Shown: piece after piece, positions 1 to 64,000 of the stretch
How the letters are laid out: each line of letters begins with the position of its first letter
How positions within the stretch are numbered: the stretch's first letter is position 1
NCBI GenBank assembly: GCA_951406725.2
Contig: OX597820.1
Span: forward strand, 66,774,001-66,838,000
DNA from: Octopus vulgaris
Taxonomy: Eukaryota
Reading direction: 5' to 3'
Length of the DNA: 64,000 nt
Translations under genes and position numbers: made by a program
Notes under the pieces: model-generated
The model's input: the letters and a program-made list of their open reading frames with translations, nothing else
Database searches by the model: none
What the model was told of the DNA's origin: nothing

Positions 1-431
1 CCCAATTTTGTGTATAACCTGCTGTTTTTTGGTACACACTGTAGCTTCAACTGTCCCAGCTAAGACAGGACACAGTTGTTGGTGGTAGGGTAAAGTAAAC
101 AATGTTGGTGGTGGTGATGATGGTGATGGTGATGGTGGTGGTGGTGGTGGTGGTGGTGACGGTGGTAGCATGTTTGCTAATGTGTGTGCATAAACAAGGA
201 GAGAAACAGAAAGACAGACAGTGAGTGTGTCTTGTGTGTGTGTGTGTTTAATGTAATGTATCTTTTTGTGTGGATACTTGGATTGTGGCTTTTATTCACC
301 CTCTCTATATTTTGTGTGTATATCTTGTGTATATAATTGTGTGTGTGTATATATTTTTGTCCTGCCAGTATTTACGCATCGTGTGTACTTATGTAATATT
401 TGCAGTCCTCCATGTTTATTTCTTTTGTTCC

Positions 432-760
432 TTTACTTGTTTCAGTCATTTGACTGTAGCCATGCTGGAGCACCACCTTTAGTCGAGCAAATCACCCCCA
501 GGACTTATCCTTTGTAAATCCAGTACTTATTCTATCGGTCTCCTTTTTTCTGAACTGCTAGGTTATAGGGATGTAAACACACCAACACCGGTTGTCAAGC
601 AATGATGGGAGGACAAACACAGACACACATATACAACGGGCTTCTTTCAGTTTCCGTCTACCAAATCCACTCGTAAGGCTTAAGGCTTTGGTCAGCCCGA
701 GACTATAATAGAAGACATGTGCCCAAGGTGCCATGCAGTGGGACTGAACCCAGAACCATA
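432..760 (-). mobile_element. SINE family A copy (tRNA-derived head, internal microsatellite)
   Basis: Reverse complement of the family A pattern: TTTACTTGTTTCAGTCATTTGACTG...CTACCAAATCCACTC...CCCAAGGTGCCATGCAGTGGGACTGAACC; head slightly truncated. Confidence 0.85.
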
Positions 761-825
761 AGAAATAGCTTACCTTTATGTTCTTATGTTTAAAAACTTT
801 GTTGAACAACACATGCAAAGCAGCT

Positions 826-828
<3 letters not shown>

Positions 829-872
<44 letters not shown>
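829..872. repeat. (TA)n microsatellite
   Basis: Pure TA run. Confidence 0.95.
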
Positions 873-875
<3 letters not shown>

Positions 876-1084
876 CTGTATGTTATATTTTAATAATTAC
901 TGGTATCTTTATATATTAATATATTTTATATGTAAAGCATAATGTTATACATCTAAGTATATTGTTGTAATTGTCATTTTAGTAAATAAATAAATAAGTT
1001 GACATAATATAATGTCTAAAAGTTGATGAATACCACCTATTGATCCCCTCCATTTTCTTATTGCTCTATATATGCATGTATATA

Positions 1085-1319
1085 TTCTTTTACTGTGTAT
1101 ATATTCTTTGACTGCAGCCATGCTGGAGCACTGCATAAAAGGGTATTTTAGGGAAAGAAATCATTCCTGGGACTTATTTTTGTAAACCTAGTACTTAGTT
1201 TTATCACTCCCTTTGGCCAAGCTGCTAAGTTACAGGGACATAAATACACCACCGTCACTTGTCAAGCGATGGTGGGGAGACAAACACAGACACAAAGACA
1301 CATTTGCACAAATATATAT

Positions 1320-1355
<36 letters not shown>

Positions 1356-1358
1356 GTG

Positions 1359-1390
<32 letters not shown>

Positions 1391-1567
1391 TACACACATA
1401 CATATATATATATATTTACACAACAGGCTTCTTACAGTTTCCACCTACCAAATCCACTCATAAGGCTTTGGCAGAAGACGCTTGCCTAAGATGCCACGCA
1501 GTGAGACTGAACCTGGAACCATGTGGTTAGGAAGCAAGCTTCTTACCACATAGCCACGCCTGTGCCT
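1085..1567 (-). mobile_element. SINE family A copy with expanded (CA)/(TA) centre
   Basis: GACTGCAGCCATGCTGGAGCAC tail through CTTACCACATAGCCACGCCTG head. Confidence 0.85.
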
Positions 1568-2684
1568 CTACATACGTGTGTGTGTGTGTGTGTGTGTATG
1601 TATATGAATATATTTATAACCACATATACTTGTCTGTGTGTGTGTGTGTGTGTGTGAATGAGAGACAAAGAGACAGCAACACAGATGGACAGACAGAGAA
1701 GGGTGGGGGAAAAAAAAAACAAAGTGTTATAAAACCCTGCAAAAAAAAAACTGCCCATGTTGCAGCATCTATACGCACCTCCTACTGGTAAACATTTGCC
1801 AAAGAGCACAGAAGCGTACAGACCTTTAGGTGGGTGTATATGTTGATATACTCCCCAGTTTGCTGTGTGTTTGTTGGGGGGACATTATTTTTCTCTAATT
1901 AAATAATGTTTATCTTACTTGCATGCCAGAAAAGCACACAGGAAGGGGGACTCCCTCTACTTGTGTGTGTATGTGTGTGTGTGTGTGTGTGTGAGTGAGT
2001 GTGTGATCACATGTTAGTTTTGATGTGTGCGTGTGTGTGTGTTTGTGTATGCATGCGATTGTATATTAACTTTGGTGTGCGCATGTGTGTTTGTGATTGT
2101 ATGTGTGCATGTAATTGTATGTTACTTTTAGTGTGTGTGTGTGTAGCCTATGTATATGTACATATATATCTACATGAGTGTGTGTGTGTGAAGCCTATGT
2201 ACATGTACATATATGTATATCTACATGAGTGTGTGTGTGTGTATTTCATTGTATAATAGTTTTGGTATATTTGTCTGTGTGTATATGTATTTATATGTGT
2301 GTGTGTTTGTATGTACTTGTGTGTGTGTATGTGAGTGTCTTTCCATGTTTGATATCTATTTGTTACCAAGTATTGCAGAAATTCGATGAGGTGCGATGGC
2401 ATGAAAGGGGGAGGTAACTCTTAATGTATATAGTGTGTGTGTGTATGTCTGTCTGTCTGTTGGGTGGGGTGCGGTTTCCCATATTCTCTCTCTCCCACCA
2501 CCATTTATTCACGTTTGAAGGTGATTTTAGTTCCCACTTCACATCACCACCACCAACTCCACCTCAACTGTTTCTCCATTTCATATTTTATGTATTTTTA
2601 TGCAATTTCCCAGATGTCTAGAAAACAACAAGAGACTACATACACACACACCACACACCCACCCCCACCCCACACACACACGTG

Positions 2685-2965
2685 CTGGTGTGGCTTTGTG
2701 GTAAGACATTTGCTTTCCAACCACATGGTTTCTGGTTCAGTCACACTGTGTGGCACCTTGAGCAAATATTTTCTAATGCTTTGCTGATGTGGTTCACACA
2801 AACTGACAGAAGCTCAGATTTTGTGTGTGTGTGTGCGTGTGTGTGTGCACGCGCGCGCGCTTCTTTGTCATGACATCGTTTGATAGTTGTAAATGAGCGT
2901 CACTGTCATACTAGCAGCTTCCTTTGTTTCCAAATTTCTGTGTTTAACTTTTTTCTCGGACATTT
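2685..2965 (+). mobile_element. Diverged SINE A head with alternative 3' body
   Basis: GGTGTGGCTTTGTGGTAAG...GGTTCAGTCACACTG...GGCACCTTGAGCAA, then a body resembling 37385-37590. Confidence 0.6.
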
Positions 2966-3002
2966 ATAATGTGTCTAGGACCTAGAGGCAGTGGTGAATG
3001 CG

Positions 3003-3004
<2 letters not shown>

Positions 3005-3035
<31 letters not shown>

Positions 3036-3637
3036 GGCTAGGTCCCAACCCAGGCTGCAGCAACAGAGTCCACCTGCTGACACTTGTCGGTTCGTCATCA
3101 CTGCCTCAATGTCCTGGATACATTCCAGGCCAGTGTCTGCAATCAGGTTGCTCATGTATGATGTTTTCCTCTTCTTGCATCGTCATAAAGGTGGATTCCA
3201 CAAGGCTAATTTGGATGCTTCCAGTTCAGGGTGGCACATGGCAGTGACCAGATAGTTGTAGCCATCTTTGCCTCATTCTCTCGTTAACTTTCAGCAGGTT
3301 TCCGTAAAGGCATTCATTTGTCATATGTTGCTGCAATTTCACACATTTATTGTTCTTAATATTATATTGTATGATGAGATGCAATACACATTTGTCAGTG
3401 ACCAGGTTGCAGTTTTGAGTGACCATTCTTTGGACACCGTATTACAATCAGTTAAATGTTTAAGTGAAATTAACAGTCTTCGTTTTGTGTGTTTCTGAAC
3501 AGTTAACATGTGTCTTTCATGTTTCAACTGTGGTAACATTTTTTAGTTCCTCTCAAACTAATTTCTTCACAATATACTTTCGCATACTAATGTTTATCCT
3601 CAGTTAATGCAATCATCTGTTTTGAGTTGTTCTAAGA
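3005..3637 (-). pseudogene. RTE-clade LINE 3' end (decayed ORF C-terminus plus (TAA)n tail)
   Basis: Minus-strand translation HMTNECLYGNLLKVNERMRQRWLQLSGHC / HPELEASKLALWNP...SYMSNLIADTGL..IEAVMTNRQV fits the RTE C-terminal pattern (H.TN..LYG.L.....IR.RRLRLAGHC.RH.E...S.L.LW.P...DTGL); stops and frameshifts present; tail at 3005-3033. Confidence 0.8.
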
Positions 3638-3932
3638 CACTGGTTCCCAAACATTTTCAGGTTGCCGCTCCTTTGGAACCCAGAGCATATTCCTAGTGCT
3701 CCCACCCCACTCACCACCACAAAACAAAAACCATTTTCATCATCAAATTCAAAATGACTGCATTTCATAAGTTAAGCTCAACCTAATCAATCCACTATTT
3801 GAGAGTTTTTTTACATTCTTCACCCCCTTTTGGCCACCCTATTTTCACCCCCACTTTTCTTCTGCACTCCCTGGATCTTTCCACTCCCCACCCCTCCCAG
3901 AGGAACAGTACCACCCACTTTGAGAACTGCTG
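3638..3932. mobile_element. hAT (Charlie-like) MITE
   Basis: Termini CACTGGTTCCCAAAC ... CTTTGAGAACTGCTG resemble CAGTGGTT...AACCACTG hAT TIRs; TSD not recovered. Confidence 0.6.
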
Positions 3933-4358
3933 TAATCACTGTTCTACGATAATAAAACTTGAAATCAGAAATACATTCCTGGTCCATCTATAGCAGTAAA
4001 TTTGTGTTTGGTGGAATAGAAATCACTTTAGTAGATACACATGTCTGGTGGTAATCATGATTTGAAATATAGCCAGAAGCAATGTCTAAGACCTCAAGTG
4101 CCTTGGGCTTGAAACTATTCTTCTTACAATAACATCTGACAGCAGGCCAAAATTATTCATCGAACTGTTCAGTAAATAAATCCTGTGTAACCCAAACTTT
4201 TCTTCTGGATTTTAATATAACAGACTTTTTTTTTTTTAGATGCCTTTCAATGTACCAGAATGATAAACAAGCCATGTGTTAAGATTTAAGTTTCCAATGA
4301 CTATTTCCGCCTAACTACAATGTGAGGTGATTTTCCTTGTGGCTTTACACCCTGGTAC
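3933..4358 (-). pseudogene. pogo/Tigger-type DDE transposase remnant
   Basis: Minus strand reads PGCKA...WLVYHS...RKVWVTQDLFTEQFDE*FWPAVRCYCKKNSFKPKALEVLDIASG...KVISIPPNTNLLL*MDQECISDFKFYYRR, matching pogo motifs KAWMT..LF.EWF, KALL.LDNAPGH and FLPPNTTS.IQPMDQG. Confidence 0.85.
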
Positions 4359-4387
4359 TTTTTCTCCCCCACCCCCACCTTTTTTCT

Positions 4388-4618
4388 CCCCCTTTCAATA
4401 CCAACCCACCTGAAACCACTTCTGTCTGTGCAGTACAAATGTCGTGTTTTCAAAATTTCTGAATTAAAATCTTCCACCAAACCGTAATCACAATTTATGT
4501 TCTTAACACTAGCTTAATGACAACTAAGTTTATTTTAATGAATTCTTTGTTATATTTAAAATTAATTGAAAGAAACACAGAGCATTTCAACAGAAATATG
4601 GTAGCAAAAGGGTTGAAA
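4388..4618. mobile_element. TTAA-type (piggyBac-like) MITE, diverged
   Basis: CCCTTT...ATACCAACC start and GGTAGCAAAAGGGTTGAA end; a second start CACCCTTTTGATACCAA follows at about 4641. Confidence 0.5.
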
Positions 4619-4686
4619 TATATAATAGAGAAACAATTCTTCACCCTTTTGATACCAATCTGACTACCAACTGTTTCTGGCTCTGT

Positions 4687-4846
4687 AGTTGACGTTAGGA
4701 ACGGCATCCAGCTGTAGAAACTCTGCCAGATCAGATCGGAGCATGGTGCAGCCATCTGGCTCACCAGTCCTCAGTCAAACCGTCCAAGCCATACCAGCAT
4801 GGAAACCGGATGTTAAACGATGATGAGGATGATTATGATGATAATG
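4687..4846 (+). mobile_element. Family D: RTE LINE 3' terminus
   Basis: GTTAGGAACGGCATCCAGCTGTAGAAACTCTGCCAGATCAG...CCAGCATGGAAACCGGATGTTAAAC(GAT)n; same motifs follow the RTE ORF at 31845-32760. Confidence 0.75.
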
Positions 4847-4961
4847 AATGCCTTTTGCTAGATAATGGCTTGGGTGAGGGTAGTTAACAATTACATCAAT
4901 CACCAAAACACTTAACATTTACTCCATAATTACCATTATTTCACTATGTATGTTAGTTTAA

Positions 4962-5215
4962 GTGAAGGCACATGGCCTAATGGTTAGGGAGTTGCACTCC
5001 TGTTTGCAAGGTCATAATTTTCAATTCCTGGAGCAGCAGTGTGATGTGTTCTTAAGCAAAACACTTCATTTCACATTGCTCCAATCCACTCAGCTTTAAG
5101 TACATGTCCCTGTGACGGACTGGAGTTCTGTTCAAGGGAAATGCAATGATTTCGGTCATTTATATGTCATAGACACTTGGTAAGCAGCAGTCCGAGTCCT
5201 AGGATTCGAGACAGT
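4962..5215 (+). mobile_element. SINE family C copy (tRNA head, CORE-like block)
   Basis: GAAGGCACATGGCCTAATGGTTAGG A-box; TTCAATTCCTGG B-box; TGTGTTCTTAAGCAAAACACTTCATTTCAC block. Confidence 0.7.
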
Positions 5216-5224
5216 AATATACAC

Positions 5225-5510
5225 CATCATCATCATCATCATCATCATCATCATTTAACATCCGTTTTCCCTACTGGCATTTGTTATAGGGTTTGACTGG
5301 AAATGGCAAGGTCAAGAGCAGCTCTAGGTTTTATAGTCTGCTTTGGTATGGTCCATGTGGTTGGATGCCCTTCCCAACATCAGCCATATTACAGAGTGTA
5401 ATGGGTACTTTTTATGCGACACCATCACCAGTGCTTTTTCAGTGACATCATCACCACCAGGCATTTTACATAACACCAGCACCAGTGCTTTCTTTGTGTG
5501 GCACCAGCAC
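5225..5510 (-). mobile_element. Family D RTE 3' end with duplicated subunits
   Basis: (CAT)n TTTAACATCCGTTTTCC...GGATGCCCTTCC...repeated CACCAGTGCTTT. Confidence 0.65.
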
Positions 5511-6012
5511 TAAGACAGTATTCAAGATGTCAATATTCTGAGTTTGTCGATAAAGATCTATGTTAGTTGAGAAGTGTTACTCATGCTTGAATTTTACACG
5601 GCAACTTTTACTTTGTCAGATGGCTTCATAATGGTTTTTTAATGTGACAGCACCAACTCTTAATGACTCTACAACAACACTTTCCCTTTCTCCTCCTCTT
5701 ATTCTTTCCATAATCCTTAGATCATTATCTAATGACATTACTTAACACTTACATGACAACATAACATGATGGATAAAAAGAAAACGGAATTTTTGTTTTT
5801 AAATTACTGTAGTGTAATTAAGAAATTATAAAATTGCTTTACAAGTGGTTAATGGTGTAGCATGAACAGACACTCCAGAATGCAAAGCAAATCAAGGCCG
5901 AGCGATTGGCTGACTGACTGCTTCCTTTTGTGTGTGTTAATAAAGCAACAAAATGGTTACTCTTAAGGAAATTCAAATTTAAGAATGATTTCTGATATTA
6001 AACTAATGTTTA

Positions 6013-6200
6013 AGACAGTGAGTTGGCAAAATCATTTGCATGCTGGGCAAAATACTTAAGGAGCATTTCTGCCAGTTCTTTATGATCTGAGTTTGAATTC
6101 TGCCAGGGTCAACTTTGCCTTTCATCCTTTCAGGATCGGTAAAAATAAGTACCTGTTGCACACTGGGGTTGATGTAATCAACTTAGTCCCTTCCAACCGA
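6013..6200 (+). mobile_element. SINE family B copy, diverged
   Basis: GTGAGTTGGCAAAATC...GAGTTTGAATTCTGCCAGGGTCAACTTTGCCTTTCATCCTTTCAGG...CACTGGGGTTGATGTAATC. Confidence 0.75.
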
Positions 6201-6675
6201 ACATACCACAGTTTAAAACAAATATTTTGCTTTGTTATATTATAAGCCATCACTCAGAGAGTAAATGAAAAATGAGGCCCTGGTGAGCAAGTGACCAAGA
6301 GTGTGTGTGATAACAGGCATACACACAGTATGTTTACACACATGCATGGGGCAGTATATGTACAGACTAATTATATACATACATATATACCTTCCATACA
6401 CACGTGTGTGTTTGTGTGTTTGAATGCATATTCATTCATAGGTTCAATGTCTGTCTTCTTAATGCTTCCATAGGTCGGAGTGATATGTCATTTGAAGCAT
6501 TCTTTTACAGTAGGGTGCACTTGCTGATGCTAACCCTTATGTTTTTTTGGCAACTAAGTAATCACTAACGCCACACAGCTTTGAAGAGATGAAATGTTGG
6601 ACAATTTATTGCCAGGAGAAACTGACAATTCCATCCATATACTGCACTTTTGCTGTAGTAACTGAAGGTCTAGAC

Positions 6676-6934
6676 TAATGGCTTTCAACCAGGGGTTATA
6701 TGGCCCTTGGGTGGGGTCCATGTAAGATTTTGTCCTTAAAATTTATCTGCCATAAATTCATTATACTTCCACAATATGCAAAATATTTAAATTAATTTTT
6801 TTTTATACAATCCCTAATTATATTTAATTATAAAAATGTTATATGGTTTTCAAAATTCAAATGGTCAGCAGGGTCCATCCAAGTAAAATAGGGACCAAAA
6901 AGGTCCACAAGTAAAAAATGGTTGAGAAACACAG
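6676..6934. mobile_element. hAT MITE with 8-bp TSD
   Basis: TIRs TAATGGCTTTCAACC / GGTTGAGAAACACAG; flanks GTCTAGAC (6668-6675) and GTCTAAAC (6935-6942), a Charlie-type NTCTAGAN target. Confidence 0.8.
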
Positions 6935-6979
6935 GTCTAAACAAACATACATGCAAATGCATGCTTGCATACATGCATG

Positions 6980-7012
<33 letters not shown>

Positions 7013-7013
7013 A

Positions 7014-7455
7014 CATCATCATCATTGTCATTTAATTTTAATGTCCGCTTTCTATGCTGGCATGGGTTGGACAGTTTGACTGAAAACTGGTAAGCCAGGG
7101 ACTGCAGCAGGTTCCAATCTGATTTGGCAAGATTTCTACATCTGGTTGGCCTTCCTAACACCAACCACTCCGAGAGTGTAGTGGGTACTTTTTATGTGTC
7201 ACCGGCACGACACCAGCATCGGTCATGACTGCGGTCTCACTTGGTTTGACAGGTCAACACAAGCATGGTATATTGCCAAGGGTTGTGGTCACTTATCACG
7301 GCTTCCATGAAGCCCAACACTCAAACGATGCTTTTTACATGCCACCAGCATGGGTGCCAGTCAGACAGCACTGGCGTCGACCACAACTATGATTTCACTC
7401 ATTTCAGCAGGCCTTCACAAGCACATCATATTGTTTGGCATGCTCTCAACACATG
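7014..7455 (-). mobile_element. Family D RTE 3' end, longer copy
   Basis: (CAT)n tail, CATGGGTTGGACAGTTTGAC, CCTTCCTAACACCAACCACTCCGAGAGTG, plus repeats homologous to 32042-32377. Confidence 0.75.
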
Positions 7456-7529
7456 AAACTAATAGTAGCACATAAAAACATATATTGTGTTTATTACATA
7501 ATATTTATCTCTACCCGATGGAGCACACT

Positions 7530-7686
7530 ACGCCTTTCAGTTTCTGTTTAGGAAATCCCCTCACAGGGCTTTGATTGGCCCAGGGCTGCTGTAGTAGTAA
7601 AAGATACTTGCCTCAGGTGCTGCACTGTGGAAGTGAACCGAAAATCACATGGTTGGACAGAGTATTTTGCAACCACACAGCCATGC
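7530..7686 (-). mobile_element. SINE A head fragment
   Basis: TTTCAGTTTCTG...ACTTGCCTCAGGTGCTGCACTGTGG...AACCACACAGCCATG. Confidence 0.6.
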
Positions 7687-7869
7687 TAACATCTAGCCAT
7701 GCACACACATACACACACACACACACACATTTTATGCTTATATTGATTTATTTATATTTATGAATGTATGTAGAACTATTGTGTTCTTTCTTGGAGGTGA
7801 ACTTTACAAAATTCAATTTAATTTTTCTTGCTCATACATAATACACTCATACACACACACATTTTATAA

Positions 7870-8500
7870 CTATTGATGTATGTATATGTATATATGTATA
7901 TATATTTATATATTATTTTTATATATTATTTATATATATATGTGTGTGTGGATACATGTATATGTATATATGCAATATATATATATATATATTTGTACAG
8001 ATGTATATGTACATATATATTATATATTTTTTTTATTATATATGTGTGTGTGTGTATGTATATGTAATATATATATGTGTATACCTGTATATGTTTATAT
8101 ATGGGTATACATGTATATGTGTATATATACATATATACAATATATATGTGTATATGTTTATATATATCTATGTATATATATATATATATCTATGTATATA
8201 TATATATATATGTATATATATACATATTTATATATGTGTGCTTGTGTGTGTGTATATATATATATATATATGCATATATTTATGTGTATAGATACATATA
8301 TATATTTATGTATGCATGTATATATATGTATGTACATATACATATATGCATGTATATATATGTATGTACATATACATATATGTATATATATATGTATGTA
8401 TGTATACATATATATATTATATACATATATATATATATATGTATACATATATATATTATATATATATATACATATATGTATATATGTATTGTATATATAT
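7870..8500. repeat. Long degenerate (TA/TG/CA) microsatellite field
   Basis: About 630 bp of mostly alternating purine-pyrimidine; source of the spurious MYIYI ORFs. Confidence 0.95.
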
Positions 8501-8949
8501 TGTGAATTTTATCACAGCTGCAATTGCTTTTACACTTCTAAGTGTGTGTGAGAGAGAGAGAGAGAGAAAGGTGAAGGTAATTTAATCTTTTATCTTCATT
8601 CATATGCAGTGTTCATTTAGTATTGTCTATTTTGTACACATTTCCGATTCTTAAAATCTTCAGAACCATTCTTTGATTGTTTCTACCCCCTGGAATGTTT
8701 TATTAGAAAATCTAGATGCACTGATGCCTCCTACTGGTATATTAACACAAGCATGCACACTCATATACACATATGCATATATACACCCCCATACACAATT
8801 TCATGCCTATATATAAACATGGAAATTCCACGGAAAATATACATATACACATACACGCTTCTGCATTTACACACAACCTTATGTATCTGATTTGCTCTCT
8901 CTCTCTCTCTTTCTCTCTCCTCTTCCTCCTCCTCCTCCTCTTTATCTGT

Positions 8950-10045
8950 GTGCTTATATATATGTGTGTGTGTGTGTGTGCTGGTGGGTAAGTATATATT
9001 AATGCATACATGTATGTGTGAGTGTATGTGTATATATGTGTGTGTGTATATATATATACGCACACATAAATATACACATATATACATATATATATATACA
9101 CACATTCTTATTTTTCCTTCACCCTTGTCTTTTGTTTCCTGTATATTTGAACTATATATTTGTATATGTATATATATACACATGTATATGTGTAGTATAT
9201 TTGCATATATGTGTGTATATATGCATATACTGTATATGTATGCAATATATATCTTTATATGCATCTAGATATAAATATACACATACATAAGCAAATCTCT
9301 TTGCATATGTTTAGAAATATGTGGGTGTGTGTGTGTGCGTTCGTGTGTGTGTGTGTGCATTCGCGTGTGTGTGTGCGTTCGCGTGTGGGTGTGTGTGCTC
9401 TCGAGTCTCTGCTTCTCATTGCTTATACATACACTTATACAATCATATATGATACTCATATATTAAACACACAGCCTGCTAATTTATACACTTCTGTAAT
9501 AAGCACACACACGCATGCACACACACACACACTTGAAAAGTGACTTTAACTCGTGGCCTTAAAGTAATTTGAATAAACCTTCCACCCCCACCCCCGACAC
9601 TTGCTATTCTTGTGACCCGTCTTTATTATTTAACGTAGTTTGAATTTACTCATTCCTTAACTCTGGAGTACTATGGAAATTGGAATTGGTGATGTTAAGT
9701 TTCCATACTTCACATTGTCTTCTTCTCTGTCTGTCTGTCTGTCTACCCCTGTCTTACTTTCAATTATGATATGTGCATACTTGAAGCCTACAGCAAACTG
9801 AAGATATATATATATATATATATAATGTGAATGATTGTGTATGCATGTGTATGCATGCATGAATCTACATATGTATGTGTGTGCATATATGTGTGTGTGT
9901 GTGTATATATATATATATGTATATGTATGTGTATATGTACATGTATGTATTACATGCATATGTATGTATATATATGTACATATATCACGTCTCTATATGT
10001 GTGTGTGAATGAATGCATGTATATGTGTGAGTGTGTGAATGTATA

Positions 10046-10111
<66 letters not shown>

Positions 10112-10523
10112 TGTATATATGTGTGTGTGTATGTATATATATAAACTCTTTAACTAGTTTTAGCTCAAGAGCTGCAACCATGTTGAGGCACTGCCATATA
10201 TATATCTATGTATGTATGTGTAATATATATATATATTGTATGTGTGTATACATGTTTGGGGTAGCATACATATCTATGCAGGTTTATCTACATTTTCACA
10301 TATGCACACTCACAAACATGCATATTTATACACTTGAATAAATAAATATACATGCAAATATACACATGCACACTTACACAACACATGCAGGTTTAATTTC
10401 TCAGTCAGACTAACTATACATATATAAGTCCTCTCACCCTCCAGACACACATACACACACACATACTCATACACACCCCCACACACACCATTCACAGCAC
10501 ACATACACACTCATATCTATCTA

Positions 10524-10582
<59 letters not shown>

Positions 10583-10604
10583 ATATACATATACATATAC
10601 ATAC

Positions 10605-10637
<33 letters not shown>

Positions 10638-10656
10638 TATATACATATACATATAC

Positions 10657-10695
<39 letters not shown>

Positions 10696-11288
10696 TATAT
10701 ACATATACATATACATACACATATATATACATATATGCATGTGTATGCATTTTAGAACTGGAAGCAAAACTGTTATGTTTGTGTGTTTGAATGAACATGT
10801 CTATATGTGGGTGTGTATGTTTGTATGTATATGTCTACATATGTATGTGTCCCTATGTGTGTGTATTTATATGACTATGTATGTGTGTGTTTGTGAGTGT
10901 ATATTGTATATATATATATATAGATAGATAGATAGATAGATACAAGTATATGCACACACACATACACTGGCACACATATCGCCTACATATATCACGCACA
11001 ACATATCCACACACGCAGATAGACACATACACCTACGTATACGTACTCAGCCCGTCAATAACTCCAGTGTGGCTTTCAGACATACACAATTAGATGATCC
11101 AATGAATGGTGCCGCCAGCAACACTTCCACTTATATTAGATAACACCATAATTCTCTGCCTCTACCTCATCTGCTCCACTCGCTCATTCTACACCTTCTT
11201 CTATTTTCTGGCTCTCTGCTGGAATTAATTTCCTCAGTCTGTATCCACATATTCATCCATATATATATGTGCATATATATATATATAC

Positions 11289-11364
<76 letters not shown>

Positions 11365-11460
11365 GTGTTTGTGTGTGTATATATATATACACACACACAT
11401 ACACACATATATACATATACATGTATGTATGTATGCATATGTATATTCATACACTTGCAC
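8950..11460. repeat. Compound (TA)n/(TG)n/(TATG)n/(GATA)n microsatellite region
   Basis: Multiple runs with short unique spacers; includes a ~58-bp higher-order duplication at about 10573-10740. Confidence 0.9.
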
Positions 11461-12239
11461 ATACAGAAAGGCAGTTTTGCATATTTCTATGCTAATTTTG
11501 TGAAAATAATTTAAATGGCTTGACCTTCAGTATTTTTTGCATTATTTATTTAATTATTCTCATCTTTAATTTATAAAACACACGCGCACACACACACACA
11601 CATTTGCACGTTGCCACAAACATTTCTTCACCTCTTCCTCCTCCTCTTTGTCATCTTCCCTCTGCAACCCCTCTTTACTTCATTGCTTTGCTTCCATCTG
11701 TTCTTTGTCAAGTTGCTTTCTTTTTCTGTTTGTGTATAGATCCATCCAATATGCAAGCATGCATGTATGTGTGTGTATGAGGTATATATATGATTACTTC
11801 TACAGTATTCTCTTAGTATTCCTTCAGGTGTGATTGGTTGAAACAAACAATACATAGGTTTTGTTGATCAATCAAATCCTTGTCTTGAAGCAATATCTGC
11901 ATCATCATCATCTCCATCACCATCATCATCACCATTGTCTTGTATACATAGATTGAACAAGATTGCACAACAGCAACTGCACGTACCCAAACATCAGTTA
12001 TTTTCACTCAATAAGAAAAATGCATTTCAGAAGTAATTTTTCTTTTTTTTTCCCTTAAAAAGTCCAGTTACATATGTTGGACCCACCATCAACAGCCACC
12101 TCTGATGCTCGCATTGTCCCTCCTCAGGGCCACATCAGTTATCAGTCTCTTGAAATTTTGTTAGTTATCAAACTTTTAATGTATGAGCTAACCAGTTCCT
12201 CATTGGTCTTCTTTAACCTGTGTCTGTTCATTTAAGTTC

Positions 12240-12900
12240 TGTCTCGGGACAAATTTTGATTTCATCTATCTGAGGATCAATTTTGCCTTAGCAGGTTCAT
12301 CTTCCAACAATCTTGGGATCAACTTTGTCCTAAGATCAGCTTTGTCCTCTATGTATCTTGGGGTCACCTTTGCCCTACATCCATCCAAAGATCACATTTG
12401 TCTTCCATTTATCCAGGGATCAATTTTGTCCATCCTAAGATCAGATTTGTCTACCATATATCCAGGGATCAATTTTGTCCTACATCCATCCTAAGATCTG
12501 ATTTGTCTACCATCCATCCAGGGATCAATTTTGTCCTACATCCACCTTAAGATCTGATTTGTCTGCCATCTATCCAGGGATCAATTTTGTCCTACATCCA
12601 TCCTAAGATCTGATTTGTCTACCATCTATCCAGGGATCAATTTTGTCCTACATCCACCCTAAGATCAGATTTGTCTTTCATTTGTCTAGGGATCAACTTT
12701 GTCCTACATCCATCCAAGGATCAGTTTCATCTTCTATCTAGGGATCACCTTTGTTCTACACCAATTCTGAGATCAACTTTGTCATCATACAGCAAGGCAT
12801 CAGCTTTGTCTTCCATCTATGTAGAGATCAACTTTCTCTTCTCTTCATCTAAGTATCAATTTTATCCCTTCGTTGCTTGTGAGATATAACTTTGCTTGAC
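12240..12900 (+). repeat. 28/56-bp minisatellite
   Basis: CAGGGATC recurs at 12463, 12519, 12575 and 12631 (period 56); unit CAGGGATCAATTTTGTCCTACATCCATC + CTAAGATCTGATTTGTCTACCATCTATC; degenerate monomers on both flanks. Confidence 0.9.
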
Positions 12901-13554
12901 ATGTCTGGGAGAAAATATTCAGAATAGATACCAGTGATAACCTTGAGTTCAAACCAGTTGCCTAAACCTTTTATGCATAGAGTTGTTTCTTCACAATAAT
13001 CATACTTATCTAATTTGACATAGCAAACCAGAAGTAATGTTTCTTACTTTGTCTGTCTGGCAATTACATGCAAGAATGCATGCACAGGGAAACTTTATCT
13101 TAGAATTTCTGTGTTATTTATGCACGGCATTTTGTCAAAGATAAAAATCTTGATACAAAGAGGAGTTTTCCGTTTGTAAGCTTTTCAAATCCTCCCGATC
13201 TGTTTACAAGATAATTATGCATAAGAAAGAAGACATGATTATCAAAGCTCACACATCTATGTCTTCCATTTTCCTTTCGTTGAACTAAGACACTTTGAAC
13301 CGATGTTCTTCGTGCAGGAGACAATGGGATATAAAATAAATAAATTATAAAGTAAACTCCATCATTCTTTCTCACTCCTGAGAAACAGTATTAAATGAAA
13401 AGGACAAATTGCGCACAAAAATATGAGTTGCATCAATAATGCAGCTCTGTGACATAGACCTAAATGAAGTGGAACAGCATCTGCTCTGATTTCTTATCAA
13501 GTCCATATCACCTGTAGCCTCTCTTGTTGTGATCACCTCATTATCTCCAGAACA

Positions 13555-13925
13555 AAGGAGCCTGTATGTGATTGCTTGACCTGCAAGAAACAGTTACCAA
13601 ACCACACTCAATTCATGTTCTACTTATTAAAAATGGAAGTACATATTAGATAACAGGCCTTTGACATTCATCCCTACAATGATGAGTGTCACGTTTGGAC
13701 TGTCTTAATTCATAAGTCAGTTCATTTAACATTGATCTACTTGACCTACTAGACACAGCAGATAAATCTCCCTCAATCCACACCCTACCAACTTAGAAAT
13801 GGAAGGAGATATTCTGACAATATAGTCCCTTAATATCTCTTCAAAGATGAGTTGGTCATGGCTGGAGTACCTTACTTCATAGGTCAATTCAAGCAAGATT
13901 GGTCTGGCATTAAACAACAGAAAAA
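13555..13925 (+). mobile_element. Family E interspersed repeat, two tandem diverged copies
   Basis: CTTGACCT(G/A)C.AGA.A.AG..(AAATCTCCCTCAA..CACACCCTACC)...GGTCATGGCTGGA...AAACAACAG; homologous to 27175-27370, 46560-46760 and 59500-59600. Confidence 0.55.
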
Positions 13926-14411
13926 GTTCACAGAATAGACTGGACATCAAGGAGACTACATCACATCTCGATTGCAACTCTGCACTCCATAGACATCATT
14001 TCCACAAGTCAGCAGAATGGGATGATAGGACAGTTGTTTGGAAGTTGGCAAAGTGGCCTGACTGAGTGGACATTGAACTTGTTTTGATGACGGTACTTTT
14101 TGGCACTGGAGATAAACACACATACACACACAAACATACACACACACACAATCACTACTAATTTTGCCATCCAATCATAACAGGTGCTGTGCAGACAAAA
14201 ATCTGGTACCATTTCACTCAATTACATTCTATTAATGTCAACATCTGTCTCTAAAGAACCTTTGAGGTTACATCATCACACTCGCTCTCTTCTTCTCTCT
14301 CTCTCCTTCTCTTACAAACATTTACATATGTGAACATACCCCTACCCAGGTCAGCCCTAATGAAAAAGACCTATGAGACAAAGGTGTCTAAGCCCTATTT
14401 TGGGTTTTATT

Positions 14412-14443
<32 letters not shown>

Positions 14444-15282
14444 GGTGGCGGTCGTCGTCATCGTCAATGTCATTGTTGTTGTATAACTATAGGTCTAGCT
14501 GCTATTTCTTGCATGCTGAGCAACTGCAGTGACGCTTACTTATTGGCTCGTTATGTGTGCAGGAATGTCTGCCTGTGCGTGTTCGAGGGGAGGGGGTGAA
14601 AGACACAGGGAGGACTGGAACATGTTTCTGTATGTCTATATGCACACATACACACACATACACATACATACATACATATATACATACATACATACATACA
14701 TACATACATGTATGTATATATGTGCATGTGTGTGTGTGAGTGCTAAAAAGTATTATGTGAATGCAGTGTATGCCTGTGGCTTTATACACACATATATGCA
14801 TGCATTTATACACAGATTTACACAAACGCATATATGCGTGCGTGCGTTATATACACACATTCATTTAAACATACATATGTAAAAAAGACCAATAACATCT
14901 TTACATATACACATACACACACAACTCTTTTAAAGGTCACCAAAATTCTTCCATGCTTCTACCTGCAATGTAATTTTCTATTACAGTATGGTGAAACCAG
15001 AACTTCACAGCAGACATGTGTCGGTTACTAGCTATTTTCTGATAGTCACAAATTTTCTGCTACATTGAAAATAAAAAGCAAAAATTGCATTTTCATCATC
15101 ATCATCATCATCATCATCACTACTGCTATTATTTTTCTGCCCCATGTTTCTGTTTCTGTTGTTATAGGGGGTGTTGCTATTTTAGATACACTTTTTAGTT
15201 GAAAGAATTATAATGAAATGTAAATGAAATGATATATATATATATATATATATCATCGTGTGTGTGTGTGTGTGTGCGTATC

Positions 15283-15575
15283 AAATAATAATAACGAGCT
15301 TATTGTAATATGGCACTCAGGTGCACAACAACTCTCTAGTCCAAAGGGTAAAAGAGGGGACAGAATGCACAAGTAAGTTAAATAAAGAAAGACTTCAATG
15401 AAAGCCAAAAGTGCATGCATGATGCACAGAATACAAGACTAAAAGGACAGAAAAGCGAACGGCAAAAGAGCCATTAAGAGGAAAGGGTGTGTGGGTGTGC
15501 AAGGAGAGTGTTGGCGAATTTTAGGGATCCTGGAATTTTTCAAGGAAGGATACATTTTCAAGGAAGTCCTGACAA
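15283..15575 (-). mobile_element. Probable LINE 3' UTR fragment
   Basis: Minus strand ends GTGCACCTGAGTGCCATATTACAATAAGCTCG(TTA)n; clade not assignable. Confidence 0.35.
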
Positions 15576-15602
15576 ATGTATGTATGTGTATTATATAATG
15601 TA

Positions 15603-15722
15603 CCTCATCATCGTTGTCGTCGTCATTATCATCGTTTAACATCCGTTTTCCATGCTGGCATGGGTTGGACGATTTGACTGAGGTCTGGAAAGCCATTGGC
15701 TGCACCAGTCTCCAATCTGATC
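15603..15722 (-). mobile_element. Family D RTE 3' end
   Basis: CATCGTTTAACATCCGTTTTCCATGCTGGCATGGGTTGGACG...CCAATCTGATCTGG. Confidence 0.75.
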
Positions 15723-16046
15723 TGGGCAAGTGTCTTCTGTTATAGCCTCAGGCTGACCAAATCCTTGCAAGTGGATTTGATAGACAGAAACTAACAGAAG
15801 CCAATTGTGTATACATATATATACGTGTGTGTGTGTATGTTTGTGTACCTGTGTTTGTCCTCCCACCATCGCTTGACAACCAATGCTGGTGTGTTTATGT
15901 CTCTGTAACTTAGCAGTTCGGCAAAAGGGGCCGATAGAACAAGTACTAGGTTTACAAAGAATATGGCCTAGGGTCGATTTGTTTTATGAAAGTCGGTGCT
16001 CCAGCATGGTCGCAGTCAAATGAATGAAACAAGTAAAAGAATAAAA
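15723..16046 (+). mobile_element. 5'-truncated SINE A joined directly to the D fragment
   Basis: TGGGCAAGTGTCTTCTG...GCTCCAGCATGGTCGCAGTCAAATGAATGAAACAAGTAAAAGAATAAAA. Confidence 0.8.
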
Positions 16047-16089
16047 CAATATATATATATATATGTGTATGTATATATGTATTTATATG

Positions 16090-16252
16090 TGCTGGCTTTC
16101 ACATAGTTTCTATCGGCAAAATTCACTCGCAAGTCATTGGACAACCCGGTGGAGTTGCAGAAGGTACTTTCATTCACATCATGTCACGCAGTGGGACTGA
16201 ACCTGAAACATATGCGGTTAGAAACTGAACTTCTGAACCACACTGCTATGCC
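16090..16252 (-). mobile_element. SINE A head fragment
   Basis: GTCACGCAGTGGGACTGAACCTGAAAC...AACCACACTGCTATGCC. Confidence 0.6.
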
Positions 16253-17384
16253 TTTTACATACATCTAATAAAAACTAAGCAGAGAAATAATCACTCATTG
16301 CTAAATAGATATTGAACAAATTTCTAAATTTTTTTTTTTGTTTTTGTCCTCCTACACACACACACACACACACACACACCAAATCTGATTGGAATGATGA
16401 ATTTTATTTCATTTTATTCTAATTTATTTTTATTATTTTATTACTTTTCTTTTCGTTTATGTGTGTCTGTGTGCATAAATTCCGGTAAATTTAACTGCTA
16501 TTTTGAACTTAGAGTCACAGAAATGGCATTTTTCTTGTCTAGTTCCATCTTTAATGATAATTCTTCGAATCTTATTTCTTCTGAATAATTTGTTTAAAAT
16601 ATGGGAAAAAAAAAATTTTTTTCTTTTTTAAAAGTGGGTGTGGTTGGCAGCAGAGGGCTATTAAAATAATAAATAAAGAATATTACATTTAATTTGAAGA
16701 TTAAATATGGCTTTAAGAAAAATAAAGTCAGTGTGAGAGAGATATGTGTGTGTGTGTGTGTGTGTGTATATATCACTGATGTCATCTTCATTATGATTGT
16801 TATCTTGAAAATGCTGGCATAATAGTTTTGTATTATCATGTCGGGGAGATTGTTGGTTCACTATTGCCCCGCCCTTCCAGCCCCTGTCTTACAGCAGCCC
16901 CCCATGGCTGACTTCTCTGCATTGGTGTGTCTTTGAGACAGAGGAGAAGAGAGAGAGAGAGGGTGAGATGGAAGCAGGTAATGGTTCGGTGATAGAAGGA
17001 AGGTGGGGGACAACTGCAAACAGGCAATCTTATATACTCTCTTTCTCTCTCTCTCTTTCTCTTTCTCTTTTTTGCTTTTGCTCAGAACAGGTTCTCAGCT
17101 TCATCAATTTTATCAATATGTCTCCTACTCTTTCTGCATCTCTCAGAAATTCTTTCTCCTTTCCTCTCTCCGCCTGCATCACCCTCCACTCACCTGCAAT
17201 TATTGTTTCTTCATTTCTTTGTCATCCCTATTATTGCTAAAAGACTCGCACTCCTCCCCCCTCTCTCTCTCTTTCATATTATGCATGTGTGTGTATATAT
17301 ATATATATATATACATACATATAGATATATATATATATCATACATATATGTCTCATAGTCTTGTTTTTTGTTCTATGTTTTCTT

Positions 17385-17436
<52 letters not shown>

Positions 17437-17554
17437 TCTATCACCCTTCCCCTACCTGCTCTTTTTCTCTTACATTCTTTATACTCGCTATGATTACTAA
17501 AATTCTCTCTCTCCTCTTTCTCACACACACTCTCTCTCTATCTATCTATCTATC

Positions 17555-17607
<53 letters not shown>

Positions 17608-17663
17608 AGGTGGTGCTCCAGCATGGCCACAGTCAAATTATTGAAACAAGTAAAAGAATAAAA

Positions 17664-17734
<71 letters not shown>

Positions 17735-17941
17735 TATAAAAGTATTTCGTTTTTGTATTTGGTTAGCAAGATTCTTTATGTGAATTTGTGTGTTGAAGCA
17801 TATTTTATTGTGTCTGGGGAGAGTCATTCTCTTTCATTTGTTGTTGGCTGGTTGCATTCTGCAAGTATGCACGTTACATATGAGTATCCATTGATCCAAC
17901 TATGAGTACATGCAGACAAATGTATGTAATATATATACATA

Positions 17942-18345
17942 TTCTTTTACTTGTTTCAGTCATTTGACTGCAGCCATGCTGGAGCACCACCTTTACTTAA
18001 AAGAATCAACCCCAGGACTTATTCTTTGTAAGCCTGGTACTTATTCTATCAGTGTCTTTTGCCAAACTGCTAATTGACAAGGGACATAAACACACCAGCA
18101 TTGGATGTCAGGCGATGATGGGGGGGGAGGGGCAGGGGCAAACACAGACACAAATAATAAACACACACAAAGATATATATATACATATATATCAGGTTTC
18201 TTTCAGTTTCCGTCTACCAAATCCACTCACAAGGCTTTGGTGGGCCCGAGGCTATAGTAGAAGACACTTGCCCTAGGTGCCATGCACTGGGACTGAACCT
18301 GGAACCATGTGGTTGGGAAGCAAGCTTCTTACCACGCAGCCACTC
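17942..18345 (-). mobile_element. SINE family A copy
   Basis: Full tail-to-head match to other copies. Confidence 0.9.
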
Positions 18346-18684
18346 GTAGCAACAAAAATTTTAGTGAAAAATAATAAGTAAATGAGTGGAAATCAGACCG
18401 GTGGGTGTGTTAAATTAATAAGGCACTAAAAGAGAATGAGTCTCCCCAGACGCAATAGTACATAAAAGTACACAAGTGTGAATCTCTCAAACTCCACTCT
18501 GTGTCCTTCTTTAATACACATGCTGCACATGGAACCACCCTGGGGGCTGAACGTATAATTTATACAGCTACCGATATAATTATGTATTGCATACATTTGT
18601 CTACATGTACTCATACTTGGATCAATGGATACACATATGTACTTCCATACTTGCAGAATGCGAACAGTCAACTAGCAACTGAAG

Positions 18685-18888
18685 ATCCTTTTCTACTCTG
18701 GGCACAAGGCCCGAAATTTTGGAGGGGAAGGGGGGGCAGTCAATTAGATCGACCCCAGTATGCAACTGGTACTTAATTTAACGACCCCCGAAACGATGGA
18801 AGGCAAAGTCGACCTTGGTGGAATTTGAACACAGAGCGTAATGACATGTAATACTGCTAAGCATTTCAGCCGGCATGCTAACATTTCT
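18685..18888 (-). mobile_element. SINE B, tail variant 2
   Basis: TCTACTCTGGGCACAAGGCCCGAAATTTTGG...GACCCCAGTATGCAACTGGTACTTAATTTA...GGCAAAGTCGACCTTGG. Confidence 0.8.
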
Positions 18889-19122
18889 TATTTTTTTATT
18901 GCCCACAAGGGGCTAAACATAGAGGGGACAAACAAAGACAGACAAGGGAGATTAAGTCGATTACATCGACCCCAGTGCGTAACTGGTATTTAATTTATCG
19001 ACCCCGAAAGGATGAAAGGCAAAGTCAACCTCGGCGGAATTTGAACTCAGAATGTAACGGCAGACGAAATACCGCTAAGCATCTCGCCCGGCATGCTAAC
19101 ATTTCTGCCAGCTCGCTGCCTT
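18889..19122 (-). mobile_element. SINE B, tail variant 1, near full length
   Basis: TTTATTGCCCACAAGGGGCTAAAC...GACCCCGAAAGGATGAAAGGCAAAGTCAACCTCGGCGGAATTTGAACTC...TTCTGCCAGCTCGCTGCC. Confidence 0.9.
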
Positions 19123-19229
19123 AAACAACTGAATATTACCAGTATCCAACCCTTCCCAGCAACCTATACATTGAAATACCTAGATTCTAATGAATCCTGC
19201 AACCGAATAGTATATATGTATATATACAT

Positions 19230-19266
<37 letters not shown>

Positions 19267-19519
19267 CATAAGTATTGCATTTCTTAATGTTTTTTGCCTC
19301 TTGTTTCTCAATGTTTTTCTTTGTCGTTGTCGTCATCGTCATCATCTGTCTGCAGTCTCTTTCATCATCCATTGGACCTTTTGTTAAAATATGAATCCCC
19401 TGCCCTCATCCCTCCTTTCATGGTATTCAACAGAAAAACAAGAATCGATTAAACAAAATTCCCCACCAAACAATATATGTGTGTGTGATGTGTGTATGTG
19501 TGTATGTATCTGTGATTCT

Positions 19520-19532
19520 GTCTGTTTGTCTA

Positions 19533-19602
<70 letters not shown>

Positions 19603-19725
19603 CATCTATCTATCTCTCTGCCTCTCTACTTATCTATCCAGCCCTCTCTATTTCTCTGTCTATCTATCTATATATCTAACTATCTGTCTATTCATCTCTC
19701 ACACACACTGTCTCTATCTATCTGT

Positions 19726-19765
<40 letters not shown>

Positions 19766-19792
19766 CTATCTATCTATCCATCTATATCTATC

Positions 19793-19826
<34 letters not shown>
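19520..19826. repeat. (CT)n/(TCTA)n/(TA)n compound microsatellite
   Basis: Pure CT run at 19537-19600. Confidence 0.9.
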
Positions 19827-19827
<1 letters not shown>

Positions 19828-20767
19828 AAACTTACTGGTCTTACACCTCAGTCACCATTATCATCATCATCACTATGACCCCTGCATAACACCACACGTC
19901 CATACCACCACCATCGCCACCATCACAACTAATATTATATTATCCTCAGAAATTCTTCTTCATGATGGCATGTATTTTCTGTGTTAACCCCAAACTACCT
20001 CCAGATACCCCTACTACCCACCCCACAGCCCACACCTGATTTGGTACATAATGTTTTATTTAGACAAGGGCAGAGAGTCTTAATTCAGATTTTATTCGCT
20101 TTCTTCTACAACTTTTGTCTTTCTGTGCAGTTTTTACTTTTTGTTTTCTTTTTTCTTTTATTTATTTATTTATTTGTTTGTCTCACACCCACCCATCTCT
20201 GAATCACTGCCAGCTATCATATTACACACACACACACACACACACACATACACATGTGCTTGTACATACACAATCACACACAGTCACATGCACACACACA
20301 CACACACATTTTCTTGCTCTAAGATGAGGTCTTTGTTTAATTCACTTTTGTACAAGGTTTGTTTTGTTTTTTTTATGCGTGTCATCTATATACACGTGTG
20401 TGTAAGTGTGTGTGTGCATGTGTCTCTGTCTGTCTGTCTCTCTGTCTGGTGTTGTTGTTGTTGTTGTTGTTGTTGCTATTATTAATGCGGAAAATATCTT
20501 GTTTTGCATTAATTGAATTTCTATTTAAACTTTCAAGAAGGTACATGGTGTGTGTGTGTGTGTGTGTGTGTGTCTGTTTGTGTGTATGTGTGCATGTATC
20601 TGCATTTAGGATCTAGGTATACTGTGTGAAGTATATGCATGCGTTTGTCTGTGTTCTTGACTCTGTGTGTACATATAATCATGTATATGTACACACATAT
20701 ACACATGCTACATACACACACGGACGCACACTCACACATTACTGGTCTGAGACCATCACTATCACCA

Positions 20768-20935
20768 GACATGGCCATGTGGTTAAGATGTTTGATTCTC
20801 AGCCATGTGGTTTCAGGTTCAGTCCCACTGCGTAGCACCTTGGGCAAGTGTCTGCTACAATAGCCCCTGACTAGCCATAAAAGCCTTTGTAAGTGGGTTT
20901 AGTTGACAGAAACTGAAGGAGAACCGCAATGTGTG
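20768..20935 (+). mobile_element. SINE A head fragment
   Basis: CATGGCCATGTGGTTAAG...GGTTCAGTCCCACTGCGTAGCACCTTGGGCAAGTGTCT. Confidence 0.7.
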
Positions 20936-21144
20936 TGTGTTACATAAACTAGACCACTTCTTCCAGTCCTCTGGTTTTGGTAAACTTCCATTAAGAAACT
21001 CTCGAGTACTCAACCCTCAGTGCGACTGTGCACCATTTTGCTGAAGAATAATTGTTGGTTGCAAGTGGTGCAACTGCTATACAACAAAATTATTTTTCTG
21101 AATTTTTCAAATTTTAAAGGGAATTAATGGATACCCTATATGTA

Positions 21145-21514
21145 CAGGGTGATTCAAAAGTCTCCATACATAGGAAAAATTTATTTTTTTGAGACAGTTT
21201 ATAAGATCCCCTAGATCTCCTGATCAGGCTCTTCTTGATTTCTATCTTTGGGGACATTTAAAAGGTATGGTGTATCGCAGAAGGATAAAAGACATGAATG
21301 ATTTGAAGGAACGCATCACCAAATCCTTTGCGCACCTATCACCAGATGTGCTATTACGAATTTACAATGAATGGGATAAACGTATTGCTATGTATATTCA
21401 TAACAATGGTAACCCTTTAGAGCCTGTTAAATAAAAAAAAAGCTGTTCTTATAAACCATTTCTTATAAAAAAAGGTAAATTGTTCCTATGTATGGCGAAT
21501 TTTGAATCACCCTG
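21145..21514 (+). mobile_element. Internally deleted Tc1/mariner element with TIRs and transposase C-terminus
   Basis: ~38-bp TIRs CAGGGTGATTCAAAAGTCTCCATACATAGGAAAAATTT / AAATTGTTCCTATGTATGGCGAATTTTGAATCACCCTG; TA on both sides (21143-44, 21515-16); ORF 21189-21434 SPRSPDQALLDFYLWGHLKGMVY...LKERI matches PRSPDLTPLDFFLWGYLK..VY. Confidence 0.92.
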
Positions 21515-21539
21515 TATACTTATATATAGATATAAACTG

Positions 21540-21815
21540 GTACTCCATCACTTATGACGACAAGCTTGCTCATGAGATTAACGTGCAAGTGGTTGAGCAC
21601 TCCACAGACACGTGTACCCTTAATGTAATTCTCAGGGAGATTCAGCGTGACAAGGCTGGCCCTTTGAAATACAGGTACTACTCATTTCTGCCAGCTGATT
21701 GGACTGGAGTAATGAGAAATAAAGTGTCTTGCTCAAGGACACAACGTGCCACTGGGAATCAAACACGCGACCCTGCAATCATGAGCCAAATACCTTAGCC
21801 ACTAAGCCATGTGCG
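21540..21815 (-). mobile_element. SINE family C copy
   Basis: Reverse complement of 48512-48827 (GTGCAAGTGG.TGAGCACTCCACAGACACGTG...AAAGTGTCTTGCTCAAGGACACAAC...CCACTAAGCCATGTGC). Confidence 0.85.
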
Positions 21816-21909
21816 TGTATGTATGTGTGTGTATGTGTGTGTGTGTATATATATATATACCCGTCCAACTCATGCTAGCATGGAAAGCAGACGTTAAACA
21901 ATGATGATG

Positions 21910-21978
<69 letters not shown>

Positions 21979-22519
21979 AGCACTGGTGTCATGTAAAAAG
22001 CATCCAGTACACTCTGTAAAGTGGTTGGCATTAGGAAGGGTATTCAACCACACACACACACATCATCATCCATCATCATCATCATCATGACATATGGCCT
22101 TGTGGTAAGAAGCTCATTTTGAAACCGCATGGTTTTGAGTTCAGTCTCTTTACACAGCACCTTTTGGTGTCTTCCTGTATAGCTTCAGGCTCACACACAC
22201 ACATACGCACACACATAATACACATGAACAACATTCCAAATTTTGTTAACTCCCACCAAAAATTATAAATCTTGATTATTAAATTTGTTATCCTTTCCCC
22301 TTTTATCAAAAAGTTCAGGGTGGAATTTTAGGGGTATCTTTCCATTTGTTTTCTTATTTTCCCTTTGCTCCTTCTCTCCCCTAATTCTTTCAATTATCTT
22401 CAAAAATATTCATTTAAATGTTTTCACAAATGGCAACTATTTCATTCATTTCTTTCTCTTTTGCTTTTGTCTCCATTCAGTCAATCATAAAAGCATTTTC
22501 TGTTTTATCTTGTATCTTT

Positions 22520-22925
22520 TATCTCTTATCTGTTCTAGTTATTTATTTGATTGTGGCCATGCTGGGGCACCACCTTGAAGAATTTTAGTAAATCAAATCA
22601 ACCCCTGTACTTTTTTTTTAAGCCTGGTGCTTATTCCAGCAGTTATCTTAGCCAAACCTTCTAAGTTACAGGAATGGAAACAAACCAACACCAGTTGTCG
22701 GGTGGTGGTTGGAGAACAAACACAGACACACAAACATAGATGTGTATACATATATATACACTACTGGCATCTTTCTGTTTCCATCTACTGAACCCACTGA
22801 CAAGGCTTTGGTCAGCCCAAGGCTATAGTAGAAGATACTTGCCCAAGATGTCACGCAGTGGGACTGAACCCAGAACCATGTGGTTGGGAAGCAAACTTCT
22901 TACCACAAAACTTTATCTGCACCTT
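22520..22925 (-). mobile_element. SINE family A copy, older
   Basis: GATTGTGGCCATGCTGGGGCACC...GCAGTGGGACTGAACCCAGAACCATGTGGTTGGGAAGC. Confidence 0.85.
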
Positions 22926-22960
22926 ATATATATTATATTATATATCACGTTGAACCATTA

Positions 22961-23231
22961 ATCCCTACACATTTTATCTCTCTCCATTTTTTTAATCATA
23001 CTCTCCGTTTTTTTCTTGTTTTTTTCCCTCTTAACCCTTTCTGTTGAAGAGCATAGGCTCGAAACATAAAAAGACTTTTCCATCTTCCTGAGCGTTAAAC
23101 TAATACACCTGCTTGTTGTTCCTACACCTGTCTTCATCTTTTGTTTTCAGTAAATTTAAACTATACATATATGTATTTGTTCCACGTCCTCGCATTGCTG
23201 TGTTTTTTTGTGTTTTCTTGTTAGGATTAAC
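22961..23231 (+). mobile_element. Penelope-like pLTR fragment with degenerate minimal hammerhead motif
   Basis: CCTTT CTGTTGA A GAGC-ATAG-GCTC GAAAC AT A AAAAG (23036-23073) follows the CUGANGA-A-stemII-GAAAC-GUH layout of Penelope minimal type I hammerheads; abuts (TA)n. Confidence 0.5.
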
Positions 23232-23256
23232 TATATATATATATATATATAACATA

Positions 23257-23872
23257 AGGCAATACACCTTGAAACCATGGTCCGTGTGTGGTTTCCGCTT
23301 CATCGGGGAATTACCTCCCTTTGCAGGTTAAAGAACATCGACGTCACCAGATAGGCCCGACACTATCTGGTGACGTCGATGTTCGCCTGGGGCTAAATGC
23401 AACAGTAACACCCCCACCACCCTGCCCTGTCCCTAGCCATATTCAGATGGCTTTAGTCCCTTATGTTATCGAGCAGTTACTGTCTATATCTCTTTTAGAG
23501 ATTTATTATTGCTTTCGAACAGATTTTCGAAATCAGCAAATGTATTTTGCTTGAAAATCTATATATGAATATCCTGCAGAGTGAGAATTCGTCGAGGAAG
23601 CGGAAGCCTACCACACGCCGACGATAGGCAATACACCTTGAAACCATGGTCCGTGTGTGGTTTCCGCTTCATCGGGGAATTACCTCCCTTTGCAGGTTAA
23701 AGGACACCGTGACGGTGTCGGGCCTATCTGGTGACGTCGATGTTCGCCTGGGGCTAAATGCAACAGTAACACCCCCACCACCCTGCCCTGTCCCTAGCCA
23801 TATTCAGATGGCTTTAGTCCCTTATGTTATCGAGCAGTTACTGTCTATATCTCTTTTAGAGATTTATTATTG

Positions 23873-23874
<2 letters not shown>
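23257..23874 (+). repeat. Near-identical direct repeat (23257-23513 and 23626-23874) of a structured ~360-bp unit inserted in (TA)n
   Basis: Copies match except for one internal inversion; CpG-rich; flanked by TA runs on both sides. Confidence 0.9.
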
Positions 23875-23924
<50 letters not shown>

Positions 23925-23979
23925 ATAGATATATATATATATAGATAGATATAGATAGATAGATATATGTATATATTTG

Positions 23980-24121
23980 TTGGTCTTTAAGTTTCTGTCT
24001 AGCAAACCCACTCAGAAGGCTTTGGTCAGCTTAAGGCTATAATAGAAAACAAGGTGCCATGCAGTGAAACTGAACCTGGAACTATGTGGTTGAGAAGAAA
24101 GCTTCTTACCATACAACCACT
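23980..24121 (-). mobile_element. SINE A head fragment
   Basis: AAGGCTTTGGTCAGC...AAGGTGCCATGCAGTGAAACTGAACCTGG. Confidence 0.65.
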
Positions 24122-24297
24122 GACTTTTAGCTTTAAATTTACCATAGAGCTTCAAAAGCCTCTTCATGAATCAATCTTTTTAGTTATCTATTTGTCTTTC
24201 CTCTATTCATCCATCTGTATGCCTTCCTGTCTGTTTCTATTTTTGTCAGTCTGCCTATTTATCTATACGCCTATCTGTCTCTTTGTATCTCTCTCTC

Positions 24298-24355
<58 letters not shown>

Positions 24356-24449
24356 TTGTATAGAGTAGGAAAAAAATTATAGAAATCTTTTTTTCTACCA
24401 GTGACCTAGTATGCATACAAAGTCAATAGACATATTTTTCATATTTATA

Positions 24450-24682
24450 CACAAAGAGGCAAGCCATTAGCAGGTGGCCTAACATACTAGAAAGAACAGT
24501 CAAGAAGTCCAAACCACAGTTAAGAGCAATTTCGAAGGGAATGAAAAATAAAAACATTTACCATGTTTTACAGCCAGACCTCAGGTTTCGAACTTTAATT
24601 AGCAAATAAAATAATTTATCTGTGGTTTGGACTTTTTGACTGTTCTTTCTAGTAGGTTAGGCAACCTGCTTGCCTCTTTGTG
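24450..24682. mobile_element. Fold-back/MITE-like element with ~70-bp inverted arms
   Basis: TA|CACAAAGAGGCAAG...CTAGAAAGAACAGTCAAGAAGTCCAAACCACAG is inverted against CTGTGGTTTGGACTTTTTGACTGTTCTTTCTAG...CTTGCCTCTTTGTG|TA. Confidence 0.7.
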
Positions 24683-24799
24683 TATAGGCTTGCATCTGTG
24701 TATAAATATACACTAATTTATATATACATATATACATACATATATACATATATTGCATGTGCTAGATGACAGTCTGTCTTTGTTTTCTGCTTCTCTCTC

Positions 24800-25413
24800 T
24801 TCTTTAATCTATCTACCTAGCTAGCTGTATCTAATTATATACCTGTCTATTTAGTAGTGTCTATATATCTATCATTATCTGTATAGCTACTGATTTATCT
24901 ACCTGTCTGGTTGTTTGTTTGTGTGTATATATTTATCTATGTCTATCTACCCGTCTTTCCATCTCTATATCTATCTGTCTGGCTCTATGTCTATCGGTCT
25001 GAATATTAGTCTGTCTGTTTCTATAACTGTCTATCTCACTCTCTATCCATCCATCCATCCATTCATCTACACATCTATGTACATATTTATCATTCAGTCT
25101 ATCTATCTATCTGTCTATCTGTCTGTCTGTCTATCTATCTGTCTCTTTTTCTTTTGTTCCTTTTCTTCTTTTTTTTATTTTTTTTTTTATTTTTTGTTCT
25201 TTTTTTCCCTTTTACGATCCCTTTTGATCGAAAACCTCCGCCACCTTTTTTTTTTTGTTTCTTTTGTTTTTTGTTTTTTTCATTCCCCAAAAGAAAAGCT
25301 CTACCTTGTAACTTGTCCCATCTGTGTGCAGCCCTGTGTGGCCAATAAAGAAACTTATTTATCTATCTGTCTATCTATCCGTCTCTCTGTCTAGCTATCA
25401 GTTGATCTGTCTG

Positions 25414-25473
<60 letters not shown>

Positions 25474-25810
25474 CCTATCTATCTACCTATCTATCTATCT
25501 ATCTATCCATCTGTCTGCCTGTCTATCTGTTTCTCTGTCTGTCTATCTATCAGTTGATCTGTCTGTGTATTTATCTATCTGTCTATCTATCAATCCTATC
25601 CTATCTTATCCTGTCCTATCCATCCAGCCGTCTATTTATTTATCCACCTACCCATCCATTCATCTATCCATCTATTTATCGGTCTGTCTGTCTGTCTGCT
25701 GTCTATATATATATCTATCTATCCATCTATCCACATATATATATCTGTATATATCTATTTTGTGTACGTCTGTTTATCAATCTATATTTGTCTGTCTGTC
25801 TGTTAGTCTT
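24800..25810. repeat. (TCTA)n/(TCTG)n/(CCAT)n degenerate tetranucleotide field
   Basis: Near-pure TCTA at about 25415-25505. Confidence 0.85.
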
Positions 25811-26425
25811 GTGTCTCCGCTCCGCTTTTACCCAATTTCTCATTCCAATTCTTAATCACCTTTTACTCATCATCCACTTCCTCTCCTAAAACAATATCCT
25901 GTCTTCTTGGGAGAATTCCATCTAGAAACAAACCATTGTGGGGTGGCACTACCTCGAAACCTTCACCGCCTCCATACCTGCTCCCCCACCCCCAACACAC
26001 CCACACATACCACCCACTCCCACACACACACACACTCCCCACACCCTCTCATAACGACTCTTCTTCACTTTACTCCAAGACAATAGAAACTTCCGGAGAG
26101 AGTGAACTCAACTAATGGCATCTCCATTACTCTCGTAATCTCTTTCATCTCCTGCTTGAGATCTCCATCTGTCTGCCTGTCTGTTTGTATGTGCGTGTGT
26201 GCATGTATATATACACACACATATGTGTGTATGTACTGTGTATACTTGTGTGTGTGTGTGTGTGTTTGTGCGGTGATGTGTAGCAATTTTTTAAACTTAG
26301 TGACTAAATGAACATTGTTTAATGATGTGTGTACCTATGTGCAAGTGTATGGATGTGCATTTGTGTGTATGTGCATTTTGTATGTGTGTGTGTGTATGTG
26401 TGTCCACACACATGTATATGTATAC

Positions 26426-26456
<31 letters not shown>

Positions 26457-27125
26457 AATGTGATGTGAAACAAATCTTAAAATCTAGTGACTTAAATGAA
26501 CATTGCTTAATGACCTGTTTATATGTGTGCAAATGTGTGTGTGCGTGTGTGTGTGTATAGTGTTGTCGATGTTGTTGCTGTTGTTGTTGTTGTTGTTTTT
26601 GGCTTCAATAATTTAAAGATTTTCATAAACTTCGTGTTGGGATTGATAAATAAATTTGAAGACTTACGGACAATGAATTGAAGCAGTGATGTGATAACCT
26701 GTGTGTGTGTGTGTTTGTACGTCACTGTGTGTCTCTACATGTATGTGTGTCCTTGTATGTATGTGTGTGTGTGTATGTCTCGGTATATATGTCTGTATAT
26801 GTTTGTGTGTTTGTGCATGTGTGTGTCTGTATGCATGTGTATGTCTCTATATATGTGTGTGTGTGTGTATGTGTGTGAGAATGACTGCTTGTGTGTATGT
26901 GTGACTCTCTGTGTGTGTATGTGTGCAAATGTGTGTTTCTTTATTTTCTGCATCTGTGCGTGTGTATGTAATTGTTTTCATGTGTGTATCTATGCTGATT
27001 TTCCCTTGAATGATGATGGTGATGATGATGATGATGGTGGTAGTGATGGTGGTGGTGATGGTGAAGGTAATGTTCAGAGTTCTCATCGCATTATGTAAAT
27101 AAGTGAGTGTGTCCTTTATGTGTGC

Positions 27126-27161
<36 letters not shown>

Positions 27162-27174
27162 TCATGTGTGTCCA

Positions 27175-27370
27175 GCTTGTTGTTTCACCTCAGGTCATCT
27201 CTGATCAAACAGGCCTATGATCAAAGACATTCCAGCTGTGACCATCCTGTCTTTTTCCCTTTGAGCAGTGAACTGAAACCTCGTTATCCAATCTATTCTT
27301 TTCTAAGATGGTGTGGTATGATTTCAAAGGGACCCATCAGGCTGTTATTTCTAGCTGGTTGAGTAACCAC
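27175..27370 (-). mobile_element. Family E repeat
   Basis: TTGTTGTTTCACCTCAGGTCATCTCTGATC...CCTATGATCAAAGACATTCCAGCTGTGACCATCC...TATTTCTAGCTGGTTGAG. Confidence 0.6.
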
Positions 27371-27839
27371 ACACAGGCTCACACATTGATTTTGATTACC
27401 CAAGCTCTGTGGGTTTGCTATGTTTGTATGTGCATGCATCCACCTTACTTAGTTGATAAAGATGATGATGATGCTGATGATGATGATAATGATGATAATG
27501 ATGTCATTCTGTTTAGAGGTCATACTTACTACTGAATAAGTGTCAGCTTTCTATGGGATGAGTGGACAGTAGGAGAAATCTTCAGAGGAAGAATTCCATC
27601 AAGTAAATATTTTAGCCCATTAATTCCTGACACTCTAAAGGAGCTGGGCACACCTAGGTCATGACTCCGAGGTGTTTTCCTGCTGTTTTTGAAACGCTGC
27701 CTTTAGTGGGAATTGATCTCGCAACCTTTGGGTGGTCTTATTTACCACCGCTGCAATATTGTATACTGTACTTCACATGCTTCACAGTCTGTTTTTTTTT
27801 TTTTTAGTTGTTAAAAACCCTATCAAAACAGGCAGTGAA

Positions 27840-27930
27840 AGCATGGCACAGTCTTCTGTCTAGCCAGCTCCTGTCAAACCGTCCAACCCATGCCAGCATG
27901 GAAAATGGACGTTAAATGATGAGGATGACA
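27840..27930 (+). mobile_element. Family D 3' end
   Basis: GTCAAACCGTCCAACCCATGCCAGCATGGAAAATGGACGTTAAATGATGAG. Confidence 0.7.
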
Positions 27931-28089
27931 TATGTCTACAAGAAGTATAGTCCTCAAAGAATCTGAATCTGCAATTTATACAGGGGAACAGTTAAAGATC
28001 CACAAGGAGATGGTCGTTTGGTTGTCAGATGATTTTGATGGCCAACTGTAAGCAAATAATTTGTGCTTTCATTGAAAATTTTCTTACTA

Positions 28090-28491
28090 GGCATAGGAGT
28101 GGCTGTGTGGTAAGTAGCTTGCTTACGAACCACATGGTTCCAGGTTCAGTCCCACTGCGTGGCACCTTGGGCAAGTAAATGTATTCTACTATAGCTTTAG
28201 GTCGACCAAAGTCTTGTGAGTGGGTTTGATAGACAAAAACTGAAAGAAGCCCGTCGTATATATGTATATATATATATGTATGTGTGTGTATATGTTTGTC
28301 CACCTACCCCCCAACATTGCTTGACAACCGATGCTGGTGTGTTTACGTCCCTGTAACTTAGCAGTTCGGCAAAAAGAGACCGATAGAAAAAGTACTAGGC
28401 TTACAAAGAATAAATCCTGGGGTCAATTTGCTCGACTAAAGGCGGTGCTTCAGCATGGCCACAGTTACATGACTGAAACAAGTAAAAGAGT
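28090..28491 (+). mobile_element. SINE family A, full length
   Basis: A-box TGGCTGTGTGG, B-box GGTTCAGTCCC, CORE-like ACCTTGGGCAAGT, central (TA/TG)n, tail GAAACAAGTAAAAGAG. Confidence 0.9.
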
Positions 28492-28617
28492 TACTCAAAC
28501 CCTTTGCTTCCTGTGTTTCGGTAAAACTAGTTTTTAAACATTGAATGACTGTTGGGGTCTACCAGGATTAAATAATAATCAAAGGGGTCCATTGATAAAA
28601 AATGGTCAAGACTCCTG

Positions 28618-28831
28618 ATTTAGCATTTAAGCCAGCCATATCCAGCCCGAATATTCTACCTGTTTTATGTTCAGACTGACCAGATCTGGCCTCTCACACC
28701 TACCCTAAAATGTCATTCTAAAAAAACAATCACATTGAAATCTGAAAGCTGAGAAAATGCAAGATTAACTCAAAGCATGTGAATAAATAAGCATTACAGT
28801 TGACGAATTAATCTAAATGCTAAAGGATTAA
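28618..28831. mobile_element. TTAA-type MITE
   Basis: Homologous to 52249-52835; TTTAGCATTTAA...ATGCTAAAGGATTAA. Confidence 0.7.
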
Positions 28832-28899
28832 AGGACCAAGTTTTCTGAAATAGTCACTCAATTTAATAGCTGATAATTGATCTTGAGACTATCACAGCT

Positions 28900-29140
28900 G
28901 TGGAGACACATGGCTTAGTGGTTAGAGTATTGGACTCATGACTGTAGGATTGTGGTTTCAATTCCTGGACCAGGTGAGACATTGAACAAAACACTTCATT
29001 AAAGTTGCTCCAGTCCACTCAGCTGGCAAAAAATGTGCAAACCTGCGACAGACCGGTGTCCTGTCCAGGTGAGAAATAAATACCATGAAAACCAGGAAAA
29101 TGGCCCTTATGAGTCACTATGACTTGAAAAAGGATCTTTA
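28900..29140 (+). mobile_element. SINE family C copy
   Basis: TGGCTTAGTGG A-box, GGTTTCAATTCC B-box, TTGCTCCAGTCCACTCAGCTGGCAAAAA. Confidence 0.8.
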
Positions 29141-29271
29141 CCTTTTTATTTATTTTTTTTGTTTACTGTCACAGCTGGAATGTTTTTGGTCTGCCTTTTA
29201 GATTAGAATTGACCTGGAGTTGAATAGCAACCACAACAACAGCAATTTAGGTCACAAGTCCATCATCAACT

Positions 29272-29490
29272 CCAAGGGCCAGTTTCCTAGTTTCGTAGCA
29301 TATAAATTCCCTACCTGGATGGGACACTAGTCCATCACAGGGTAACTCATTCTTGCCAGCTGAGTGGACTGCCGCAGGGTGAAACAATGTGTTTTGCTCA
29401 AGAACACAATGTGTCACCTGGTCCAGGAATCAGAACCACAATCTTAAGATCATGAGTCCAACACCCTAACCACTAAGCCATATTCCTCTA
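29272..29490 (-). mobile_element. SINE family C copy, inverted relative to 28900-29140
   Basis: GCCAGCTGAGTGGACT...GGTCCAGGAATCAGAACCACAATC...CCCTAACCACTAAGCCAT. Confidence 0.8.
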
Positions 29491-30150
29491 TGCAACTTCA
29501 GTCACCCCTCACTCCTTCAACTCTCCTCTCCCTGCTCTCCCTGTCCCCATTCACATATGATCCTTAATGCTCCATGCCTAATTAAGGAATCATTATTTCA
29601 GTTAACAAGATTATAGTTTCAAATCATCCTCTTGCCCAACCCCCACCAACCGCTCGCCCCCCCCCCCTGTCTTCCATTCTGGATGATGTAGTCTTTAAAG
29701 ATGGGGTTTGGATTGAGAAAGAGAGACAGACAGACGGAAAGACACATGGACAGACAAAAAGAGAAACATTTAGCAGGATTAGCAAGTATGTCAACAACAC
29801 CCTACCCCCCCACAGCATCTCAACCCCCCCCCCCCCGCTTTCCTTCTGAAATGTATCTGTGACTCCTCCTCACCTAGATTCACAGGGTAGGGTTGAAATT
29901 TTCCTCGTTAGTGGTGGTTGTTGTTGTTGTTGTTGCTGTTGTTGTAGTAGTAGTAGCAGTAGTAGTAGTAGTAATCTAAATTCGTTCTAGCAGCAGGATA
30001 TGAGTACCATTTTACTAAATTTCATCATTGTAACAGTCATCTTGTTTGTCACCAACATCATCATCATCGTCGTCGTCATCGTCATTGCCATCGTCATTCT
30101 AACCATTCCTGACATTGCGCCTATTATTGTCATCGCAACTGTCACTAACC

Positions 30151-30185
<35 letters not shown>

Positions 30186-30495
30186 CATTATCAAGAACAG
30201 TGTAGGTCCCACTGATTCTATTGTCTTCGAATTCTACCCCCTCCTGAAGCTACTGATAACAACAACAACAACAACAGCAGCAGCTACAATGATAATAATA
30301 ACAATTAGGTTCTCTCTCTCCTTCCGAATATCCACCACCTCCCATCCACTTCTACATTTGCCCCCACCCCCACCTCCTCCAAAATAACTTGGAATTCTTT
30401 TAATGCATATTTAGTTTGAAAAAATATTTTTTTTAATAACAAAAGGGAAAAATGCAACTCGAACCAAAAAACAAATTAATTGTATATTATTATTA

Positions 30496-30526
<31 letters not shown>

Positions 30527-30817
30527 GTCCTTGTTTTTATTGGGGGTGTTTTGTTCTTGTTTTTTGCCACAAATTTCCCATTATTTTTTAATTTTAGGTC
30601 ATACGATACTATTAGCAGCTTTCTTGAAAAAGAAAGATGTCTTTGGTGACATCATTATCTATTGTCAGTGAAGGTGACATACTAGGGGTCTTGGAAGCCC
30701 ATCATCATAGCAGTTGTTATGAGTTTAAATTAAATGAATTTGAATAGATTCAAATTAAAATTGGTGGAGATGGGGGAGGAAGGCATCCTGAACAAATTCT
30801 TTTACCAAAAGCATAGA

Positions 30818-31009
30818 GGCGTACGAGTGGCTATGTGGTAAGTAGCTTGCTTACCAACCACATGGTTGTGGGTTCAGTCCCACTGCATGGCACCTGGGCA
30901 AGTGTCTTCTACTATAACCTCGGGCCGACCAAAGCCTTGTGAGTGGATTTGGTAGACAGAAACTGAAAGAAGCCCGTTGTATATATGTATGTATGTATGT
31001 ATATGTGTG

Positions 31010-31063
<54 letters not shown>

Positions 31064-31321
31064 TGTGTGTGTGTATGTATGTGTGTATGTATGTGTGTAT
31101 GTATGTGTGTATATGTTTGTGCATCTGTGTTTGTCACCCCCACCATTGCCTGACAACCGATGCTGGTGTGTTTATGTTCCCGTAACTTAGCGGTTCGGTG
31201 AAACAGACTGATAGAATAAGTACTAGGCTTACAAAGAATAAGTCCTGGAGTTGATTTGCTCGACTAAAAGGTGGTGCTCCAGCATGGCCACAGTCAAATG
31301 ACTGAAACAAGTAAAAGAGTA
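30818..31321 (+). mobile_element. SINE family A, full length
   Basis: Complete head, ~140-bp central microsatellite, complete tail. Confidence 0.9.
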
Positions 31322-31415
31322 TGTGCGGTTATGTGTGTGTGTGTGTGTTCCATCATGACCATCATCATCACCATCAATCAACACCGTCATCACCACCACC
31401 ACTACCATCACCATT

Positions 31416-31555
31416 TTTTTACTTTTTACTTGTTTTAGTCATTTGATTGTGGCCATGCTGGGGCACCATCTTGAAGAATTGTAAGCCTGGTACTTATTCT
31501 GTCAGTTTCTTTTGCCATACCACTAAGTTATGGGGATGTAAACACAACAACACAA
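31416..31555 (-). mobile_element. SINE A tail fragment
   Basis: TTTTACTTGTTTTAGTCATTTGATTGTGGCCATGCTGGGGCACC. Confidence 0.7.
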
Positions 31556-31844
31556 CATTAGCAGGTTCCCTCGTCAAACAGGTATTACCTGTACAGGTGC
31601 AAAGTGTGATGCATGTCTGACAATGAAGTGATCACAGAGTAACATGAAATAAAATGTTTTGCTTAAAAACACAACACACCACCCAATCTAGGAATTGAAT
31701 CCATGATTTTGCATGTATTCTCATGTATATTAACAGCAATGTATATCATCATTGTTTTAACGTCCACTTTTCCATGCTTGCATGGGTTGGACAAAATTCA
31801 CCAAGGTAGATTTTTCTGCAGTAGGATGCCTTTCTTGTTACATC

Positions 31845-32116
31845 TTGAGAGAAAAGTTGGGCATAAGAGGCATCAGATGTGGTGTGCAAGAGAGACAACT
31901 GTACTAGTATGGTCATGTGATGTGTATGGACGAGGACAGTTGTGTGAAGGAGTGCTGATCTCTAACTGTGGAGAGAACATGTGGTAGACGTAAACCCAGG
32001 AAGACATGGGACGAGGTGGTGAAGCATGAACTTCAAACTTGGGGCCTCATGGAGGCATTGACTCGTGACTGAGACCTTTGGGGACATGCTGTGCTAAGAC
32101 CCGTCAAGCCAAGTGA
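31845..32116 (+). pseudogene. RTE-clade LINE ORF C-terminus, decayed
   Basis: LREKLGIRGIRCGVQERQLY*YGHVMCMDEDSCVKEC*SLTVERTCGRRKPRKTWDEVVKHELQTWGLMEALTRD*DLWGHAV matches RTE RLRWYGHV.R....G.R.RGRP.KTW......D...W. Confidence 0.88.
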
Positions 32117-32760
32117 AATTGTAGTCATGGCCAATGCTGGTGTCACATAAATGACATCTGTGCCGGTGACACGTTAAAAGCATCTTTCAAGTGTTGAGCC
32201 TCATGGCAGCAAGGTTGCCAATGCCTGTGGTACATGAAAAGCTTCTTTTGAGTCTTGAGCCTCATGGAGGCAATGACAAATGACCGAGACTTTTGGCGTT
32301 ATTCCATGTTTGAGATGACCCGTCAAGCCAAGTGAAATCGTTGTCATGGCAAATACTGGTGTCATGCAAATGGCATGTAAAAGCACCCATTACTCTCTTG
32401 GAGTGGTTGGCATTAGGAAGGGCATCCAGTCATAGAAACTATGCCAAATCAATTAAGGCAGTGAACTGACAGAAACGTTAGCATGTTGAGCGAAACGCTT
32501 AGCGGTATGAGTTCAAATTACGCCGAGGTCCACTTTGCCTTTCATCCTTTCGAGGTCGATAAATTAAGTACCAGTTACGCACTGGGGTCGATGTAATCAA
32601 CTTGATCCCTTTTTCTTTCCTTGTTTGTCCCCTCTATGTTTAGCCCCTTGTGGGCAATAAAGAAATAAGAAACCATGTCAAATGCGCCCTATTCAAATCA
32701 TTCAACCTGTGCCAACATGGACAACAGACAATGATGATGATGATGACAATGATGACAATG
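32117..32760 (+). mobile_element. 3' UTR of the RTE LINE (family D source), interrupted by SINE B
   Basis: Continues from the ORF to GGTTGGCATTAGGAAGGGCATCCAG and, after the insertion, to a (GAT)n tail. Confidence 0.75.
32455..32668 (+). mobile_element. SINE B inserted in RTE 3' UTR
   Basis: AAGGCAGTGAACTGACAGAAACGTTAGC...CCCCTTGTGGGCAATAAAGAAATA; diverged TSD AGAAAC(T/C)ATG(C/T)CAAAT. Confidence 0.85.
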
Positions 32761-33119
32761 ACAAGTATGTATGTATGAATGCACAGCATTTATTTTTGGA
32801 GTTATATTAATTCTTTTTACATATTAATTCTTTTTGCATATTTCAATCCCATCTCCCCAACTATGTTTCTCTTATCATTTTTATCTTCTGTCTTTCTGAT
32901 GGTATTATCTATTTATCTAGCTATCATTCATCTTCCCCCAGTTTTATTCATTTATTATTTTTTTCTTTTAATCATCATGTCATCTGAATTTATCTAGAAA
33001 CTATTTACTGGTGTGAAATAATATCAATATTTGTATAATTTGAAGATTTTCACATAAAAATATATACAACGTTTTGTGTTCCAATACCACATACATACTC
33101 ACACAGATTCATTGTACAC

Positions 33120-33120
33120 A

Positions 33121-33193
<73 letters not shown>
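33120..33193. repeat. (CA)n microsatellite
   Basis: Pure CA run. Confidence 0.95.
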
Positions 33194-33196
<3 letters not shown>

Positions 33197-33714
33197 TATT
33201 ATTTCCAAAGCTTCATTATTTTCTTGCAGAATGGATTCTATATCTGCAAAATTAATTGTCAATATTATCAAATCCACAAGATTCTTTTTAATATATCAGC
33301 AGCCTACATGAATTCACAATAAACGAATATATTTCTTACTTTACAATATAAAATATAGTCTTCATCCATTATAATTCTCTTCACGTCTCAAATGTATCCA
33401 GTACTTACTGTGCATTATCTCTATACAGGTGCTTTATCATATACTACAGGTGCTTTATTTTATCTACTTTGGACGAGTGAATAGCAAAGTGAATCTAAGC
33501 AGGATTTGCACCTGTAGTGTAAAAGACATAAGCAAATACCCCAAATTGTCCTGCTGAGTGCAAAATACATCATTCTTGCATTAAACATCCATAAATAGAG
33601 TTATATGTAAAATACTATCTGCTCTACCTCTGGTATTCCAGTACTAATTTTTCCCTACTTGTTTTGCACCTATGTGCTTGTTTGTGTATGCATCTTATTT
33701 TTAGCTTCTTTTTT

Positions 33715-33897
33715 TTCTTTAACTTGTTGCAGTCATTAGACTACGGCCATGCTGGGGCAATACCTCTAAGGAAGTTTTAGTTAAATAAATGAGTCCCGGT
33801 ATTTATCCTATTGATGTCTCTTACTGAACTGCTACATTATGGGGGTGGGTGGCACCAACACCAGTTGTCAAGTGGTGATGGGGGGTGGATAGACAAA

Positions 33898-33974
<77 letters not shown>

Positions 33975-34114
33975 TAGAAACTCTGCCAGATCAGACTGGA
34001 GCCTGGTGCAGCCCCTGGCTTCCCAGACCCCAGTCGAACCGTCCAACCCGTGCTAGCGTGGAAAACGGACGTTAAACGATGATGATGATGATGCTCCAGT
34101 CTGATCTGGCAGAG

Positions 34115-34193
<79 letters not shown>

Positions 34194-34360
34194 CACGACA
34201 GGATTCTTTTAGTTTCCATCTACCAAATCTACTCACAAGATTTTGGTTGGCCCGAGGTTATAGTACAAGAAACTTGGCCAAGGTGCCATGCAGTGGGACT
34301 GAACCTGGAACCATGTAGTTAAGAAGCAAGCTTCTTCCCACACAGCCATGCCAGTGCCTA
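33715..34360 (-). mobile_element. SINE A whose central microsatellite hosts a D fragment
   Basis: Tail at 33715-33900, head at 34195-34360, D insert at 33974-34121. Confidence 0.8.
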
Positions 34361-35154
34361 TATATATGTGTGTGTGTGTGAGTATAATGTGTATGTATGT
34401 ATCTGTCTGTCTTCAGAAGTGGAATGTGGTGGTGGGGGTGAGGCGCTGTGTTCCTGTAGGGGTGGGGAGCGACCGCAGCCATTAAAACTTTGTTAGAAGT
34501 AAGTTTATTAATGCTTTTCTGTTTATTAGTTGAACAAATAACCCAACAATTGAGTAATATCTTTATTTCCTTCAGATATCCTCACAAAGAACATATATTT
34601 TTATTTATTTTTCTGTTTTGTGTGTGTGTGTGTGTGTTCGTTTAATGTTCTCTTGTGTCTTTGTCCCTCTGCGTATCTGTCTGTCCCAGTTTGTGTGCGC
34701 GTATGTGTGTGTGTGTATGTAGTTCTCTTTGTATATGTGTTTATACATGTGTGTGTGTGTATCTGTGATTGTTATTGTGTGTGTGTGTGTGTTAAATGGG
34801 TTTTCTTTTTCTTTTTACTTCTTTTTTTTATGGCTTTTTTTATTTTTGCATTTTCTTCAGAGATCACTAAGAAAAAATGTGTAGGGTGCACACACGCGCA
34901 AGTGTGTGTGAGTGTGTGTGTGTGTGTCTGCATGTATACATATATCCAAACACAAGCATATACATACACACACACATTCATACATACATACATACATATA
35001 TCTACATAAATATATACATATTTTTAAACAGACATCACTGATACAAATATACATACATGTACATACATACATACATACACACACATATATATACACATAT
35101 ATTTACATATACATGTATATACACACACACATACACTCACATACTTGCACAAAT

Positions 35155-35206
<52 letters not shown>

Positions 35207-35814
35207 CACAGTGTATATGTAGTCTATATCTATGTATGTAGTTCCTCTCTTTTATAGCTGTTGTTACAGTTATTATTATTATTATTGCTATATTTATTGC
35301 TGCCATTATTATCACGAAGAATATCATGATTTTCCTCTCATTTTTCTCTTCTTACCACTCTCTCTCTCTCTCTCTCTCTGTATGTATATATATATATATA
35401 TGTGTGTATATATATATGTATGTATATGTATGTATATGTATATGTATGTATATGTATATATATATATGTATTTGTGTATGTATTTGTTCTTTCTCGATTT
35501 CACTCCTACCACTATTACTTCTTCTTTGTCTAATTTTCTCTCTCTCTACTACTACAACAACAACAACCTTACTCTCTTTCTCTCTCTATCTTTCTCCTCA
35601 CACTACTACTGCCATAACCTCTTCTTTCTCTTTTCTAAATATAATCTTACAGATTTTTACCCTGCTTTCTGTCCCATCACCGGTCTTGTCATTAACAACC
35701 CTCTCTAACATATATATATATATAATCTATGTATGTATGTATACATATAATGTAGAATTCATTTATGTATTTATATATCTGAAATATATGCTGAAATACT
35801 TGTGTTTTGCCAGC

Positions 35815-36127
35815 ATCTATCTTTCTGTGTATCAAACTTATATATCTCTACCTCTCTATCTTTCTATCTACCTCTCTGTCTAGCTTTCTATCTGCCTCTC
35901 TATCTATCTTTCTATCTACCTCTATATTTATCTATCTATCTATCTATCTATTTATCTGTTTGTCTATCTATATCTATCCTGTCTGTCTGTTTATCTTACC
36001 TCATCTCTCTCTATTTATCTATATATCTATCTATATATCTATCTATACATCTATCTATCTTGTCTAACTTTCCTTTATCTGTTTGTATGTCTATCTATCT
36101 ATCTATATCTATCCCTCTATCTATCCC

Positions 36128-36183
<56 letters not shown>

Positions 36184-36290
36184 CCTATCTTGTCAGTCTT
36201 TCTTTATCTGTCTCTCTGTCTGTTTCTCTGTTTCTCTCTCTATCTCTATCTCTCTCCCTCTCACACACACACACACACACACACACATAT
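35815..36290. repeat. (TCTA)n/(CT)n/(CA)n compound repeat with 20-bp higher-order units
   Basis: TCTTTCTATCTACCTCTCTA-like units at 35850-35930. Confidence 0.85.
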
Positions 36291-37051
36291 GTAATGTAAT
36301 TCTTCAGTACAAATGTCTGGTTTGCTAGCCTTCGTTACATCTAATTATCTAAATGTCAACCCATTTGCGTGTACGTGTGTGTACACGCACACATTTATAC
36401 GTGCGCATGTGTGTGTGTGTCTATGTCTACCTACATACCAACTACCTCAGCTACCTATATTTGTGCTACACACTAAACATACCTAAAAGTTTTTCACAAC
36501 CATCTTATAGTATACACAGCAACCAGTATTTCTGTGTCTTTCAACATGTCAGAAATATCTTTGTACTTGCACACAACGAGGGACCGTCTTCCCTTCATTA
36601 TTATAACAGATCTTATCTCATTTGTAAATATGTAATCAATTTTGCTTTGTTTTTTTTTTTCTTATTTTTTCTTTGTATTTCTATCCTCTTCATCTTTCTA
36701 CATCTTCTCCCCCATCCTCTTCATTTTATACATTTGCATTTTTCCCTATTCTGTTTTTATCATCAGTTTTCTAATTCTCTTTCTGCCTGATGCCACTTGG
36801 TGGTGCTGGTGGTAGTGCTGGTGACGGTGATGATGTTAGTGATGGTGGTGGTGGTGGTGGTGGCGATGGTGGTGATAGTGCTGACAGTGGTGGCGTGATA
36901 GTGGTATTGGTGGTGTTGGCATTGGGTTAGATATTAGCTCTGATTTACCGATATTCCTCACCATGTATCCCCTTTTGAGCTATTGTTCATTTAGAATGTG
37001 GAATCTGGTCATATTTTCTGTGTTCTTCTCGGACTATAGTAGAGGACACTT

Positions 37052-37590
37052 GTCACCTTGAGCAAGTGTCTTCCACTATAACCATGGGCCAACCAAAGCC
37101 TGGATCTGGTAGACCGAAACTGAAAGAAGCTTGTCGCATGCATATATAAACATATGTGGGCTGCCTGTCTGGCTCCTGTGCCGGTGACACATAAAAAGCA
37201 CCCACTACACTCTTGGAGTGTTTGACATTAGGAAGGTCATCCAGCTGTAGAAACCATGCCGAATCAGTCTGGAACTTGGTGCAGCTCTTCGGCTTACCAA
37301 TTCCAGTCAAACTGTCTAACCCATGACTGCATGGAAAGCAGATGCTAAATGATGATGATGGTGGTGTTGGTGGAGTGTGTATTTCTTTATTACTGTCTCC
37401 TTGTTTTGGCATCGCATGATAGTCGCAAATGAGTGTCAGTGTCAACGAACAGTGCCCTACATTTCCAATCTTCCTTGAAAACACATCGGATCATTGGGAA
37501 ACTCATCTTACTCGGAACCTGATGAGGGCTGGCAACAGGAAGGGCATCCAGCCGTTGACAGTTCACCTCAATAAATTCCGTTTGACTAAA
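37052..37590 (+). mobile_element. SINE A variant with RTE-like tail, with a D fragment (37165-37360) inserted
   Basis: CACCTTGAGCAAGTGTCTTCCACTATA...GGTAGACCGAAACTGAAAGAAGC | D | ...GGCTGGCAACAGGAAGGGCATCCAGCCG. Confidence 0.65.
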
Positions 37591-37849
37591 TACTGTGACA
37601 AATACTAATCGAATTACTAAATAGCGGAGAATAAGGCAAAAAAAAAAACAATGGAAGAGAATGCAAAAGAACACAGAATTTTATATGTATTATAGTGCTT
37701 CCTATTTTGGTATTTAGTCTTGTATTGAAGTCAGTCATACTTACAGACATATACGGAGGGGAGGGCTGGAGGAAGAGAGAGGCATACATATAAATGAATG
37801 TATAGGTGTGTGTATGTAAGTGTACCTGTCTATATAAATATGCATATGA

Positions 37850-38723
<874 letters not shown>

Positions 38724-38920
38724 GAGAGATATATATATGTATATATACATGTGTGTGTGGGTTTTATATATATATATGCATATACATATATATAGATATG
38801 CATATATATATATAGATATGCATATACATATATATATATGCATATATATATATATATACATATATATATGCATATATATATATATACATATATATATACA
38901 CACACATATATATATGCATA

Positions 38921-38963
<43 letters not shown>

Positions 38964-39099
38964 ATATATGTATGTATATATATATATATGTATGTATATG
39001 CATGCATATGTGTGTGTTAGTGTATACAGATGTATATGTTATCCCATTTCCTCACAAATGAGAGATGTTATCACCCTCTGACCTGTCACCCAAAATATA

Positions 39100-39194
<95 letters not shown>

Positions 39195-39389
39195 CTATGT
39201 ATATTTATACGTATATGTATACTCCCAACTCTAGAACCATCAGACCGCTGCTGATAGGAATCAACCAGTAGTTTCCGCCTGAGTGCATTCATTCATTTTG
39301 CTGCTCTAGTCACCTTAGTCACGCCTGGTACAGGTGGTGAGCGAAGGAGATTTATTCATGTGAGACTACTAACATTTCAGAGATCTACC

Positions 39390-39393
39390 TAGT

Positions 39394-39473
<80 letters not shown>
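39390..39473. repeat. (AGC)n(AGT)n microsatellite
   Basis: Direct reading. Confidence 0.95.
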
Positions 39474-39625
39474 ATCATAGCAACTTTGTCAGATTCAGTG
39501 ACACAAATTATTAACATCACCACAGAACTGGGTAAGGAATTTCCTTGGGTTGATGGATGCCCTAAATTTTCATTGGTTGGCTTCCACTCCGATCAGTGAC
39601 AGGTTATGTGTCTGTCTCACTGATT

Positions 39626-39660
39626 CCTAATTACTTTATTTTTACCTGTTGCAGGTATGT
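39626..39660 (+). promoter_or_regulatory. Candidate recursive splice site (3'ss abutting 5'ss)
   Basis: CCTAAT branch-like motif, pyrimidine tract TTACTTTATTTTTACCTGTTG, CAG|GTATGT. Confidence 0.35.
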
Positions 39661-40056
39661 TAACTAGTTAACCTGCTTTTTGATTTTCTTTTTTTTTTTG
39701 TTCTATGTTCTTTGTAGAATCCCCACCCCACCCTCCATTCATTCCCTTTAGCCGCCGTCTCCATCACCATCACCATCAGACAAATAGCCTTCAGGGTCAA
39801 CAAGAGAGTCCCCTACTTAGTTGCTCAACCCACTAGAAATAGTGCATGAAATCTCCCTCAAATTACACTGTTCAATTTTGTTTTATCTTTTACTTTTTTC
39901 CAGTCAATGGACTGTGGCCATGCTGGGGCACCACCTTGATAGAGTTAGTCAAGCAAACTGACCCCAGTAATTATTTTTCAAGTTTGGTTTCTATTTTATC
40001 AGCCACTTCTCCTGTACCATCATCATCATCATCTTCATCATCATCATCATTTAGCA

Positions 40057-40351
40057 CAGTGGTTCCAAAGTGGGTGGAAAGATCCAGGGAGACGTTGAAG
40101 AAAAATTAGGCGATAATGGGGTGACTAAAATGAGGCAATGGATACTCTTTCATTTGTTTCAGTCATTTGACTGTGGACATGCTGGAGCACCGCTTTTATA
40201 GTCGAGCAAATTGGCCCCAGAGCTTATTCTTTGTAAGCCTAGTACTTATTCTATCGGTCTCTTTTGCCAAACCACTAAGTTACGGTGGCGTAAACACACC
40301 AGCATCAGTTGTCAGGCGATGGTGGGGGGACAAACAGACAAACAAACATAT

Positions 40352-40412
<61 letters not shown>

Positions 40413-40771
40413 TGACGGGCTTCTTCCAGTTTCCGCCTACCAAATCTACTCACAAGGCTTTGGTCGGCTCGAGGCTATAGTAGAAGACACTTGCCCAAGG
40501 TGCCACTCAGTGGGACTGAACCCGGGACCATGTGGTCGGTAAGCAAGCTACTTACCACACAGCCACTCCTGCGCCTAAAAATGTAAAAGACATAAAAGAA
40601 AAAGAAGCAAACAAAATAATGGGTTAATTAGGTTTCTTTATTTATGAAACACTGTTGCTTTGAATTTGCTGCAAAAAATATTCCGTGTCTGTGATTGTGA
40701 TGGGGTGGGGCACTAGGAATATGGCCTTAAAACCAAGGAGACAGCAGCCAGAAAAAGTTAGGAAATCACCG
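40057..40771. mobile_element. hAT MITE with perfect 8-bp TSD
   Basis: ATTTAGCA|CAGTGGTTCCAAAG ... GTTAGGAAATCACCG|ATTTAGCA. Confidence 0.85.
40143..40575 (-). mobile_element. Young full-length SINE A inside the hAT MITE
   Basis: Near-consensus with many CpGs retained. Confidence 0.92.
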
Positions 40772-41969
40772 ATTTAGCATCTGGAATTGGTAAGCAGAAG
40801 AGCTGTGCCAGGTTCCAGTCTGATTTGGCAGAGTTTCTATGGCTAGATGCCCTTCCTAATGCCAACCACTTTGAAAGTGTAATGAGTGCTTTTATGTGCC
40901 ACTGACTCAGCTGTGACTTACATGGCACCGGCGACAGCCATGACTATGATTTCATGGGTGCCATTTATATGACACTGGTGATGGTCACAGCTATGATTTC
41001 ACTTCACCTGATAAGCCTTCTGAAAGTCAGCATACCACCAATGTTCTCGGTCACTTGTCATCACCTCTATGAGGCCCGACACTCGAAGATCAAGAAGTCA
41101 TAAGGATGTAAACAAACAAACACTACTTGTCAAGCAATGATGAGGAACACAAACATAAACACACACACACATACAACCGGTTTCTACTCACTGTCTATCT
41201 TCCAAATTCACTCACAAGGCACAAGGTTTTGGTCAGCCTGGAACTATAGTAGACTAGCTTAAAAGCCACCTTGTCGGGCAGCTTTTAAGCTAACTCCTGC
41301 AGAGGGCTCTTCATTGAGCCTTGAGCCTAATAATGACACTTCATGCATTAAGTACTTATTAAATTTTATTAAACTTGACCAATATTTTTCAAGCAATGAA
41401 CAATTTTCATCAAAACAATATAACATGTTGACTTGGATCTTATTGCAAAGCTGCATGATAAACAACATCTTTTGTCTTCCCTTTTGGGGGTCAGTACAAT
41501 TTTGTTTATTTTTTCTATCTATCCTCTTTCTTTCTCTGTCTCTCTTTCTGTTGATTGTTTTCAACCGTCACCATCATCATCGCCACCATAACTGCCATAC
41601 ACACACCATTCAGACTTCTGACGCCACCAACATCAACACCTTTGACTTCGCCGCCTTCTCCTCCACCACATAACCACTATCTTTCAAATCCCTTACTATC
41701 ACCATCATGCTTGACTACCTCAGCTACCACTACCACCACCACCACCACTACCACCATCATCACTGTCACCTCTGCCTCTATCACAACTACAATTCCTACT
41801 GTTACTATCACCCCATTACCATCTCAGCTGTCAATCTACTACCACCATCACTGTCTCAATGCCTACTATTATTCACCCCAGGAAGAGGAGTAGAAGTGTC
41901 ATTGAATAGTGAGAGATGGGGGTCAAAGTGTGACGCACTGATACACAGAAATTCATTTTGGCATTTATC

Positions 41970-42068
41970 ATTATTGAAGACACTTGCCCAAGGAGCCACA
42001 GAGTGGGACTGAACCCAAGGCCATATGGTTGGGAAGCAATGTCCTTTCCAAAAAGCCATGCCTGCACC
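41970..42068 (-). mobile_element. SINE A head fragment
   Basis: GAAGACACTTGCCCAAGG...GTGGGACTGAACCC...AGCCATGCCTGCACC. Confidence 0.7.
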
Positions 42069-42548
42069 TACATGACTAAAATCTACTTCTGTGACCATTA
42101 CTGAAAGCTCAAATGTACCAATCATTAAATCTTGATTGTTCTGTTAAAGAGTGTTTGGTCCTTTAGAAAAATATGATGAATTAATTAATGTATAGAATTG
42201 TATAAGGACAGGAAACATGACTGCAATCTTGTTGATGTCCCTACCTACCGCCAGAGGGCATTTTGGTGGTCTTCTAACTAAAATCTCAGTCACCTTCGCC
42301 AGAAACTCCATTGTCGTCATCATGATTTTCATCAGCTTTATCATTGTTATCTCATCATCATCATCACCATCGTCACCACCATCATCATTGTCATCACCAC
42401 CATCATCATCATCATCATCACCACCACCACCACTGTCATCATCTTCATCTTTATAGTTGTTGCCTATACATTTCAACCATTATTCTGCAGAACCACCGTT
42501 GGCAGCATCATTGTCCTAATCAAACCTGTAAGTGTACGTATGTGTTAA

Positions 42549-42585
<37 letters not shown>

Positions 42586-43123
42586 CACGTGTGTGTGTCC
42601 TCATCACCACCGTCACTGCCCTCATCTCTATTACTATTACCATCTGCAGTAACAACAACAACAGCATCAACATTGGTTTAATTGCTGTAAAATGACATTG
42701 TTATGAATAAGATAATAATAACAAGGTCCATTACTATTACACACACACACACACACACACATACATACACACGTTTATATACATATAAGTATATTTGTGT
42801 ATGATGTGTGCGTAAGCATATATATATATTTGTATACGTATATATGTGTGTGTGTGTACATATATATATATATATATATAAATGTATGTGTATATATAAA
42901 TGTATATGTATATATATATATATGTATATATGTATATAAGTGTATAGATGTGTATGTATATATGTATATGTATATATATATGTGTGTATATATCTGTGTA
43001 TATGTGTATGTCCATGTATGTATATATGTGTGTGTGTGTGTGTGTGAAAGAAAGACATTTAATAAGAAGTGGGATGTGTATTGGTTGCGATGAGGGTGTG
43101 AGTGGGATGGGGTGGGGCAAGTG

Positions 43124-43170
<47 letters not shown>

Positions 43171-43429
43171 AATTTGATGGAATCTTTCTTCCATTTAACA
43201 GCACCAGCAGCCACCGCGGCAACACCGACTGCAGCAGCAGCAGCAGCAACATCTCCCACTCACCCTTTTCCCCTTCCCACCACACCTACCATCCTTCTTT
43301 TGTAACAACACCACCTTAGATTATTTGTCTCCCTTTTTCACCACCGCCCTACCATCTCTCTCTCTCTCTCTCTTTTGCTGTCTCTAATGGTTGAAGATCT
43401 TTTATAGATCAACAACGTCATTAACAACA

Positions 43430-43446
43430 ACAATAATAATAATATC

Positions 43447-43492
<46 letters not shown>

Positions 43493-43583
43493 GTATTAAT
43501 AATAATGATAATAATAATAATAATAGTATTAATAATGATGATAATAATAATAATAATAATAATAGTATTAATAATAATGATAA
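43430..43583. repeat. (AAT)n with 3x higher-order AATAGTATTAATAAT unit
   Basis: Direct reading. Confidence 0.9.
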
Positions 43584-44854
43584 TCGCTTGTCATTTGTGA
43601 GTGTGGGGGTGGATGCGTGTTTAAGAGAACATAAAAAAAAAATGTTGGGTTGAGTCGATTGTGATGTTTCGTGTATGTTTGTCTATACATGTGTGTGTTT
43701 GCTGATGTGATTGGTGTATAACAGATTTTACATATATATATATACTTTCTGGTGGGTGGGGGGGTCACTCCTTTCCTCTCTCTTTCTCTCTCTCATATAT
43801 GTATGTGTGTGTGTAGATGGATAAGTATGTATACCTGTATTGTACCTTGTGTATGTTTGTGCACACGTGTGTATATGTGTGTGTGTTTGTATGCATAATT
43901 TATATATATTACACTTTTATACATACACATCTGTGTGAATGTGTCTGTCCCTCCCTCTCTCTCTCTCTCTCTCTCACTGTCTCCTTTTCTTTCTTTTTCT
44001 CTCTCTCCTTCTCCTTTTCTTTCTTTTTCTCTCTCCCTCTCTTACTCTCTTCCTCTCTATCTTTCTTTCTCTCTCTTTCTCTCTTTTCCTTTTCTAATCT
44101 TTCTCTCTCACTCTCTCTCTCTTTCTCTCTTACTCTCTTTCTTCCCTCTCACTCTCTCTCATATATTAATAGATATATAAGTATGTGTGTGGTTATACTA
44201 ATCGATATGTTAATATGTATGTCCATACACACACACACACACAGACACACACACACACACATACATACACACACATACATGCACACCTATATATTTATAT
44301 ACTATATATACCACAGAAGAAATTTTGTATATCAGTAGTGAAAATACACTATGAAAATTTAGTATTCTTTCTACACATACATTCATCTGCATATGTAATA
44401 ATAACACAAGAGAGAACAAGAACAGCATTATTATAGCGTGTATATACAAGTGTATGGTTTTATTATTGCTGCGGATATCATCATCATTACTCAATAACTA
44501 AACTAATCGTTACTCAATAACTACACATGAATTGCCTGCATTTTAAAGATATTCCGTGTCTGTATTCTTTCCAAGAAGTTTGTGTTGTCGGTAACAGAAC
44601 AGAGAAGACAGATGAGAGAAGAAATTGTAATAGAAACTTGCTAATGAAAAAGAAATTAGATGGACCCAGAGCAGCATAATGCCATAACATTGTGGACAGT
44701 CTAGTAGAGAGATTAATATGGAATGGAAGTTATTTTGTATTCATAAGAGAGAGACAAGAAAAGTTCTATCTCCATCCAGCCTCCTCCTCTGCAAGTATCT
44801 CTTTGATTCATGTTTCACTGGGCATAACCTTTGAAAATAAATATTTTATAGATC

Positions 44855-45360
44855 AGTGTGTTGGTTGCTTGGTTGGTTGCTTGGTTGGTAAATTGGCAGT
44901 GGGCTGGTTGGTTATGGGTCGTTTGTGGATTGGTTGATTGGTGAATTGGCTGTGGAATAGATAATTAGTTGGTTGTTTGTGGATTGGTTGGCCGGTTGGT
45001 TGGTGAATTGGCTATGGGTTGGTTGGTTATGGGTCATTTGTGGATTGGTTGGTTGTTGAATTGGCTGTGGAGTAGATAATTTGTTGGTTGTGGATTGTGT
45101 GGTTGGTGTATTGGCTGTGAGTTGGATGGTTGTTTGTGGATTGGTTGGTTGGTTGGTGAATTGACTGTGGGTTGGTTGGTTATGGGTGGATTGACTGTGG
45201 GGTAGATGATTGGTTGGTTGGTTGTGGATTGGTTGGTTGGTTGGTGAATTGGCAGTGGGTTGGTTGGTGAATTGGTTGTGGGTTGGTTGGTGAATTGGCT
45301 GTGTTCGATGATTGGCTGGTTGTGGGTGGATCAGTTGGTTGGTTGCTTGCTTGTTGGTTA
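44855..45360. repeat. G/T-rich compound minisatellite (GGTT)n with GGTGAATTGGCTGTG motifs
   Basis: About eight recurrences of TGAATTG(G/A) among GGTT runs. Confidence 0.85.
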
Positions 45361-47286
45361 ATTGCCTTTCATCCTTTCAGATGAATGCTAAGTTGACCTT
45401 TCTGAGTTCAAAAACTGCTACAGTCTTTGAACTTAGAAAGTAAAGAACCAAAAAAAGCCACAAAGCATTTTGTCCACAAAAATAATTCTGCCAAGTTACT
45501 TGTTTCTTACATTGGCCCAGAGTCTTGAATTTGGGAGCAGGAGTCAGCATTTTAATTCAAAAACCCCAGCATTTGACTCTTACCTTATTTCATCAAAAAC
45601 ACAAAGTTCACTTTGGCAGAGATTGTACTTATAATGATAAAAATACTAAACTAAATAACCCCCTACCCTCACCTCACCACACATGGTATATTCAGTACCA
45701 AACTCTAACAATTCTGACATTTTTTTATATTTATCTAATTTTTTTTAGTTACTCTAAGGGCATTGGATGGCTGACGGAACCCATTTATAAAGTACAAATT
45801 ACAAAAACAAAAGCAGTTGCCATGGGTGATGGTCATGGTGGTAGGAAGAATGTTTATATTGATTACAAAAACAACAAAAAATTTTTTTAAAAACTGACTT
45901 AACACAATAATGATGGTGATGATGATGATGATAATAATAATAATAATAATAAGAAGAAGAAGAAGAAGAAGAATATTGGTGCTCCCTAATGTCTCTTATG
46001 TTCTGTTTTCTTTCTCCTTTGCTCTGCTTTACTATGTCACCTTTAGAAAAATCCTTACTGTATACCAGGCCTGCCACCTTGGAAAATTTATGAGGGACCC
46101 TTCAGAAATTGAAGAGTTGTAAATCTTGGGTCTCATAGACTTCTGTTTGTTAGGGTGAACTCTTCCCCCACCCCCACCCCTTTCTCTCTCCCTCCAAACC
46201 ATTTGTTCTGTTATTGTATGTACTGTATACATCTTGCTCAATGCACTCATTCTGGTAGGGGTCATTAAAATAACCCCCTCACCAAACTTCTTACACCTCC
46301 TCCTTCTACACACACACACACAAAACAGCTTCTTACTTCTCCCTTTCCTAGCTATGTCTTCTCACCTCATACACGCATACATATTATGCACTATACACAC
46401 ACACTGACTAAAATTCTTCAAAGGTGTGCTCCAGCATGGCCACAGTGTAATGGCTGAAACAAGTAAAGGATAAAAGATATATGGGTTTATAATATTTATA
46501 TATACACATACATACAGCTTAGAAAAAGGGTGAAAGTAAATTGATTAAGTTAGCTCTCAGAGATGGTAGTCATTTAATCTGTCTTCAGTCACAGACATTC
46601 CAGTCATGACCATCCACTACTATGTCCTACAGTGTAGGGAACCCCCACAAAAAACACATTATCCAACATTCCCCTTGTGTTAGGACAATTTGAATTGAGG
46701 AAGATTTGGTTGATATATCTAGTAGGTCACATGCAGCAGTCTTTGGCTCCAGGAAGCAGAGAGGTGATGGTGGTATGGGGAGGGGTCTCTGTTCTATCTA
46801 TTTCTCTCTTTTTCACACACACACACACACACATATATATATACTGTATATATGTTGTCTGTCTGTCTGGTCTCAAATACCAAAACAGACATGCTTCTTG
46901 TCAGAATGTTACATTTTCCAGACCACCAAATTTTCTCTCTTATATCTCTCATTCCTAGACATGGTACATTAGGTTATTGTCGGTTGTTGTTCTTGTTGCT
47001 GGTGTTGTTCTTGCCCATCTTGACCTATTGTTCTCCTTACTATCTGACAAACCAACCAACAGGCCACCTAGCAATATACATACATACATACATACATACA
47101 CACATACATACTTATATATATGTGTGTGTGTGTGTGTGTACGTACATATATATATACATATACATATATATACAGACACACACACACACACACATTACTT
47201 ACATTTGCTTTTCTTATCCTCGGTTTATTTATTTTTTTTTTATCATCAGTCTAGGATTGAATGAAGACTAACTTACATGCACATAT

Positions 47287-47317
<31 letters not shown>

Positions 47318-47830
47318 TACGTATATGCATATATACATATCTACATGTGTGTGTATATATACATATGTATGTATATACTTATACTGGAGAAGTCTGGTTA
47401 ACTTCGAGAGTACACTCACTCCAGTGTCATTGGAAATACATCAGCATAAATGCTGCTGCTGCTGCTGCCGGCGGTGGTGGTGGCGGCGGCGGTGGTGGTG
47501 GTGGTGGTGGTGGTGGTAGTGATGATGATGATGATGATGAGTGAATGTGATGGTATTATTTGTTATTTGTAGAATATAATATATTTGGTTCCTGTTTCAA
47601 CTCTAAAATCTTTTATAACTAACTTGATTCTGTGTCAGCTTGTCTTTATTTTATATATGTCTATATATATACACACACATGTGTGTATGTCTGTGTATAT
47701 ATATATATATATATTATATACAAACACACGTACACAGGCACACATGTTATTTGCACACCCATATATCATATTTATATTTATATCGTATTATAATTTATCT
47801 TATATATACGTATGTGTATGTATAGTGTGT

Positions 47831-49330
47831 TCGTTTGTCTAGTTGCATCTCTTTGGATAGCTTCCAGTAAGTAGATTGATCAATATCTTCTGGACAAGAT
47901 GGGTTTCCTGGCCAGGCAAGCTGGAGATGCAAACTTAAAGTAACTTTGGATGTACCATAGATAGCCATGCAATTTAGCTTGAGGAGAAAAATGTCTTAAC
48001 TTAGTGGACAGTCTTTTTTTTTTGATTTTTGTAGAAATGTGGTCCTTCCAATGCAGAGGGTCGTTGTTGACAATAATGCTTTGGTTACATTCACCAGTAG
48101 ACCTCTTAACCATCTTGAGACACCCAGGCCGATTGATCGGCCCAAGTGATGCAAGCTGAAAGGCCTTTTGAGGTCAATCCATCTGCCCAATCGAACAGAT
48201 GTTATGAATGGTTGGTTTTGAAGTATCATATCTAATCAGAAATCATCTTTCAAAAGATATGTCTCAACAGAAAAAAAGAATGTTGGTCTTTTGGGCTACA
48301 CATACCAAAACATCATGCATTTCAAAATGGTTAGGGTTAATGTTGTGGAAGGGAGTTGGTTAGCTTCAATAGGGTTTTGTCCCTTTATTGATAGTAGTGC
48401 ACTTGTTTACTTACAGTCAACAGTATATTCTTTTTATCTCAAATATGTCATTTGCATATTTTTTAACTCCATATGTTTCGTGCCTGAAGTTTTGTCTCAT
48501 TTAAGCTAAACAGTGAAGGTGCATGGGTTAGTGTATTCGACTCACAGTCGTAAGACCATGAGTTCAATTCCTGGCAGTGCACTGTGTCCTTGAGCAAGAC
48601 ACTTTATTTCACATTCTTTCAGTCCACACAGCTGGCAAAAATGAGTATACTCGTAATTCAAAAGGGCCAGCCTTGTCACATTCTGTGCCACGCTGAATCT
48701 CTCTGAGAACTCTGTTAATGTACACGTCTGTGGAGTGTTCAGCCACTTGCCTGTTAATTTTACAAGCAAGCTATTCCATTGTTGGGATTAACTAGAAACC
48801 TCATCCTCGTAACTGACAGAGTACCATAAAAGTGAGCAGTTTTTTTTCTGGTGGTGATGACTTTTCTTTCTGCCTATAAAACATAAATTAGTAATGGTCA
48901 TAGTATGATGGGTATCTCCTAAAGGTTCTTCAATAGTGATGCTTTTAAGTTTCAACAACAGTGATCCAAAAGCAGATCCAAAAATATTTGTTATTTCTTG
49001 TGGGAGAGGTCACTGTGTGGTACCAGTTTGAATCCAACAATAAATCAACGAAATCATTTACACTTTTGTATACAGTTTCTGGTCAGTTGAAATCACCAGA
49101 AATGAAAATGTAGTTGGCCGTTTTCCAAGATGCAACTCTGAGGATAGTCTAGGTTAGGCAGCATATTTGATTTTCTTCAATGTTTTGGAAACTCCATGGC
49201 ATTCAACGCATTGTTGATTATCTAAAAACAATGCTTAATAATTTTGGTCGGGTGCTATGATCAGAGGGCCACCATAGTACTCCTGAATGTTGAATATTTT
49301 GCACTATAGTAGCAAAGTTGCAAGAACAAA
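47831..49330 (-). pseudogene. CR1/L2-type LINE ORF2 remnant (APE endonuclease plus RT/C-terminal pieces), heavily deleted
   Basis: Minus strand gives YIFISGDFN*P, VTSPTRNN/LDLLL, EEPLGDTHH (APE motifs GDFN, PTR..LDL, SDH); IDLK/AF, RWLRGLL/NQSIIVNN (RT); LHWKDHI, YIQSYFKFASPA, IYLLEAIQRDATR (LEYASP.W, LE.VQRRATR). Confidence 0.8.
48512..48827 (+). mobile_element. SINE family C inserted in the LINE remnant
   Basis: GTGAAGGTGCATGG...GAGTTCAATTCCTGG...TGTGTCCTTGAGCAAGACACTTTATTTCAC...GTAACTGACAGAGTACCA. Confidence 0.85.
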
Positions 49331-50078
49331 GGAAAAAAAAATAAAATAAAATAAAGGGTCTTTTGGGTTTTCTTGTTTTTTCCCTCTCTTAAAGATAATA
49401 TTATTTGCCTTCCCTGCTACATGTAATACGATACTATGTGTAAATAAGATCTGAAAAATTGGAAAATATTATAAATATTGGTATTTATAGCGATATGTGT
49501 CTCTGTGACTATATGCTTATCTTTTTATTTATCTATCTATGTATAGATATGTGTGATATCTGTCTGTGTATGATTCTGTGAGTGTGTGAGAGTATACAAG
49601 AAATGCATAATCCTTGCTTCTTTTTTTTTTTATGTCCTTCAAAGACAACAAAAGTAACTATGAATGCGTGTGTCTGTTAAAGAAACAAAATATATCAGTA
49701 ATTAGATAGAATTTCGGTAAATATTCTTAGCAACGCTTCAGGTTCAATCAATAAAAGAAATTTTCGCATTTTCTCTTGTAAATAAATAAATAAATAAATA
49801 AAAGAATATTTAAGTTTTATCTTTTACAAATGGCTAAATTTTTATCTGCTGCAGAAGTTTTCTGAAAATATACACCACTGGAAAGTGATGTTCTTTCTTA
49901 TGTGCTGATGATGACTAGTGCTGTTGTTATTATTATTATTATTATTTATCATTATTAGTGGTGGTGGTGGTGGTGGTGGTGGTTCTGTTGTTATTGTTGT
50001 TTGTTCACAAACGAAAAGGGAGTGAATTTTTTTAATAACTTCTATAACTTTTAAGTTCTTATCAGTTAATTTACATAT

Positions 50079-50080
<2 letters not shown>

Positions 50081-50136
<56 letters not shown>

Positions 50137-50150
50137 CATGTACATATATA

Positions 50151-50215
<65 letters not shown>

Positions 50216-50217
50216 GT

Positions 50218-50290
<73 letters not shown>

Positions 50291-50410
50291 CATGTGTGTA
50301 CGTATATATGTGTATATTTAAAATAGGTATATGTAAATATGTCTACGCTTGTAATGTATATGTATATATACGTGTGTGTGTATGTATGGGCTAGACTCTG
50401 TGTGTGTGTG
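50081..50410. repeat. (TA)n-dominated microsatellite
   Basis: Direct reading. Confidence 0.95.
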
Positions 50411-50684
50411 TGTAGTTATTAAATTTTGTCTTCCACCATATTTTCCTTTGGAGACTTGAAAGCAAGAGAGGATAAATTTATCAAATTTTCTCTTTACGTT
50501 GCTATCTATTTTAGTTATTAATAATAGTCGACTGACTGTCAGTCTGGCTCAGCTGAACGCTCAATGAAACTGGCTTAAATTCTAATGTTTAACATTTCTG
50601 ATGCTAAAAGTGTTTTTTTGTAAAATATGGTACCAGTTATATACCGAGGGTGAATATGATTCACTATAGTCCACCCCACCGAAT

Positions 50685-50898
50685 TCTCTTCTACTCTAAA
50701 AGCACAAGGCCTGAAATTTGGGGGGAAGGGTGGGGGGTGGGGGCAGTCGATTAGATCAACCCCAGTATGCAACTGGTACTTAATTTATCAACCCCGGAAG
50801 GATGAAAGGCAAAGTCGACCTTGGTGGAATTTGAACTCAGAACATAAAGACAGACGAAATACTGCTAAGCATTTCACCCCGGTGTTCTAACATTTCTC
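50685..50898 (-). mobile_element. SINE B, tail variant 2
   Basis: Homologous to 18685-18888 and 60690-60900. Confidence 0.85.
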
Positions 50899-51138
50899 AG
50901 CAAATTTGTCGTTCTGTTACCTAGGATGTTTTCGTTTTACCTTTTACTCGTTTCAGTCATTGGTCTGTGGCCATGCTGGGGCACTTCCTTGAACAAATTG
51001 ACCCCTGTGCTTATTATAGCAATCTCTTTTGCTGAACCTCTAAGTTATGGGGATGTGAATAAACCAACAATTGTTGTCATGGGGTGTGTTTATATGTGTG
51101 TGTGTGGGGGGGAGAGCACAATTTATTTGCCTACATCC

Positions 51139-51368
51139 TATTTCTTCTTTACCCACAAGGGGCTAAACACAGAGGGGACAAACAAGGACAGACATAGGTA
51201 TTAAGTCGATTACATCGACCCCAGTGCGTAACTGGTATTTAATTTATCGACCCCGAAAGGATGAAAGGCAAAGTCGACCTCGGCGGAATTTGAACTCACA
51301 ACGTAACGCAGACGAAATACCGCTAAGTATTTTGCCCGGCGTGCTAACGTTTCTGCCAGCTCACCGCC
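51139..51368 (-). mobile_element. Full-length SINE B with 17-bp TSD
   Basis: TSD TTTATTTGCCTACATCC at 51122-51138 and 51369-51385; B-box GAGTTCAAATTCC on the minus strand. Confidence 0.93.
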
Positions 51369-51821
51369 TTTATTTGCCTACATCCCTTCAAGGCAGTGCC
51401 CCAGCATGGCCACAGTCCAATGACTCGAACAAGTAAAAAAAAAAAAAAGCGATTAAAGATACATCTATACACATACACACCCACATTCCTTTCAAGAATA
51501 TCTGAGTTTGTTCTAATCACGTTATCCATTTCACCCAAGCAGCTGCCCATTAACCAATAGTCTCCACCACCACCACCGCATTCTTCTCCTACTATCATTA
51601 GACAAGACCCTTCTTGTTTTACATTTACTTGTGACTAGAATGTCATCTTTCGTAAGCTGAGGTTGCACACGCAAACAATACGAGGAGGAGATTCCTTTGT
51701 ATATCTCCAAATTAGGCCCTACTTTCCCCTTAACTTTCTCTAAGCCTTTTGCATTTTCTGTCTTCCCTCCTCTTTCTTCATCTTTCTCTCTCTCTATCTA
51801 TCTATCTACCCATCTTTCTAT

Positions 51822-51877
<56 letters not shown>

Positions 51878-52248
51878 CTACCACAGTAAAATAAAGGCAT
51901 ATACACATATATAGCATGCCTGTCTGCTTGTTAAGTACCTTTCTCACCCATTCTCTTGCAGTCGCTCCCTCCTCAGACACTTGCACTCTCCTTCTCTTGT
52001 CTCCTTACATCATAACAAATCAAAATGTGTGCCTCTATGTAGTAACTCAGTCCTCTAGAAATAGTCACCAAATTGCCCTCAAATCACTCCAAGTCCATCA
52101 ATTTTAAAAGAGGAAGATCACAACGCTGATAATCTTCACGCTTCAGTCACTTTAAGATGACCACTTGGAGGAGTTTTTGAACCCACTCTGTTACAAGCCC
52201 CTTAACTTAGCAGTTCAGCAAATGAAACTGATAGAATAAGTACCAGAT

Positions 52249-52835
52249 TTAACTCTTTAGCTTTTAAACCGGCCATATGAGATCCAACTATTCTTCTTGT
52301 TTTATGTTCAAATTGGAAAGATCAGGCCTCTTAAACTTACCTTACAATGTCATCCTAAGAATAAACAATCACATCATTGAAATCTCAAAGCTAGAAGAGA
52401 ATACATGAGTAATTTGTGGCTGTGTGGTAAGTAGCTTGCTTACCAACCACATCGTTCTGGGTTCATTCCCACTGTGTGGTACCTTGGGCAAGTGTCTTCT
52501 GCTATAGCCTCGGGCCGACCAAAGCCTTGTGAGTGGATTTGGTAGACGGAAACTAAAAGAAGCCCGTCATATATATGTATATGTGTGCTTGTCCCCCCCC
52601 CCCCACCAACATCGCTTGACAACCGATGGTGGTGTGTTTACGTCCCTGTAACTTAGCAGTTCAGCAAAAGAGACCGATAGAAAATAAGTACTAGGCTTCC
52701 GAAGAATAAGTCCTACGGTCGATTTGCTTGACTAAAGGCAGTGCTCCAGCATGGCCGCAGTCAAATGACTGAAACAAGTAAAGAGAGTAAACAAGCATCA
52801 CGTTTGACAGAATGATCGGAATGCTAAAGGGTTAA
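52249..52835. mobile_element. TTAA-type MITE interrupted by SINE A
   Basis: TTAA CTCTTTAGC ... GCTAAAGGG TTAA; body homologous to 28618-28831. Confidence 0.8.
52416..52790 (+). mobile_element. SINE A with minimal central microsatellite
   Basis: Near-consensus copy. Confidence 0.9.
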
Positions 52836-53738
52836 CAATGAAATTTGTGTAGGGGGTTGTGGTTTAAAGGCACGAAATAAGGTTGCCCTAACCTCAAGTT
52901 GCAATAAGGGACAACCAGTCAAATCATCCAGTTGTAATCATGTGTTGACTCTGCCAATCCCTTGCCAGCCATGACCACTACATGTAAATTACTAGCAGTA
53001 CATGACTTGCCTCACTCGCAGACCCCATAAGAAAGAGGCCAACTTGAACCTGCTGCTCACCAATGTGACGTCATCTCGTGTCCCTTCTGGTCTGGTCCCT
53101 TTGTGACATATCTCTATTTCTCCCTCCCAGTCAATTATCCTTCCATTACATGGGTTGTTTCATTTGACTAAAATTCTTCAAAGCAGTACCCCCAACATGG
53201 CTGCTGTCCAAAAAAAAAAAGAAAAAACTAAAACAACTAAAAAAAAAAAAATACATTACACATATATATATAAAATATATATTAAAAATGTCTTCCAGTT
53301 GTTTGATCACTGGAACTACCAACTATACGAATTTTAGTGTAAATTGCTGTTTATTCAACAGACATTTGTACCATTAATGTAATCTAAACAGTTTTCTGAC
53401 GACTCAATTATCAATCACATTGCTGGCATTGATCGCCTCGAGGCTGAAATGAGATGATTCATACACAAAGTGCTGAGGAGTAGGATTGAACTCAAGCTAT
53501 CAGACGAACCATCTTAGTTAGAAGGGAGCCGTTCCATCTAAATTAAATTGTTACTTAATTAAATATTCAGTTTTCTTGTTTGTTTTGTCTTTTGTTTTTT
53601 TTTTTTGGCGGTTTTTTTTATTCTGCTTTTTGTTTCTCAGTGAGAAAGCAATTAGACATATTGATGAATTAAATATTAAATTACACCAATATCAACTTAA
53701 ATGTTGCTATATATTAATGTTGAGTGTATATATATGTG

Positions 53739-53772
<34 letters not shown>

Positions 53773-54245
53773 GAGAGAGAGAGAGAGAGTATCAATGTTG
53801 TATGTGTATATATATATTTTTATGAGTGTATATATATATATATATGTTGGATGATGGTATGTATGTCTTTGCAGAGGAATGTATTCAAGTGTGTATATAT
53901 GTTTTTATATATTGTTGTGTGTGTATATATATGTATATATTTTTCTGTTAAGTGTGTGTGTGTATATATATATATATGTTATATGCATATGTTATTTTAT
54001 TTTATATTATATACACACACACACACGCACATATATATATACACACATATACATGTATATCTATCTATGTATGTTTGTGTATGTCCATATCTGTGTGTGT
54101 GTGCGTGCATGCATGCATTGTGTGTGTGTGTGTAATATTTCTCTGTTTTATTAAATCAAAACAATATTTCACAAGCTAAAGATTTTAAAAAACCTAAGAC
54201 TAAATCAATCAGTATTTTTCCATACAGATATACTAAAAAGGTTTT

Positions 54246-54288
<43 letters not shown>

Positions 54289-54566
54289 GTGTGTGTATGC
54301 ATGTGTGTATATATATATATCCATAATTTTTGTCTTTTTCTGATGTTGAATCTGTATTTTGAATGACATAACATACTTTACTACTTTACCTCTGACCTCC
54401 CTCATCACCATTCACAAATGTTTATTTATACATTCACACACACACACATATATATATTCATACATTTGCATTTGTATCAGCTTATATATGCATATAGATA
54501 TATGTAAGTATATGTGTGTATGTAGTATATCTGTGTATGTATATATGTATATGCGTGTGTGTGTGC

Positions 54567-54609
<43 letters not shown>

Positions 54610-55486
54610 ATTATGTATTTATACATATGTATATATATATGCATTTTTGTATGTATTTTTACAATATATATTATGTGTAGGTATATGTATGTGTGTGTAT
54701 ATGCCTGTATATGTAATGTATACATATGTATAGATAGGTAGACATAGACACAGTTATGTCTATAAAGGATATGAGTGTATACATACACACATACATACAT
54801 ACACACATACATACATATTGACACACACACACACACACGCACATAAAAACCTATCTTGATATTGCATAGGGGACAATCAAAATGAAACCATATTAATGGA
54901 ACACCCTTTTAAATATGTAACAGTTAGTGGTGGGGAGAGTTTGTTTTATTTTATCCCTTTACTGCTCTTTTTTTAAACACATACACAAACACAAACAAAC
55001 ACATACATATACACAGGCACACATACACACACATGTACCCATATAATGCGTGTACCACTCACAAATTCTTTATCCACTATATTCAGAAATACTTTTGTTT
55101 TCATTGCTTCAACATCAAGCGTATTTTTGTATTGTTTTTGTGTTATATACTATTTTTTTTTAGGTTACTGGTATTGTTTTTTTTTTCACTTTTGTTTTTA
55201 CATAATGTTTTTCTGTGGCAATTTAGATATTCACTCTCCAGTTCTTGGCTCTCCATCTCCATCTCCCTCTCTCTCTCTCACTTCTCTCCTCTGTCTCTTC
55301 GATGCTCACCCCGCCCTGATAGATTACCATATCTTCTCCCACTCTCCTCTCTTGGTCTACCAATCCTTTCCACAGCCTCTGTTACTCTGCAAATAACTAG
55401 CAAGAACCATTTCCAAAGACCCTCTTCACAAATGACCTCAGTTCTTTCTATATAATACACTCTACTAACAATATAAACACACATAT

Positions 55487-55524
<38 letters not shown>

Positions 55525-55534
55525 TATATAGTTT

Positions 55535-55887
55535 ACTTTAATTCAGTCATTGGACTGTGGCCATGTTGGGGCATCGCCTTTAATGGTTTAGTCAAACAAA
55601 TCACACACACCCACCATACTTACTTATTTTACCAGTCTCTGCTAAGTTACAAGGATGTAAACAAACCAACAATAATTGTCAAGAGGTGGTTGGGAAACAA
55701 GCACAACAGCAAACATCATTCTGCTGGGTGGTTGGTGTTATGAAGGGCACCCAGCTGTAAAAGCTCTTCCAAAACAGACACAGAAGTCTGGTGCAGGCTC
55801 CTACCTGGCCAGCTCCTGCCAAACCATCCAATACATACCAGCATGGAAAGTCAACATTAACTGATGATGATGATGATAATGATGATG

Positions 55888-55933
<46 letters not shown>

Positions 55934-56140
55934 CAATACATATGCACACAAACATGTGTGTACGTGTGTGTGTATTTAATGGGCTTCTTTCAGTTTCCAT
56001 CTACCAAATCTGCTTACATGGCTTTTGACAGCCCAAAGCTATAACAAAAAGACACTTGCCCAAGATACCATGCAGTGGGACTGAACCCCAAGCCATTTAG
56101 TTCGGAAGCAGACTTATTACCAAACAGCCACAACTGCACA
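55535..56140 (-). mobile_element. Old SINE A with a + strand D fragment (55725-55892) inserted
   Basis: Tail at 55535-55700; head at 55980-56140. Confidence 0.7.
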
Positions 56141-56324
56141 CACACACACACATACACTACAGTATTTGCAACTTCCTACAATGTACAATTACACTTACAT
56201 TGTACTTACATTACACTCACATTAACCTACAGTGCACCGGACTACACACTATCTACTACACTACACTTACATTGTACACAACACTTACAAAATACACTTA
56301 TAGAATCAAATCAATGTGTGTGAG

Positions 56325-56463
56325 TGTATCTTTGTGGTTAAGAAGTTTGCCCCCCAACCATGTGGTTTTGGGTTCAGTCCTACTGTGTGGTAGCTTAGGA
56401 AAGTGTTTTCTATAGCCCTGGGACACCCAAAGCCTTGTGAATGGATTTGATAAACAGAAACTG
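56325..56463 (+). mobile_element. SINE A head fragment
   Basis: TGTGGTTAAGAAGTTTGC...GGTTCAGTCCTACTG...CCAAAGCCTTGTGAATGGATTTG. Confidence 0.65.
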
Positions 56464-56785
56464 CATTTCAATCCCTCAACCGCGAGTCTGCTGCTCTCAC
56501 CACTAGGCCACGTGCCTCCCCACAGTTTCACTTTAGTTTTAATGTTTTCCATTTGTTAATATCTTATATCTTGTCTATAAAGATGTTGGAACAATGGCCG
56601 ATTGGCTTTTGGTTTCTTCCTTTCCTTCTCCCTCTCCACAGCCTCCTCTTTATTATTGTTGTTGTTGTTATTTTTCCATAATTCTTTTCTATTTTTACTT
56701 CTTCTGTCCATAATTCTTCTTACTACTCCCTGTATCCATAATTCTTCATTTACTTAAACTTTTGTATTATTGTGGTTTGTGGATG

Positions 56786-56855
<70 letters not shown>

Positions 56856-57739
56856 GTCTATCTATCTATCTTTTCTTTCTCCCTTCTTTCTCTCTTTCGC
56901 TCTGTTTGGGTTTGGCAGCGGGGGTGGGGGGACGGAAAGGAAGGGATAAGGAGGAAGAGAAAGGTATTTTAGTTCTTTTCTCCCCCTATCTCTCCCAACA
57001 CCTAAGTTCATCATGAAATATAATGTGTATATTGGGAGGGTGGGTTGTTACATACATATACACAATTCTATAAACACACACACACACACATATATTCAAA
57101 GCAAAACAACATTATTGAGAATAACTGAAAATACACCACATTGTCATCATCTTAAGGAAAGAGGAAAAAAAAATGATTATTTATAGCAGTATGATGATGA
57201 TGGTAGTAGTGGTGGTGGTGGTGGTGGCAGTGGTGTGTTGGACAATATCAGGTACAGAGAGAAAGAGAGAAGAGTGGGGTTTAAAAAATGCTATACCTTA
57301 CTTATTCTAACTTATATGTACGTACATATATATATATATATATATATTGACATATATACATATTTATACATATATATATATATATATGTATGGTATATAT
57401 ATATACACATATGGTATACACACACACATATATATGTGTATGTGTGTGTGTGTGTATATATATGTATTTATTCCATTACCAAATTATATGAACTGGCCGT
57501 AAATATGTCTCTGTATCCAGTGTTTCCGGCCTTTTATCTTCATTCTTGGGAATCTACTCTTAGAAAAGAATGATTTCTTGGATTCTGAACGATTTGGTTC
57601 CTTGAACCTTTTGGTAAAAACATGGGGTGGAAGGAGTGGTCGGCAGGGTTGGATAAGGGAATGGAAGAATCTGTGTTTGTTTTATTGTTTTATTATTTCG
57701 TTTTATTTCTATTGATTTCTTTCATTAATGCACTTCGCT

Positions 57740-57798
57740 CTTACTGAAGAATTTTTTTTATATTTTTACCACACTAACACACACATACACACACACTT

Positions 57799-57829
<31 letters not shown>

Positions 57830-57864
57830 CATTCCACTCACTACTCTACTTTAGTGTGTGTGTG

Positions 57865-57898
<34 letters not shown>

Positions 57899-57975
57899 TA
57901 CACTTTAAGGCATACATAGGTACTTAACATAGATATATATATATATGTGAGTGTGTGTGTATATGTGTGAGTATA

Positions 57976-58026
<51 letters not shown>

Positions 58027-58390
58027 GTATATATATACATACATAGATATGTATACATGCATATATATATATTATATGTATATATATATATATATATACA
58101 TACATGTATACATGCATATATATATACATACATGAACATGCATACATACTTAATGTATGCAGCCGTTCATATTTGTATACATTTGTACTTGGAAATAGAT
58201 ACACATTTATACTTACAAACATGTATGGACGCATACATACTTACTCACACATATATAAATGTATGCACACATGCATATTTGCAATCATACATGCACATAT
58301 GCATGCCTTCACACCGACTAGATATACACATATACTTACTCATGTGCTCACACACAAAAATACACATATGCACTCACACACACACAGATA
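57740..58390. repeat. (TA/CA) microsatellite field
   Basis: Direct reading. Confidence 0.9.
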
Positions 58391-58409
58391 GATGGCTAAG
58401 TGGATTACT

Positions 58410-58575
58410 GTAGGCATGGTTGTGTGGTCAAGAAATGCATGTTGCAATGACATGATTTTGGGTTCAGTCTCACTGCACAGCACCTTGGGAAAATTACTTC
58501 TTCTGTTGCCCTGAGCAAATCAGTATCTTGTGAATGAATTTTGTAACCAGGAACTGTTCAGAAGCTCATCATGTG
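58410..58575 (+). mobile_element. SINE A head fragment, old
   Basis: AGGCATGGTTGTGTGGTCAAG...GGTTCAGTCTCACTGCACAGCACCTTGGG. Confidence 0.65.
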
Positions 58576-58786
58576 TTTGTGTGTGTGCGTGAGAGAGAGA
58601 GAAAGAGAGAGAGAGAATGAGAGAGAGGGTTAGTATACAGAATTTTAAAAAAGGCTTCAAATAGTTTCATTTATGTAACATGCCAAATTATTGTATCTCT
58701 ACGGCATGAAGTCAGACACTACTGTGTATATACTACAGAAGTATACTATATGTGTGTGTATATGTATATGTATGTACATATATATA

Positions 58787-59004
58787 TACTCTTACTCTTT
58801 ACTCTTTTACTTGTTTCAGTCATTTGACTGCGGCCATGCTGGAGCACCGCCTTTAGTTGAGCAAATCAACCCCGGGACTTATTCTTTGTAAGCCCAGTAC
58901 TTATGCTATCGGTCTCTTTTACCGAACCGCTAAGTGACGGGGACGTAAACACACCAGCATCGGTTGTCAAGCAATGCTAGGGGGACAAACACAGACACAC
59001 AAAC

Positions 59005-59035
<31 letters not shown>

Positions 59036-59206
59036 CATATATACGACAGGCTTTTTTCAGTTTCCGTCTACCAAATGCACTCACATGGCATTGGTTGGCC
59101 TGGGGCTATAGCAGAAGACACTTGCCCAAGATGCCACGCAGTGGGACTGAACCTGGAACCATATGGTTGGTAAGCAAGCTACTTACCACACAGCCACTCC
59201 TGCGCC
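58787..59206 (-). mobile_element. Full-length SINE A
   Basis: Near-consensus with (TACTCTTT)n tail repeats and head CACAGCCACTCCTGCGCC. Confidence 0.92.
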
Positions 59207-59796
59207 TTAATATATATATTAAGAAACAGAAAATTCATAGCTTATTCCTCATCAGCCAGTGTTGAAAGACCATTACAATTTTGCGCCTTTAAACTTTGAT
59301 ATTGTTCACTTTTGGTGTCACCTGTGGCGAAAAGCCTCTGGGAATAGATAACGAATGTATAGGACAACAAAAACAAACACAACACAATAAAATATACATA
59401 TACAAGATGGTATAAATGTGTATAGATGTATACACGCACATATATGTACATGTATATATGTGTTTGTGTTTATCCCCCAGATCTGTGCCAACTCAGAAAA
59501 CCTATCTCTGAAGTTTGTAAGATTTATTTGAGGGAATCTGGCTGCTGTTTCTTGCAGGTCAAAAACTGTTTAAGAGTTTTCTGGTGGTTTATTCGACAGA
59601 GGTAGAGGTGTAGAGCAAGGATGCTGGTGGAGATAGTATTGACAAGAGCATCATCATTCTCATGGGATACCCCAATGTTTTAGAGATAAAGATTTGTTAA
59701 ATATCTAAATGAAATTTCTTAACTTGTGTATTATCTGAGCGCTGTAATTGTTAGTTTTTAGCTCATGCCAATAATGGTGGTGGTCACTCGAGTAGT

Positions 59797-59834
<38 letters not shown>

Positions 59835-59892
59835 ACCTTTCAATATATTTATAGACAAATCATATCCGTCTATATATGTGTGGGTATGTAGG

Positions 59893-59980
<88 letters not shown>

Positions 59981-59988
59981 TGTATATG

Positions 59989-60023
<35 letters not shown>

Positions 60024-60689
60024 GTATAGCACTTATCACTACCACTATATCAATATTTATGTTCACATCTATCAATATTTATCTCTCTTCTGTCCGTCTG
60101 TCTATCTATTTGTTTTTCCCTTGTTTTGGTCATTATTTAGCCATCTATCTCTGTTGGTTTCTCTCCCACCCAGCCGTCCACCTCTTCTTTCCCCACCTCT
60201 CTCTACTCTGTATGTGTGTGTGTATGTATATATATATATATATATATTATGTATATATATATATATATATATATATAGTCATTATTTGCTAGTCTATCAG
60301 TCATTCGTTATATATAATTATATATATATATGTGTGTGTGTGTGTCTGTAAGTCTATCTCCACCACCACCCAACACTGTCCAGCATCTTTCTCACTCGCT
60401 CTCTCATTTCTCATTCTTTTTATCTTGGTCTTTATCTGACTATTTATCTATCAATCCTCACTCTGCCAATATATCTATTTCGATATCTTTTTCCTACTTG
60501 GCAACTCCATCATTTTCGTCATCATATATCTGTAAAAAGGTAAAATTTATTTAAATTCATTTAAATTTCAAAAAAAAAAATGATACGCACAAGTTGTAGA
60601 GGAGAAATAGGGCTACAAAGAGGAAGAAACACACCTACAATGAAAATATTTTTTCTGTTAATTCAAATGATATTAGGATGCCCTAAATT

Positions 60690-60900
60690 ACAAGGATGTG
60701 CCAAAAAGTTCGCTGGGCAAAATGCTTGGCAGTATTTCGTCTGTCTTTACATTCCGAGTTCAAATTCCTCCGAGGTCAACTTTGCCTTTCATCCTTTCAG
60801 GGTCGATAAAATAAGTATCAGTTGCAAACTGGGGGCGATTTAATCAACCGGGCCCCATCCTCCAAAATTCCGAGCCTTGTGCCTAGAGTAGAAAAGAAAA
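60690..60900 (+). mobile_element. SINE B, tail variant 2
   Basis: GAGTTCAAATTCCTCCGAGGTCAACTTTGCCTTTCATCCTTTCAGGGTCGATAAA...GCCTTGTGCCTAGAGTAGAAAAGA. Confidence 0.85.
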
Positions 60901-61087
60901 TACAGAAGGATCAGTTAATTATAATTTTATTTAACATATTCCCCTCTCAGATTCACATGCTTGTGGCTGCAGTCCTTCAGATATATATATATATCAGAAA
61001 CAAGTTTAAAATAAATGTCATTACATATTTTTCCTTTATTGAAGCAAATTTGTCTTACAGCTGTTTCCACCCAGATTGATAATCCCT

Positions 61088-61089
<2 letters not shown>

Positions 61090-61124
<35 letters not shown>

Positions 61125-61127
61125 GCG

Positions 61128-61171
<44 letters not shown>

Positions 61172-61288
61172 GTATGTATGTATAAGTGTGTATATATATA
61201 TGTATTGTATTATGTATAAGTGTGTGTGTGTATATATATGTATATATGTATATATATATATATATATATGCATATATGTGTATGTATA

Positions 61289-61330
<42 letters not shown>

Positions 61331-61383
61331 TATATGTATGTAGTGTGTGTGTGTGTATATATATATATGCATATATGTATGTA

Positions 61384-61423
<40 letters not shown>

Positions 61424-61450
61424 ACATGCATACATTTCTGTATATACATG
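61090..61450. repeat. (TA/TG) microsatellite field
   Basis: Direct reading. Confidence 0.9.
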
Positions 61451-62066
61451 ATTAATAGCGATAGAAGGTGTATTTATCCCCTCTTAAATGCTGTGTTAGA
61501 ACACAAAATACTGTGATAGTTACCTTGACACAACCTCCAGGCTTCCACACAGTTTCTGCAAAGGCATTGGTCAGCCCAGGGCTATAGCAAAAGACACTTG
61601 CCTACCCAAGTTGCCACGCATAAGGACTGAACCTGATACCCCTGGGTTGCAGAGCAAGCTTCTTCTATCTATCTATCTATCTATCTATCTACCTATCTGC
61701 CTAATCTAATTGCACCTACTTATCTACCTATCCTCCCACCACCACCTGATCTTTTCAGTGTTTGTATGCCTATCTCTTGACCCACCCACCTACTTTTCTC
61801 CTTCTCCTCCTCTGATCCATCCTTTCTTAATCCAACCCCTGCCCCCCTCCCCAGTCCCCACCTTTTATGTCTGTCTGTCTGTCTGTCTGTCTTACAAGGA
61901 AACACTTATCAGTCCAAATATCTCTTCTTTATTTCTCGTGACCACATCACTCAATTATTTTACTTCTTTGAGAATGGAATTTCTTTTGATATCCCTCTCA
62001 ATCTTCCTGGATTCTTCGCAAACAAAAACCTATTATTATTATTACTATTATCATTATTATTTATTA

Positions 62067-62107
<41 letters not shown>

Positions 62108-63059
62108 GATGATGATGATGAGGATAATAATGATGTTACTAACAATGATTACAATCATTATCATATTTGTTATCAATTTTTCTTTTTGTTTTTGTTTGTT
62201 TTATTCATTTTGTTTTTGGTTTGTTTTTGCATTATTGTTGACATGGCTGTTGTTATCAACACATCAATGCTGCTATTATCCTCGTTTTCATCACCATCAT
62301 CATCATCATCATCATCAACATCACCACCATTACCATTGTCATCATCATCATCATCATCGTCGTCTTCATCGTCATCCACTATGCATTGGCTGGGAATGCA
62401 TGAAACTATGCAATCACTGCCACATGTGCATGTATGTATATTTGTATATATGCATATGCACACATATGAATGCCTGTAAGGGGTGGGTGGATGGGTGTTT
62501 GTAGTGAGCGATGGTAAAATGGGGGGGTGAGGGGATAGACTCGTGGGGGGGGAAGGATAGCAGATATGATAGAAGAAGAAGAGGAAGAGGAGGAGGAGGG
62601 GAAAGAAGGGAGGAAGAAAGATTTCGGTGAGGTTAGCAATGCAAGAGCTGGGGTAGGAGGTTGAAGTGAAGTTGGATAGGTGCAAGGACATGTCGGGAGA
62701 TAGGGATGCAGTGAGAAGGGATGGGTGAATACTATAGAAAGTCTGCTGGTTAGGAAGGTGCTTTTGTCATAAAATTCCGGTATCTGAAGACTCATTTCTT
62801 CAAAAAAAAAATATTTTAAGAAAAAAAATTTCTAAATAAAAACAGAAAAAATAGCCCCAACCATTATCTCCGCCTCTGCCAGTACTCCTCTCCCCCCTCT
62901 CTTTCTCTATTCCTTTTTTTAATAACTAGAAAATTGAAAAATGAAAAAAATATAAAATCACAGCCCCACCCTCTCCCCCACCCCTCAAATATTAAAATCC
63001 TTATGAGACTATTGTCATCCGTTTGGCCTCTGTCACCACTACTGCTACCACAAGTGTCA

Positions 63060-63354
63060 ACATCAGCATCATCATCATCATTGTCACTAGTGTCATTCTA
63101 TTATCATCATTCCATCATCTTCACCGTCGTCATTGTTGCCGTCATGATCATCACCATCATCATCATTCCATCATCATCAGCACCAATGTCGTCACCATCA
63201 TCATCACCATCATCATTGTCATCACCACTACCACCGTCGTCATCATCATTATCATCATCATCACCACCAGCACTATTCCATCATAATCATCATCACCATC
63301 ATCATCATAGTCATCATCATCACTGTCATTGTCATCACCATCCTCATAATAATC

Positions 63355-63386
<32 letters not shown>

Positions 63387-63395
63387 CACTGCAAT
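63060..63395. repeat. Degenerate (CAT/CAC)n trinucleotide repeat
   Basis: Source of the poly-His/Ser/Ile pseudo-ORFs. Confidence 0.9.
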
Positions 63396-63625
63396 TATTA
63401 CCAGATTCTTTATCTCTTTGTCTTTTTGCTTGTGACAGTCATTAGACTGATGCCAAGCTGGAGCAGCCTGCCTTGAAGGGCGTTTTCTCTCAAACAGTAC
63501 TTAGTGTTTTTGTTTCCTTTTTTTCAAGTCCAATACTTATATTATTGGTGTAGTTTTGCCAAACCTCTAGCTTCCAGGGATGTAAACAAGCCAACACCAG
63601 TTGTCAAATAGATGTGAAAATATCA

Positions 63626-64000
63626 CAGGAGTCGCTGTGTGGTAAGTAGCTTGCTTACCAACCACTTGGTTCTGGGTTCAGCCCCATTGCTTGGCACCTT
63701 GGTCAAGTGTCTTCTACTATAGTCTCAGGCCATTCAAGGCCTTGTGAGTGGATTTGGTAGATGGAAACTGAAAGAAGCCCATTGTATATATATGTATGTT
63801 TGTGTGTCTGTGTATGTCCCCCCACAACATCGGTTGTCAACCGATGTTGGTGTGTTTGCATCCCTGTAACTTAGCAGTTCAGCAAAAGTGACCGATAGAA
63901 CAAGTACTAGGTTTACAAAGAATAAGTCCTGGGAGTTGATTTGTTCAACTAAAAGCGGTGCTCCAGCATGGCTGCAGTCAAATGACAAATAAAAGAATAA
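63626..64000 (+). mobile_element. Full-length SINE A
   Basis: CAGGAGTCGCTGTGTGGTAAGTAGC...GCTCCAGCATGGCTGCAGTCAAATGAC. Confidence 0.9.

What the first reader, a model, noticed from the sequence alone, without database searches (positions are those of the whole stretch)
23257..23874. Young, highly structured ~360-nt unit integrated as a head-to-tail 1.7-mer in (TA)n: candidate retrozyme-like or circular-RNA-derived mobile element
Seen: the unit (23514-23874) is preceded by a partial copy starting mid-unit, is CpG-rich in CpG-poor DNA, has no credible ORF and no tRNA head, and is flanked by TA runs. Much of it is self-complementary: a long rod at 23573-23696 (CCTGCAGAGTGAGAATTCGTCGAGGAAGCGGAAGCC.. 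pairing with ..GGTTTCCGCTTCATCGGGGAATTACCTCCCTTTGCAGG), plus AGATTTTC/GAAAATCT, GACACCG/CGGTGTC, GGGGCTAAA/TTTAGTCCC, AGCCAT/ATGGCT and ATCTCT/AGAGAT. Several mismatches in these stems are G-U wobbles on the + strand, which suggests selection on an RNA fold. The minus strand has a hammerhead-core-like CCGATGA-AGCG-GAAAC with stem ACCA/TGGT, but helix I is imperfect. Known: metazoan non-LTR retrozymes and Penelope pLTRs occur as partial tandem repeats of a few hundred bp. Inference: a non-autonomous RNA element copied from a circular or multimeric template.
Basis: partly seen in the sequence, partly recalled or inferred. Interest (0 to 1): 0.75.

Follow-up and report, generated by a model that had tools for sequence, protein, structure and literature searches.

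The report
Penelope-pasted hammerhead retrozyme copy
This is one young copy of a 360-base non-coding repeat that carries a predicted self-cutting hammerhead RNA motif and sits in TA microsatellites across this animal genome; the kind (a retrozyme) is known, and the ends of its copies suggest that a Penelope-type jumping-gene enzyme likely copies one small RNA circle from two fixed start points.

Summary
Real, and a new member of a known class (animal non-LTR retrozymes). The 361-nt unit (23514-23874) holds a type I hammerhead on the + strand (23612-23657, predicted cut 23651/23652). The core occurs 1,221 times in the genome. In 30 diverged relatives the core is conserved and all 9 variable helix pairs show compensatory change. 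Copies are not circularly permuted. They have variable 5' truncations and two fixed 3' ends 44 nt apart, followed by (TA)n. Of 39 two-armed insertions, 37 have one long and one short end and none has two of a kind. Young Neptune-type Penelope elements in this genome do the same (2 of 2). Units within an insertion mostly share one haplotype across both arms, and arms show no excess of stops at the cut site, which favours a circular monomer template. Cleavage, RNA, circles and the exact partner are unshown; the core carries U4C. The scan already noted this pattern many times in this genome, probably for this same family.

The parts
23232..23250 (.). Left (TA)n target tract
23249..23259 (-). 11-nt inverted second arm (unit positions 307-317), ending at the family's short 3' end; 3-nt overlap (AGG) with the start of the + arm
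   Evidence: same end in the two-armed insertions
23257..23513 (+). 5'-truncated unit (positions 113-361). Holds the 3' half of the hammerhead (GAAAC-CATG-GTC at 23271-23282, helix I 3' strand) but not the CCGACGA core
23333..23362 (-). Template-switch lesion: unit positions 189-210 are replaced by the reverse complement of 203-232, making a perfect hairpin; net +8 nt; not seen in the other copies listed
23514..23874 (+). Full 361-nt non-coding unit, 98-99% identical to the best genomic copies
23521..23560 (+). 5' two-part hairpin, conserved with compensatory changes
   Evidence: helices 1-2
23573..23696 (+). Long rod that extends helix I and carries the hammerhead at its tip
   Evidence: helices 3-5
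23612..23657 (+). Type I hammerhead: helix I CACACG/CGTGTG, core CCGACGA (U4C), helix II AGG/CCT over a U-U pair with a 7-nt loop, GAAAC, palindromic helix III ACCATGGT, GTC triplet; predicted cut between 23651 and 23652
23703..23719 (+). GACACCG/CGGTGTC hairpin, conserved
   Evidence: helix 6
23722..23755 (+). Two-part stem-loop, conserved with compensatory changes
   Evidence: helices 7-8
23797..23814 (+). AGCCAT/ATGGCT hairpin just upstream of the short 3' end
   Evidence: helix 9
23831..23874 (+). 44-nt tail between the short fixed 3' end (23830, unit 317) and the long fixed 3' end (23874, unit 361); inferred to lie between two reverse-transcription start sites
   Evidence: PMC11167929
23875..23921 (.). 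Right (TA)n target tract

Best explanation
This is one young insertion of a non-coding 360-nt repeat with a conserved type I hammerhead motif on the + strand (an animal non-LTR retrozyme), likely pasted into (TA)n by a Neptune-type Penelope-like enzyme that likely copied a circular RNA monomer. Shown: copy number, conserved and covarying hammerhead and fold, (TA)n target, two fixed 3' ends 44 nt apart, back-to-back arms with one long and one short end, and mostly one haplotype per insertion. Inferred cycle: multi-unit arrays are transcribed on the + strand; hammerheads, probably paired through the palindromic helix III, cut out monomers; a host ligase closes them (known for other retrozymes, PMC7229834); the Neptune RT/GIY-YIG protein nicks both strands of a TA tract and extends each nick on the same RNA, one from position 361 and one from 317, going round as many times as it lasts; the two 5'-truncated cDNAs are then joined. 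This window's copy has one whole hammerhead and a lesion in the partial unit, so it is probably a dead-end daughter, not a source.
For: Copies: 402 exact matches to the 34-nt core and 1,221 allowing any N7 and either U4 or C4, control 0. The generic core pattern gives 3,754 against 186 for the reversed control. Hammerhead: C3, G5, A6, G8, A9, GAAAC and GUC are invariant in 30 of 30 aligned units of mean column identity 58%. These positions were part of the pattern that found the relatives, so the independent evidence is the helices: 93.6% of cells paired, 9 of 9 variable pairs with two-sided change, covariation 0.461 against 0.250 shuffled (0 of 500) and at most 0.197 when slid. Loop III is a strict palindrome in 18 of 30 and with G-U in 26 of 30. 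Rest of the fold: 23 of 53 pairs with two-sided change, 0 of 500 shuffles. Ends: in 38 insertions, 31 were two-armed, 29 of them long + short; 63 of 69 3' ends are followed by (TA)4. In 13 sister-subfamily loci, 8 of 8 two-armed insertions are long + short. Neptune-type elements (RT + C-terminal GIY-YIG; CX4CxxC linker) are young here (99.5% and 99.7% protein identity between copies), end in (TA)n at two fixed sites, and 2 of 2 two-armed copies are long + short. Template: in 23 arrays (112 units) 36 variants are fixed across all units, 14 are shared by a subset and 108 are singletons. Variants seen fixed in only one sampled array span both arms (L164; L173, 8 of 8 near-full units; L178, 4 of 4 pieces). 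Arms reach 9-11 units. Truncations show no clear excess at the cut site: 11 hits (9 truncations) against 8 and 4 in two control windows.
Against: No cleavage, RNA or circle was shown. All 100 core matches listed carry U4C, which PMC3088659 says considerably lowers activity in vitro. The active-like fold lies 8.8 kcal/mol above the monomer MFE. In the Xenopus preprint only 1 of 9 predicted retrozymes cut in vitro. Rfam gave no hammerhead hit at E up to 10. No sampled Neptune shares sequence with the unit (best E 0.96 against 8 element stretches), so the partner is inferred from footprint only; just 30 of 150 scored GIY-YIG matches out of 6,136 candidates came back as loci, plus a few more fetched by place. 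One array of 23 (L151) is a mosaic of haplotypes, which a single monomer circle does not explain. The loci were chosen by best hit or by being arrays, so architecture counts are not a random sample. Singletons may include assembly errors.
Confidence: 0.72

Rival explanations
1. Same element and same Penelope-type enzyme, but the template is an uncut linear multimeric transcript of an existing array; the hammerhead is slow or idle and no circle is needed.
For: U4C core; hammerhead mutants did not block insertion by the anole Penelope in vitro, and uncut RNA was its main substrate (PMC11167929); no stop at the cut site fits uncut RNA too; mosaic array L151.
Against: Copying a linear multimer with 5' truncation can only shorten arrays, yet arms of 9-11 units persist. 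New variants are fixed across all units of both arms, which needs a one-unit bottleneck. Hammerhead helices stay under pairing constraint across subfamilies about 60-65% identical.
Confidence: 0.17
2. The enzyme copies a cut linear monomer repeatedly by seamless template jumping rather than rolling round a circle.
For: This would also give one haplotype per insertion. Three listed arms stop at unit positions 138-140, and 4 of 9 truncations fit a stop at the cut end with 1-2 nt of microhomology.
Against: 1,221 cores span the site intact, and truncations there (9) are not clearly above a control window (8 hits). Junction errors at the cut site are rare in the arrays listed.
Confidence: 0.06
3. 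The unit is a detached pseudo-LTR or 3' end of an autonomous Penelope element not sampled here, or a satellite amplified locally after insertion.
For: 24 of 57 Xenopus retrozyme families match TEs, mostly Penelope ends; few of the genome's Penelope lineages were inspected.
Against: In 51 insertions no arm runs into a Neptune ORF; the only protein hit is a separate 54-aa fragment several hundred bases outside one array. Arrays are dispersed, end at the same two sites in both arms and are 97-99% identical, which local crossing-over does not produce.
Confidence: 0.05

Closest known systems
Animal non-LTR retrozymes (Cervera and de la Pena 2020, PMC7229834, parts 2-4 of 6 read; Li, Clavereau and Pollet 2026, 10.64898/2026.07.22.740005, parts 1-3 of 5 read)
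   Same: Non-coding 330-390-nt tandem units with one canonical type I hammerhead each, GC under 50% (46.5%), strong self-pairing, co-occurrence with Penelope elements. The palindromic helix III resembles axolotl HHR_Amex1 and the U-U pair under helix II resembles HHR_Amex2.
   Different: RNA, circles and cleavage were shown there and not here. The parts I read do not describe back-to-back arms, two fixed 3' ends or (TA)n targeting for retrozymes. The core is U4C. No cephalopod case appeared in my searches; that this genome is a cephalopod is my inference and the earlier scan notes' label, not a call result. Supplements were not read and may bear on this.
EN+ Penelope-like elements, Neptune type (PMC8557442, passages read; PMC11167929, parts 1-2 of 4 read; PMC4209133, passages read)
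   Same: Partial tandems, inverted 5'-truncated arm, optional tail at one end, microsatellite targets; the tail lies between two internal RT start sites in the anole element.
   Different: No ORF; tail 44 nt against the 30-40 bp quoted; canonical hammerhead with long helices rather than a minimal one; no sequence match to the Neptunes sampled here.
Viroid-like RNAs with ribozymes in both polarities (recalled, not from a call)
   Same: Small, rod-rich, hammerhead-bearing, presumed circular.
   Different: The minus-strand core is not conserved and lacks helix I; the unit is genome-integrated with a retrotransposon footprint.

Membership tests
Animal non-LTR retrozyme | Tandem repeats of a 150-450 bp unit | tested here: met
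   359-361-bp units, arms up to 11 units
Animal non-LTR retrozyme | Type I hammerhead motif in each unit | tested here: met
   U4C variant; this window's partial unit lacks the core
Animal non-LTR retrozyme | Non-coding, no flanking LTR pair | tested here: met
   No credible ORF; arrays end in (TA)n. PBS and PPT were not searched for.
Animal non-LTR retrozyme | Stable, highly self-paired predicted fold | tested here: met
   z -6.0; 63% paired as a circle; covariation
Animal non-LTR retrozyme | Self-cleavage of the transcript | not testable with these tools
   Needs in vitro transcription
Animal non-LTR retrozyme | Expressed as linear and circular monomer RNA | tested here: inconclusive
   Only assembled contigs were available, which cannot show strand, level or circularity (see Tried and rejected)
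Animal non-LTR retrozyme | Co-existence with autonomous Penelope elements | tested here: met
   Intact 781-aa RT-GIY-YIG frames in many copies
Penelope-like element (autonomous) | RT plus GIY-YIG ORF | tested here: not met
Penelope-like element (insertion footprint) | Partial tandem, inverted truncated arm, tail at one end, microsatellite target | tested here: met
   same in local Neptunes
Penelope-like element (pLTR derivative) | Sequence homology to the pLTR of an autonomous element | tested here: inconclusive
   None against 8 sampled Neptune stretches; most lineages unsampled
Ambisense viroid-like RNA | Conserved ribozyme in both polarities | tested here: not met
   Minus-strand core in 1 of 30 aligned units, 2-bp helix I
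tRNA-derived SINE | tRNA head with Pol III A and B boxes | tested here: not met
   No tRNA family hit; no box match by regex; ARAGORN not run

The most novel reading that the evidence does not exclude
Each insertion records one Neptune enzyme complex priming from both strands of a cut TA tract on the same 360-nt RNA circle, one strand always from position 361 and the other always from 317, and rolling round it up to 11 times. The one-long-one-short rule (37 of 39, never two of a kind) plus one haplotype per insertion would be genomic proof of the proposed retrozyme cycle, and would give a 360-nt minimal substrate for working out how Penelope elements form tails and inverted arms.
Probability: 0.55. 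Interest if true: 0.6.

Novelty: new member of a known kind. Interest (0 to 1): 0.4.

Why it matters
Penelope elements were proposed as the movers of animal retrozymes from co-occurrence and pLTR similarity (PMC7229834; 10.64898/2026.07.22.740005). This family adds the insertion footprint, with a strict end rule and haplotype evidence for a one-unit template, and the genome holds young intact Neptune frames to test it with. That makes an open step of Penelope transposition testable with a short RNA. The class itself is known, and the scan has reported the same pattern many times in this genome, so this copy adds confirmation more than surprise.

Tried and rejected
Rfam scan of 22000-25000 at E up to 10: 24 matches, none a hammerhead, twister or HDV model, all below gathering score. 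Minus-strand hammerhead and an ambisense reading: rejected. Sequencing runs: no RNA holder listed. Contigs of four coded runs were laid; three held one contig of 359-391 nt over about one unit, which tandem DNA and a circle would both give, so I draw nothing on expression from it. Search for an autonomous partner with shared sequence: 30 GIY-YIG loci, 12 and 8 larger stretches and 70 hammerhead loci. Apparent links at L064, L103/L085, L114, L115, L143 and L170 were separate insertions with (TA)n or other DNA between them. Excess of 5' truncations at the cut site as a trace of cleavage in vivo: not found (2 of 69 within positions 134-143, of which nine starts at position 1 probably reflect short pieces missed by BLAST; 11 against 8 and 4 hits; the last control covers only the C7 subfamily, about a third of the family). 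Look-up of earlier findings by sequence returned nothing. Rows left out of alignments: of 67 candidate hammerhead segments, 29 went into A1 with the window unit and 19 into A2; I left out near-duplicates, short pieces and low-scoring unrelated motifs.

Full report
Observation. The window holds a full 361-nt unit at 23514-23874 preceded by unit positions 113-361 at 23257-23513, between two (TA)n tracts. The unit is CpG-rich (o/e 0.92 against 0.35), has no credible ORF and folds far better than shuffles on both strands, best on + (z -6.0 and -4.1). GGGGCTAAA/TTTAGTCCC does not appear in the single or comparative folds. Two features were missed: an 11-nt inverted stub at 23249-23259 and a 30-nt inverted template switch at 23333-23362.

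The ribozyme. A scan of both strands found two core-like motifs. The + strand one is a complete type I hammerhead: helix I CACACG/CGTGTG, core CCGACGA, helix II AGG/CCT over a U-U pair, GAAAC, a two-pair helix III closed by the palindromic loop CATG, and GTC. PMC4209133 describes this layout as the canonical metazoan form that cuts as a dimer (passage). The generic pattern occurs 3,754 times in the genome against 186 for the control and led to several diverged subfamilies about 60-65% identical to the unit. In 30 aligned units the core letters are invariant, partly by construction of the search. The helices were not in the pattern: 9 of 9 variable pairs show two-sided change and the covariation score beats 500 of 500 shuffles and all slid controls. 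These controls do not correct for relatedness. Loop III is palindromic in 18 of 30, or 26 of 30 with G-U. Three further invariant letters, T96, A122 and T145, lie in the helix I bulge and loop II, where tertiary contacts are expected (role recalled, not tested). The other hairpins and the rod also covary (23 of 53 pairs; that structure was derived from folds of the same sequences). The minus-strand motif is found only in the window's own family and is a by-product of the rod's symmetry.

The family. The exact 34-nt core occurs 402 times and 1,221 times with the sister subfamily. The best copies are 98-99% identical and the sister subfamily about 97%. All 100 listed cores have C at position 4, and no listed array mixes the two N7 letters. 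In 38 insertions, 31 had two back-to-back arms, and 29 of these had one arm ending near unit position 361 and the other near 317; 63 of 69 3' ends run into (TA)4. In 13 further loci of the sister subfamily, 8 of 8 two-armed insertions follow the rule. None of the 39 has two long or two short ends; the two exceptions have one odd end. The window copy, counted there as one-armed, fits too through its 11-nt stub. 5' ends are scattered over the unit.

The mover. Partial tandems, an inverted truncated arm, a tail at one end and microsatellite targets are the described footprint of Penelope-like elements (PMC8557442, passages). In the anole element the tail is the stretch between two internal RT start sites, and both DNA strands are cut and extended (PMC11167929). 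This genome has many GIY-YIG frames, including intact 781-aa RT-GIY-YIG frames with a Neptune-type cysteine linker. Copies are up to 99.5-99.7% identical in protein. They end in (TA)n at two fixed sites, and the 2 two-armed copies found among 30 loci are long + short. No sampled Neptune shares sequence with the unit, and every apparent link was a separate insertion nearby, mostly at a shared TA tract. The partner is therefore inferred by footprint.

The template. In 23 arrays of three or more near-full units, 36 substitutions are fixed in all units of an array, 14 are shared by some and 108 are singletons. Variants seen fixed in a single sampled array span both arms. Arms reach 9-11 units. A cut linear monomer would stop at position 139; truncations there are not in clear excess. 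A circle explains all three facts. An uncut linear multimer explains the last but not easily the fixing of new variants or the upkeep of long arrays. One array (L151) is a haplotype mosaic and argues that multimeric or several templates are sometimes used.

What is not shown. No cleavage, transcript or circle. U4C lowers hammerhead activity in vitro but supports viroid infectivity (PMC3088659, passage). The active-like fold costs 8.8 kcal/mol in the monomer, while the helix III duplex between two units is worth -12.6. Only 1 of 9 predicted Xenopus retrozymes cut in vitro. This locus has one whole hammerhead and is unlikely to release a monomer by itself (inference).

Comparison and novelty. 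It meets every sequence-testable feature of animal non-LTR retrozymes and fails membership of autonomous Penelope elements, tRNA SINEs and ambisense viroid-like RNAs. Searches for hammerhead with Penelope, retrozyme or octopus, hammerhead with cephalopod and retrozyme with inverted, tail and Neptune gave no paper describing this family or this footprint for retrozymes; the library lacks most subscription papers and I read no supplements. The scan's own notes list 39 findings of this kind in at least 17 genomes and many in this genome, including 359-360-nt families that may be this one. My reading was set before those look-ups; one note prompted the test.

Verdict. New member of a known kind, interest 0.4. 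The end rule and the haplotype pattern are its useful contribution.

Noticed in passing
window 22770-22911 and 23984-24117: Two copies, about 81% identical, of a short SINE-like repeat lie on either side of the element, 1.2 kb apart; unrelated to the unit.
   Followed up: no
window 12328-12840: Tandem array of a 28/56-bp unit, about 8 copies of the 56-mer.
   Followed up: no
window 23333-23362: The inverted template switch needs a minus-strand template covering both sides of the switch point: either cDNA of the previous round or the opposite strand at a replication fork. Not decidable here.
   Followed up: partly
L151 (G000:C14:72706492-72710748): 12-unit insertion that is a mosaic of family haplotypes, unlike most other arrays.
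   Followed up: partly
L061, L109, L114, L104, L069 3' UTRs: Several Neptune lineages carry minimal hammerhead-like motifs with altered cores near their 3' ends, some with a U3-A8 pair and a short palindromic helix III.
   Followed up: partly
L064, L103, L114, L115, L170: Retrozyme relatives and Neptune copies sit next to each other across one TA tract more often than I would expect; a Neptune frame lay within the 7-8.5 kb fetched at 5 of 40 hammerhead loci. No formal null was computed.
   Followed up: partly
L100, L136, L129, L121, L087, L148: At least six further subfamilies of the same retrozyme superfamily (periods 342-357 where tandem), with different palindromic loop III sequences.
   Followed up: partly
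L082, L137, L138-L141, L147: Hammerhead motifs of other families, not aligned with the unit and not assigned to any element.
   Followed up: no
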